Source: Moraxellaceae bacterium
GTDB lineage: Bacteria > Pseudomonadota > Gammaproteobacteria > Pseudomonadales > Moraxellaceae
Direction: 5' to 3'
Length of the DNA: 48,290 nt
Assembly (NCBI GenBank): GCA_030684415.1
Contig: JAUXNL010000009.1
Location: 1-48,290, forward strand
Each line of letters starts with the position of its first letter. Positions within the stretch are counted from its first letter, which is position 1. Below, piece after piece: positions 1 to 48,290 of this stretch. The notes under the pieces were generated by a model. That model made no database searches. It was not told where the DNA came from and saw only the letters and a program-made list of their open reading frames with translations. A program made the translations under genes and the position numbers.

Positions 1-119
1 TCAACGCCGTCGATCCTGCTAGCTACCTCAACGAGGTCATCACCCGGATCGTCCAAGGCCACCCGCAGAGCCAGATCGATCAGCTCATGCCTTGGGAATA
101 TCCCGCTCAGGCCAGGTAG
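1..119 (+). CDS. IS66-family transposase (TnpC), C-terminal fragment cut by the window edge
   Basis: The frame starting at nt 3 gives NAVDPASYLNEVITRIVQGHPQSQIDQLMPWEYPAQAR* (stop 117-119). This resembles the conserved IS66 transposase tail (DP..YL..V..RI..HP...I.ELLPW). Confidence 0.8.
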   Translation, partial: NAVDPASYLNEVITRIVQGHPQSQIDQLMPWEYPAQAR

Positions 120-141
120 AGGGCCTCGGGACAGCGCTTAC
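1..141 (+). mobile_element. Right end of an IS66-family insertion sequence (element continues left of the window)
   Basis: A transposase C-terminus ends at 119. Positions 124-141 read CCTCGGGACAGCGCTTAC, whose reverse complement is GTAAGCGCTGTCCCGAGG. This matches the GTAAGCG-type terminal inverted repeat typical of IS66 elements. Confidence 0.8.
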
Positions 142-243
142 CCTGATCTTTCATCCAGCGCGGACCAGAGTCTCGGCATTGAAAACGCCTTCCAGCGCGG
201 AACTAGATCAAGCGAAAAAGCCTTAGTGGGTCGCGCGTTGACG

Positions 244-1314
244 CTACACCCCAGACGCGGCCTGGCTCCTCGGACCTTCCCCAAATTCGAACGGGAGGGC
301 CAACAATTCATCGTGGATGGCCTGCCAGGGCTGGGTGAAGTCTAGAGCCCGCACGACCACCTCATGGCCGCGGATATTGTATCGGAGCGCTACCGTTCCT
401 CCGACGGCGGGATAGATGAGCGCGCCATCGCAGGGGAGATGGGGTGCGCGAAGGGCCGCATGCTCCAGGTACGCAAAGAGCTGATACAGGTGGCCTGAGC
501 GAACCTTCTCAGAGCCTACCCGCGAGGCCAAAACCTCTTTGTAGAACTTCGCGTCGATCACCACGGTGCGGGCCTTAGATCGCAGCGTTATGTCGGTTTC
601 CATAATCGGCAGGAAGCCGTGGCTGTCTGGCTCAAGCGGGAGGGCGTCCCAAGCCATCTGCTCGCGCGCCACTTTGAAAACGCTCTGCTCGTGGGCATAG
701 AAATTCCGCAGAAAGTCTTCAAAGATGGCCGACATAACCACCTCATTCTTGAGGATATCGGCGAACCGTGAGCCTGCGCCGCCCTCATCTGGCATGTGCG
801 CGTGAAAGGCTAACTCACATAGCTGCATCAGGGGGCGGTACTGGCCCGTATTCCGGGATAGCTGCACGCGGCGAAACAGCTCGGCGCCAAGGCGGATATC
901 GGCGATCCCGCCCATCCGCTGAACCAGGAGACCAAGCTCATGCTTTTGGGCCGGCTCAATTTCGCCGAGGCGCGGCATCGCCCTCGCTGTGGCCTTGATG
1001 ATTTGGTTGTGCAGCACGTCCGGCGTGAGCTCGTCAAACGCGCAAACGACGGCTCCTCGGCGAAGGGTTTGCCCTTTGACAATGTCGTCCAGCAGCAGGC
1101 GGCCGCGCGGGGATCGCGCCTCCTCGCTAAACGACTGGTACCCGCGGTCCAGACCTCGTCGCATGAGGCGGTTCGCACCACTGATCAGCAGGCGGGCCAA
1201 CAGGTTCGGGAGGTCCGGAGAGTCATCGACGCCAACGTCCACCGATCCACCCTCGGGGAACTTCCGCCAGGCGTAGCAGAATAGGTAATAGAGGTTGCGG
1301 ATTGGGATCGTCAT
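244..1314 (-). CDS. mcrC: McrC-like subunit of a 5-methylcytosine-dependent (type IV) restriction system
   Basis: N-terminus MTIPIRNLYYLFCYAW... is typical of McrC. The ATG at 1314 overlaps the mcrB stop (ATGA at 1311-1314), suggesting translational coupling. The gene lies directly downstream of the McrB GTPase gene. Confidence 0.85.
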   Translation of the reverse strand: MTIPIRNLYYLFCYAWRKFPEGGSVDVGVDDSPDLPNLLARLLISGANRLMRRGLDRGYQSFSEEARSPRGRLLLDDIVKGQTLRRGAVVCAFDELTPDVLHNQIIKATARAMPRLGEIEPAQKHELGLLVQRMGGIADIRLGAELFRRVQLSRNTGQYRPLMQLCELAFHAHMPDEGGAGSRFADILKNEVVMSAIFEDFLRNFYAHEQSVFKVAREQMAWDALPLEPDSHGFLPIMETDITLRSKARTVVIDAKFYKEVLASRVGSEKVRSGHLYQLFAYLEHAALRAPHLPCDGALIYPAVGGTVALRYNIRGHEVVVRALDFTQPWQAIHDELLALPFEFGEGPRSQAASGV

Positions 1315-3326
1315 GCGCGGCTTAGCAGCCGACCGCACCACTCTTCAGCTCGGTCGGGGGCGTCGAACCAGTACTCTTCCAAGAGCGGTCGGATTTCCGT
1401 CTCAACGATCCGCGAAAACCACCCTGGGGAGACCAGTCGCCCTTCGGTTGGCGTGAAAAAGCTGTGGCCGATCTGGAAGCCTGGGCCGAGGTTTATCTTG
1501 TCATCAGCAATGGCGGCATTGAGTTCGGTCATCCCCTCGATGACGCCCTGGGCCGTTTGCTGTGAGACCCCGCAGGCAAGCAAGAAGTCCCTGAAAGCAG
1601 GGTTGGAAAAGCCAGGCCGCAGAGCGACGAACGCGAACCGCCGGCGGAGGGCGTAGTCCACCAGCGACAGCGACCGGTCGGCCGTGTTCATCATCCCCAA
1701 AAGGGATACGTTTTTGGGCACGAAGAATGGTGCTGCATCCGCATCGGCGTACGCCAGGCGGGCCGCCCACTCTGATGAGCGCTTGTCATGCTCGATCAGC
1801 AGCATGAGCTCGCCGAAAACCTTGGATAGATTGCCGCGGTTTATCTCGTCGATGATGAAGACGTATGGCCGCTCTGCATCTAGCCGGGCCCGCTTGCAGA
1901 ACCGGTAGAAGATGCCGTCCTTCAGCTCGAAGCCGCCGTCCTTGGTCGGCCGGTAGCCCTGAATGAAGTCCTCGTATCCATAGGACTGGTGGAACTGAAC
2001 GACCTCCACCCGGGCGTCATCCTTTTGCCCCATGAGGGCGTAGGCGAGCCGCCGCGCGATGAAGGATTTCCCGACGCCCGGAGCGCCTTGAAGAACGAGA
2101 TTCTTCTTGTCCTGCCAGATCGAAAGGATGCGTTCGAACTCGGCGCGTTCAATGAACAGGCCATCCATGGCCTCATCGATCGTGTAGGGCGACATGGGTA
2201 CGGTCGCTTCGCTCTCGTCGGCGCCTTTGCCTGGCTGACTTTCGCCAAAGCGCTCCTGCCAGTACGGCTGAGTGAGAAACCAGTCGTAGTCCTGCGGAGC
2301 GTTGTCAAAGACAAAGGCGATCAACTGATCGGCGTACGCGCTCCCCGGCTGGACACGCCAGATCGTCTCCCTCTGCGTGAAGAAATACCATTCGCGGGAA
2401 ACGAATGAGGGGTCCCAGTCGACGGTGACTCTGATGCCGTCACCCGCATTGGCTACAATCGTCCCAGCGGCCTTGATCCGCATCACCGAAGCCGTGGCCC
2501 CCTCAGGATTTGGGAACGGCAGATTGTGCTTTCGGGTGTAGGTGGCCTTGATCGCGATCCGGTCGCCCGGCTTCATTTCCTTGACGGTTTCGAGCGTTGG
2601 CCCGTCATCCCAGCCGTTTTCCCACACCCCATCGCGGATGAACCGCTCGGCGGCATCCTCATCCTTTGGCATAGCGCCAACAAGCCAAACTGGGCGGACT
2701 TCGGATGCTGCAGCCAGGCGGTCATACGCCGTCAGCAAAGCCTCCAGGTCGCGGTTCAGCGCCTCGTCGCTGGGAACGGCAACAGCCGGGTATTCGACGT
2801 AGGCGATGGTGCCGGTTTCATAGTTTTTTGGCCGGCTGTGATCGACCTTTAGGTCAATATCATTGGCCAGGGTGAAGCCCGCGCCTTCGAGTTCCGAAGC
2901 ACTCTCCCGGTACTTCTGGGCTCGCTCCCGCATCGTATTTGCCGCGGCAGTCTGGCCAAGCTTGGCCACTAGCGCCGCTGAGCCCTGGTTGAGGGTTAGG
3001 TAGACTTTGGATAGGTCGCTGGCGACGAGGAGGACGGCATATAGCCCCTCCTGGGTGGTCGTTGTGACCTTGCGGTTCAGGAACGCGACCCAAGGAACTG
3101 TTGCCCAAACCCCCTTGCCTACACTCCATTCAACGACGATGTCTGGCCGCGCCTTCACGCAAGGTAGTGCGGCCAGACCGGCCTGGACGCGTCGGCCCAA
3201 GTCCCAAAGTACAGGGTCGGTCTTGAAGGGCGTTCGCCTCACCTGCCCAAACCGTTCGAGGAACTCCAAGAGTGACTGCTGGATCGGCGCTTTCTCAGCG
3301 CCTTCTTGACCGTCGTCCGCGCTCAC
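1311..3326 (-). CDS. mcrB: McrB-like GTPase with extended N-terminal DNA-reader region (MrcB_N/DUF3578-like plus a second uncharacterised domain)
   Basis: GTG start at 3326. N-terminal VEWSVGKGVWATVPWVAFLNRK...GLYAVLLVASDLSKVYLTLNQG matches the MrcB_N/DUF3578 pattern. AAA+ core: Walker A GAPGVGKS, Walker B/McrB signature FIIDEINRGNLSKVFGEL, and NTAD (NxxD GTP specificity) in GMMNTADRS. Confidence 0.9.
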   Translation of the reverse strand: MSADDGQEGAEKAPIQQSLLEFLERFGQVRRTPFKTDPVLWDLGRRVQAGLAALPCVKARPDIVVEWSVGKGVWATVPWVAFLNRKVTTTTQEGLYAVLLVASDLSKVYLTLNQGSAALVAKLGQTAAANTMRERAQKYRESASELEGAGFTLANDIDLKVDHSRPKNYETGTIAYVEYPAVAVPSDEALNRDLEALLTAYDRLAAASEVRPVWLVGAMPKDEDAAERFIRDGVWENGWDDGPTLETVKEMKPGDRIAIKATYTRKHNLPFPNPEGATASVMRIKAAGTIVANAGDGIRVTVDWDPSFVSREWYFFTQRETIWRVQPGSAYADQLIAFVFDNAPQDYDWFLTQPYWQERFGESQPGKGADESEATVPMSPYTIDEAMDGLFIERAEFERILSIWQDKKNLVLQGAPGVGKSFIARRLAYALMGQKDDARVEVVQFHQSYGYEDFIQGYRPTKDGGFELKDGIFYRFCKRARLDAERPYVFIIDEINRGNLSKVFGELMLLIEHDKRSSEWAARLAYADADAAPFFVPKNVSLLGMMNTADRSLSLVDYALRRRFAFVALRPGFSNPAFRDFLLACGVSQQTAQGVIEGMTELNAAIADDKINLGPGFQIGHSFFTPTEGRLVSPGWFSRIVETEIRPLLEEYWFDAPDRAEEWCGRLLSRA

Positions 3327-3661
3327 TACGCTGCCCCCGCGCCGTCTTGATCGATCATTGAATCCCCCCGAACTGCGCCGGACGGGATGCTAGTTCAATG
3401 GCGACGCCAACGCCAAGGTTGAGGGCCGACCGGCCGCAGTCAGCCGTCACGCAGCGCCACCATCAGGGGGTACTGGCTATCTGTGATGGAGCGATACATC
3501 GCCCCGAAATATCGAGCCGGGCAACACCGGGCGGGTCCGGGGGCTCTAGACCCAATGCCAGAAGGGGCGGGGCCAATTGGCGCTGCGTGACCGTGCGCTT
3601 CCGTTGGGGCGTTCCACAATTCATCGAGCTCAAGCTGCCGATGCCCCGGGATGGGAGATTC

Positions 3662-3835
3662 CCAGGGGGCGACCAGGGGTGGCAGCAGCACATCATATTG
3701 AGCCCGCACTCTTTGAGTTGCCCCAACTGCGACAGGACTCGTTGTCCAGGGGGCAAGACGGTACCCGCCCCCGGGTGAAATTGCCCATGAGCACTCCGGG
3801 GGCGGGGGGCCAGAATGGCAGGGGCCAGGGGGCGA
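3662..3835 (+). repeat. Three direct copies of CCAGGGGGC(G/A)A upstream of the integrase gene
   Basis: CCAGGGGGCGA at 3662-3672, CCAGGGGGCAA at 3746-3756 and CCAGGGGGCGA at 3825-3835, spaced 84 and 79 nt. They lie in the roughly 600-nt non-coding gap between mcrB and int. Confidence 0.6.
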
Positions 3836-3922
3836 TCCGGTGAAAATAGTTTCGCCCCCAACTATCTGAATTTGTTGCCTTTTTCTCTTGCTTGGCATAT
3901 CGAAATCGGCGAGGAACCCGCC

Positions 3923-5110
3923 GTGCCCATAGCCCATCTCACCAAGCGCGTTGTGCAAGATATTCCTCACCCGGAAGCCGGGCAGGTCTTCTATTACGAC
4001 GACCATTTGCGTGGGTTTGGGCTGCGCGTCGGACGCCGATCAAAGGCGTTCTTCTGCGAGGCGATGGTCAGCCGGCGGACGGTAAGGGTCACCATCGGCC
4101 GGTTCCCGGTATGCCGGCCAGAACATGCGCGGAGAGCTGCCTTAGGCCTGCTCGGTCAGATGGCGGAGGGGATCAATCCAAACGCCGCCCGCAAGGCCAC
4201 GGCCGCGAAGTCCATCACGCTGAAGGAGGCCTTCGACGGCTTCTTCGCCGACAAGCCGAAGCTGTCACCGAACACCGTCCCAAACTATCGCCGGACCATC
4301 GACGTTTACCTGGCCGATTGGCAGCGCAGGCCAATCAGCGAGATCACCCGGCAGATGGTCATGGCGCGCCATCGGAAGATCGGCGAGGAGCGTGGCGAGA
4401 CCACCGCCAACAACGTGATGCGGCACCTGCGGTCGATCTACAATCACACCTCGGCCGTGGTGGGGGAGCTTCCTTCGAACCCAGTGGAAATCCTGTCGCA
4501 GGCGCGCGCCTGGACCTCCGAGACCCGCAGACGGACATCGATCGACGAGGCTGCACTTCCCCGCTGGTACCAGGCTGTCCTGGCCCAAGATGAGCGGGTT
4601 CGGGACTTCCTGTTGGTCGCTCTGTTCACCGGGATGCGTCGGTCGGAGATCGCCACTCTTCGCTGGGAGTTTGTCGACCTGGCCGGAGCCACCTTGACCG
4701 TGCCCCGGACCAAGAACGGCGACCCTCTGGTGCTGCCGCTATCGTCGTTTCTGCTGCGACTTCTTCGCTGCCGGCAGTTGGCCGCCTCGGCCTCGCCGTG
4801 GGTGTTTCCTAGTCCCGGGAAGAGCGGACACATCGAGGAACCGAAATCGGCGACGACCCGGGTGGCCGAGGCCTCCGGCGTCTCCTTCACGGTCCATGAC
4901 CTGCGGCGGACCTTCATCACCATCGCCGAGAGCCAAGACATCCCGGCCTACACGCTCAAGCGACTCCTGAACCACCGAACTTCTGGCGATGTGACCGGCG
5001 GCTACATCGTCATCAGCACGGACCGCCTACGTGCGCCCGTGGAGAAAATAGCCGCCCGAATTGAAAGGCTCATCAATGCAAGTAGCGCGCAGTCCGACCG
5101 AGCGGCTTGA
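3923..5110 (+). CDS. int: Tyrosine recombinase / phage-type integrase (P4-like, DUF4102-type N-terminus)
   Basis: GTG at 3923 is preceded by GAGGAA (3911-3916). N-terminus HLTKRVVQDIPHPEAGQVFYYDDHLRGFGLRVG is typical of DUF4102 integrases. Catalytic motifs: FTGMRRSE (Arg), HDLRRTF (H-x-x-R) and LLNHRTSGDVTGGY (His...Tyr). The ORF is open from 3815 but the upstream part looks non-coding. Confidence 0.9.
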   Translation: MPIAHLTKRVVQDIPHPEAGQVFYYDDHLRGFGLRVGRRSKAFFCEAMVSRRTVRVTIGRFPVCRPEHARRAALGLLGQMAEGINPNAARKATAAKSITLKEAFDGFFADKPKLSPNTVPNYRRTIDVYLADWQRRPISEITRQMVMARHRKIGEERGETTANNVMRHLRSIYNHTSAVVGELPSNPVEILSQARAWTSETRRRTSIDEAALPRWYQAVLAQDERVRDFLLVALFTGMRRSEIATLRWEFVDLAGATLTVPRTKNGDPLVLPLSSFLLRLLRCRQLAASASPWVFPSPGKSGHIEEPKSATTRVAEASGVSFTVHDLRRTFITIAESQDIPAYTLKRLLNHRTSGDVTGGYIVISTDRLRAPVEKIAARIERLINASSAQSDRAA

Positions 5111-5705
5111 AGCACGAAAAGACGAGTATGAAGACCTACCGCCAAACCCGATCTACCGTGGATTTGTGGAAGTCTTGATCCTGGCGATTATCGACGCCTA
5201 CCCTGGTACTACGAGCGTAGAACCCCATTCCAAACGTCGCTGGAAGCGCCTCAAGCAGGTGTTCGAGGGGCTCTTCGATGCCAAGCTCGGTGACCGGACA
5301 CTGGCCTGCCGAGACCTGCCGGCGCTGTTAGCTTCGAAGGCCGATCGCCTTGCTGAGGAAGCGCATGCTGTAGCTTTGGAAATGCCCACTGCGGTCGTCT
5401 CAGAACGCCAGTCTGCCAGGCGCGCTGCTCCGCTAGGGCGCAAGCAACAGAACCGATGGGACCTAGACGCACAAGCAGAGCGGCTTCGAAAGGCAGCGCG
5501 TCTGGCAAACGGGAGGCTGCCGGAAAATGGCGACGAGGACGATCTGTCGGCCTACGCGCGATTTTATGGCTTAGGGGGCCTCCACCGTGAGGAGCTGGAC
5601 TGGCTACACGCGCTCTATGACCTTGAAAAAATACTGGAGGAATGGGGCGTGAAGATGAGTGTCGACGTCCGAAAGCTGGGGCTAGCTACCCAGTGGGAAA
5701 AGTAG
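5076..5705 (+). CDS. Hypothetical protein (island backbone)
   Basis: 209-aa ORF from the ATG at 5076, with reasonable codon usage. It sits between int and the AlpA-like gene. No motif recognised. Confidence 0.55.
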   Translation: MQVARSPTERLEARKDEYEDLPPNPIYRGFVEVLILAIIDAYPGTTSVEPHSKRRWKRLKQVFEGLFDAKLGDRTLACRDLPALLASKADRLAEEAHAVALEMPTAVVSERQSARRAAPLGRKQQNRWDLDAQAERLRKAARLANGRLPENGDEDDLSAYARFYGLGGLHREELDWLHALYDLEKILEEWGVKMSVDVRKLGLATQWEK

Positions 5706-5777
5706 CGCAAAAAGCATCCCACCTGCGAACGCACATCGGCGGATATTTGAAAGGCTCCCCCCACTTTGGAGCAATTC

Positions 5778-5990
5778 ATGCATCCCCTCCCCTTTCCGAC
5801 ACTGCTGAACGAGCGGCAGGTCGCGACCCTTCTGAATATCTCGGCATTCTGGCTGCAGCGCCAACGATGGCTCGGTGAAGGCCCTCCATACCTGCGGTAT
5901 GGTCGGGCTATCCGATACGACATTGCAGCCTTAGCTGCCTGGCTTGACGCCCACCGCGTAGCCACTGCCGACGCGGAGGTCGCCCGATGA
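5778..5990 (+). CDS. AlpA-family helix-turn-helix regulator / excisionase-like protein
   Basis: MHPLPFPTLLNERQVATLLNISAFWLQRQRWLGEGPPYLRYGRAIRYDIAALAAWL fits the AlpA/MerR-like small HTH pattern. The stop overlaps the primase start (ATGA at 5987-5990). Confidence 0.75.
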   Translation: MHPLPFPTLLNERQVATLLNISAFWLQRQRWLGEGPPYLRYGRAIRYDIAALAAWLDAHRVATADAEVAR

Positions 5991-8281
5991 GCCCGGTGAC
6001 CAACTTCCTCCAAACCCTCATCGACATGGCCAATCCATGCCGGCATGCGGTTCGACACCCGACCAACGGCTACCTCGCCAAGACCGGTCCGGTCACACCC
6101 CAAAAACTTGGCCTGCATTGCAGCGGCGGAGACAGCCTGTCCATCTACCCCCTCATCGGCGAGGCAACGTCGATTGGCGTCTTCGACCTCGACGACAAGA
6201 CCGGGACCAACGGTGTCGGAAGCGCCTGGGGCGAAGCAGTTCGCATCGCCGACGAGCTAAAGCGGCGCGATGTCCGCAGCTTCGTCCTTGTGTCCGGCGG
6301 CGGCCAAGGCGCGCACGTTTGGGCGGTCTGGAAATCACCACAGAACGCCGCGCTGGTTCGCCGATTCATGGCTGACGTTCTCAGTACATGCGGCTTCAAA
6401 ATTGGCACCGGCGGCGTCGGGGCCAAAGTCGTGGAGGTCTTTCCCAAACAGGACCGGGAGGGTGAGAAAGGTGGCAACTGCATTGCGCTCCCGTTCGGCA
6501 GACAATCACGCCCGCTGGACCCTGAAACTGGGAACCCGATTCCGTTGGACCAGTGGTCCGTGCCCGAGATTGGAGACCTGCTGAATTCTGACCTGGACCC
6601 GTCGCGCTACCCGCCGCCGCTACCTACCAGGGCACCTACCGCTGCTTCCGCGCCTGTGTCGTCAAAGGTCATTGCCGGCCTCCTGGCGGCCATCCCCGCC
6701 GACGACTACGCCGTGTGGATCAAGGTGGGTATGATCCTGAAGGCGTGGGCGGGCGACGAGGACGATGGATTGGAACGCTGGACCAAATGGTCTCAAGGGT
6801 CCGATGCCTTCGACAGCGACGAAGACTGCGAACGGAAATGGCGGACGTTTGAATCAGACGGACGGCTTGGTGTCGGCAGCCTTTTCCATATGGCCAAAGA
6901 GCATGGCTGGACGGCCGACGAGGACAAGGATGCAGAGGTCGATGAGCTAAATCAGCGATTCGGCATCCTGACCGCCGGCAATGCCACCCTGATCATCGAA
7001 AAGGACCCCGAGTTCGGCCGAGATGAACCGATATCGTTCCTGTCAGTGAGGACATTTCGTGACCGAGTGCGGGCCGAACCTAGTGTGCTCGCCTCGCGAA
7101 CCAATGATCGGAAATCCAAGGGCGATGTCTGGATGGCTCACCCTAGAGCTTCTCACTACCACGCCGTGGATTTCGACCCGTCCAGCCCGCCGGGCGACAA
7201 CGGCCGTCGCTGGAATATGTGGCGGGGCTTCAAAGTCATGCCCAGGCCCGGAGACTGGTCGAAGTTCCGAGCCTTCATTTACGAGGTCCTTGCGGACGGC
7301 GACGCTGAGCGCGGCGAGTGGATCATCAATTGGATGGCCCTGAGCGTCCAGCGACCTTCCGACCCCATCGGCACAGCACTAGTTCTGTCCGGGCCTCCGG
7401 GAATCGGAAAGGGCTTTTTCGCCAATCAATTCGGGCACCTCTGGCTTCCCCACATGATCGCTATCACTCAGCCCGAGCACGTGACCGGACGGTTCAACAG
7501 CTTCATGGTGGGGCGGCGGGTGATCTTCATTGACGAAGGCGTCTTTGGGGGCGACCGCTCCAAGGCGGGCACACTCAAAACCCGGATCACCGAGCCGTTC
7601 GTCATGCTCGAACGCAAGGGCGTCGACGCCATCAAGATGCCGAACCGGGCGGTTTATATAGTTGCTTCGAACGAGGAGGCGATCGTCCCGGCTGACCTCG
7701 GGGATCGGCGGTGGATGGTGTTGCAGGTCTCGACGATCAAGCGAGAAGACCATGCGTACTTTCGCGAGATCGCTGCGGAACTAGAGGCCGGCGGCTACGA
7801 GGCCATGCTCTACGATCTTCTGACGCATGACGTCTCGGCGGGACCTGATCCGCGGAAGATCTTGAAGGGACCCGAGCTCTTCGAGCAGATGATCCGTTCC
7901 GCCAACCCCTATGTGCGTTATCTTCACGGGCTACTCGAATGCGGCCGGCTTCCGCACTATGAATCTGGAGCGCCCAACACCACCTGCATCGCCGCTTTGT
8001 GGGACGAGTTTCGCACCAAGCAAGGTCGGCCGACTCATACAAACGATAGTCAACTCGCCAAGACCCTTAAGAAGGCCATCGGCGTACGCTCGCTAGGGCA
8101 GGTCGGCCGCTTTGCTGGTCCGGGGGGCGCAGCGGAGCGATCGACCAACTACCAGTTTCCGCCGCTGGCGATTGCTCGTCGGGCTTTCGAAGGTCATGTC
8201 GGGATGGTCGTGCAATGGGAGAACGACCTTTCCGAATGGCAGGCAGACTCCGACATGAGCGTGATTGGCGACGACGCGTAG
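5987..8281 (+). CDS. Prim-pol / PriCT-2 / DUF5906 (D5/P4-alpha-like SF3) primase-helicase
   Basis: N-terminal prim-pol motifs GVFDLDD and VSGGGQGAHVWAVW. PriCT-2-like IPADDYAVWIKVGMILKAW...WTKWSQGS...KWRTF. Walker A LSGPPGIGKG and Walker B VIFIDEG of the phage/plasmid primase P4-family C-terminal NTPase. Confidence 0.85.
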   Translation: MSPVTNFLQTLIDMANPCRHAVRHPTNGYLAKTGPVTPQKLGLHCSGGDSLSIYPLIGEATSIGVFDLDDKTGTNGVGSAWGEAVRIADELKRRDVRSFVLVSGGGQGAHVWAVWKSPQNAALVRRFMADVLSTCGFKIGTGGVGAKVVEVFPKQDREGEKGGNCIALPFGRQSRPLDPETGNPIPLDQWSVPEIGDLLNSDLDPSRYPPPLPTRAPTAASAPVSSKVIAGLLAAIPADDYAVWIKVGMILKAWAGDEDDGLERWTKWSQGSDAFDSDEDCERKWRTFESDGRLGVGSLFHMAKEHGWTADEDKDAEVDELNQRFGILTAGNATLIIEKDPEFGRDEPISFLSVRTFRDRVRAEPSVLASRTNDRKSKGDVWMAHPRASHYHAVDFDPSSPPGDNGRRWNMWRGFKVMPRPGDWSKFRAFIYEVLADGDAERGEWIINWMALSVQRPSDPIGTALVLSGPPGIGKGFFANQFGHLWLPHMIAITQPEHVTGRFNSFMVGRRVIFIDEGVFGGDRSKAGTLKTRITEPFVMLERKGVDAIKMPNRAVYIVASNEEAIVPADLGDRRWMVLQVSTIKREDHAYFREIAAELEAGGYEAMLYDLLTHDVSAGPDPRKILKGPELFEQMIRSANPYVRYLHGLLECGRLPHYESGAPNTTCIAALWDEFRTKQGRPTHTNDSQLAKTLKKAIGVRSLGQVGRFAGPGGAAERSTNYQFPPLAIARRAFEGHVGMVVQWENDLSEWQADSDMSVIGDDA

Positions 8282-8310
8282 ACGACACACGCGGCGACCT
8301 GCAGGCCTGC

Positions 8311-8355
8311 AAGGGGCACTGGCCAAACACCCTGGCCGGTGCCCCTTGGTTTTGG
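8311..8355 (+). terminator. Rho-independent terminator downstream of the primase-helicase gene
   Basis: AAGGGGCAC-T-GGCC (8311-8324) pairs with GGCC-G-GTGCCCCTT (8334-8347) around the loop AAACACCCT. It is followed by GGTTTTGG. Confidence 0.7.
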
Positions 8356-8896
8356 TGGTGCGCTATTGAACCTCATGTTTTTCAGGAATTGGTTAGTATG
8401 CCTTGCTCGCCTGCAGCTCTCAGCCACCCCGACAATTTGACTTGATGCTCAAGCCTCGAGCACCGGCAGAAATGTCGACGCCGACGACCCGGTTCATGCT
8501 GCTCAGGCGAATCGGACCCTCAGCGACGGCCGGCAGTGTGGATGGGCATCACGACCGGGCCGCCGGGCTAGAACACCCCCGTGCTGACCGCCGCTAAAGG
8601 CCCACCAGGCCCCTCGCCGCAGGTGCCGGCTACCCCAACCACCCCAGGCCATGCCCGCCCGCCCTGCGGCAAGCCTGGCGTTCCGGGGTCTGTTTTCGGG
8701 CGATGCGGGCATCGCGGGCCAAATCGAGCCTCCGGGGCGGCTCTCGACCGCTACCCAGCGTGTTGCATCAGACCCGCCAAGGGGGCACGAAACCAACGTC
8801 AGCAACAACCCGCAGCGAGCCGCTGTGGACGGCGCGCCGGTGGGGCGCCAACCTGACGAGCCAATCGCCCATCCGCCCGAGACCCGTTCCGCCCAC

Positions 8897-10042
8897 ATGC
8901 CTACGTTTTTCGAATTCTTTGCGGGCGGCGGGATGGCGCGGGCCGGCCTGGGCGAAGAGTGGACCTGTCTGTTCGCCAACGACTTCGACTCCCGCAAGGG
9001 TCAAACCTATGAGGCCAACTGGGGTAGCGGGGGCGAGCTCGCCATCGGCGATATCCGCCTGCTCAGCACCGGCCAAATGCCGGGCCACCCCGACTTGGTC
9101 TGGGGGTCCTTCCCCTGCCAGGACCTCTCACTGGCGGGTAACGGGGCCGGCCTGAAGGGCGAGCGGTCCGGCACCTTCTATCCCTTTTGGGGAATCGTCG
9201 AAGGCCTGATCCGCGAGGGCCGTGGTCCGCGCGTGGTCGCCGTCGAAAACGTGTGCGGCACCTTGACCTCGCACCAGGGCCGGGACTTTCAAGCCATCTG
9301 CCGGACCTTTGCTGAAGCCGGATACCGGTTCGGCGCGCTGGTGATCAACGCCGACCTCTTCGTTCCGCAGTCTAGGCCTCGCCTGTTCGTTATCGGCGTC
9401 CACGGCGACGTAGATATCCCGCCCGCACTCATGGCTGCTGGACCGACGGCACCTTTCCATACTTCGGCGCTTCGCAGGGCCGTGGAAGGCCTTCCAGGCG
9501 GCGTGCGCCGCGATCTGGTCTGGTGGTCGCTTCCAACCCCGGAGAAGCGCGCTGCGGCATTCGCCGACCTGATTGAAGACGATCCAGACAGCGTCTCCTG
9601 GCACACCCAGGCCGAGACCAAAAAGTTGCTCGACATGATGTCGCCGTTGAACCTAGCCAAGGTCGAGGAAGCGCGGCGGGAGGGGCGAAAGATCGTCGGC
9701 ACGGTCTACAAGCGGACACGGCCAGATGGAGCGAGGGGCAAGGCCCAGAGGGCCGAGGTGCGGTTCGATGATGTGGCGGGCTGTTTGCGCACGCCGGCCG
9801 GCGGATCAAGCCGTCAGGTGATCCTGGTGGTCGAGGGCAACCGCGTTCGCTCCCGGCTGATTTCCGCCCGAGAAACAGCGCGGCTGATGGGTCTGGCGGA
9901 CGACTACGTTCTGCCGGCCCGCTACAACGAGGCCTATCACCTTACTGGCGATGGGGTCGCCGTCCCGGTCGTCCGGCACCTCGCCCAGCACATCTTCGAG
10001 CCCCTCCTCGGCGCCGCTCAAGCCAAGCAGCAGGCTGCGTGA
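8897..10042 (+). CDS. dcm: DNA (cytosine-5)-methyltransferase
   Basis: Motif I FFEFFAGGGMA, motif IV GSFPCQDLSLAG, motif VI VAVENV, motif VIII QSRPRLFVIG, motif X-like GDGVAVPVV. ATG at 8897 immediately precedes motif I. The upstream in-frame extension to 8651 is Pro/Ala/Arg-rich and judged non-coding. Confidence 0.92.
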   Translation: MPTFFEFFAGGGMARAGLGEEWTCLFANDFDSRKGQTYEANWGSGGELAIGDIRLLSTGQMPGHPDLVWGSFPCQDLSLAGNGAGLKGERSGTFYPFWGIVEGLIREGRGPRVVAVENVCGTLTSHQGRDFQAICRTFAEAGYRFGALVINADLFVPQSRPRLFVIGVHGDVDIPPALMAAGPTAPFHTSALRRAVEGLPGGVRRDLVWWSLPTPEKRAAAFADLIEDDPDSVSWHTQAETKKLLDMMSPLNLAKVEEARREGRKIVGTVYKRTRPDGARGKAQRAEVRFDDVAGCLRTPAGGSSRQVILVVEGNRVRSRLISARETARLMGLADDYVLPARYNEAYHLTGDGVAVPVVRHLAQHIFEPLLGAAQAKQQAA

Positions 10043-10049
10043 GCCGACC

Positions 10050-10769
10050 GTGTCAGACCCAGCGAAACGACCAGACGACGTCAACGTCCCGCCCTTCGAG
10101 ACCGAAGACCTGCGCACCAATCTGGCGGCCTTCTTGGACAGCCTGGTTCAAGACCCGTCGGGCGAGACGGTGCGGGTCGGCAACTACCGCTGGGGCGTCT
10201 ACGCCTTCTTCGACTACGACGGCGAGCCGATTTATGTCGGCCAGACCAACGAGATGCTGCGAAGCCGCATCCGCCGACACCTGACCAATCAACGCACGGA
10301 CGCCGTGGCCATGTCGGTGCTGGACCCGTTCGAGGTCTACGAGATCGAGGTCTGGCCGCTGCCAGAGTTCCAGAACACCCCGGGCAAGGATGCGGACGCC
10401 AAGCACCATCTCGACGCTCTTGAGCGGCTGATCACGGACCAGTCGGTCGAGCGGTCGAAGTTCAAGGCGATCCTGAACGAGAAAGACCCTCCCCCCGGAA
10501 CGACCGCGGTGACGGCCCCCGCCTCGTGTCGGGGGCGGATTGTTTCGCCGCGCGTGTTCGAGCTGCGCTCTCACCCTGACTTCCGCATCGCCCGGCGCGC
10601 CTTGATCATCTCGCGGCTGGCCCAGGTCATTTCTGAGCGGAAGGTCCAGGGCGGCCTACGCCGGGTATTGCAGACCCAGGCGAAGCGGCTGCAGTGGCTC
10701 GCTGAGCGGCGATACGAGGCGCTAGGGGGCGCGGCTTCGGTCGCGGTTGAGCAGGACGGCGATGCTTAG
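10050..10769 (+). CDS. GIY-YIG domain nuclease, probable restriction endonuclease partner of the adjacent methyltransferase
   Basis: GTG at 10050 lies 8 nt after the dcm stop. Motif WGVYAFFDYDGEPIYVGQTNEMLRSRIRRHL is GIY-(~10)-YVG followed by a conserved Arg. Downstream acidic residues include FEVYEIEVW. Confidence 0.75.
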   Translation: MSDPAKRPDDVNVPPFETEDLRTNLAAFLDSLVQDPSGETVRVGNYRWGVYAFFDYDGEPIYVGQTNEMLRSRIRRHLTNQRTDAVAMSVLDPFEVYEIEVWPLPEFQNTPGKDADAKHHLDALERLITDQSVERSKFKAILNEKDPPPGTTAVTAPASCRGRIVSPRVFELRSHPDFRIARRALIISRLAQVISERKVQGGLRRVLQTQAKRLQWLAERRYEALGGAASVAVEQDGDA

Positions 10770-11197
10770 ACCGCCTGCGCCGGGCGAAGTCGGCGTGGCT
10801 TGCGCGTCAGGATCGGCGACCCGTTTCGGGCAAATAGGCCTTCGGCGACGCCCGGCACGATGACAAACTCTAAAACCTGGGCCCGCCCCCATAAACCAGC
10901 CAAACTGAGCCACTCAGAAGGCCGCCTAGGCCCGTCGCAGCGTTGGCCGGCACAGCAGCGCCCCGCACCGGCGCGCGGCCGCCCACGGAGAGATTCTACC
11001 TTCTAAGCATAACCTGGACAGCGCGCGTCTGATGGCTTCGCGCGATGTGGGCTCAAGTCGCTCAACGGCTGTTGTCGGACGCCCGTTTTGGATTCTAAGC
11101 GGCAATTCTGGATGTCTGTTTCCCGGAATGCACTCTAGGCGCGGATGATACCCGTCAACTTCGCTTCTGAGCCTGGGTCATCTTTGTGCCGCACAGC

Positions 11198-11440
11198 CTA
11201 CCGAGGTGCGCGCTTTGCAACACCCACCAAGAACAGCTCCAGCTCGACGTCCGTAGCGTTTCTCACGAACGACCGGCGATAGACGATGCGGCTCCCGCTC
11301 CTTGCCAGCGTCACGACGTTGAATCCTTCCTCAAACACGTAGCGGCAAAGCACCTCCCCAACCTCCGGGTCGGTCCGCATGATCGCGACCCTCGCGGCAA
11401 TGAGCCTAGCCTCAGCTGGGTCGTAAGTCGGCTTTGGCAA
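11198..11440 (-). CDS. Hypothetical 80-aa protein directly downstream of the EEP nuclease gene
   Basis: TTG start at 11440, one nt after the TAG stop of the EEP gene (11442-11444). No recognisable motif. Confidence 0.4.
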   Translation of the reverse strand: MPKPTYDPAEARLIAARVAIMRTDPEVGEVLCRYVFEEGFNVVTLARSGSRIVYRRSFVRNATDVELELFLVGVAKRAPR

Positions 11441-11441
11441 T

Positions 11442-12326
11442 CTACTTCTCCAGCACCGCCAACACTGGGCAATGGTCGCTCAGGCGCTCGCCCGGATAGC
11501 GAACCTCATCAAAGCCCCGAAGGTCCTCGGCCGCGCGCTTGTCGAGCACAACGTAGTCGATGAAGTCGCTGTAGCGCGGATCACAGGCCGCGCTGCGGTT
11601 GCCTGACGCTAGGGATAGGTCGGAGTTTGCGGGAGAACTGTCGTCGAGTTCGAGCCAAGCGACATCGTCGGTCTTCACGAAGCGCCGATTGAAATCACCC
11701 ACGACGGCAAAGCGAACGCGCTCTGCTGCCCGGGCGTCAATCCAACCCTCCAGAACCGGAACCTGGCTGAAGAAGACTGGACAAGCCTCGTTGCTGGAGC
11801 CGCTGGAGCAGCCCGACTTCAGATGCACTGACAGCAACCGGATGGTCTTGCCGCCCCTGGGTGAGAGCGTGATGTCGACGCCGCTCCGAAGATCGCCGTC
11901 ACCAACCTGCAAGGCGGTGAAGTCGGGGTGGCGTTTGAACGGCTGTCCCTTTCGGATCGCAAAGCCAGTGCGCTGGGGCCCGATGATCAGTCCTTCTTTG
12001 CCCCGGCAGGGACCGGATCGAACGCCCGTTCGCGCCTCAATCACGATGTCATAGCGGGCAGGGGGGAACACGCGCTGGGCCGCAGCGATACTCTCCACCT
12101 CTTGGAATGCGACGACGTCCGCATCGAGCGTCTCAGCGAACGCCTGCATCGCCTCGTAGTCGGCCTGCGACCTTGGCCGACAGCCCATGCCGTCACGCTC
12201 GGCCAGGTGCTCCATGTTCCAACTGACGATCCGAAGTTCGCCAGGTCGGGGGTGGGAAGCGGAGAGAGGCTGGGCCGCGCAGCCAGCCAGCGTCAGAGCG
12301 CAAACAAGAACAACGGCGCGAAGCAT
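11442..12326 (-). CDS. Endonuclease/exonuclease/phosphatase (EEP) family lipoprotein
   Basis: Signal peptide with lipobox MLRAVVLVCALTLAGC. EEP motifs IVSWNMEHL, AFQEV, VGDFNR and LSDHCPV. Confidence 0.85.
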   Translation of the reverse strand: MLRAVVLVCALTLAGCAAQPLSASHPRPGELRIVSWNMEHLAERDGMGCRPRSQADYEAMQAFAETLDADVVAFQEVESIAAAQRVFPPARYDIVIEARTGVRSGPCRGKEGLIIGPQRTGFAIRKGQPFKRHPDFTALQVGDGDLRSGVDITLSPRGGKTIRLLSVHLKSGCSSGSSNEACPVFFSQVPVLEGWIDARAAERVRFAVVGDFNRRFVKTDDVAWLELDDSSPANSDLSLASGNRSAACDPRYSDFIDYVVLDKRAAEDLRGFDEVRYPGERLSDHCPVLAVLEK

Positions 12327-12362
12327 CGGCGTGGCCCACCAGTCATTGAGGGAGGCGACCCT

Positions 12363-12503
12363 TCACTGGGCCATGACGACCACGATGCCGCTGAAGAGGG
12401 CGATCAGCAAGACGACCATGATGCAACGGCCAACGATCGCCTTGGGCGTCATCCTTGAGCGGTGAACGCGGTCCAGCTCTTCAGGGTCGATGCCAAGGGT
12501 CAT
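12363..12503 (-). CDS. Possible 46-aa single-pass membrane micro-protein (not in the ORF track)
   Basis: My own translation of the minus strand: MTLGIDPEELDRVHRSRMTPKAIVGRCIMVVLLIALFSGIVVVMAQ*. The ATG overlaps the stop of the upstream Excalibur gene (ATGA at 12500-12503). The C-terminus is hydrophobic. Confidence 0.35.
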   Translation of the reverse strand: MTLGIDPEELDRVHRSRMTPKAIVGRCIMVVLLIALFSGIVVVMAQ

Positions 12504-12814
12504 TCACAGGCCACGCCGTCGCTGTCGCGATCAAGCGCCGGCCGATAGCCTGGTCGGCCGCGGTAGAGGGGTGCAGCGCCAGCGGCGCGGGCAGAGGCGC
12601 AGTTGGGGAAGTAGACGCCGCCGCCGCTTGTAGCGCCTCGGGCCGGAGCCGATCGCTGAGCCGGCGAACCGCCCACCTTGGGGCGGTGGCAGTGATACTC
12701 ACCGGTCTTGCGGTTGGTGTGACAGCCGCTGGCGTCGGTGCCGCCGCCATGGGCAAGCACCGGTGTGGACAGGACCCATAGCACTACAATTGCCGCGCCG
12801 GTTCTGAGGAGCAT
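12500..12814 (-). CDS. Secreted YHYH-motif / Excalibur calcium-binding domain protein
   Basis: Signal peptide MLLRTGAAIVVLWVLSTPVLAHG. GCHTNRKTGEYHCH (YHYH-type motif). C-terminal DRDSDGVACE matches the Excalibur DxDxDGxxCE motif. Confidence 0.8.
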   Translation of the reverse strand: MLLRTGAAIVVLWVLSTPVLAHGGGTDASGCHTNRKTGEYHCHRPKVGGSPAQRSAPARGATSGGGVYFPNCASARAAGAAPLYRGRPGYRPALDRDSDGVACE

Positions 12815-12921
12815 CGCGGACCCTCGACGATACCAGAACGATAGCCCTCAGCATCCGCCACCTCAAGTGCAGTCGCCGGCACTTGCCCGCTCGTACATTC
12901 GCGACCTCGTTTTGGCCTGCC

Positions 12922-13617
12922 TTAGGCGCTGGCGAGGAACCGGCGAAGCCAGATCGCCACGCGCTCACGGTCATCGTCGCCAGCGAGCGAGGCGATCGCA
13001 GCGTCGGCAAGTTCAGCGTCAAGACGCGTACCCTTGCGGCTCTCGATGAGCGCGCCGGTATAGTCGGCCGTGAACTCCGGGTGGGCCTGTAGTGAGATGG
13101 CGCGACGCTCTGGGTATGCCATCATTGCAAAGGGCGTGAAGTCGCTTCTCGCGACCACTTCCGCGCCAGGCGGTAGGCTGACCACCTGGTCTTGATGGGA
13201 TGCCGAAAGGCGCACAGGCGCAGAGCTGTCCATCCAGGGAAAACTGCGAACCACCTCGTACGTATGGAGACCGATGCCCCAGCCCTTGGGAGACTTGATC
13301 ACCTGGCCTCCGAAGGCGTCCGCCATGACCTGGTGGCCAAAACAGATGCCAACCATCGGCGCCTGCCCGGAGACCTTGCGCAGAAACGCCTTCAGCTCTG
13401 CAATCCACGGGTCAGGATCGTAGACACCAGCCGCCGAGCCGGTGACTAGCCAGGCGTCACATTCTCCAGAAGTTCCGGGCAGGACGCCGCGTTGCACGTC
13501 GTAAACTCGCGCGCGGAAGGCTGGCCCAAGCACGCGCCGCATCATGTCGCTGTAGCTGGGATAGCGAGTAGCGAGATCGGCTGGCGGTCCGCCGGTTTCG
13601 AGGATTCCGAGGTTCAT
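12922..13617 (-). CDS. Class I glutamine amidotransferase-like protein (GMP-synthase-type GATase1 domain)
   Basis: Nucleophile elbow GICFGHQVMA and downstream LQAHPEF (His/Glu of the triad). Confidence 0.8.
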   Translation of the reverse strand: MNLGILETGGPPADLATRYPSYSDMMRRVLGPAFRARVYDVQRGVLPGTSGECDAWLVTGSAAGVYDPDPWIAELKAFLRKVSGQAPMVGICFGHQVMADAFGGQVIKSPKGWGIGLHTYEVVRSFPWMDSSAPVRLSASHQDQVVSLPPGAEVVARSDFTPFAMMAYPERRAISLQAHPEFTADYTGALIESRKGTRLDAELADAAIASLAGDDDRERVAIWLRRFLASA

Positions 13618-13872
13618 AGGGACGTTATGGCTGAGCCGAACAGGTGCAGGCTAGGCACTGGCGAGCGGCAAGTGTTGCTCGATGGGGTAAGTCGCATCCA
13701 GCCATGACTTTACGGCCGCTGTGGACGCGAGGTTGAGGCGCGTGATCATGAGGTCTGCAACATCGCTGCCGGCGCAGACAACGATCTCCTGCCGCGGCGC
13801 CAAAGCGGAGAGCGGTCACGGTCGCGCGAGTCGCCATGTTCCATCTTTGTTCTCACCCCGCCGACGACTACG

Positions 13873-14241
13873 GTGCCCCGCGATGAAGGAGGAGGGCCCA
13901 TGGAGAACCGAACGTCAGACACGCCGGTGCGGAGGGTCGCACTTGGCGACCTGAGTCCAGAGCACCGGCGCGTGATTGAACAAACTGCGCTTGAAGAGAT
14001 TGCGCAGTTCAGGGCCGACGGAGATCCGGCGGCCATTGAACGGCTTGCCGCAGCCGGGCGCCTACAGGATTGGCCAACCGACGAGGGGAGGATCCTGGCG
14101 AACCTTGTCTCTGACGCACAGGTCGCTATCGCCGAACGCCTTCGACAGGCCAGGGCGATCCTCTCCTTGTTCGGTGGGCTGGGCCGGGCCCACAAGCTCG
14201 CGGTGCGCGAGGTCGCCGGACGTCCGGATATGGCCGGCTGA
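13873..14241 (+). CDS. Hypothetical protein
   Basis: 122-aa ORF ending 3 nt before the next ORF. No motif recognised. Confidence 0.45.
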   Translation: MPRDEGGGPMENRTSDTPVRRVALGDLSPEHRRVIEQTALEEIAQFRADGDPAAIERLAAAGRLQDWPTDEGRILANLVSDAQVAIAERLRQARAILSLFGGLGRAHKLAVREVAGRPDMAG

Positions 14242-14244
14242 CCC

Positions 14245-14454
14245 ATGGCGGCTAGACATCAGTTCCTTGGCCCCTCGCTGGGTGAGCTTGGGCGGCTGGT
14301 CCTGCGCTGCACGAAGTGTGACTACGAGGTCAGCATGTCGGCTGCGGTGGCGATCAGGCGCTTCGGGCGGGGTGCGACGCCGCACGGTATCCGCCTGCGG
14401 TCGCGCTGCTCGGTCTGCGACAGGACCGACCATATCACCGTCACCATCCGGTAG
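14245..14454 (+). CDS. Small zinc-ribbon-like protein
   Basis: 69 aa with two CxxC pairs (CTKC and CSVC) about 30 residues apart. Tightly packed after the previous ORF. Confidence 0.45.
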   Translation: MAARHQFLGPSLGELGRLVLRCTKCDYEVSMSAAVAIRRFGRGATPHGIRLRSRCSVCDRTDHITVTIR

Positions 14455-14527
14455 CGGCCGGCGCTTGTCCGCGCGTGACCTGCATGATCTGCTTGCAGGC
14501 CGCTTCACCCGGTCAAGGACGCCTCCG

Positions 14528-15256
14528 ATGTGCAACCTCTACCGCATGCGGACCGGAGCCGCCGACATCCTCGCCGCCAGCCGCGCCATGTCGGCCGACG
14601 TCGGCAATCTGGAGCCCCGCGACATCTATCCCGACTACGCCGCGCCGATCGTCCGCAACAGCGCCGAAGGGCGCGAACTGGTGCTGGCGCGCTGGGGCCT
14701 ACCCTCCTCGAGCCAGGCGCTGTTCAGCGCCGCAAGCAAGCGGGCCGACGGGCTTCGCAAGAAGGGCAAGGTGATCGACGACGACGCATTCAAGGACCTG
14801 CTGAAGATGGAGCCGGACCGCGGGACGACCAATGTGCGCAACACCGCCTCCCGTCACTGGCTCCGCTGGCTGGAGCCGGCCAATCGCTGCCTGGTCCCGC
14901 TCACCGCGTTCAGCGAGCCCGACCAGGTCGGCGGCTCCCTCAAGCCGGTCTGATTCGCCCTGGCGCAGGATCAGCCGCTCGCCTTTTTCGCCGGCGTCGA
15001 GGTCCGGGACTGGACCTGCGTCCGCAAGATCAGGGACGGCCTGGAGACCTGCAACCTGTTCGGCTTCCTGACCACCGACGCCAACGCCGAGGTTGCGGAG
15101 TTTCACAGCAAGGCGATGCCGGTGATCTTGTCCACCGAGGAGGAGCGAGATGTCTGGATGCGCGCGCCCTGGAGCGAGGCGAAAGCGCTGCAGCGGCCCT
15201 TGCCGGATGGGGTGCTCACAGTCTTGACCCCCGCCGGGCATGGCTTGGGAGGGTGA
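14528..15256 (+). pseudogene. SOS-response-associated peptidase (SRAP/YedK family) interrupted by one in-frame TGA
   Basis: Starts MCNLYRM (catalytic Cys2). The first part stops at TGA 14951-14953. The same frame continues without a shift as [15 protein letters not shown]...[37 protein letters not shown] to the stop at 15254-15256. Combined length is 242 codons. The TGA sits where SRAP proteins have the Trp of the conserved P(V/I)WFAL segment. Confidence 0.8.
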
Positions 15257-15493
15257 CGGCAGCTCTGCGGCAGAAGCTATCGTTAGAAACGCAGCGGCGA
15301 GGCGAGTCCGGTCCCGACTCATCGCCGACGTTCGGAAGCTCCGATCTGCGGAAGCGAGCCGAGGAAACCCGAAGAGGCTGTCCAAGTGTTCCCCGTTTGC
15401 GAGATCGGAAAAGGCCAGATTCCCTTTTGGATGGAAAGCCGTGTATCTCGGATCGCGTAGCGGATGCGGCCGGGGCCTCAGGGAGCAGGATAG

Positions 15494-16978
15494 TTGAAGC
15501 GAAGCATGGCGGCGCTGGTGATCGGCAATGGCGCCTACCCGGACGGTGACGATCTCGCTAACCCACTGAACGATGCGACGGACCTTGGAGCGAAGCTGAA
15601 CGGCTACGGCTTCGAGGTCATTGTGGCCCTCGACTGCACGGCCAAGGAGATGGAGAAGCAGCTCAAGGCCTTTCGGAAGTTGCTCGAAGCCCATGAGGTG
15701 GGGCTCTTCTTTTTCGCTGGCCACGGCATGCAGATCGAGGGGAGCAACTACCTACTCGCGCTCGATACCGACATGGACAGCGAGACCGACGCCAAACACA
15801 GCTCGCTGTCCCTCGACAAGGTTGTCGACGTGATGGCGAAGTCTCAAGCCTCAACGAAGATCATCATCCTCGACGCCTGCCGGAACAACCCGTGGGAACG
15901 AGCTTGGCATCGTGGGCCGGGCACTCGAGGCTTGGCCTCAGTCTACGCGCCGAAGGGCACGATCATCGGGTTCGCGACGTCGCCTGGCGAGGTGGCGTCG
16001 GACGGTACGGGCCGAAACGGAACCTACACCGAAGCCCTCCTGCAGCACATAGAGACGCGCGATTGCTCAATCGAGACGATGTTCAAACGGGTGCGGAACA
16101 CCGTTGCGGCGGCCACCAAGGGCAAGCAAACCTCTTGGGAGCACACATCGCTGTCGGGCGAATTCTACTTCAACATGAGCCTCGGCAACCTCATCGAGGA
16201 GTACGATGGCACGGCCTTGGCCGATAGCCTGTTCGTCATCGACCCGGCGAAGAAGTCGCACCAAGTCATCCAGGGACTCAAGACATACGACTGGTACCGG
16301 CAAAATCCCGCTGTCGGGCTCCTGGACGCCGCTGCGGTCAACAAGATGGCGAAGGACAACCTGTTCGTGGTCGGGCGCAACCTCTACCAAGCCGCCTGTG
16401 GGGCCTCGAATTCCGCCGCCTACTTCGTGGAAAACTTCATGACGGCGACCCATGGGTTCAACGCTGAGAAGCGGAAAGCCATCCTCGACGGCATGCTCTT
16501 CGAGGTCTTCTTCAACTCGAAGGGCGAGCTGAGAACCTCGATCAAGGGCAGGTACTTCGACACCACGTTCGACCTGCAGCGATATAGCCAGCTTCAGGAC
16601 AGCTTCGACTTCATCGCCGAGTCCCTGACTGCAGCCGGGGGGGACTTCTACGCCGTGCCGGGCAAGGGCCACGAGGTCGCCGTGACGGTCTCAACCAAAA
16701 AGGGCAAGGAAGGCGTTGTCGTCGAGGCGATCTATCTCGGCGGCGCGGACGTCTTACGGTCGAAAGCGGACGCCTGGGACTTCGTGGACGGCGCCAAGCG
16801 CCACAGTGAGATCGATCCGGAAACCCTGAACGAACGGCTCATCAAGGAGCTCGTCGTCCCCGCCCGGTCCCTGAAGATCACCTATACGCCTGGAGCGGCA
16901 GCAAACGAGGAGACACTTCTCATTCCGCGCGGCTGGACGGTCCGGAAGGGACAGCTCGACGATCTGATTTCCATCTAG
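15494..16978 (+). CDS. Caspase-like (peptidase C14) protease with an uncharacterised ~260-aa C-terminal domain
   Basis: His/Cys dyad in canonical context: LFFFAGHGMQ (His77) and KIIILDACRNNP (Cys129). TTG at 15494 is 8 nt after GGAG; an alternative ATG lies at 15506. The C-terminal half has no motif I can name. Confidence 0.85.
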   Translation: MKRSMAALVIGNGAYPDGDDLANPLNDATDLGAKLNGYGFEVIVALDCTAKEMEKQLKAFRKLLEAHEVGLFFFAGHGMQIEGSNYLLALDTDMDSETDAKHSSLSLDKVVDVMAKSQASTKIIILDACRNNPWERAWHRGPGTRGLASVYAPKGTIIGFATSPGEVASDGTGRNGTYTEALLQHIETRDCSIETMFKRVRNTVAAATKGKQTSWEHTSLSGEFYFNMSLGNLIEEYDGTALADSLFVIDPAKKSHQVIQGLKTYDWYRQNPAVGLLDAAAVNKMAKDNLFVVGRNLYQAACGASNSAAYFVENFMTATHGFNAEKRKAILDGMLFEVFFNSKGELRTSIKGRYFDTTFDLQRYSQLQDSFDFIAESLTAAGGDFYAVPGKGHEVAVTVSTKKGKEGVVVEAIYLGGADVLRSKADAWDFVDGAKRHSEIDPETLNERLIKELVVPARSLKITYTPGAAANEETLLIPRGWTVRKGQLDDLISI

Positions 16979-17162
16979 GCCTACCCAGGGGAGAGGATAT
17001 GCCGACGTGATCACAGCCCGCAATGAGGTTGTGCCGCCTGATGTCCCCGCCTTGCGCGAGTCGTCCGGAGGCAGATCGTGGAGTGGCAATGGGGTGGCTA
17101 CCGAAGCAGTGGCGCTGGTGGGCCGAATGAGTATCCTGCCATGCGCATCATGGGGCTGAACG

Positions 17163-19679
17163 TTGGCGACCTCCCAAGAATTGATCCTCCGCCTCAGCGA
17201 CATTCGGACCACCGCGGGCAATGAGGCCGATGTCCGCTTCAAAGTCATCGACGATGTCCTCACTCATCTTCTTGGATGGGAGAAAACCGACTTCGAGCAT
17301 GAGGAACGGGTGTCGGAGGACGGGAAGGACTTCTTCCTCGACTATCTCATCACCACTGCACAGACCTCACTTCTTGTGGAGGCGAAGCGTCTCCAGATCG
17401 ATTTCTCCCGAGTGCCAACAGGCCGCGCTCCGCTCAAGGGCTCCTGGCTGAAGGGCGACCTTAAGAAAGCGGTCAACCAAGCGCGAGACTATGGCCGTAA
17501 ACGAGGGGTGGGCTTTTGCGCGGTCACCAACGGTGACGCGTGGATCATCTTCCCGATCAACCGGCGGGATCTGGTTAGTTTTGAGGATACCTATGCAATC
17601 GCGTTCTCAGACGCCGGGATCGCGCTTGAGACTGATTTCGATGACTTTAAGTCGCTGCTTTCCCGGGAAGCTGTAATCGACGGCAGCCTCGAACAAGCCC
17701 TGCTCGGAGGCGACAGCAATCAAACGGACAACCGGCGCCTCAATCGAATCTATGATAGCTCCTTCTCGAAAATCAATCGGACCACGATGTTCTCCTCAAT
17801 CGAGGATGAGATCGTCACGGCCTTTGCAGAGGAGCTGGTGGCGAAGAACCCCGAGCTTCTCCAAAAGGCGTATGTAGAAACCGCTGACCGCATCAAGTTC
17901 GATGAGCGGGTCAAGATGGCCGTGCTACGCCGGGAGCAGGTAATCAACACGCGCCCCATGCGGCCTGTGGGGCGCACCGGCGTAACTCCCGCAGCAGCAA
18001 GGGTCATCAGTACCCAAGTAAAAAATCAATCTGTCGCCCTACTGACCCTGGGGCTTGTCGGTGCGGGAAAGACAACGTTCCTGAACTACGTCGCCAACGT
18101 CAGCGGCAACAGATATTTCGATCAAGAGAAACCGAAACCAAGTGCGCACTGGCTCTATATCGATTTTCGATCCTACTCGAAATCGGTAAGCCCTCGGGAC
18201 TTCATCTACGAGGCTCTGTTTGAGTACATCGGAGATAACCCCACGCTGGGTGATTACGAGAAGACAATCAAAAATGCCTATGAGGGCGAAATCGCCGCGC
18301 TTACTCGCGGGCCTCTCGCCGTGATGAAGGGAAATCAGCAAGCGATTGATGCCAAGATTGCTGAGCTGCTCCTGAAGGAATACGAGGAGAAGGTGCCCTA
18401 TGTGCGCCGTATCCTCTCCCATGCATCGAAAACTACGCCGCTCTTCCTGGTTATCGACAACGTCGACCAGATTGAAGAAGGCAGCATCCAAGAGGGCATT
18501 TTCCTTGAGGCGATTGCTGTTGCGAGGGAGGGTGGCCTCAACCTCGTGCTTGCCATGCGGGACGCCACCTACGTCAAGAACCGTTCGTCCGCTGTCTTCG
18601 ACGCCTTCACCTTCGACGCGATCTACATTGATCCGCCTCACATTCAGTCGGTGCTGTCGAAACGCTTTGCGATTGCTGAGCATCTCCTCAGAGGAAAGTC
18701 GTTCGACCTCGTAACTGACGGGGGGGCGAAGGTTACGATTACAGACGCTTCGCGGGTTGTGCAGATGCTCAGCGCTAGCGTTTTGGGCACTGAAGTCGGA
18801 AATTTGATCGAGGTGTCAGCGACCGGGGACGTCCGCCTTGCGTTGCAGATGACGAAACAGTTTCTCCAGTTTGGATATTCCACTTCTTACCGGGCGTTCC
18901 AGGCGTTCGAGCGCACCGGCACCTATCGCTTCCCGATCCATGAGGCCGTGAGGGCAATCATGTTCGGCAACCAATCGATCTATCGGGACGAGTTCTCGCC
19001 CTTCCTCAACCCCTTTGACGCGAAGACCGGGCGGTCAGAAAGCCAGTTCCTCCGCCTTTACATCATGAGCGCATTGGTTAGTGCCGCTTCGACGAAGACC
19101 TTTCAGGGCTTGGAGGCTGGAGAGATTGTCTCGAGCCTTGAAAAAATGGGGTTCAGCCAACGGATCACCAATAAAGTGATTGCCGACCTAATCGCGGGGC
19201 GGTTGTGCTTCTCGCGTTCTCACCAAGAATACACTTTGGAGAGTGTTCTGGTCCCCAGTCGCCTGTGCGGTTACATCGTTCGCGACCTGATTGGAAAGAT
19301 GATATTCCTAGAGAACGCCCTATTCGATACGTTCATTTATGATGATATCGTCTGGGATTCGATCAAGAAAAAGATGAAGACTGTGTATAGAGATACCAAT
19401 CCGGTATCAAAGTTCAAATTGCGTAAAGAGATTGCTTCCTTGTTTTTTGACTGGGTGGAGCAAGAAGCGCAGAAGCTTTGCGTTGAAGCGGCAAAGCGGA
19501 ACTTGGGCCCATTCTGGACAAGCAACCCGATTTCGCGCCTCCGCGTTGATTTCAACGCCGAGCTTGAGAGAGCTCTTCGTTCGGCGGTTGCGAACTACGG
19601 TACGGATCGGGAGAAGGAACTTATGGGGCTGCCGCTGTTCCGTGACCCACATTATACGGCGAAGCGGGCTGGCAAGTGA
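17163..19679 (+). CDS. HsdR_N/Mrr-like restriction-endonuclease-fold domain fused to a P-loop (STAND/AAA-like) NTPase with an unknown C-terminal region
   Basis: N-terminus: FFLDYLITTAQTSLLVEAKR (D...E-x-K) then FCAVTNGDAWIIF, the pattern of type I HsdR N-terminal nuclease domains. Walker A LGLVGAGKTTF (Lys302). Walker B PLFLVIDNVDQ (aa 426-436). LVLAMRD sensor-like strand. TTG start; no upstream in-frame ATG. Confidence 0.8.
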   Translation: MATSQELILRLSDIRTTAGNEADVRFKVIDDVLTHLLGWEKTDFEHEERVSEDGKDFFLDYLITTAQTSLLVEAKRLQIDFSRVPTGRAPLKGSWLKGDLKKAVNQARDYGRKRGVGFCAVTNGDAWIIFPINRRDLVSFEDTYAIAFSDAGIALETDFDDFKSLLSREAVIDGSLEQALLGGDSNQTDNRRLNRIYDSSFSKINRTTMFSSIEDEIVTAFAEELVAKNPELLQKAYVETADRIKFDERVKMAVLRREQVINTRPMRPVGRTGVTPAAARVISTQVKNQSVALLTLGLVGAGKTTFLNYVANVSGNRYFDQEKPKPSAHWLYIDFRSYSKSVSPRDFIYEALFEYIGDNPTLGDYEKTIKNAYEGEIAALTRGPLAVMKGNQQAIDAKIAELLLKEYEEKVPYVRRILSHASKTTPLFLVIDNVDQIEEGSIQEGIFLEAIAVAREGGLNLVLAMRDATYVKNRSSAVFDAFTFDAIYIDPPHIQSVLSKRFAIAEHLLRGKSFDLVTDGGAKVTITDASRVVQMLSASVLGTEVGNLIEVSATGDVRLALQMTKQFLQFGYSTSYRAFQAFERTGTYRFPIHEAVRAIMFGNQSIYRDEFSPFLNPFDAKTGRSESQFLRLYIMSALVSAASTKTFQGLEAGEIVSSLEKMGFSQRITNKVIADLIAGRLCFSRSHQEYTLESVLVPSRLCGYIVRDLIGKMIFLENALFDTFIYDDIVWDSIKKKMKTVYRDTNPVSKFKLRKEIASLFFDWVEQEAQKLCVEAAKRNLGPFWTSNPISRLRVDFNAELERALRSAVANYGTDREKELMGLPLFRDPHYTAKRAGK

Positions 19680-21404
19680 CCCCATGACCGCAGCGACAGC
19701 AAAGACCGCAGCCTAAGTACAGGATTTTGCTTCAGGGGGGGTGCCCGGCTCCGAACGTAGGCGGCTGCAGTAGCCCTTCTGCTAAGCTCGGAAAAGCTGC
19801 TAGCCGCCAAGTCACGAAAGTCCGCTTCTGATGCCGTGGACGGCTCCCCATCACTCGCCGCAGCATAGGGCTCGGCAAAGATGGAGGTGCGCCATGGAAG
19901 GAGTGGTCACGGTGGGATTGGACATCGCCAAGTCGGTGTTTCAGGTCCACGGAGTCGATGCGGCCGGACAAGTGGTCGTGCAGCGCAAGCTTACGCGAGC
20001 GAAGCTGATCCCGTTCTTCGAGAAGCTGCCGCCTTGCCTGGTAGGGATCGAAGCCTGCGCCACGGCGCATCACTGGGGGCGTCGGCTAACCGAGCTGGGC
20101 CACCAGGTGAAGCTGATGCCGCCCTCGTACGTGAAGCCGTACCTGAAGCGGCAGAAGAACGACGCGGCCGATGCGGAGGCGATCTGTGAGGCCGTGACCC
20201 GGCCGACCATGCGCTTTGTCGAGGTGAAGGGCCCCGAGCAGCAGAGCGTTCTTGTGATCCATCGGACCCGGATGACCTTGATGCGACACAGGATCGAGCT
20301 GTCCAACACGATCAGGGCGCATATGGCCGAGTTTGGTCTGGTGGCGCCGATCGGTCGGATCGGGCTGCAGGGCCTGGTCGGGATCATCCGCGACGCGGCC
20401 GACGAGCGTGTGCCGGAGCACGCCAGGATCTGCCTGAAGCTGCTGGCCGACCAACTGGATCTGGTCAACCGCCAGGCGCTCGAGACCGACCGGCTAATCC
20501 TGGCGAGCGCTCGCGCGACTGAAGTTGGCCGCCGGCTGATGGCCGTACCCGGCGTCGGACCGGTGTTGGCCAGCGCGATGGTCGCCAGCGTGCCCGATCC
20601 TCATGCCTTCCGATCTGGCCGCAACCTTTCGGCCTGGATCGGCCTCGTACCTAAACAGAACTCGAGCGGCGGTAAGGAGCGGCTCGGCGGCATCACCAAA
20701 CAGGGCAACAGATACCTGCGCCAGTTGCTTGTTGTCGGCGCGCTCGCCGTCATCCGCTACGCCGAACGACACGGGTCGAGGCGACCCTGGCTCGTGCAGC
20801 TGATGGCGCGGCGAACCACGAAGGTCGCGGCGGTGGCGCTCGCCAACAAGACCGCCCGGATGATGTGGGCCATCATGACCAGCGGCCAGGCTTATCGAGA
20901 GCCGGAGTTGCGGACCGCGTAGAAAGATCCGGCGCCGCTGCGCCGGCCAGGTTTGGGAAGGGCGACGAAGGAGTGATGTGATCCGGTCGAACCGGGAAGC
21001 GGGAAAACCCAGCGCGCCAGAGGGCCTTGAGCCCGTGCTTTTGGTCGGGACCCAGCTTCGCGGAGGGCATCATGGCCAGCGGCCCATGCGCCGCACCAAC
21101 AGGTCGAAGACATGGCCGCACCGACCAGCTGTCACAGAACTCTCAGATCAACCTTGCCAACGGGGAGCCGTCCAGACATGGCGCACAGTGGCTTGCCTTG
21201 ATCACCTCGAAGGCAGCTACCCAGAGGGAAACGGCATTCTGCCAGACTTGGTGAGACCGCCCGATTGTAGAGGGCCGAATTGCCGAGCGGAGGGAATAAC
21301 CCCCGGCGGGGCCACCAGGCCACTTTGCCGGAGCGGCCTTCATCAGATGGGCTGGAATGTCACCACCGGCCAGGGCGTTATATTGTTGAATTTATTGAAG
21401 AAGG
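19680..21404 (+). mobile_element. IS110/IS1111-family insertion sequence (ends not defined)
   Basis: A DEDD-type transposase gene is flanked by 214 nt (5') and about 480 nt (3') of non-coding DNA. This family lacks conspicuous terminal inverted repeats, so the ends cannot be set by eye. Confidence 0.6.
19894..20922 (+). CDS. IS110-family transposase (closest in pattern to the IS1111 subgroup)
   Basis: MEGVVTVGLDIAKSVFQVHGVD... (DEDD N-terminal domain). LVGIEACATAHHW. KRQKNDAADAEAICEAVTRPTMRFV. C-terminal Transposase_20-like PGVGPVLASAMVA...LVPKQNSSGGKERLGGITKQGNRYLR. Confidence 0.92.
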   Translation: MEGVVTVGLDIAKSVFQVHGVDAAGQVVVQRKLTRAKLIPFFEKLPPCLVGIEACATAHHWGRRLTELGHQVKLMPPSYVKPYLKRQKNDAADAEAICEAVTRPTMRFVEVKGPEQQSVLVIHRTRMTLMRHRIELSNTIRAHMAEFGLVAPIGRIGLQGLVGIIRDAADERVPEHARICLKLLADQLDLVNRQALETDRLILASARATEVGRRLMAVPGVGPVLASAMVASVPDPHAFRSGRNLSAWIGLVPKQNSSGGKERLGGITKQGNRYLRQLLVVGALAVIRYAERHGSRRPWLVQLMARRTTKVAAVALANKTARMMWAIMTSGQAYREPELRTA

Positions 21405-21480
21405 TGGTGCCGCTTAGGTGACTCGAACACCTGACCCCATCATTACGAATGATGTGCTCTACCAGCTGAGCTAAAGCGGC
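21405..21480 (-). tRNA. tRNA-Thr (anticodon CGU), intact with encoded CCA
   Basis: The reverse complement folds as a perfect cloverleaf: GCCGCTT TA GCTC AGCTGGT AGAGC A CATCA TTCGTAA TGATG GGGTC AGGTG TTCGAGT CACCT AAGCGGC ACCA. Confidence 0.93.
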
Positions 21481-21483
21481 CTC

Positions 21484-21505
21484 TTACCCTACTATTACCC
21501 TACTA
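21484..21505. repeat. Perfect 11-bp tandem duplication TTACCCTACTA x2
   Basis: 21484-21494 and 21495-21505 are identical. This is an AT-rich block between the intact tRNA-Thr and the tRNA half-copy. Confidence 0.7.
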
Positions 21506-21560
21506 ATTCAACCGTCTCCGGCCCAACCAGTTGTGAACACACAGCAATTTCGCGGAAGAC

Positions 21561-21604
21561 CGCTAATTACGAATGCGGTGCTCTACCGGCTGAGCTAAAG
21601 CGGC
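21561..21604 (-). pseudogene. 5' half-copy of tRNA-Thr(CGU): acceptor 5' strand, D-arm, anticodon stem 5' strand and loop only
   Basis: The reverse complement GCCGCTTTAGCTCAGCCGGTAGAGCACCGCATTCGTAATTAGCGG matches the intact gene through the anticodon loop with 3 substitutions. Homology then ends: there is no T-arm and no 3' acceptor strand. Confidence 0.75.
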
Positions 21605-21635
21605 CCTTTGTGAGAAGGCGTCCCGGAAGGGAGGC

Positions 21636-23162
21636 CTATTTAGCGGGGCGGGCAGCGCTTGCCAAGCGTCGACGTCGCGGAGTCGGCGGGCGCGGCGCCG
21701 GGTCGTCGGCGGGCGGTCTCGGACTGTCGGGCACGCCGGGGTCGTCCGGGATCGGCATCACGGCCGCGTCGCCCTCCGCGGCGCGCACGAACGGCGTCGA
21801 TTCGATGTAGGCGGCCGGCAGTTCGGGCAGGTCGCTGAGCCCGCGCTCGCGGCGCTCGAAGCGTGGATGGATCAGCTCGCCGGTCTCGCCATAGGTCGCC
21901 ACCAGCCGGGTCCAGTCCTCGGGACGGTAGGCGAAGGCGCGGCCCTCGGGATCGAGGTCGGACCAGTCCGGCTCCTGCGGCGCGGCGCCGCCCCGGGCGA
22001 TCCAGGCCCGGGCCTCGTCGACGGCGCCTGCGGCATTGGCGGCGCGGGCCTGCAGCCCGGCCAGCCGCTGGGTCAGGGGCTCGGCCTCGAGCGTGCGGGC
22101 CGCCTCGCGGGCGACGCCTACCTCGCCGGCGATCAGCGCCTGCTCGACCTTGAGGATGCGGCTCTCGCGCGCCTCGGCGTTGAGCGCCGCCAGGCCAGCC
22201 AGCCGCTTGGCGCGCTCGCGCGGGGTCTCGTCGGTGCGCAGGTCGCGATAGGCCAGCCACAGGGCCGGATGCGGCCGGCCCTTCCAGGCGCCCTCGATCA
22301 GCCCGGCGGCCCGGGTGGCCTTGCCGTCGGCGACCAGCAGCCGGGCGGCCATCACGACACCGGGGGCGAAATCGGGTTTCAGCTTCGCCGACTGCAGCGC
22401 GAAATCGAGGGCCTGGGCCCGGAGCCGCTCCTGCGGGTCGGACTCGAAGCTGGCGGCGGAGGCGGCGAGCAGGGCGGCGCGGGTGCGGTCGGCGACGATC
22501 GGCGAGACGATCTTGCGCTCCTGGGCCCCGGTGACGAGGTCCAGAGCCGCGGCCCAGTCACCCGCTTCCAGTCGCGCCTCAAGCAGGGCGCGCCAGGCCC
22601 AGCGCGCCGTCTTGGCCAGACCATAGGCGCTCTGGGCGTGGCGGATGGCGGCGGCGCGATCGCCCTCGGTCTGGGCGGCCTGCATCAGGCCCTTGAGGCC
22701 GGCCAGCCGCATGTCCGGAAAGCCGAGCATGGCGGAGTAGGCGGCCTTGGCGGCGGGCAGGTCGCCGGCCGCCTCCGCCGCCTGCGCGGCCAGCACCCGG
22801 ACCAGGGCCGGGGCGTCATCGGCCAGTTCGGCGGACTTCTGCGCCAGGCGGCGCGCCTCCGAACCATCCCCTGCGGCGGCGGCGAGGAACCCCCGCGCCA
22901 GCGCCTCCTGCCCCTGTTTGCGACGCGACTCGACGCGAGCCCGGGCGGCGCGTTGCGGCGCCTCGAGAATCCACTTCAGGACATTCCAGAAGATCGTCGC
23001 CAGCAGCGACACGAACAGCACCAGCAGCGCGGCGCCGGCGGCGGTCATGTCAACCTGCCAGCCGAACCACAGCAGTCGGGCCGAGCCGGCGTCGCCGCCC
23101 AGCGCCAGGGTCGCGACGGCGAAGGCCGCGACGAGGAAGAGGACCGTGGCGACCCGGATCAT
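21636..23162 (-). CDS. HemY-like TPR membrane protein (heme biosynthesis HemY N-terminal domain family)
   Basis: Starts MIRVATVLFLVAAFAVATLALG with two N-terminal TM segments, followed by Ala-rich TPR-like repeats. The ATG at 23162 overlaps the upstream stop (ATGA). Positioned after hemC, hemD and the Mic60-like gene. Confidence 0.8.
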   Translation of the reverse strand: MIRVATVLFLVAAFAVATLALGGDAGSARLLWFGWQVDMTAAGAALLVLFVSLLATIFWNVLKWILEAPQRAARARVESRRKQGQEALARGFLAAAAGDGSEARRLAQKSAELADDAPALVRVLAAQAAEAAGDLPAAKAAYSAMLGFPDMRLAGLKGLMQAAQTEGDRAAAIRHAQSAYGLAKTARWAWRALLEARLEAGDWAAALDLVTGAQERKIVSPIVADRTRAALLAASAASFESDPQERLRAQALDFALQSAKLKPDFAPGVVMAARLLVADGKATRAAGLIEGAWKGRPHPALWLAYRDLRTDETPRERAKRLAGLAALNAEARESRILKVEQALIAGEVGVAREAARTLEAEPLTQRLAGLQARAANAAGAVDEARAWIARGGAAPQEPDWSDLDPEGRAFAYRPEDWTRLVATYGETGELIHPRFERRERGLSDLPELPAAYIESTPFVRAAEGDAAVMPIPDDPGVPDSPRPPADDPAPRPPTPRRRRLASAARPAK

Positions 23163-24031
23163 GGCTGCTCCCGGCTGACGTCCACCAGGTCGCTGATGGC
23201 GCGGGAACGGACCGCCGCCACCTGGCGGTCGACGGCGACACGCTGCAGCGCGCGGGACTGCCAGGGCGCCATGGCTTGCGCCGCCGTCGGCGGCAGGTCG
23301 CGCAGCAGGGTCAGGGCGCCGGCGATGTCGCCCTCGGCCACGGCCGCGTCGGCCCGCGCCAGAACGGCGTCGGGCGCGTCGCCCGTGGTCGTTCCCACCT
23401 GCCGGATGGTGACGATGGAGGACAGGGCGTGCCGCAGCCTCGCCAGGAAACCGCCCGCCTCGCCCGGATCGCGGGCGGCGATGGAGGCCTTGGCGGCGGC
23501 AGTGTCGAACTCGGCGGCCAGAGCCGCCCGGCTGGGCGCGCCGCCCTCGGCGAACGGTTTCAGGGCGCGAACCTCGGCCGACAGCGGCATCAGCCGCTCC
23601 AGCGCCGCCAACTCGGCGTCGAAGGGACCAGAGCCTTGCGTCGCCTCGGCCAGCGAGGCGGCGGCGAGGGCGGCCGCGGCGGCGTTGACCGTGCGGGTCT
23701 GGCCCGCCTCCAGCGCGGCGACCCGCGCCTGCAGGGCGGTGATCTCGGCGGACGGTTCGAGCGGAGCGGACTCGTCCGGCGGCGGCGGCGCGGCGGGACG
23801 GGTCAGGCCCAGGTCGGGCAACGCCAGGACCGGCTGAACGCCGGACGCGGGATCGGCGGGCGCGGCGCCCGATATCCTCGGCCACAACCGGGCGCCGGCG
23901 ACGCCGACGGCGAAAACCACCACGACCAGCGCCAGCACCGCCCAGAAGGCGACGCCGAAGGCGCGGCGGCGGCCATAGCGGGCCGGGTCGGTCGGCGGGG
24001 TCAGCTCGGCGGGATCCGGCGCGGTGGTCAT
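23159..24031 (-). CDS. Membrane-anchored mitofilin/Mic60-like protein (COG4223-type)
   Basis: One N-terminal TM (FGVAFWAVLALVVVVFAVGVAG), an Ala-rich coiled region, and a C-terminal segment LARLRHALSSIVTIRQVG...ALTLLRDLP...APW resembling the mitofilin C-terminal domain. Syntenic with hemC/hemD. Confidence 0.65.
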   Translation of the reverse strand: MTTAPDPAELTPPTDPARYGRRRAFGVAFWAVLALVVVVFAVGVAGARLWPRISGAAPADPASGVQPVLALPDLGLTRPAAPPPPDESAPLEPSAEITALQARVAALEAGQTRTVNAAAAALAAASLAEATQGSGPFDAELAALERLMPLSAEVRALKPFAEGGAPSRAALAAEFDTAAAKASIAARDPGEAGGFLARLRHALSSIVTIRQVGTTTGDAPDAVLARADAAVAEGDIAGALTLLRDLPPTAAQAMAPWQSRALQRVAVDRQVAAVRSRAISDLVDVSREQP

Positions 24032-24783
24032 GGTCTGGTTTTCACAGCCCCCTTGGCGGTGGTCGGAGCGATTCCGGACCGGCCTCTGGCGATCAGATTA
24101 AGCAGCGCCGCCTCGATCGGAAACGGCGCACTGACGACTTCACGCACTTTCGCACGCGCCAGCGGTTTGGCCACGGCCGGCGACTGGCACAATAGCCGCA
24201 GATGAGCAGTGTCTCGCTTGCGCAGCGCCAGGCTCAGCGCCTTCGCCGCCCGGGGGGACTGGACCAGCACCACGTCGATGTCGGCGAGGCCATCAAGGAA
24301 GGCCGGGTCCGGCGCCGCCTCGACCGAATCATAGAGGGTGAGTCCCCTCGCCACGATGCCGGCGGCGGTCAGGTCGCCGACCAGATCGCCGGCCGGTTCG
24401 GCCGCGCCGGGGTGGAGCACGGCGCCGCCGCCGAGTTCCAGCTTGCGGGCCGCGATGCGCTGGGCCAGCGCGGCCACGTCGCCGTCGGCCGACAGCACGT
24501 CGCGAAAGCCGGCCGCCTTGACCGCCGCGGCGGTGCCGGCTCCGACCGCGAACACCTTCAGCGTCCGAGAGGGTTCAGCCGCGGCGAAGGCGCGGACGCC
24601 GTTGGCGCTGGTGAAGGCCAGGGCCGCCACGCCGTGCAGGTCGATCTGAGGCGACTCGACCGGCTCGATGCGCAGCAGCGGCGCGACCAGCGGCGTATGG
24701 CCCAGCGCGGCGACGCGCTGCGCCGTCGCCGAGGCCCCCGGCTCGGCGCGCGTGATCCAGACCCTCTGAGCCGCTGAAGACAT
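24028..24783 (-). CDS. hemD: Uroporphyrinogen-III synthase
   Basis: Position directly after hemC, size (251 aa from the ATG at 24783) and pattern VWITRAEPGA...LGHTPLVAPLL are typical of HemD. The stop overlaps the next start (ATGA). Confidence 0.8.
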   Translation of the reverse strand: MSSAAQRVWITRAEPGASATAQRVAALGHTPLVAPLLRIEPVESPQIDLHGVAALAFTSANGVRAFAAAEPSRTLKVFAVGAGTAAAVKAAGFRDVLSADGDVAALAQRIAARKLELGGGAVLHPGAAEPAGDLVGDLTAAGIVARGLTLYDSVEAAPDPAFLDGLADIDVVLVQSPRAAKALSLALRKRDTAHLRLLCQSPAVAKPLARAKVREVVSAPFPIEAALLNLIARGRSGIAPTTAKGAVKTRP

Positions 24784-24815
24784 GGCGCGCACCCTGCTAC
24801 CGGCGGCAGCCGGGA

Positions 24816-25769
24816 TCAATCCTTGAGAACGAGCGCCTCGCCGCCTTCGTCGCGAACCTGTTCGCCCAGCCGGAGCCCGAGCGCGCGGGCGTCGGCCAGT
24901 CCGTCGCCGGTCAGATCGGTCTCGGCCTGGCGTCGGAACCGGTGTTTGCCGTCGGGCGTCAGAGCCTCGACGATCAAGTTCAACCGGGCGCCGTCCAGCC
25001 GGGCGTAGGCGCCCATGGCCGTGCGGCAGGAGCCCTCGAGCGCCTCCAGCGCCCCGCGCTCGGCGGTGACGGTCAGGGTGGTGGCGGCGCAGCGCAGGGC
25101 CAGGGCCCAGGGGGCGTCCTGGTCCTCGACGCGGGTCTGGATGGCCAGCGAGCCCTGCCCCGGCGCGGGCGGCGCGGCGACGGGGTCGAGGAACCCGCGC
25201 GGCGTGGCGCCCAGGCCCATGCGGTTGAGGCCCGAGGCGGCCAGCAGGATGGCGTCGGCCTCTCCGGCCGCCAGCTTGGCCAGCCGGGTGTCGACGTTGC
25301 CGCGCATCATGACGACGTCCAGGTCCGGCCGCCGGAACAGGGCCTGGGCCTGGCGACGCAGCGAGGCGGTGCCCAGCCGCGCGCCCTGCGGCAGCGCGTC
25401 CAGCGAGTCGAAGGTTGAGCAGAAAGCGTCGCGCGGATCCTCGCGCTCGGGGATGGCGGCGATGGCCAGGCCGGCCGGCTGCTGCGACGGCACGTCCTTC
25501 ATCGAGTGGACGGCGACATCGATCCGCCCTTCGAGCAGGGCCTCCTCGATCTCCTTGGTGAACAGGGCCTTGCCGCCCACCTCCAGCAGGCGCCGGTCCT
25601 GGATCTGATCGCCAGAGGTGCGGATCACGATCAGGGGGGCGACCTTCTCGGCGTCCTCCGGCGCGGCGCCAAGGGCCGCAGCGATACGACGCTGCATCTG
25701 GCCGGCCTGAGCCAGGGAGAGCTGGGACCCTCGAGCCCCGATGCGGACGACGGGCGGTTGCGAAGACAC
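24816..25769 (-). CDS. hemC: Hydroxymethylbilane synthase (porphobilinogen deaminase)
   Basis: VRIGARGSQLSLAQA, ALLEGRIDVAVHSMKDVP and RGNVDTRL are conserved HemC motifs. Confidence 0.93.
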   Translation of the reverse strand: MSSQPPVVRIGARGSQLSLAQAGQMQRRIAAALGAAPEDAEKVAPLIVIRTSGDQIQDRRLLEVGGKALFTKEIEEALLEGRIDVAVHSMKDVPSQQPAGLAIAAIPEREDPRDAFCSTFDSLDALPQGARLGTASLRRQAQALFRRPDLDVVMMRGNVDTRLAKLAAGEADAILLAASGLNRMGLGATPRGFLDPVAAPPAPGQGSLAIQTRVEDQDAPWALALRCAATTLTVTAERGALEALEGSCRTAMGAYARLDGARLNLIVEALTPDGKHRFRRQAETDLTGDGLADARALGLRLGEQVRDEGGEALVLKD

Positions 25770-25841
25770 GGTGAGCGGTCTACCTGCGATGCGATGACTG
25801 ACAGCCCGCTGCTACAGGACAGGCGCCTTGGCCGCAACCAG

Positions 25842-26930
25842 ATGACCGGACTCACGGTCCTGGGCCTGGAGACCAGCTGCGACGAAACCGCCGCGGCGGT
25901 GGTGCGCCGGAGCGCCGATGGCGCGGTGCGCGTCCTGTCCTCGGTGGTCGCCAGCCAGATCGCCCAGCACGCCCCTTATGGCGGGGTGGTGCCCGAAATC
26001 GCCGCCCGCTCGCACGTGGAGGCCATCGACGCCATCGCCGCCCAGGCCATGGACGAGGCGGGCCTGTCCTATGAGGATCTGGACGGGGTGGCGGCCACCG
26101 CCGGGCCGGGCCTGGTGGGCGGGGTTATGGTGGGGCTGGCCTTCGGCAAGGCCGTGGCGCTGGCCCGCTCCCTGCCGCTGGTGGCGGTCAACCACCTGGA
26201 AGGCCATGCGGTCTCCGCCAGGCTGGGGGCCGAGGTGGCCTATCCCTTCCTGCTGCTGCTGGTGTCCGGCGGCCATTGCCAGCTGCTGGAGGTGGGCGGG
26301 GTGGGCGCCTGCCGCCGCCTGGGGACCACCATGGATGATGCGGCCGGTGAAGCCTTCGACAAGATCGCCAAGACGCTGGGCCTGCCCTATCCCGGGGGGC
26401 CGGCCCTGGAGAGGCTCGCCGTGGGCGGCGATCCCGAACGCTACCCCCTGCCCCGGGCGCGCCTGGGCCACAAGGACTGTGACTTCTCGTTTTCCGGTCT
26501 GAAGACCGCCGCGGCGCGGATCGCCGAGGGCCTGACCACGGAACCTGAGCGCCGGGACCTGGCCGCCGCGGTCCAGACCGCCATCGCCCGCCAGCTGCGC
26601 GAACGCACCGAGCGGGCCATGGACCTCTACGCGCAAGCCCACGAGGGCGAGGCTCTGCGCTTCGTGGTCGCCGGCGGGGTGGCCGCCAACGGGACCGTCC
26701 GTGCGGTGCTGGAAGACGCCGCCCGCGCGCGCGACTTTTCCTTCACCGCCCCGCCGCTGGCCTATTGCACCGACAATGCGGCGATGATCGCGCTGGCCGG
26801 CGCCGAGCGGCTGGCCCAGGGGATCAGCGATCCCCTGGACGCGCCGGCCCGGCCCCGCTGGCCGCTGGATGCGGCGGCCGCCGCGTCCCATCCAAGTCAC
26901 CTCGCCGGCCGAAAGGGCGCCAAGGCATGA
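25842..26930 (+). CDS. tsaD: tRNA N6-adenosine threonylcarbamoyltransferase
   Basis: [33 protein letters not shown] and GGVAAN motifs. ATG at 25842, divergent from hemC. Confidence 0.93.
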
Positions 26931-27928
26931 GCCAGTCCATGAAACGCGCCGGGGTCATCGGCGCCGGCGCCTGGGGCACGGCCCTGGCCCAGGTCTGTGT
27001 CCGGGCGGGACTTGAGACGACCCTGTGGGCCCGGGAGCCGGAGGTGGTCGCCGCCATCGCAGAGACCGGTGAGAACAGTCTCTTCCTGCCGGGCGTCCCC
27101 CTCGATCCGGCCCTCGTTTGCACGGGCGACCTGGCGAGGCTTGCCGGCTGTGACCTGATCCTGATGGTCGCCCCGGCCCAGCACCTGCGGGCCGCGCTCA
27201 CCGCCTTCGCCCCCCACGCCCGGCCGGGCCTGCCGATCGTACTGTGCGCCAAGGGTGTGGAGCAGGGCTCGCTGAAGCTGATGACGGAGGTCCTGGCCGA
27301 GACCCTGCCGGACGCCGCTCCCGCCGTCCTGTCAGGCCCCAGCTTCGCCGGCGAGGTGGCCCGCGGCCTGCCCACCGCCGTAACCCTGGCCTGCCCTGAC
27401 GAGACGCTGGGCCGGGCGCTGTCCGAGGCCCTCGCCCTGCCGGCCTTCCGCCCCTACTACGCCCCGGACATGGTGGGCGCCGAGGTGGGCGGAGCGATCA
27501 AGAATGTCCTGGCCATCGCCTGCGGCATCGTCGAAGGCCGCGGCCTGGGCCGCTCGGCCCATGCGGCCCTGATCACCCGGGGCTTTGCGGAAATGACCCG
27601 GGTGGCCGTGGCCCTGGGGGGGCGGCCAGAAACCGTGGCCGGCCTTTGCGGCCTGGGCGACCTGGTCTTGACCTGCTCAAGCCCGCAGTCGCGCAATATG
27701 AGCGTCGGCCTGGCGCTGGGCGCGGGTCAGACCCTGGAGGCGGCCCTGGCGGGCAAGCTCTCGGTAGCCGAGGGCGTGGCCTCAGCGCCCGCCGTGCGCC
27801 AACTCGCCGCCAAGCTCGACGTCGAGACCCCAATCTGCGAGGCCGTGGCCGCCATCCTGGCCGGCGAGGTCGAGGTCGATGTCGCCATCGCCAATCTGCT
27901 TTCCCGCCCTCTCAAGGACGAGCGTTAA
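26927..27928 (+). CDS. gpsA: NAD(P)H-dependent glycerol-3-phosphate dehydrogenase
   Basis: [12 protein letters not shown] Rossmann motif, [15 protein letters not shown]. The ATG overlaps the tsaD stop (ATGA at 26927-26930). Confidence 0.92.
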
Positions 27929-27937
27929 GGACCTGCA

Positions 27938-28225
27938 ATGACCATTTTCGTGCTGATGTGCTTCGACAAGAAGAATGCGCTCGCCGAGCGCATGGCCGTG
28001 CGCGAGGCCCACCTGGCCTATATCGGCCAGCATCTGGACCGCGTGAAGCTGGCCGGCCCGCTGCTGGACGAGGCCGGGGAGATGGCCGGATCGCTGATCC
28101 TCTATGAGGCCGAGACCCTGGCCGAGGTTCAGGCTTTCAACGCGGCCGATCCCTACAAGTCCGCCGGCGTCTTCGAGCGGGTGGAGATCTCGGCCATGAA
28201 GATCACCCGCGGGGCCTTGGCTTGA
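27938..28225 (+). CDS. YciI family protein
   Basis: 95 aa, MTIFVLMCFDK...REAHLAYI...AGPLLDE...ADPY, typical YciI pattern. Confidence 0.8.
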   Translation: MTIFVLMCFDKKNALAERMAVREAHLAYIGQHLDRVKLAGPLLDEAGEMAGSLILYEAETLAEVQAFNAADPYKSAGVFERVEISAMKITRGALA

Positions 28226-28578
28226 GCGGCAATCCCGCCCGTCCGCCCGCCGGAACCGATCTCTGCGCGGTTGAAGAGATCACCGAACCCGGCGCCAAGA
28301 GCTTCCGCTTTCGCGCCGAGGCGGCCATGTTCGCCGGCGTCGTGGTCCGCGTGGGCGAAGAGATCCGCGGCTATGTGGATTCCTGCCCCCACGCCGGCTG
28401 GCCGCTCTCGGCCCTGGACGACCGCTACCTGACGCGGGATCACCGCCACATCCTCTGCGCGGGCCACGGCGCCCTGTTCGCCCCGCTCACCGGCGAATGC
28501 GTCGTCGGCCCCTGCTTCGGCGAACGCCTCTCGCCGTGGCCGGTGGAGCTCCGCGACGGCCGGGTGGTGACGGCGTGA
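28222..28578 (+). CDS. Rieske (2Fe-2S) domain protein
   Basis: CPHAGWPL ... CAGHGALF gives the CxH...CxxH Rieske ligands. TTG start overlaps the upstream stop. Confidence 0.8.
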   Translation: MSGNPARPPAGTDLCAVEEITEPGAKSFRFRAEAAMFAGVVVRVGEEIRGYVDSCPHAGWPLSALDDRYLTRDHRHILCAGHGALFAPLTGECVVGPCFGERLSPWPVELRDGRVVTA

Positions 28579-28583
28579 CGAAG

Positions 28584-29306
28584 ATGGCCGCAGCCCAGAC
28601 GCCGGTCTTCTGGGAGGATGTGGACGGCGCCCTGGCTTATGCGCGGGACGTGATCGGCGAGGCCGACGATGCGGGCGCGGCGCTGCTCTGTTTTCCGGAA
28701 GCGTTTCTGCAGGGCTATCTGGTGGTGCCGGAGGCGGCGCAGCAGGCGGCCCTGGACCTTGGCTCGTCGGCCTTCGCCGATGTGGTCGGCCAACTGCCGG
28801 AAGCCGGTCCGCTGCTCGTCCTGGGCCTGATCGAAGCCGAGGGCGAGCGGCTCTACAATACAGCGGTGGTGATCAAGGGCCGTCGGCTGATCGGCCGCTA
28901 TCGCAAGACCCACCTTCTGAAAAGCGAGACGGTGTTTACGCCCGGCGAGGACTGCCCGGTGTTCGAGGCCGGCGGTCTGCGTTTCGGGATCAACATCTGC
29001 TTCGACACCAACTTCCCCGAGGCTGCGCGCAAAGTGGCCGACCAGGGCGCAACCCTCCTGGTCTGCCCCGCCAACAACATGCTGCCGCGATCCATCGCCC
29101 TGGACTGGAAAGACCGCCACAATCCCGTGCGGGGCGACCGCTGCCGCGAGACCGGGCTGTGGTGCCTTTCGGCTGACGTCACCGGCGCGGGGGGCGACCG
29201 AGTGGCCTGGGGGCCGACCGCCCTGCTTGACCCAGCGGGCGAGGTCGTTGCGCAACTGCCACTTGATCGTCCAGGCCTATTGGTGGTCGACGCCCCAGGA
29301 TTCTGA
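28584..29306 (+). CDS. Carbon-nitrogen hydrolase (nitrilase superfamily) protein
   Basis: LLCFPEAF (Glu), YRKTHL (Lys) and INICFD (Cys) form the catalytic triad context. An alternative GTG lies at 28575. Confidence 0.85.
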   Translation: MAAAQTPVFWEDVDGALAYARDVIGEADDAGAALLCFPEAFLQGYLVVPEAAQQAALDLGSSAFADVVGQLPEAGPLLVLGLIEAEGERLYNTAVVIKGRRLIGRYRKTHLLKSETVFTPGEDCPVFEAGGLRFGINICFDTNFPEAARKVADQGATLLVCPANNMLPRSIALDWKDRHNPVRGDRCRETGLWCLSADVTGAGGDRVAWGPTALLDPAGEVVAQLPLDRPGLLVVDAPGF

Positions 29307-29329
29307 CCTGAAGCGCCGACAGGGGCCCC

Positions 29330-29755
29330 CTACCCCTCACCCGCCAGCTTGTCGGCCACCCGGCCGTACACGGCTTCGGCCTCCGGGGTCATGATCTCGG
29401 CGAAATCGGACATCTCGTAGAAGGGCCGGATCTCGATCTCGCTGGGGCCGGGCATGGGGTTGGGGCAGCGCTTCACCCAGGCCACGGCCTCGTCCATGTC
29501 CTTGACCTCCCAGAGCCAGTAGCCAGCCACCACCTCCTTGGTCTCGGCGAAGGGGCCGTCGATCACCGTGCGGCTGTCCCCATCGAAAGCCACGCGCTTG
29601 CCGTGCGAGGTGGGCTTGAGGCCGTCGCCCCCCTTCATGATCCCGGCCTCCACCAGGAGCTCATTGTAGCGGCCCATGGCCTCCATCAGGTCGCTGCCGG
29701 GCATGATCCCGGCCTCGCTGTCAGCCGTCGCCTTGACGAACACCATCACCCGCAT
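29330..29755 (-). CDS. YciI-like / DGPF-domain protein
   Basis: MRVMVFVKATADSE...IDGPFAETKE...GYWLWEV pattern. Confidence 0.8.
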   Translation of the reverse strand: MRVMVFVKATADSEAGIMPGSDLMEAMGRYNELLVEAGIMKGGDGLKPTSHGKRVAFDGDSRTVIDGPFAETKEVVAGYWLWEVKDMDEAVAWVKRCPNPMPGPSEIEIRPFYEMSDFAEIMTPEAEAVYGRVADKLAGEG

Positions 29756-29999
29756 CGCGCGTCTCCCTCAACTGGCCGCCATGGCCGATCCATGACCCGA
29801 GGACGATGGGAGGCGACCAACGCCGACAGGACAGCGAGAAAACAGCGGCGCGCCGTTTCACCGCACGAGCCCGCGACCCTTCCTTAACGGCTTGGGGCTA
29901 TGCCAGCAGGAGACCTTCGATGGAGCTTTCGTCTTGGCTGATCCGATCCGCGCGCTCGCCACCCTGAACGGCCGCTTTGCGCCGCAGTTCGCCCAGACC

Positions 30000-30650
30000 A
30001 TGCTGGGCAAGCCCCGGTCCAGCCAGGATGCGGCCGCCTTCGGCGCCCACTGCCAGACCATGGAGTTTGAGTTCACCACCGAGTGGGCCGACAACAACAT
30101 CCCCTATGTGGCCCCCCTGCTGCGGGACTTCGCCGCCACCCGGGGCCAGATCCGCTATCTGGAGATCGGCGCCTATGAGGGGCGCAACCTGGCCTTCATG
30201 GACTGGCTGCTGCCGGCCAAGCTGGACGTCACGGTCATCGACCCCTGGTTCAATGAGGCCCTGAACCCGGAAGAAAAATACCATGCGGTCGAGCCCCGGT
30301 TTCACCGCAACGTGGCCAAGCTCGGCTTCACCGGCCTGACCACCCACAAGGGGTTCTCCACCTATGAGCTGCCCAAGATGCTGGAGCGCGGCGAGCGCTA
30401 CGACCTGATCTATGTGGACGGCAGCCACACCGCCTGGGCGGTGATGGTGGACCTGGCCTATTGCGCGGCCCTGCTGGAGGTCGGCGGCATGATGGTGCTG
30501 GACGACTACTGGCACGACGAGAGCGAGATCGGCGGCCCGGGGGTCAAGCAGGCGGTTGATCGCTTCCACGGAATCTTCCGCCACTATTTCGAGATCAGCG
30601 CGGTCTACCGTCAGGTGGCCCTAACCAAGACCGCCGAAATCCCCCGCTAG
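30000..30650 (+). CDS. Class I SAM-dependent methyltransferase (Methyltransf_24-like)
   Basis: YLEIGAYEGRN (motif I-like) and DLIYVDGSH. Start uncertain: TTG 29892, ATG 30000 or ATG 30060. Confidence 0.7.
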   Translation: MLGKPRSSQDAAAFGAHCQTMEFEFTTEWADNNIPYVAPLLRDFAATRGQIRYLEIGAYEGRNLAFMDWLLPAKLDVTVIDPWFNEALNPEEKYHAVEPRFHRNVAKLGFTGLTTHKGFSTYELPKMLERGERYDLIYVDGSHTAWAVMVDLAYCAALLEVGGMMVLDDYWHDESEIGGPGVKQAVDRFHGIFRHYFEISAVYRQVALTKTAEIPR

Positions 30651-30828
30651 TCCCGATCCTGCCCCGGCGCCGCGCGGCGCCTGTTTTGCCAGCTAGAGGC
30701 GCCTGCATCGCTGCGCGCGCCCCAGACTGGGCCATTTCTGGAAAACGTCGTTCCGAATCCGCTGGAAATCGGACGCCGCCAGGCCTATGGGATGCGACGA
30801 CGGGGGTGGGCGCGTCAGGGAGCTGAGC

Positions 30829-32022
30829 GTGCTGAAGTTTCGTCGGTTTTTCGACACCGAACATCGTCATCACCATCTGGCGGGGCTGCAGGTCTTCCTG
30901 GTCGCCCTGCTGGCGGGCGGCCTGGCCGTGGCCGCGCCCTATATGGGCGGCGAGCGCACCGAACTTCGCCTGGCCCGCCTGACTGACGGCCAGATCGACG
31001 CCGCGGCCCTGGAGCGTCTGGCCGGCGCCATGGATCCCGCCATGCGCAGCCTGGCCGACCGCTTCGCCCCCCACGAGATCACGCCCGCCTTCGCCCGGGT
31101 CGACCGGGAAACCGGCGTCATGAACGCCCTGGACGGCGGCGCGCCCGAACCGGCCATCCTGCGCCTGCAGGACATGGACGAGGGGCAGGCCCGGATCTGG
31201 AACGCGTCCAATCCCACCTCGACCCTGCCCAATCCCGCAGCAAGGCCGTTCCGGATTTCCGGCGGCTCGCTGCACCAGGCCCGCGCGCTGGATTGCCTGG
31301 CCGCGACCATCTATTACGAGGCCCGCTATGAGAGCCTGGAGGGCCAGCGGGCCGTGGCCCAGGTGGTGCTGAACCGGGTCCGCCACCCGGCCTATCCCAA
31401 TTCCGTCTGCGGTGTGGTCTTCCAGGGGTCCAACCGCACCACCGGCTGCCAGTTCACCTTCACCTGCGACGGCGCCCTGGCCCGCCCGCCCGAGGCCCAG
31501 GGCTGGGCCCGCTCGCGCCAGATCGCCGAGGCGGCCCTGTCGGGCTATGTGATGAAGACCGTCGGCAACGCCACCCACTATCACGCCAACTATGTGGCCC
31601 CCTACTGGAGCCCCAGCCTGATGAAGGTGGCCACCGTCGGCGCCCACATCTTCTATCGCTGGATGGGCGGCTGGGGCCTGCCCGGCGCCTTTGGCGGAGC
31701 CTATGGGGGTGACGAGTCCGTGGGCTTTCAGGTTGCGGCCCTCAATCGCCTCTCAGGTCCTGGCCTGGTGGAGTTGGTCACCCTGGCCGACGACATGGAG
31801 CCCCTGGCGCCCACCCGCATCGGCGGCCCCGGGGCGGGCCACGCCTCGTCTGACGTCCAGGTGGTCGAGATCGCCGCCATCGAACACGAGATGGTGGCCG
31901 AGCCGAGCATGATCGTGACCCAGGCTGAGGGCCTGGTTCCGGCCGAAGACCTGGACTGGGTCGGCCGGGTCAAGCCCCGGGCCCCGCCTCGGCTGGCCAT
32001 CCCCTCAGGCGGCGCCTTCTAG
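30829..32022 (+). CDS. Cell wall hydrolase, SleB-domain (Hydrolase_2) protein with N-terminal membrane anchor
   Basis: LDCLAATIYYEARYESLEGQRAVAQVVLNRVRHPAYPNSVCGVVFQ...CQFTFTCDG is the SleB domain signature. GTG at 30829 follows GGGAG; an alternative ATG lies at 30787. Confidence 0.8.
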   Translation: MLKFRRFFDTEHRHHHLAGLQVFLVALLAGGLAVAAPYMGGERTELRLARLTDGQIDAAALERLAGAMDPAMRSLADRFAPHEITPAFARVDRETGVMNALDGGAPEPAILRLQDMDEGQARIWNASNPTSTLPNPAARPFRISGGSLHQARALDCLAATIYYEARYESLEGQRAVAQVVLNRVRHPAYPNSVCGVVFQGSNRTTGCQFTFTCDGALARPPEAQGWARSRQIAEAALSGYVMKTVGNATHYHANYVAPYWSPSLMKVATVGAHIFYRWMGGWGLPGAFGGAYGGDESVGFQVAALNRLSGPGLVELVTLADDMEPLAPTRIGGPGAGHASSDVQVVEIAAIEHEMVAEPSMIVTQAEGLVPAEDLDWVGRVKPRAPPRLAIPSGGAF

Positions 32023-32034
32023 AACCCGCGCTCC

Positions 32035-32775
32035 CTATGGGGCCGGAGTCGCCTCGGCGGCGAAGGCGGCCACATCTTCCAGCAGGCCGTCGGCGGCCAT
32101 TCGCACCAGTTCGCCACCCTTTTCGGGACTGGCCTGGGCCGGATCAGACCCCATGCGGCCATCAGGATAGCGGGCGCGGAAGTCCAGGGCCTCACGGATC
32201 GGTCCGGTCGGCGCGATCTTCGGCGTATAGTCGGCGGTCTTGATGGAATCCGGATAGGCCCACTGGGTCACCGCGATCTCCGAGGGCGTCGCATGGCTGC
32301 CGTGGCCGGTGGGGAACTGGCTATTGGCCAGGCCCAGCACGCCCTTCAGCTCCCACCAGTTCTTCAGCTTGCAGGAAAAGCCCCGGGGCTTTCCGGCGAA
32401 GCTCGCCTCGGCATAGAGCTCGGAGAAAGCCGCCTCGATGGTGGCCACATTTCCCCCGTGGCCATTAAGGAAATAGAGCTTTTCAAAGCCGTGGGCCGAT
32501 AGCGAGCGGCACCAGTCGCCTATCGCGGCGATGAAGGTCGAGGGCCGCAGGGAGATGGTGCCCGGGAAGCCCAGATGATGCTGGGCCATGCCGATATTGA
32601 AGGTGGGCGCCACCAGGATGTCGCCGCTCTTCTGCGCCTCATGGGCGATGATCTCCGGGCACAGCCAGTCGGTGCCCAGGAGGCCGGTGGGGCCATGCTG
32701 CTCATTGGACCCGATGGGGATGACCACCGTCTTCGAGCGGCTGAGGAAGCCTTCGACCTCGGACCAGGTGGACAT
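32035..32775 (-). CDS. Creatininase family amidohydrolase
   Basis: VVIPIGSNEQHGP...GTD and LNGHGGN motifs. Confidence 0.85.
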   Translation of the reverse strand: MSTWSEVEGFLSRSKTVVIPIGSNEQHGPTGLLGTDWLCPEIIAHEAQKSGDILVAPTFNIGMAQHHLGFPGTISLRPSTFIAAIGDWCRSLSAHGFEKLYFLNGHGGNVATIEAAFSELYAEASFAGKPRGFSCKLKNWWELKGVLGLANSQFPTGHGSHATPSEIAVTQWAYPDSIKTADYTPKIAPTGPIREALDFRARYPDGRMGSDPAQASPEKGGELVRMAADGLLEDVAAFAAEATPAP

Positions 32776-32865
32776 GTGCAGCAGCATGACGGGGTCTCCG
32801 GATCGTGGGGTCAGAGACCCGACATAGGCCCTCGCGCCCGGTGAGGTAAGCCCCCGGCGCGCGCC

Positions 32866-33642
32866 TCAGATGCCGGCGTACCATTCGTAGCCGCGATCTT
32901 CCCAGAAACCGCCCTGGCCGCCGGCGATGTGGGCGAAACTCTCCACCGCCTCGATCCGCATCACATACTTCGCGTGCTTGTAGCCCAGCTGCCGCTCGAC
33001 CCGCAGGCGAAGGGGCGCCCCGTGCTTCACCGGCAGGGTCTCGCCATTCATCTCGTAGGCCAGGATGGTCTGCTCATGGAAGGCGTCGACCAGGTCGATG
33101 CTCTCGTAATAGAGCCCCCGATCACCCGCGGCGAAGGCGTCCAGCCGGTCGGCGCAATGGAAGACGATGTAGCGGGCCTGGGGCTTCAGGCCGGCCTCCT
33201 CCAGCAGGGCCGACAGGCGTGCGCCAGTCCATTGGCCGATGCTGCTCCAGCCCTCGACGCAGTCGTGGCGGGTGATCTGGGTTCGCGCCGGGCGCGACCG
33301 CAGGTCGTCCAGGCTCAGGGACAGAGGCCGCTCCACCAGGCCTTCGACCTGCAGCCGCCAGTCTGCAAAGCTGTTGGCGAGCAGGTCCTGATAGGCCTGG
33401 CCGGCCGGTCGCAGGCTGCCATTGGCCCGGAAGTCCGGAGAGATGTCGGCGGGCGTGAACTCCCGGGCGAGGGCCGCCGGCGACAGGATCAGCCGTTGGG
33501 CGGCCATGGTCAGGCCCTCGGCCCGGGCCAGGGTGGCGCGGACCCCGCGGTTGCGGCTGACCTGGTCGCATCCGGCCAGGGTGAGGGAGAGCAGGGCCGA
33601 GCCGGCGCCGGTCAGCAGGCCGCGGCGGGGGATGGAGGTCAT
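32866..33642 (-). CDS. Molybdopterin-dependent oxidoreductase (YedY/MsrP-like), Tat-exported
   Basis: Tat-like N-terminus SIPRRGLLTGAGSALL. HDCVEGWS and GAPLRLRVERQLGYKHAKY are typical of the sulfite-oxidase-fold family. Confidence 0.8.
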   Translation of the reverse strand: MTSIPRRGLLTGAGSALLSLTLAGCDQVSRNRGVRATLARAEGLTMAAQRLILSPAALAREFTPADISPDFRANGSLRPAGQAYQDLLANSFADWRLQVEGLVERPLSLSLDDLRSRPARTQITRHDCVEGWSSIGQWTGARLSALLEEAGLKPQARYIVFHCADRLDAFAAGDRGLYYESIDLVDAFHEQTILAYEMNGETLPVKHGAPLRLRVERQLGYKHAKYVMRIEAVESFAHIAGGQGGFWEDRGYEWYAGI

Positions 33643-34454
33643 GAGGGCGTTCCCGGCGGGCGTGGCGGCGCGGCGCCGCCGGTGATCATGGCCCGCAGCT
33701 GGCCGATCGGACCGGAGGCGAGGACCATGGCGATATGGACCAGCACGAAGGCCGTCAGGGCCAGGGCGCTGAGGAAGTGGATTGTCCGGGCCGACTGCCG
33801 GCCGCCGAACAGCTCGAAGGTCCAGGGCCAGGCGACGTTGACGCCGGGCGACATGCCCAGGCCGCTCAGCACCATCAACGGCAGGAGCCCGAAGACCACC
33901 GCCAGATAGGTGAGCTTTTGCAAGGCGTTGTACCGGCCGTGATGGAAGCGCAGGCGGGCGTGATCCTTGATTTCGCCCCAGAGGTTGCGCGGCTTAAGCT
34001 CAGCGCTCCGCGGAAACAGATTGCGGCTGAAATGTCCGCTCGCCAGGCCCCAGGCGAGATAGGCGAGGCCATTTATCACGAAGAGCCAGGCGAAGAAGAA
34101 GTGCCAGCGCCGGCCCTCGGCCAGGGAGCGGTAGCCGGGCAGGGTCGTCCAGGCGGGAAACCCCCGTCGCTCGCCGTTCGACAGGCCAAGCACTCCGGTG
34201 GTCTCCACCTTGAGGGCGCCCACCTGGGTGAAGCCCGCCAGACCCGGCCCCTTCCGTTCAGCGGTCATGGCCACCCAGGGTTCGGCGAAGGTCGAAGCGT
34301 GGCCCCAGTAGAGGGCCGGATGGGCGTTGAAGATCTGCAGGCCGCTACCCAGCAGGACCAGCAGCGCCAGCACATTGATCCAGTGGGTCAGCCGCACCGG
34401 CAGCCTGTGGCGCGCCGCCGGGGCCTTGGCGTCGTTGTTCTGCGTCTCATCCAT
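33639..34454 (-). CDS. Cytochrome b (b561 / Ni-Fe hydrogenase b-type) membrane subunit
   Basis: Start MDETQ at 34454. RLTHWINVLALLVLLGSGLQIF plus further His-containing TM helices. The stop overlaps the oxidoreductase start (ATGA). Confidence 0.75.
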   Translation of the reverse strand: MDETQNNDAKAPAARHRLPVRLTHWINVLALLVLLGSGLQIFNAHPALYWGHASTFAEPWVAMTAERKGPGLAGFTQVGALKVETTGVLGLSNGERRGFPAWTTLPGYRSLAEGRRWHFFFAWLFVINGLAYLAWGLASGHFSRNLFPRSAELKPRNLWGEIKDHARLRFHHGRYNALQKLTYLAVVFGLLPLMVLSGLGMSPGVNVAWPWTFELFGGRQSARTIHFLSALALTAFVLVHIAMVLASGPIGQLRAMITGGAAPPRPPGTPS

Positions 34455-34585
34455 GGGACCGCTTTCGACCGGGTTCGATGATCTTACGCTGGTTTTGACC
34501 GCACAGTTGCGGCGGCGCCGTAGGAACGCAGGATACGGCCCAGACGCTGTCCTAGTCGCAACCCCCATTGCAAAGGGAAATCGAC

Positions 34586-34753
34586 ATGACCGAAACAGAC
34601 ACCAAGCGTCACACACCGGTGGAAAACCCACCGCCGGAGGCCCCAGTTCGCAGTCAGGACGAACAGGTTGAGCGGACGGGCCGGGCGCCGGCTGTGACCG
34701 GCGAGGCCGAAGGCCTGCCCAAGGATGGCGACGGCTCCAAGCCTGAGTCCTAG
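34586..34753 (+). CDS. Possible small acidic hypothetical protein
   Basis: ATG at 34586 is 7 nt after AAGGGA. 55 aa, low complexity (MTETDTKRHTPVENPPPEAP...). Confidence 0.35.
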   Translation: MTETDTKRHTPVENPPPEAPVRSQDEQVERTGRAPAVTGEAEGLPKDGDGSKPES

Positions 34754-34877
34754 TTTGCACGCCTGTGGGAGCGCCGGGGTCTTTCAGGCCCGGGCGCCCG
34801 GGCCGTTGGCGTCAAGGACCGGGCGCCCCTAAGGTTCGTCCGACGCCCGGGCGGGCGAAGATGCGTTGGGGGGCCTG

Positions 34878-35813
34878 ATGGGCTGGGACGGTGGAACCGA
34901 GATCTGGGTGGGCGGGGTCAACACCTGGGAGTGCGATGAGATGGGCCATCTCAACGTGCGCCACTGGGTCGCCAAGTCCATGGAGGCCCTGGCCGGTCTC
35001 GCCGCCGAGCTGGGCATGCCGGACGCCTTTTCCGGCCTGGCCCAATCCACCCTGCTGGTCCGCGAACAGCACATCCGATTCCTGCGGGAGGCCAAGCCGG
35101 GCGCCGCCCTGACCGCCCGGGGCGGGGTGGTGGCCATGGGCGAGGACGAGGCCCGGCTGCTGGTGGTCATCCTGCACCCCGATGGGACCCCGGCGGCGAC
35201 GTTCCAGACCGTGGTGCGTCACGCCACCGCCAAGGATGGTCGAGTGTTCCCCTGGCCCCGACGGGTTCGCGAGGCCGCCGAGCGCCTGCAGGCGGACATT
35301 CCCGACTTCGCCGCCGCCCGCTCCATTGAGCTGGGGCCGGTGGAAACCAGCGCCGCCAGTCTCGCCCGGGCCGACGCCATGGGTCTGACGCGGATCGGTC
35401 TGGGGGTGATCGGGGCGCCCGATTGCGACGCCTTTGGCCGCATGCGCACCGAGATCGTCATGGGCAAGATTTCCGACGGCATCCTGCACCTGCTGGGCGC
35501 CGACCGCGGCCTGGGCGAAGGTCCGGGCTCCGGCGCGCCGCGGATCGGCGGCGCAGCCCTGGAATATCGGCTGGTGCATTTCGCATGGCCCCGGGCCGGC
35601 GACCGGTTCGAGCTGCGCTCGGCCACAGCCCATGTGGAGGAGCGCTTCCGTCGCCTGCGCCACTGGATGGTGGACCCCCATACGGGCCGCCCCTGGGCCA
35701 GCGCCGAAAATGTCGCCGTGGGGTTCGACCTCGACGCCCGCAAGGTGGTGCGTCTTTCCCCTGAGGCGGTGGAGGCCCTGCGTCCGATGACCCGGCCTGA
35801 GATGGCGCTCTAG
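34878..35813 (+). CDS. Thioesterase-family (double hot-dog) protein
   Basis: VNTWECDEMGHLNVRHW is characteristic of 4HBT-type thioesterase N-termini. The size suggests two hot-dog repeats. Confidence 0.7.
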   Translation: MGWDGGTEIWVGGVNTWECDEMGHLNVRHWVAKSMEALAGLAAELGMPDAFSGLAQSTLLVREQHIRFLREAKPGAALTARGGVVAMGEDEARLLVVILHPDGTPAATFQTVVRHATAKDGRVFPWPRRVREAAERLQADIPDFAAARSIELGPVETSAASLARADAMGLTRIGLGVIGAPDCDAFGRMRTEIVMGKISDGILHLLGADRGLGEGPGSGAPRIGGAALEYRLVHFAWPRAGDRFELRSATAHVEERFRRLRHWMVDPHTGRPWASAENVAVGFDLDARKVVRLSPEAVEALRPMTRPEMAL

Positions 35814-36691
35814 CCGCCCACGGCCTCGGCGAGGACCTGACGCACCAGATCCGGGCGCTCCATGGGCAGGAAGTGGCTGGTCCCCGGCACGGTCTCGATC
35901 CGGTAACGGCCGGTGACGGCCAAGAGGTCGAGATGGTCGTCGATCCGGCAGGTGGAGCCCTGCTCGGCCCGCAGGATCCGCACCGGACACGGGCAGGCCA
36001 GGGCCGCGGCCCAGGCCTGGTCGTCATAGACAGCGAAGTTGGACGCCTCCCAGGCCGGGGCGCAGGCCAGCTCCACCGCCCCGTCGTCAGTGTCCACGAA
36101 GCCCGCGGTCACATAATCTTCCAGCTGGTCCAGCGACCAGGTCTTGAAGGCGCCGCGCCCCTGATAGGCGGCCACGGCCGCAGGCCGGCTCTCGAACCGC
36201 GCCCGCCGGCGCAGGGCGCCCTGGACCATGGGCGACTGGGCGATATCGCCGGGCGCAGCCTCCCCCCGCTGCGGCATCAGGACGGGATCAAACAGCACCA
36301 GGTTAGAGATCAGGTCGGGCGCCTGGGCCGCGGCCATCAGGCTGGTGGTCGCCCCCATGGAATGGCCCGCCACGGTGACGGGTCCCTGAGCCACATGGGG
36401 CAGCAGGGCCAGCAGGTCGTCGCGATAGGCGCCCCAGCCCTGGCGGTTCTCCAGCTCGGTGGGCAGGGCGGTGGCGCCGTGGCCGCGCAGGTCGATGGCC
36501 AGGATTCGCAAGGTCGCGGCCAGGGGCTCCAGAATCGTCCGGTAGGTCGCCGCGTTGAACCCATTGGCGTGGCAGAAGACCAGGTCGAAGGCGCGATCGG
36601 CGGATCCGAACTCTAGCGCCGCCATCTCACCGCCGCGGCTGGGCAGGGGAAAGCGGCGGACCCGCGGGGCCTGTGCGACCGTTCCATCCAT
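35810..36691 (-). CDS. Alpha/beta hydrolase
   Basis: Nucleophile elbow VAGHSMGA and HG-type LVFCHANGF. ATG at 36691 is preceded by GAAGGA. The upstream ORF extension to 36907 was rejected. Confidence 0.8.
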   Translation of the reverse strand: MDGTVAQAPRVRRFPLPSRGGEMAALEFGSADRAFDLVFCHANGFNAATYRTILEPLAATLRILAIDLRGHGATALPTELENRQGWGAYRDDLLALLPHVAQGPVTVAGHSMGATTSLMAAAQAPDLISNLVLFDPVLMPQRGEAAPGDIAQSPMVQGALRRRARFESRPAAVAAYQGRGAFKTWSLDQLEDYVTAGFVDTDDGAVELACAPAWEASNFAVYDDQAWAAALACPCPVRILRAEQGSTCRIDDHLDLLAVTGRYRIETVPGTSHFLPMERPDLVRQVLAEAVGG

Positions 36692-36771
36692 GGGCGGATC
36701 CTTCTTTTCGCGCGATGGGTTCTTGGCCTCCATATATCCCGTCTCACCCCTGACCCAAGGAGAGGTTCGCC

Positions 36772-37203
36772 ATGGCCATCGCCACCATCGGCTATGAGGG
36801 CAAGACCCAGGCCCAGATGATCGACCAGCTGAAGGCCGCCGGCGTCGAACTGGTGGTGGATGTCCGCGCCGTCGCGGCCTCGCGCCGGCCGGGATTCTCC
36901 AAGACAATCCTCGGCGCCAGCCTGGACGAGGCCGGCATCGGCTATGCGCACCTGCGCGGCCTGGGCACGCCCAAGGCGGGGCGGGAGGCCGCCCGGGCCG
37001 GACGCACCGACGAGATGCGGGCCATCTTCGAGGCGCACCTGGCCGAGCCCCAGGCTCAGCTTGAGCTGGCCCGGGCCCAGGACCTGGCGGGACGAAAGAA
37101 GATCGCCCTGCTCTGCTTCGAGGCCCAGGCCTGTGACTGCCACCGGGCCATTGTGGCCGCGCGACTCTGCGAGGCCCTGGACCAGCCAGTGGAAGATCTC
37201 TGA
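36772..37203 (+). CDS. DUF488 domain protein
   Basis: IATIGYEGKT...VDVRAVAASRRPGFSK...CFEAQACDCHR pattern, preceded by AAGGAGAGG. Confidence 0.8.
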   Translation: MAIATIGYEGKTQAQMIDQLKAAGVELVVDVRAVAASRRPGFSKTILGASLDEAGIGYAHLRGLGTPKAGREAARAGRTDEMRAIFEAHLAEPQAQLELARAQDLAGRKKIALLCFEAQACDCHRAIVAARLCEALDQPVEDL

Positions 37204-37276
37204 GAGGCCTTGGCTTTCCCCAGCGTCATGGGGCGATGATGGGCAAACCTCCTAAGAACCGTCCCAGGAACAGCCC

Positions 37277-38176
37277 ATGACCGCCGCCAACGCCAACACC
37301 GCGCCGACCGCCGCCATTCCGGCGCTCGGCCCCTGGACCTGTTTCGACGTCGAGATCGAGGCCGGCGTCGCCCACATCAAGCTGAAGCGCCCTGAGGCCT
37401 TCAACAGCATGATCCGCGCCTTCTGGAACGAGCTGCCGGTGATCGTCCGCGACATCAACGACAATGTCCGGGCCCGCTGCATCGTCATTTCCTCCACCGG
37501 CAAGCACTTCTCCGCCGGCATGGACCTGGCGGTGTTCGGCGGCGGCGGCACCTCGGCGGCCGACGCCGGCGCGGCGCCCGACCGTTTCGTCGCCGCCGAG
37601 GGCCAGCGCCATCATGTGCGCTGGCTGCAGGACTGCTTCTCCTGCCTGGACGAGGCCCGCATGCCGGTTCTGGTCGCCATCCAGGGGGGCTGTATCGGCG
37701 GGGCGGTGGACATGACCAGCGCCTGCGACATCCGCTACGCCACCGAGGACGCCTTCTTCTGCGTGCAGGAGATCAATATCGGCATGACCGCCGATGTCGG
37801 CACCTTCCCGCGACTGTGCAAGCTGATCCCTGAAGGCTGGGTCCGCGAGCTGGCCTATACCGGACGGCGTCTGCCGGCCCAGAAGGCCAAGGAGATCGGT
37901 CTGGTCAACGAGGTCTTCCCGACCCAGGAGGCCCTGCTCGACCATGTCATGGCCACGGCCCGGGAGATCGCCGAGAAGTCGCCCCTGGCGGTCACTGGGT
38001 CCAAGGTGATGATCAACTACGCCCGGGACCACACCATCGCCGATGGGCTGGACTATATCGCCGTCTGGCAGACGGGCATGTTCGCCGGTTCGCACATGGG
38101 CGAGGCCTTCAAGGCCAAGGCCGAGAAGCGCCCGGCCGACTTCCCCGACCTGCGCCCCCTGCGCCACGAGATGTAG
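37277..38176 (+). CDS. Enoyl-CoA hydratase/isomerase (crotonase) family protein
   Basis: STGKHFSAGMDL and AIQGGCIGGAVDM, the crotonase oxyanion-hole motifs. Confidence 0.85.
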   Translation: MTAANANTAPTAAIPALGPWTCFDVEIEAGVAHIKLKRPEAFNSMIRAFWNELPVIVRDINDNVRARCIVISSTGKHFSAGMDLAVFGGGGTSAADAGAAPDRFVAAEGQRHHVRWLQDCFSCLDEARMPVLVAIQGGCIGGAVDMTSACDIRYATEDAFFCVQEINIGMTADVGTFPRLCKLIPEGWVRELAYTGRRLPAQKAKEIGLVNEVFPTQEALLDHVMATAREIAEKSPLAVTGSKVMINYARDHTIADGLDYIAVWQTGMFAGSHMGEAFKAKAEKRPADFPDLRPLRHEM

Positions 38177-38189
38177 GCGGGCCTGACCC

Positions 38190-39383
38190 CTACAGGATCA
38201 GTTCGGCGCCCCGCAGATCGGCCCCGGTCAGCTTGGCGCCGGACAGGTCGGCCTCAAGGAAGCGGGCGCGGGGCGCCTGGGCGCCGCTGAGGTCGGCATA
38301 GCGCAGGATCGCCCGGTTCAGGTCGGTGCGGATCAGGCGACCCTCCCCCAGCGCCAGGGGGCCGAGTTTGGCGTCGCGAAGATCGGCGCGGATCAGGCTG
38401 GCGCCGGTCAGCCGCGCGCCGCGGAGGTCGGCGCCCCGTAGGTCGGCCTTGCGCAGGTCGCAGTCGGACAGGTCGGCACCCTGTAGCTGGACGCCGCGCA
38501 TGTCCATGCCGAAGAAGATGGCGCCCGGGGCCGGCAGGCCGCTGAGGCGCCGGGCCCTGAGATGGCGCAGGGACCTGAAGTCGGCGCCCTCCAGCCGGGC
38601 GGCCGCGCCCTTGGCGCCGTGACTGTCGCAATAGGCTTCGTGGTCGTCGACGATCTCCCGCAGGGGCTGGTCGTCCACATAGAAGACCGTGGCCGGGGCC
38701 TTGAGAACCTCGCTCAGATCGACCCCATTGAGTCCGGCGGCCGACAGATTGGCCCCGGCGACCACCGCGCCCCGGAGGGACGCCCCACTGAGATCGGCGC
38801 CGTCAAGCTGAGCGCCAGAGAGATCAGCCCCGTCAAGGCGGGCGCCGACCAGCCGGGCGCCGACCAATATGGCGCCGGTCAGGCTGGCGTCGGTGCAGTC
38901 GACCGCGGTCATGATATCGATGAGGTTGGCGCCCTCGGCGACGGCGTATTCCAGGTTTCCGGCCCGGGCCTCCGGCGCCAGCACCCGAAAGCCGTCGGCT
39001 CGGGTCTGCATGGCGATACAGCCCTCGCGGAGATCACAGCCCGACAGGTCAGCCCCCGACAGGTTGGCCCCCCGCAGGCTCGATCCGCGCAGGTCAGCCT
39101 GGGGCAGACGCGCCCCGCGAAGGTCGGCGTCTCGCAGGTCAGCCCCGAACAGATTGGCCCGGCTCAGATCGGCGCCCGCCAGGATCGCCCCGCACAGGCG
39201 CGCCCCCGTCAGGTCGGCTTCGGCCAAAAGGGCGCCTTCCAGGTTCCAGTCGGCCAGGTCGGCGCGCACCAGATCGGCCCGCCGCCCCCCCGCCAGCCCC
39301 TGAGCGAAGCGGGCATGGGCGGACAATATCGCACGGAGTTGTGCGGCGGTCTGGGGACGCAGATGAGAGGCGGGACTTGCCAT
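38190..39383 (-). CDS. Pentapeptide-repeat protein
   Basis: Continuous A(D/N)LxG-type pentads, e.g. ADLSGANLSGADLSGCDL and ADLRGADLRGARLTGASL. Confidence 0.88.
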   Translation of the reverse strand: MASPASHLRPQTAAQLRAILSAHARFAQGLAGGRRADLVRADLADWNLEGALLAEADLTGARLCGAILAGADLSRANLFGADLRDADLRGARLPQADLRGSSLRGANLSGADLSGCDLREGCIAMQTRADGFRVLAPEARAGNLEYAVAEGANLIDIMTAVDCTDASLTGAILVGARLVGARLDGADLSGAQLDGADLSGASLRGAVVAGANLSAAGLNGVDLSEVLKAPATVFYVDDQPLREIVDDHEAYCDSHGAKGAAARLEGADFRSLRHLRARRLSGLPAPGAIFFGMDMRGVQLQGADLSDCDLRKADLRGADLRGARLTGASLIRADLRDAKLGPLALGEGRLIRTDLNRAILRYADLSGAQAPRARFLEADLSGAKLTGADLRGAELIL

Positions 39384-39460
39384 GGACGACCTTTGGATGA
39401 GGCCGACAAGGTGGTCCCGAGCCGTTTAAGGAAGGGTTGTCCGCAGCCCCTACAGCCAAA

Positions 39461-40150
39461 CTAATCCTGGCTGTCACCCGCCGAGGCGCCGCCCTGGCCG
39501 GCGGCCTGAAGAAGAGCGGCGATACGGTCGGTGGCGTCAGCCGCCTGGCTCAGCATCTGCAGGGGACCAGAGCCTGGGCGCACAGCAGCGACCATCTGAT
39601 TGGCGGCGGACTGGGCGACAGTCACCGCGGTGTTCTGGGCGGTGGTGAAGCCGGTCCGGGTCAGGGTCGAGGCCGTGGCGTCCTGATAGATGAAGCCGTG
39701 GACGGGATAGGTGGTCGAGCCGAGATCGCCGACCGAGTCGTACCAGACCTTGACCTGGGTCCAGTCGCCCTTGGGGGAGACGTCAATCACGGTGACGTCG
39801 CGCTCAATCTGACCACGGCTCCCATTGATCCGCGACCAGTTGGCGTGGCTGATCTGGATGACCCGATCGGTCAGCACCTGGCTGACCACGGCGACGTGGC
39901 CCAGGCGCATGGCGCCGGTGGGCTTGAAACAGAGGACCGCGCCAGCCTGGGGGGTGTTGCCCGTATCGTACTTGCCGGCGGCCTGTTTCCACCATGTCCA
40001 GGCGTCGCCGAAGATCTGCACCCCGGAGATCATCCGGGCGAACGGCACGCACTGCCAGTAGGTGTCCGCAAAGGCGGAGCTGACAGGGGCAAGCGCCATA
40101 ACCGCCGCAGCCGTCATGGAACCAAGGACCAGGCGTGTCCGTTTCATCAT
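39461..40150 (-). CDS. Secreted CHAP-domain protein (peptidoglycan amidase/peptidase)
   Basis: Signal peptide MMKRTRLVLGSMTAAAVMALAPVSSAFA. Catalytic Cys in YWQCVPFAR and His in LGHVAVV. Confidence 0.8.
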   Translation of the reverse strand: MMKRTRLVLGSMTAAAVMALAPVSSAFADTYWQCVPFARMISGVQIFGDAWTWWKQAAGKYDTGNTPQAGAVLCFKPTGAMRLGHVAVVSQVLTDRVIQISHANWSRINGSRGQIERDVTVIDVSPKGDWTQVKVWYDSVGDLGSTTYPVHGFIYQDATASTLTRTGFTTAQNTAVTVAQSAANQMVAAVRPGSGPLQMLSQAADATDRIAALLQAAGQGGASAGDSQD

Positions 40151-40219
40151 GTTGGGCGTAACTCCCCGACGCGAACTGGCGTTAGGGATAGTTTCTCACG
40201 CCGCGAATGAAAAGAGGGT

Positions 40220-41317
40220 TTATGCGCCTGCGACCTTCGGCGCCCGCCCATTCCACAGCTCCGCCCACAGCTTCATGCGTCCGCGGGCTGGCTTCTCGAT
40301 CAGATGATAGGAGAGCGCCGCCAGTGGAACCACGCCTATCAGCAGCACCAGCCACAGGCCTAGGGGCAACTGGCCACCTTCAAGCTTAAGCAGACTGGCG
40401 GCGCCGTTCGCGAATACAATCTTCCACGGCACGCAGACCATGTAGATCGAATAGCTGATCTCACCCAGATAGATCAGGATGGGGGCGCACAGGACCTGGG
40501 AGCCCGCCTGCGCCAGTCGGGCGAGGTAGAAGATCAGGGCGGCCGTGGACAGGACGATGAGGGTGTCGGACAGACCCGCGGCGGCCGCAAACAGGGCGGC
40601 GGCGCCCGAAATAGCGGCGCCGGTCAGGGCGCTGCGTCGCCCGCCGCCCGCCCGTTCCCGCCAAAGGCTATGCAGGGCGCAGCCCAGGGCGAAGCAGGGG
40701 ACGATGCGCAGGGCGCCCCAGCGGATGGTGGCCAGGGTCAGGGGATGACCGGCCAGGACTTCGAATCCGGCATAGAGCAACGCCATGAAGACCGCCGCCA
40801 GGGTCACCGCCACCAGGGGCCGGGACTTCAGGGCCAGGGCCGCCCAGGCGAACAGGGGGAAGGTCAGATAGGCGAACCACTCGGCCGAGATGGACCAGGA
40901 CGGATGGTTCCAGCCGGCCACCGGCGCAAGACCCCAGGCCTGGACCAGCAGCAGGTTGGCCGGCAGGGATTCCCAAGACAGGATGTTGGGATCGACGGCG
41001 AAGCCGGCCGCGCCGGCGGCGGCCGCCAGCACGCCCATGCCAATCAATGTGGCCAGGTGCAGAGGATAGATCCGGGCCAGCCTGGCCCAGAGGAAGTTTC
41101 CATAGGCGAAGCGGCCGGTCTCCACCTCGCTGCGATAGACGTGGCAGAGGATGAAGCCGGACAGGATGAAGAACAGCTCCACCCCCAGATACCCCTTGGC
41201 CACGAACAGGGGGGTCGTCGCCGTCGCCAGGGCTGGCCAGTAGTGAAATAGCACCACCCAGAAGGCCGCGAAGAACCGCAGCGAGGTCAGAGGATGGATC
41301 TGTTGAGCGTCGGTCAT
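40220..41317 (-). CDS. Acyltransferase family 3 (OafA-like) integral membrane protein
   Basis: LTSLRFFAAFWVVLFHY and GVELFFILSGFIL motifs; multi-TM throughout. Confidence 0.85.
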   Translation of the reverse strand: MTDAQQIHPLTSLRFFAAFWVVLFHYWPALATATTPLFVAKGYLGVELFFILSGFILCHVYRSEVETGRFAYGNFLWARLARIYPLHLATLIGMGVLAAAAGAAGFAVDPNILSWESLPANLLLVQAWGLAPVAGWNHPSWSISAEWFAYLTFPLFAWAALALKSRPLVAVTLAAVFMALLYAGFEVLAGHPLTLATIRWGALRIVPCFALGCALHSLWRERAGGGRRSALTGAAISGAAALFAAAAGLSDTLIVLSTAALIFYLARLAQAGSQVLCAPILIYLGEISYSIYMVCVPWKIVFANGAASLLKLEGGQLPLGLWLVLLIGVVPLAALSYHLIEKPARGRMKLWAELWNGRAPKVAGA

Positions 41318-41462
41318 TGGCCTTCGGACTCTCGGGCGGCGGCGGACTTGAAAACGGCTTTCAGCGCCCAGTCTGGCCCCAGAAGCCTCACCATCGCGTT
41401 AGCGCTGCGACCGATCCTGCAATCGTCTAAGGCTGGCGGTCTCATCCTGGAGAATCACGCCG

Positions 41463-42293
41463 ATGGACTCGCTCCTCGTCCTGCTCACCGACCCTGTCGC
41501 CTGGGCCGCCCTCATCGCCCTGATCGTGATGGAGGTCGTGCTTGGCATCGACAACCTGGTCTTCATCTCAATCCTCTCGAACAAGCTGCCCGAGCACCAG
41601 CGGAGCCGGGCGCGCAAGATCGGCATCGCCCTGGCCCTGATCATGCGCCTGGGCCTGCTGTCGACCCTGGCCTTCCTGGTCGGCATGACCCAGACGGTGT
41701 TCAGTATCCCCCTCGAGGGTCCCCCGGACCCGGTGCATGGCATGCCCATGTTCGAGATGGACTTCTCCTGGCGCGACCTCATCCTGATCGCCGGGGGGCT
41801 CTTCCTGGTCTGGAAGGCGACCACCGAAATCCACGAGAAGGTCGATCCCGAAGCCACCCACGGGCTGATGGATGTGAAGGCGCCGGTGGTGGCCAACTTC
41901 TCGTCGGTGATCGTTCAGATCCTGCTGCTGGACCTGGTCTTCTCCATCGATTCCATCCTGACCGCGGTGGGCATGACCGATCACCTGCCGATCATGGTGG
42001 TCGCGGTGGTGTTCGCCGTCGGCGTCATGCTGCTGGCCGCCGATCCCCTGGCGGAGTTCATCGACTCCAACCCCACCGTCGTCATGCTGGCCCTGGGATT
42101 CCTGTTGATGATCGGGGCCACCCTGATCGCCGACGGCTTCGGCTTCCATGTGCCCAAGGGCTACATCTACGCCGCCATGGCCTTCTCGGGACTGGTGGAA
42201 GGGTTGAACATCTTCGCCCGCCGGGCGGCCCGGCGGAAAAATCAGGCCCGCGCATTGGAGCATGCATCGCCGGCCGGTTCTGATAACCTCTGA
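41463..42293 (+). CDS. TerC-family integral membrane protein
   Basis: [18 protein letters not shown] and [18 protein letters not shown] are the duplicated TerC signature. Confidence 0.88.
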
Positions 42294-42397
42294 GCATTAA
42301 TCCCGTCCCGGGGCGTCGCAGGACGCTTCCGGGGCGGACTCAGACATTTTCAAGACCTGTGATGGGTGACGCGCTTGCGTCGCGCAGAAGCAGATAA

Positions 42398-44086
42398 TTG
42401 GCGGCGCTCGAACGTCGCTTTGGAAACGCCGCGTTGCAAGAGCCCCAAGTCTTTGACGAGGCTGATCGCCGCCTCACGCTCATTTCGGTCCTGATCGTCT
42501 TCCTGCTGAGCGCCATGAGCCAGACCGTGGTGGCGACAGCCATGCCGCGGATCGTCTCGGACCTGTCAGGCCTCCATCTCTATGCCTGGGCCACCACCGC
42601 CTATCTGCTGGCCTCGACGGTGATGGTGCCCATCTGGGGCAAGCTCGGCGACATCTATGGGCGCAAACCGATCCTGTTGATCGGCATCGGCGTCTTCCTG
42701 AGCGGGTCATGGCTGGCGGGTCTGGCCGGGGAGTTCGGCGACCTGCCCCTGCTGGGCGGCGGCATGATCCAGCTGATCACCGCCCGCGCCATCCAGGGTG
42801 TCGGCGGCGGCGCCTTGTTCACCATCGCCTTCGCCATCATCGCCGATCTCTACGCCCCGCGGGAGCGAGCCCAGTTCTCCGGCCTGTTCGGCGCTGTCTT
42901 TGGGGTGGCCAGCATCTTCGGCCCGGTCATCGGCGGCTTCTTCACCGACCACGGGACGGTGACCCTGGGCGGTCATGTCATCGAGGGATGGCGCTGGGTC
43001 TTCTATGTGAATGTGCCCTTCGCCCTGGCGGCGGTGGCGATGATCCTGGTGAAGATGCCGGCCCTGCCGCCCCGGGGGGAAGGGCGGATCGACTATGCCG
43101 GAGCGGCCCTGATCGTCGTGGGCTTCACAACCCTGCTCCTGGCCATCACCTGGGGGGGCCAGGCCTATGGCTGGGGCTCACCCATGATCCTGGGCCTGCT
43201 GGCGACGGCGGCGATCTCCCTCAGCGCCTTCATCGCCGTGCAGAGCCGGGTGCGCGATCCGATCCTGCCCCTGGACCTGTTCAGGAACCGCACCTTCAAC
43301 ACCGCCAACGGGGCGGCCTTCATCTATTCCATGGCCTTCATGGGGGTGACGTCCTTCCTGCCCCTTTACATGCAGGTGGGCCAGGGCGTCCCAGCCACCC
43401 GCAGCGGCCTGACCATGCTGGCCCTGATGGTCGGCCTGGTGGCCTCATCCACCCTCAACGGCCGCCTGGTGACAAAGACCGGGATATACAAGCCCTTCAT
43501 GATCGGCGGCGGCGCCGTTCTGATCCTCGGGGTCTTCACCCTCTGTTTCATCGGTCCCGACACCAGCACCCTTGATCTGGCCTGGCGGCTGCTGATCGTC
43601 GGCATCGGCCTGGGGCCTGGGCAGAGCCTGTTTGGCCTGGCGGTGCAGAACGCCGTGCCCATGCACCAGCTGGGTGTGGCCACCAGTTCAGGCCAGTTCG
43701 TCCGCCAGATCGGCTCGACCATGGGGGTCGCCCTGTTCGGCGCCATCCTCACCTGGGGGCTGACCGCCGAGCTTGGCCGGCAGTCGGCCGCCAACCCCGC
43801 CCTGCAGATGGAATCCCTGGAGCTGTCCGACCTGCAGCGGATGGCCATGGAACGGGACGCCGATCCGGGCCTCGCCGAGGCCCGGGCCGCTGATCCGGCC
43901 TCTGCGGCGGCCGACCAGGTCATCCGCGAGAGCCTGTCGCGCGCCGTCGTCTATGGAATCATCTTCAGCCTGGCGGTGCTGCTGATCGGCTTCGTGCTGA
44001 TGCTGATGATCCCGGCGACCCGCCTGAAGGAGCGCGAGATCGCGCCGCTGGCCGCCGCCGAGGAGGCCAAGGCCGGCGCGCCCTAG
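42398..44086 (+). CDS. MFS transporter, DHA2 (EmrB/QacA-like, 14-TMS) family
   Basis: QTVVATAMPRIVSDL and WGKLGDIYGRKPILL (MFS motif A region). Long multi-TM profile. TTG start; the first ATG would truncate TM1. Confidence 0.85.
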   Translation: MAALERRFGNAALQEPQVFDEADRRLTLISVLIVFLLSAMSQTVVATAMPRIVSDLSGLHLYAWATTAYLLASTVMVPIWGKLGDIYGRKPILLIGIGVFLSGSWLAGLAGEFGDLPLLGGGMIQLITARAIQGVGGGALFTIAFAIIADLYAPRERAQFSGLFGAVFGVASIFGPVIGGFFTDHGTVTLGGHVIEGWRWVFYVNVPFALAAVAMILVKMPALPPRGEGRIDYAGAALIVVGFTTLLLAITWGGQAYGWGSPMILGLLATAAISLSAFIAVQSRVRDPILPLDLFRNRTFNTANGAAFIYSMAFMGVTSFLPLYMQVGQGVPATRSGLTMLALMVGLVASSTLNGRLVTKTGIYKPFMIGGGAVLILGVFTLCFIGPDTSTLDLAWRLLIVGIGLGPGQSLFGLAVQNAVPMHQLGVATSSGQFVRQIGSTMGVALFGAILTWGLTAELGRQSAANPALQMESLELSDLQRMAMERDADPGLAEARAADPASAAADQVIRESLSRAVVYGIIFSLAVLLIGFVLMLMIPATRLKEREIAPLAAAEEAKAGAP

Positions 44087-44122
44087 CGCGTTCCCATAAG
44101 TCGGAGCCGGTTGTCGGAACGC

Positions 44123-44145
44123 GCTCTAAGCTTGGGACTTAGAGC
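44123..44145. terminator. Hairpin between convergent MFS and Crp-family genes (possible bidirectional terminator)
   Basis: GCTCTAAG (44123-44130) pairs with CTTAGAGC (44138-44145) around a 7-nt loop. There is no clear U-tract. Confidence 0.3.
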
Positions 44146-44154
44146 ATGATGCGA

Positions 44155-44940
44155 TCAGCTCTCGGTGACCTCGGGCAAGAGCAGGCTGAAGTGGTCCTCG
44201 ACCGCCTGGTAGCACTCGCAACAGGCCTCCTCGAGCCCGTCCCGGTCGAGCACCTCCACATGGCCGTGGTGCTGACGGATCAGCCCCCGATGCTCAAGGG
44301 TCTTGGCCACGCCCGAAACCGTGGTCCGCTGCACCCCCAGCATCTCGGCCAGGCTCTGCTGGGTGAGGCGGATGATGTCGGTGTCCGAGCGGTCGTGGGT
44401 GGTCAGAAGCCAGCGACAGGCCCGCTGCTCCACCGGATGCAGGGCGTTGCACACCACAGACTGCATGACCTGGGCGAGCAGGGCGTCGGCATAGCGGGAG
44501 AAGAGGTCGGCGATCTCCGGCCGACGGCGCTTGGCCGCCTCCAGCTGCTCGGTGGCGATCACCAGGACCGGACCGGCGATCTGCACCACGGCGCGGCCAT
44601 AGGCCGGCTTGTGGCCGGAACTGACAATGCCGCCGGCGGCCCCTTCGCGGCCGATGCTGGCGGCCTCCACCTCGCGCCCGTCCCGGGTCACCAGCTGCAG
44701 GGAGATGATCGCCGAACGGGTCGGAAAGTGGGTGAGATCTACATCGTCGCCGGGTTCGAACAGCACGCGCCCCCGCTCAAGGTTCAGCTGTCGGATGTGC
44801 GGGGCGATATCCTGCAAAACCGCGCCCGGCAGGGCGGCGAGCAGGCGGTTGGCCCGCAGCGCGGTGGTGTCGGAGAGCCCGGCATAGGCGCGGGGATCGG
44901 ATGATGACTGACCCATGGACATGGGAAGGAAACGCCTCAA
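44155..44940 (-). CDS. Crp/Fnr-family transcriptional regulator
   Basis: An N-terminal cNMP-binding-like beta-barrel region plus the C-terminal HTH LTQQSLAEMLGVQRTTVSGVAKTLEHRGLI. Confidence 0.85.
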   Translation of the reverse strand: MRRFLPMSMGQSSSDPRAYAGLSDTTALRANRLLAALPGAVLQDIAPHIRQLNLERGRVLFEPGDDVDLTHFPTRSAIISLQLVTRDGREVEAASIGREGAAGGIVSSGHKPAYGRAVVQIAGPVLVIATEQLEAAKRRRPEIADLFSRYADALLAQVMQSVVCNALHPVEQRACRWLLTTHDRSDTDIIRLTQQSLAEMLGVQRTTVSGVAKTLEHRGLIRQHHGHVEVLDRDGLEEACCECYQAVEDHFSLLLPEVTES

Positions 44941-45041
44941 ACGGCACGAGGTGACAGGGAAGCTTCACAGAAGGACCTACAGCCTCGCGCCGGCCGAGTC
45001 CGTCGGGCGCCCGACTATTGGTGGCTGGCCGGGGGCCTGAT

Positions 45042-47204
45042 CTACAGAAAGCTGTAGGGGTCGACATCGATCACCACCCGGACGGACCCAGGCGGTTTCA
45101 CCCGGGCGCGCCAGGCGGCCAGATAGGCCGACAGATCCACGGTGCGGTCGGCCCGCACCAGGAAGCGCTTGCGTCGCCGACCGCGGACCAGGGACAGGGG
45201 GGCATCGGCCGGGCCATAGACCTCCAGTCCTTCGGCGTTTGGGGCCGCCGCCGCCATCTCGCGGACGAAGGCTTCAAGGGCCTGCGGGTTCTCGCTGGAG
45301 ACGATGACCGCGCCCAGACGGCCAAAGGGCGGCAGGCCAGCCAGCTCCCGCTCGGCCATTTCGGCGGCGACAAAGGCGTCCCGGTCCTGGGCGGCCAGGG
45401 CCTGCATCACCGCGTGATCGGGGGCGTAGGTCTGGACCAGCGCCCGGCCTGGCCGGTCGTGACGGCCCGCCCGCCCCGTGGCCTGGGCCAGCAGCTGATA
45501 GGTCCGCTCGGCGGCCCGGAGGTCGCCGCCCTTCAAGCCAAGGTCTGCGTCCACCACGCCGACCAGGGTCAGGTTGGGGAAGTTATGACCCTTTGCCGCA
45601 GCCTGGGTGGCCACCAGGATGTCGATCTCGCCGGCGGCCATGGACTCCACCAGCCGGCGGGCGGCCTGGGCGTCGAACACGGTGTCCGAGGAGAACACCG
45701 CCACCCGGGCCTCGGGGAACAGGGCGCGGGCCTCCTCCTCCACCCGCTCCACCCCCGGCCCCACCGAGACCAGGCTGTCGAGGGCGCCACAGTGAGGGCA
45801 GGCCTTGGGCTTGGGCATGGAGAAGCCGGTGAGGTGGCAGACCAGCCGCCCGGTATAGCGGTGTTCCACCAGCCAGGAATCGGTGTCGGGCGCCGTCAAC
45901 CGCTCGCCGCAGGCCCGGCACAACACCAGCGGCGCATAGCCGCGCCGGTTGAGGAACAGGAGGGCCTGCTCCCCCCGCGCCAGGGTCTCCCCCACAGCGG
46001 CCGCCAGGGGGGGCGAGAGCCAGCGGCCATGCTCCAGGGCGACTTCCCGCAGGTCGATCAGGTCGATCTGCGGCAGGACCGCCGCGCCGTGGCGGGCCGA
46101 GAGCCGCAGCCAGCGATAGCGGCCGGTCTCGGCGTTGCGCAGGGACTCCAGGGAGGGCGTGGCCGAAGCCAGCACGACGGCGGCGGCCTCCATCTTGCCC
46201 CGCACCACCGCCAGGTCCCTCGCCTGGTAGATGAAGCCCTCCTCCTGCTTGAAGGAGGTGTCGTGCTCCTCGTCGACCACGATCAATTTCAAGTTCACAA
46301 ACGGCAGAAACAGGGCCGAGCGGGCGCCCACGACGATGGGGCAGGCGCCGGTGGCCACAGCCTCCCAGACCCGGCGCCGCGCCGGCGGGGCGACGCCGGA
46401 ATGCCACTCGGCGGGCAGGACCCCGAACCGTTCGGCGAAGCGGGATAGCACCGCCTGGGTGAGCGCGATCTCCGGCAGCATCACCAGGACCTGGGCGGCC
46501 GGGTCGGCGGCCAGGACGGCGGCGACCGCCTCCAGATAGACCTCGGTCTTGCCCGAGCCGGTCACCCCGTCCAACAGGGCGACATTGAAGCCCCCCTCGC
46601 CGATCATGGCGCTCAGCGCATGGGCGGCGGCGGCCTGGCTGGGATTGAGCGGGCTTCGGGACCGGGAAAGGTCCGGCGCCGGGAAGGCGACCGGGGCCGG
46701 CGCCAGGCGCACCGCCAGAACGCCCTCGTCGATCAGCCCCTTGACCACGCCGGCCGACACTGCGGCCTGACGGGCAAGGTCTGCCGGGGCGCCGGAAAAC
46801 CCCTCTAGGGCGGCCAGCACCTTCGCCCGGGCCGGGGTCATGCGGGGGACCGCAACGCCCGTGGGGACCACCTGTTTTTCCGGCCGGGCCTTGGGCGCGC
46901 GGGCGCCGCGCAGGGCGATGGCGAGGGGTTGTCCGGGCGCGTCCACCGCGTAGCGGGCCGCCCACTGGACAAACTCCAGGGTCCTCGCGGGCAAGGGCGG
47001 ATCGTCCAGGCGCGACTCCAGGGGTTTCAACGGCCGGTTGCCGCCGACCGCGTCCCGCAGGGCGGTCACCACCCCGCGCAAGGTGCGGGGACCCAGCGGG
47101 GCGGCCACCTGGTCGCCGACCTCCAGACCCATGCCTTCGGGCTCGGCATAGTCGAAGGCTTCCGGCAGGGGCATGGGCAGCAGGACCGAGGCGATACGGC
47201 TCAT
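45042..47204 (-). CDS. priA: Primosomal replication restart helicase PriA
   Basis: Start [13 protein letters not shown] at 47204. Walker [17 protein letters not shown] box, and Cys-rich zinc insertion [12 protein letters not shown]...CHLTG...CPHCG. Confidence 0.92.
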
Positions 47205-47297
47205 GACCGGCGCGCCCCAGCTGTCATCAAGCCAGGGTGGCGAGGACCGGTCGCAGCGGCTAAACACCGCCATTCACTGCGCAGGGAGGCCCAGGCC

Positions 47298-47951
47298 ATG
47301 CAGATCTTTCTCGACACCACCGACACGGCCGTCCTGAAGGACCTGGCCTCTACAGGCCTGGTGGACGGCGTCACCACCAATCCGTCGCTGATCGCCAAGT
47401 CGGGCCGTCCCATGCTGGAGGTCATCGCTGAGATTTGCGACCTCGTCGAGGGTCCCGTCAGCGCCGAGGTCGCCGCTGTCGAGACCGAGGCCATGCTGGC
47501 CGAGGGCCGCAAGCTGGCGGGCGTCGCCCCCAATGTCGTGGTCAAGGTGCCCCTGACCCGGGCCGGCCTGACCGCGACAGGCGTGTTCACACGCGAGGGC
47601 ATCCAGACCAATGTCACCCTGTGCTTCTCCGCCGCCCAGGCCCTGATGGCTGCCAAGGCCGGCGCGACCTATATCTCGCCCTTCATCGGCCGCCTGGACG
47701 ACCATGGCGCCGACGGCATGGACCTGATCGCCGAGATCCGCGCCATCTATGACAACTACGACTTCGACACCGAAATCCTCGCCGCCTCGATCCGCACCAC
47801 CGCCCATGTGACCGCCTCGGCCCTGATGGGCGCCGACTGCGCCACCATCCCGCCGGCGGTCTTCCTCGACCTGTTCAAGCACCCGTTAACCGAGAAGGGT
47901 CTTGATCAGTTCATGAGCGACTGGGCCAAGACCGGCCAGTCGATCCTCTAG
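47298..47951 (+). CDS. tal: Transaldolase, short (Fsa/TalC-like) type
   Basis: [10 protein letters not shown]...GVTTNPSL and VVVKVP...[10 protein letters not shown] (Schiff-base Lys region). Confidence 0.9.
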
Positions 47952-47987
47952 AGTTCGCGTCCGATTGGGCGCCAAGGGTCGGGGCGG

Positions 47988-48290
47988 ATGGACGGGATCA
48001 GTATCGACAGCGCGATGAGCGCCCACGAGGCCCAGGCTGCGGTCCGTGAGTACCTGCTTGAAAACCCCGGCGTGCTGCTGGACGATCCGGAGCTGCTGCG
48101 CCTGCTTGGCCTGCAGACCCTGCCGGAGAATGTGGTGGCCTTCGGGCCGGCCGCCCTGGCCAGGGTTCACGCCGCTCACCGCAAGGAATCGGCGGTGCGC
48201 CGCCAGCTGGAGTCGACCGCCCGGGCCAATTTCGCCGCCCAGGCCCAGACCCACGGGGCGGTGATCGACCTTCTGGAGGCCCGCAACCAC
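47988..48290 (+). CDS. DUF484 family protein, N-terminal part (runs off the window)
   Basis: My own translation: MDGISIDSAMSAHEAQAAVREYLLENPGVLLDDPELLRLLGLQ...AVRRQLE. This matches the DUF484 N-terminal pattern (V..YL..NP.....P.LL..L.L). The frame is open to the last base. Confidence 0.7.
   Translation, partial: MDGISIDSAMSAHEAQAAVREYLLENPGVLLDDPELLRLLGLQTLPENVVAFGPAALARVHAAHRKESAVRRQLESTARANFAAQAQTHGAVIDLLEARNH

Follow-up and report, generated by a model that had tools for sequence, protein, structure and literature searches.

Two open reading frames on the forward strand lay in the cargo of a lower-GC island in the window (the whole 48,290-nt stretch of DNA analysed). Gene 1 (15494–16978, + strand) encoded a 494-aa protease of the caspase family whose C-terminal module is conserved, and gene 2 (17163–19679, + strand) encoded an 838-aa nuclease–NTPase fusion. 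Both were genuine, intact ORFs with a TTG start, and full-length homologues numbered hundreds to thousands per gene. The ORF check reproduced the two reading frames, shared direction and 184-nt spacer given in the initial annotation, and the flanking features listed there were likewise recovered. Upstream was an SRAP pseudogene (14528–15250, + strand) with an in-frame stop at 14951–14953, after which the frame resumed; downstream was an IS110-family transposase (19831–20922, + strand) matching Pfam DEDD_Tnp_IS110 and Transposase_20. An integrase, a primase and McrBC were encoded 5' of the two genes. A tRNA-Thr(CGU) gene (21405–21480, − strand), detected with ARAGORN and Rfam, lay at the right-hand edge of the island, with a GC content of 0.62 leftward versus 0.70 rightward. 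The same island also encoded a Dcm methylase, and the defence-island setting originally proposed holds.

Linkage and origin of the two genes

The central claim of the initial annotation was that gene 1 and gene 2 form a two-gene module, and conserved adjacency in other genomes had been named in advance as the observation that would decide against it if missing. Such adjacency was not found. A tblastn search of 81 gene 2 loci with 6–8 kb flanks detected a caspase at none of them (0/81), a gene 2 homologue was near gene 1 homologues at none of 91 loci (0/91), and the three closest gene 2 relatives (86–93% identical) all lacked a caspase beside them (0/3). The claim was further undercut by separate blocks of DNA homology, differing base composition and the lack of a recurrent partner, since clustering of flanking ORFs revealed none for the gene 1 family (91 loci) or the gene 2 family (81 loci). 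The gene 1 cassette (15316–17049, + strand), which extends from 178 bp upstream of the gene to 71 bp downstream, corresponded to the DNA block of its closest relatives, L082 and L083, with 89% identity over exactly this interval and an end at 17049. The gene 2 cassette (17105–19668, + strand) matched its closest relative, L180, over this interval only (80.6% DNA and 93% protein identity); a further 262 nt upstream in L180 were unmatched and contained no caspase. Between the cassettes, a junction (17050–17104) was common to neither set of relatives. The GC3 values were also unequal (0.82 for gene 1 versus 0.67 for gene 2). The linkage is not a conserved two-gene system; the two genes are unrelated single-gene cassettes.

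No terminator-like fold was found between gene 1 and gene 2, and the two genes may therefore be co-transcribed at this locus. It is nevertheless very improbable that in this genome they cooperate as a recently assembled module. In such a module the caspase could, for example, cut a disordered linker in gene 2 (aa 250–289), thereby freeing or activating the nuclease; alternatively, gene 2 could sense infection and then activate the gene 1 protease. Cooperation would fit the common direction, the short terminator-free spacer and the low AF2 confidence of that linker, and caspase–NTPase pairings exist in other immune systems. Apaf-1-like STANDs with caspase domains, mentioned in the literature, also count in its favour. 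It is opposed by the absence of the pairing from all loci surveyed, by the separate DNA histories and composition, by the occurrence of each family alone, as sole cargo or moron gene, and by the lack of a detectable adaptor domain shared by the two proteins.

Gene 1: protease domain, C-terminal module and family

The earlier reading of the gene 1 N-terminus as a C14 protease was borne out. A Peptidase C14 (p20-type) domain (15509–16168, + strand; aa 6–225) matched Pfam PF00656 with E = 5e-40. A script check placed the motifs FFFAGHG at aa 72–78 and IIILDACRNNP at aa 123–133, giving the dyad His77/Cys129, and both residues were invariant in 45 sequences. The domain matched MALT1 by sequence (3e-12) and in Foldseek (1.7e-11, 24% identity). 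Mean identity within the family was 81% over the protease domain, a degree of conservation atypical of fast-evolving immune genes.

The C-terminal module (16199–16975, + strand; aa 236–494) consisted of a helical part (approximately aa 239–385) followed by a variable, beta-rich tail (aa 386–486), and was modelled by AF2 with a pLDDT of about 80–95. Invariant residues in the helical part were D244, W267, Q270, F291, G294, R295, N296, Q299, A301, G303, L331, G333, E337, R347 and K351. Comparisons with Pfam, PADLOC, PDB and viral folds gave no match to the module, in line with the initial annotation, which could name no motif in this half of the protein. The module was present in 536 representative clusters, and in proteins of 628–665 aa it was fused to a PIN_8 nuclease.

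Gene 1 (GC 0.607, lower than that of the host; GC3 0.822) had 4195 homologues, the 120 listed being approximately 485 aa long and 63–93% identical at 97–99% query coverage. Defence proteins made up about 10–13 of 81 nearest neighbours, a small count without a matched control, and included SIR2, ThsB, Ppl, mad3, REase, GajB and LmuA. Integrases, resolvases and transposases were also among the neighbours. Among the matches listed, the closest relative (93%) had a Lamassu-like operon 3' of the gene, and one sequence cluster occurred on >100 contigs within an ICE, beside an MmeI-type R-M system. No gasdermin, CHAT/SAVED, EACC1 or STAND partner was found near loci of the family. The gene 1 family is found in defence islands and on mobile elements, and its architecture and neighbourhood make gene 1 look like an anti-phage gene.

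There is a smaller but appreciable chance that gene 1 is instead an orthocaspase with a regulatory or housekeeping role in Alphaproteobacteria and merely happens to be carried often on mobile elements. The family is very abundant and strongly conserved in Rhizobiales, Sphingomonadales and other groups, solo copies lie amid housekeeping genes of metabolism and translation (L084, L091), the protease domain is highly conserved as noted above, and the literature describes prokaryotic caspase homologues as common among Alphaproteobacteria. A housekeeping role accords less well with the swap of caspase and PIN_8 effectors on the same C-terminal module, the defence and mobile-element neighbours, the repeated ICE carriage of one cluster and a GC content under that of the host.

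Gene 2: nuclease–NTPase architecture and carriage

The three-part reading of gene 2 as an HsdR-N-type nuclease, a P-loop NTPase and a helical C-terminus was upheld. The PD-(D/E)xK nuclease domain of HsdR-N/RecB type (17163–17612, + strand; aa 1–150) contained E47, D60, E73-x-K75 and Q106xxxY110; these residues were invariant in 61 of 61 relatives except Y110 (60/61). In the script check, FLDY fell at aa 58–61 (D60), LLVEAKR at aa 70–76 (E73 and K75) and AVTNGDAWIIF at aa 120–130, and the AF2 order of strands and helices was consistent with a PD-(D/E)xK fold. The NTPase, of ORC/Cdc6–STAND type (18030–18887, + strand; aa 290–575), carried Walker A GLVGAGKTT at aa 297–305, Walker B LFLVIDNVDQ at aa 427–436 (D432-N-x-D435-Q), LVLAMRD at aa 461–467 with sensor-1 R466, and the sensor-2 arginine R558 inside GDxRLAL. 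All were invariant across the family (61 relatives). The Walker A lysine is K303 and not K302 as first reported, the sole correction to the motif list. Alone, gene 2 gave sub-threshold Pfam matches to AAA_22, AAA_16 and HSDR_N_2, and over 20 family members AAA_16 was matched by 18, HSDR_N_2 by 10 (best 4e-5) and HSDR_N by 6.

The AF2 model (pLDDT 82.9, pTM 0.76) was most similar in Foldseek to Cdc6/Orc1 (1.2e-6), followed by TnsC, CED-4, NRC4, RdrA, Apaf-1 and BrxC. The C-terminal region (18888–19676, + strand; aa 576–838) was predicted, mostly with pLDDT >85, to comprise helices, a winged-helix-like unit (approximately aa 651–700) and a helical end (aa 701–827), and is a putative sensor or DNA-binding part. 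It was mildly more variable than the rest of the protein (identity 0.43–0.49 versus 0.52–0.60). Profile comparison of this region with PDB gave no match, and neither NCH1 nor TPR domains were detected in gene 2 or over the 20 family members.

Homologues of gene 2 (GC 0.545, GC3 0.673) numbered 291, most of them full-length (about 830 aa), and were found in many phyla. They were carried by 23 plasmids, 14 of them conjugative, and by such unrelated elements as an ICE, IncF plasmids, a lambdoid prophage and mini-islands; some lay beside housekeeping genes. One relative was the sole cargo of an integrase–resolvase mini-island, and another occupied a lone, opposite-strand moron position in an E. 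coli Rac-like prophage. PADLOC defence proteins accounted for about 6–9 of 83 nearest neighbours, again a small count without a matched control. From its architecture and neighbourhood, gene 2 also looks like an anti-phage gene. It is improbable in the extreme that it serves the mobile element itself and not the defence of the host, for instance as a nuclease-bearing ATPase of the replication-initiator-like or transposition-target kind. The Cdc6/Orc1- and TnsC-like fold and the frequent company of resolvases, integrases and IS elements would suit such a role, but the diversity of carriers, the copies beside housekeeping genes, the moron position and the lack of a conserved partner transposase or origin-like repeats at the loci argue against it.

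A different reading, unlikely but less so, is that gene 2 is an NTP-dependent restriction enzyme reading DNA directly and not a protein-sensing STAND receptor. On this view, the ORC/Cdc6-like AAA+ module, together with the winged helix, would be loaded onto foreign or modified DNA, which the HsdR-type nuclease would then cleave, in the manner of a McrBC or type IV enzyme built as one chain. Its best folds, Cdc6/Orc1 and TnsC, load DNA; the sensor-2 GDxRLAL with invariant R558 is classic AAA+, the lid precedes a winged-helix-like unit, the C-terminus varies only mildly, and the record of one homologue reads 'Predicted type IV restriction endonuclease'. ORC-type ATPase and REase pairings also recur in DNA-targeting conflict systems. 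On the other side, family members weakly matched nSTAND5, NACHT and KAP models, no conserved partner methylase was found near gene 2 loci, and the Walker B (hhhhDNVDQ) and sensor-1 (..MRD) motifs are STAND-like in appearance. In addition, an E. coli member of the family (40% identity to gene 2, E = 4e-70) was seed 111 of a 2026 survey of STAND defence proteins; beyond this use as a seed, the literature yielded neither a name nor a test of the family.

Proposed mode of action and comparison with known systems

We consider it probable that two one-gene cassettes were acquired separately, one encoding a nuclease–NTPase immune protein (gene 2) and the other an unrelated protease unit (gene 1). Separate acquisition would have brought them side by side in the cargo next to tRNA-Thr. 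Gene 2 would be a self-contained immune protein. On the model of bNACHT25/32, bNACHT11 and Avs proteins, its C-terminal region would detect an infection cue, NTP-dependent ring assembly would unite the N-terminal nuclease domains, and the DNA degradation so switched on would stop the phage and probably kill the cell. The C-terminal module of gene 1 may be the regulatory or sensing part that releases the toxic effector. For both families we infer a defence role solely from architecture and neighbourhood.

MALT1, the top sequence and fold match, and prokaryotic orthocaspases share the p20 fold and His/Cys dyad with gene 1, but gene 1 lacks death, Ig or p10-type partner domains and its C-terminal half is a different module, common to PIN_8 proteins. 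The likeness to the PADLOC 'caspase' model (8e-10) and to the NCBIfam EACC1-associated caspase (4e-18; score 65.6, far under the cut-off of 140) was weak and confined to the protease domain.

The top structural matches of gene 2 belonged to the ORC/Cdc6 AAA+ initiators and their derivatives in conflict systems (TnsC, BrxC, SspC and CR-effectors with REase), with which it shares the sensor-2 GDxRxAL motif and, after the lid, a winged helix. Combinations of ORC-like NTPases and REases recur in conflict systems; the REase is C-terminal in CR-effectors and N-terminal in gene 2, and no HerA, PglZ or Ssp partner genes were found near loci of the family. A precedent for a STAND with a short sensor is bNACHT11 (clade 14), in which a C-terminal SNaCT domain of ~160 aa senses phage proteins and drives heptameric ring assembly. 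It showed no sequence match to gene 2, lacks a nuclease and carries an N-terminal effector of 45 residues. SNaCT evolves rapidly, whereas the gene 2 C-terminus is fairly conserved and without hypervariability.

Avs proteins (e.g. Avs4 with an Mrr-like nuclease) resemble gene 2 in the order effector–NTPase–sensor, a nuclease effector, a single gene and occurrence in defence islands. Their sensors are long and in most cases TPR-like, with a length of 400 aa or more in the 2026 survey, in contrast to about 260–330 aa of winged helix and helices in gene 2, and the PADLOC Avs models did not match gene 2. The bNACHT25/32 proteins (clade 6 bacterial NLR-related; WP_001702659.1) are validated defences; defence by bNACHT25 needs its nuclease (D48), and DNA is degraded on infection. 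Their nuclease is of the Mrr_cat type, in contrast to the HsdR-N/RecB type with QxxxY in gene 2, and their NTPase is a NACHT rather than an AAA_16/ORC-like domain with a sensor-2 arginine. Gene 2 lacks their NCH1 C-terminus (Pfam 6.5e-37 in a bNACHT homologue) and about 140 aa of linker separate its nuclease from its NTPase; in profile comparison the P-loop region alone aligned, with a probability of 33–44%. Like gene 2, bNACHT25/32 are single polypeptides of about 750–840 aa carried on plasmids and mobile elements, with an N-terminal PD-(D/E)xK DNase, a STAND-type NTPase and a short, non-repeat helical C-terminus, a layout confirmed on a plasmid homologue. Together with the STAND survey seed, this layout supports the logic of effector, NTPase switch and C-terminal sensor first suggested for gene 2, which is a separate family but shares its design with bNACHT25/32 and Avs proteins.

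Linkage of the two genes

Gene 1, encoding a caspase-like (peptidase C14) protein, and gene 2, encoding a nuclease–NTPase fusion, were found exactly where the initial annotation had placed them (15494–16978, + strand, 494 aa, and 17163–19679, + strand, 838 aa), with a spacer of 184 nt between them. The flanks were also as described there: an integrase/primase island with an SRAP pseudogene on one side of the genes and an IS110 element on the other. The SRAP gene (14528–15250, + strand) was broken by an in-frame stop at 14951–14953, beyond which the frame resumed, and the IS110 transposase gene was located at 19831–20922. An intact SRAP gene was present directly upstream of a gene 2 homologue in Hyphomicrobium (locus L002), and an SRAP gene adjoined one gene 1 homologue as well. 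McrBC, an integrase, a primase-helicase and a Dcm methylase were encoded upstream of both genes. McrC (244–1341, − strand) and its partner McrB (1311–3326, − strand; MrcB_N and AAA_5 domains) together spanned 244–3326 and constitute a type IV restriction system, which marks the left end of the lower-GC region and stands just beyond the integrase. A C5 cytosine methyltransferase gene (8651–10042, + strand) overlapped an ORF with a GIY-YIG domain (9951–10769, + strand), and the two may represent a methylase–nuclease pair of the same island. At a tRNA-Thr(CGU) gene (21405–21480, − strand), the GC content stepped from approximately 0.62 to approximately 0.70. The sole find of a repeat search for the att sites of the island was a duplication of the 5′ half of this tRNA (a 93%-identical 40-nt copy at 21566–21605, 124 nt away); for its 3′ end, no att-like repeat was detected elsewhere within 1–22000.

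The initial annotation had proposed that the two genes form a candidate two-gene defence module and had made this proposal depend on whether their orthologues are neighbours in other genomes. They were not conserved neighbours. We compared 81 loci with gene 2 homologues (22–86% identical, from many phyla, with 6–8 kb of flanks each) and 91 loci with gene 1 homologues (41–93% identical), and the other gene was present in 0/81 and 0/91, respectively. Searches of the 81 gene 2 loci with the whole of gene 1, its N-terminal half or its C-terminal half (tblastn) gave no match, and clustering of all flanking ORFs in these loci revealed no recurrent partner whatever. Gene 1 homologues likewise had no recurrent partner, the sole clusters stemming from near-identical contigs.

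The closest relatives settled the question against a module. None of the three closest relatives of gene 2 was accompanied by a caspase gene. The DNA similarity between the window and the locus of the 93%-identical gene 2 homologue was confined to 17105–19668, and the 262 nt upstream of that homologue were unrelated to the window and without a caspase. The 86%-identical homologues (L181, 2187–8382, and L182) were the sole cargo of a mini-island, which consisted of a DUF6538-type integrase, an HTH protein, a resolvase and the nuclease–NTPase gene and adjoined an OprB porin gene. A 93%-identical homologue of gene 1 (L082, 1–12271, and L083) had a VirB/Trb type IV secretion block on one side and, on the other, a Lamassu-like operon (LmuA with CTD7, MC3, and LmuB with LmuB_C). 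Since the gene 1 cassette abuts this operon, it stands there next to another defence system in another element. The DNA block that gene 1 has in common with its relatives extended over 15316–17049; because this block ends at 17049 and the gene 2 block begins at 17105, the junction of the two cassettes lies at 17050–17104. The separate blocks and the differing GC3 values (0.82 for gene 1, 0.67 for gene 2) speak against a shared history of the pair.

Scans of the spacer for promoters and terminators, together with RNA folding, gave no terminator-like structure and no signal either way; read-through transcription is therefore possible in this particular genome. Beyond possible read-through, nothing ties gene 1 to gene 2. 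The sequence features are real and had been correctly read, the linkage is not real, and the two genes stand side by side by chance, through the packing of defence islands. A true caspase and nuclease–NTPase pair would have strikingly resembled the apoptosome, and the result is a caution that adjacency alone is insufficient for calling operons.

Gene 1 and the relatives of its C-terminal module

The N-terminal part of gene 1 had been read as a peptidase C14 core, and the match to Peptidase_C14 (PF00656; E=5e-40, aa 6–225, 138 bits against a cut-off of 21.4) bore this out. It is a standard C14 p20 domain with an intact dyad, of which H77 and C129 were invariant among the aligned relatives. MALT1 paracaspase was nearest both by sequence and by predicted fold, where it was the top match, and a sequence search of solved structures with full-length gene 1 found nothing besides MALT1. 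In the viral fold library (Foldseek), only giant-virus caspases were matched, with no match to the C-terminal half. An assignment to the EACC1-associated caspases (NCBIfam NF047832) was rejected, with 65.6 bits against a cut-off of 140.

The C-terminal part of approximately 260 aa, initially described as carrying no nameable motif, had no counterpart in Pfam, PADLOC, the PDB or the viral fold library, and a domain-only profile found no match among solved structures. The predicted structure of aa 236–494 was of good confidence and comprised a helical part and a beta-rich tail. When the C-terminal half alone was searched against 1.84 billion representative proteins, 536 clusters were recovered. 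The carriers of this module fell into three groups: proteins of approximately 485 aa with the layout of gene 1, shorter forms, and proteins of 628–665 aa in which an N-terminal PIN_8 nuclease (E 1e-25 to 1e-33) replaces the caspase ahead of the module. Fifteen residues were invariant in the caspase-fused, PIN-fused and short forms (D244, W267, Q270, F291, G294, R295, N296, Q299, A301, G303, L331, G333, E337, R347 and K351), giving the motifs W267xxQ, FxxGRNxxQxAxG and LxGxxxE along with R347 and K351; the tail was variable across forms. The PIN-fused relatives had no match in PADLOC-DB v2.0, and a literature search for PIN_8/PF18476 returned plant PIN8 papers only. Their genes were located after a type I restriction–modification (R-M) operon, or near ImmA/IrrE–HTH pairs and IS elements. 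At one locus (L175, 1844–7944), the gene for a PIN_8 protein with the gene 1 module had a type I restriction HsdR gene and a DUF4357 gene immediately upstream.

The exchange of toxic effectors on a common module is typical of conflict systems, and the genomic context of the gene 1 family points the same way, favouring a role in defence. Approximately 10–13 of the 81 nearest neighbours of gene 1 homologues were defence proteins (SIR2, ThsB, Ppl, mad3, a type II REase, GajB, LmuA and PDC candidates), and integrases, resolvases and transposases were also among them. Counter to such a role, some copies stood alone amid housekeeping genes and the protease domain was unusually conserved. One gene 1 cluster (P0174, more than 100 contigs; L085–L090, L099) was found in an ICE, beside TraG and MmeI/Eco57I-type R-M genes. 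Its copies always preceded a co-directional, unannotated gene of 460–467 aa without similarity to gene 2.

A plausible reading is that the gene 1 family is a candidate new single-protein defence family. The C-terminal module would restrain the protease until a ligand or trigger binds, and in the PIN-fused relatives the PIN nuclease would be under the control of the same module. Tentatively, and as a possibility that we rate below even, a bolder reading may apply to each gene separately. The gene 1 module (aa 236–486) would then define a previously undescribed group of single-protein immune sensors with swappable toxic heads (the caspase-like protease in gene 1, the PIN_8 nuclease in its relatives), in which a conserved polar pocket binds a small molecule or infection-derived ligand and frees the effector, and gene 2 would belong to a separate short-sensor nuclease–STAND/ORC family. 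The caspase/PIN family is the more novel lead of the two, and its module offers a tractable route to the control of bacterial caspase homologues.

Architecture and distribution of gene 2

An AlphaFold2 model of gene 2, computed with an input of 61 sequences (pLDDT 82.9, pTM 0.76), and the invariant motifs agreed with the three-part reading of an HsdR-N-type nuclease, a P-loop NTPase and a mostly helical C-terminus. The model was confident and consisted of an alpha/beta domain (aa 1–150), a helical segment leading into a disordered linker (250–289), a P-loop domain with its lid (290–575) and a C-terminal region, in which a winged-helix-like unit (approximately 651–700) precedes a helical end. 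A script check reproduced all motifs and residue numbers of the initial annotation, including His77 and Cys129 of gene 1 and D60, E73 and K75 of gene 2, except for the Walker A lysine, which is K303 and not K302. Gene 2 alone matched AAA_22, AAA_16 and HSDR_N_2 in Pfam, all below threshold; among 20 members of its family, AAA_16 was matched by 18, HSDR_N_2 by 10 and HSDR_N by six, with weak matches to nSTAND5 (7/20) and NACHT (4/20).

The N-terminus is a predicted PD-(D/E)xK nuclease of the HsdR-N/RecB type, with the D...ExK and QxxxY signatures. E47, D60, E73-A-K75 and Q106 were present in 61/61 sequences and Y110 in 60/61, and the order of secondary structure elements in the model fits the alpha-beta-beta-beta-alpha-beta nuclease core. 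An identity as type I HsdR was rejected, as there was no ResIII, DEAD or helicase match and no recurrent methylase or specificity genes nearby. In the NTPase, Walker A (G297..K303-T-T), Walker B (D432-N-x-D435-Q), R466 after the LVLAM strand, and R558 in GDxRLAL, the classic AAA+ sensor-2 motif, were all invariant (61/61). Judged by sequence and model, the domain is of the ORC/Cdc6 AAA+ type, with Walker A and B, sensor-1, the sensor-2 arginine and a winged-helix-like unit after the lid. Foldseek ranked Cdc6/Orc1 best (approximately 1e-6), followed by TnsC, CED-4, NRC4, RdrA, Apaf-1 and BrxC, with low TM-scores because the query was multidomain; from this set of matches, we placed the NTPase in an ORC/Cdc6–STAND continuum. 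The C-terminus was mildly more variable than the remainder of the protein, and neither full-length gene 2 nor a profile of this region found a relative in sequence searches of solved structures.

We propose that the winged-helix/helical C-terminus senses an infection cue, and that NTP-dependent oligomerisation of the ORC/STAND module would cluster the N-terminal nucleases, leading to DNA degradation. The strongest competing reading, which we consider unlikely, is that the protein restricts foreign DNA directly in an NTP-dependent manner. It is favoured by an ORC-like fold, by the presence of a winged helix and a sensor-2 arginine, and by the conservation of the C-terminus.

The family ranged over Alphaproteobacteria, Enterobacteriaceae, Pseudomonas, Acidobacteriota and beyond. 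It was present on 23 plasmids, 14 of them conjugative, and in 8 of 5426 complete E. coli genomes. In E. coli 789 (NZ_CP010315.1; L173, 8947–11397), the homologue WP_040091717.1 stood alone on the opposite strand of a Rac-like prophage, between replication genes and the Nin region, a typical moron position, with DUF977/ydaUV on one side and DUF1367/1364/1133 on the other. Approximately 6–9 of the 83 nearest neighbours of gene 2 homologues were PADLOC defence proteins (HerA, Shedu, MzaA, PtuB, mad), and resolvases and integrases were recurrent among these neighbours. A Kef-type Na+/H+ exchanger gene adjoined the gene 2 homologue in 8/81 loci (L004, L009, L013, L014, L032, L044, L047 and L061), on either side and either strand; in Alphaproteobacteria, this site may be a hot spot for insertions.

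Comparison with known systems

In agreement with the initial annotation, the pair did not correspond to a named system: PADLOC, Pfam and NCBIfam named none for either protein. Neither gene had a significant full-length match in PADLOC-DB v2.0. Gene 1 matched the 'caspase' model only (8e-10, protease part), and gene 2 gave only weak partial matches to mad8 (5e-5) and DrmMI (4e-4) and none to an Avs model. As the closest gene 2 relative came from Caulobacter, we also considered LypABC, the CARD-NLR-like system of that genus; it was rejected since its peptidases are serine peptidases with CARD domains. Literature searches by accession for the gene 2 family (WP_040091717, WP_047062017, OWF11469) returned no papers, no name and no experiment, and a search for single-gene HSDR_N/AAA_16 defences returned nothing relevant.

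The nearest characterised design is that of bNACHT25/32, with a PD-(D/E)xK DNase, a NACHT module and an NCH1 helical domain; there the nuclease is needed for defence and DnaJ mediates sensing. Membership of gene 2 in this group (bNACHT clade 6) was rejected. A plasmid homologue of bNACHT25 matched Mrr_cat, NACHT and NCH1 (6.5e-37), whereas gene 2 and its E. coli relative lacked all three, and hhalign aligned gene 2 with a bNACHT25-like protein over the P-loop region only (probability 33%). From the differing Pfam signatures and the P-loop-only alignment, gene 2 is like bNACHT25/32 on paper and outside their family. An example of a short C-terminal domain that is able to recognise phage proteins and bring about ring assembly is provided by bNACHT11.

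The Avs/STAND logic initially attributed to gene 2 held in part. Avs sensors are usually TPR-like and, in a recent survey, at least 400 aa long, whereas gene 2 has approximately 260–330 aa after the NTPase, made of helices and a winged helix, with no match to a repeat family. Neither a long repeat sensor nor a match to an Avs model was found. The signs for a grouping of the NTPase with STAND proteins were mixed. The sensor-2 arginine counts against it; in its favour are the weak nSTAND5 and NACHT matches of family members, the fold matches to CED-4, Apaf-1 and NRC4, and a family member among the seeds of the survey of prokaryotic STAND NTPases by Lee et al. (bioRxiv 10.64898/2026.01.04.697583). 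The survey lists 656 seed proteins, drawn from earlier predicted defence STANDs and from BLAST matches found with Mrr- or Cap4-type effectors. Seed 111 (E. coli OWF11469.1, aa 271–547), 100% identical to the Rac-prophage protein WP_040091717.1 described above, shared 40% identity with gene 2 over aa 289–547 (E=4e-70). In the survey, sensors shorter than 400 aa were left out of sensor clustering and testing (bioRxiv 10.64898/2026.01.04.697583), and the gene 2 sensor is below this limit. The family is widespread, from Alphaproteobacteria to plasmids of Enterobacteriaceae and an E. coli prophage, and is catalogued as a predicted defence STAND, with a sensor too short for the recent sensor survey. 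Within this catalogued nuclease–NTPase family, whose design is known, gene 2 is a new member, and its ATPase is intermediate between the ORC and STAND types.
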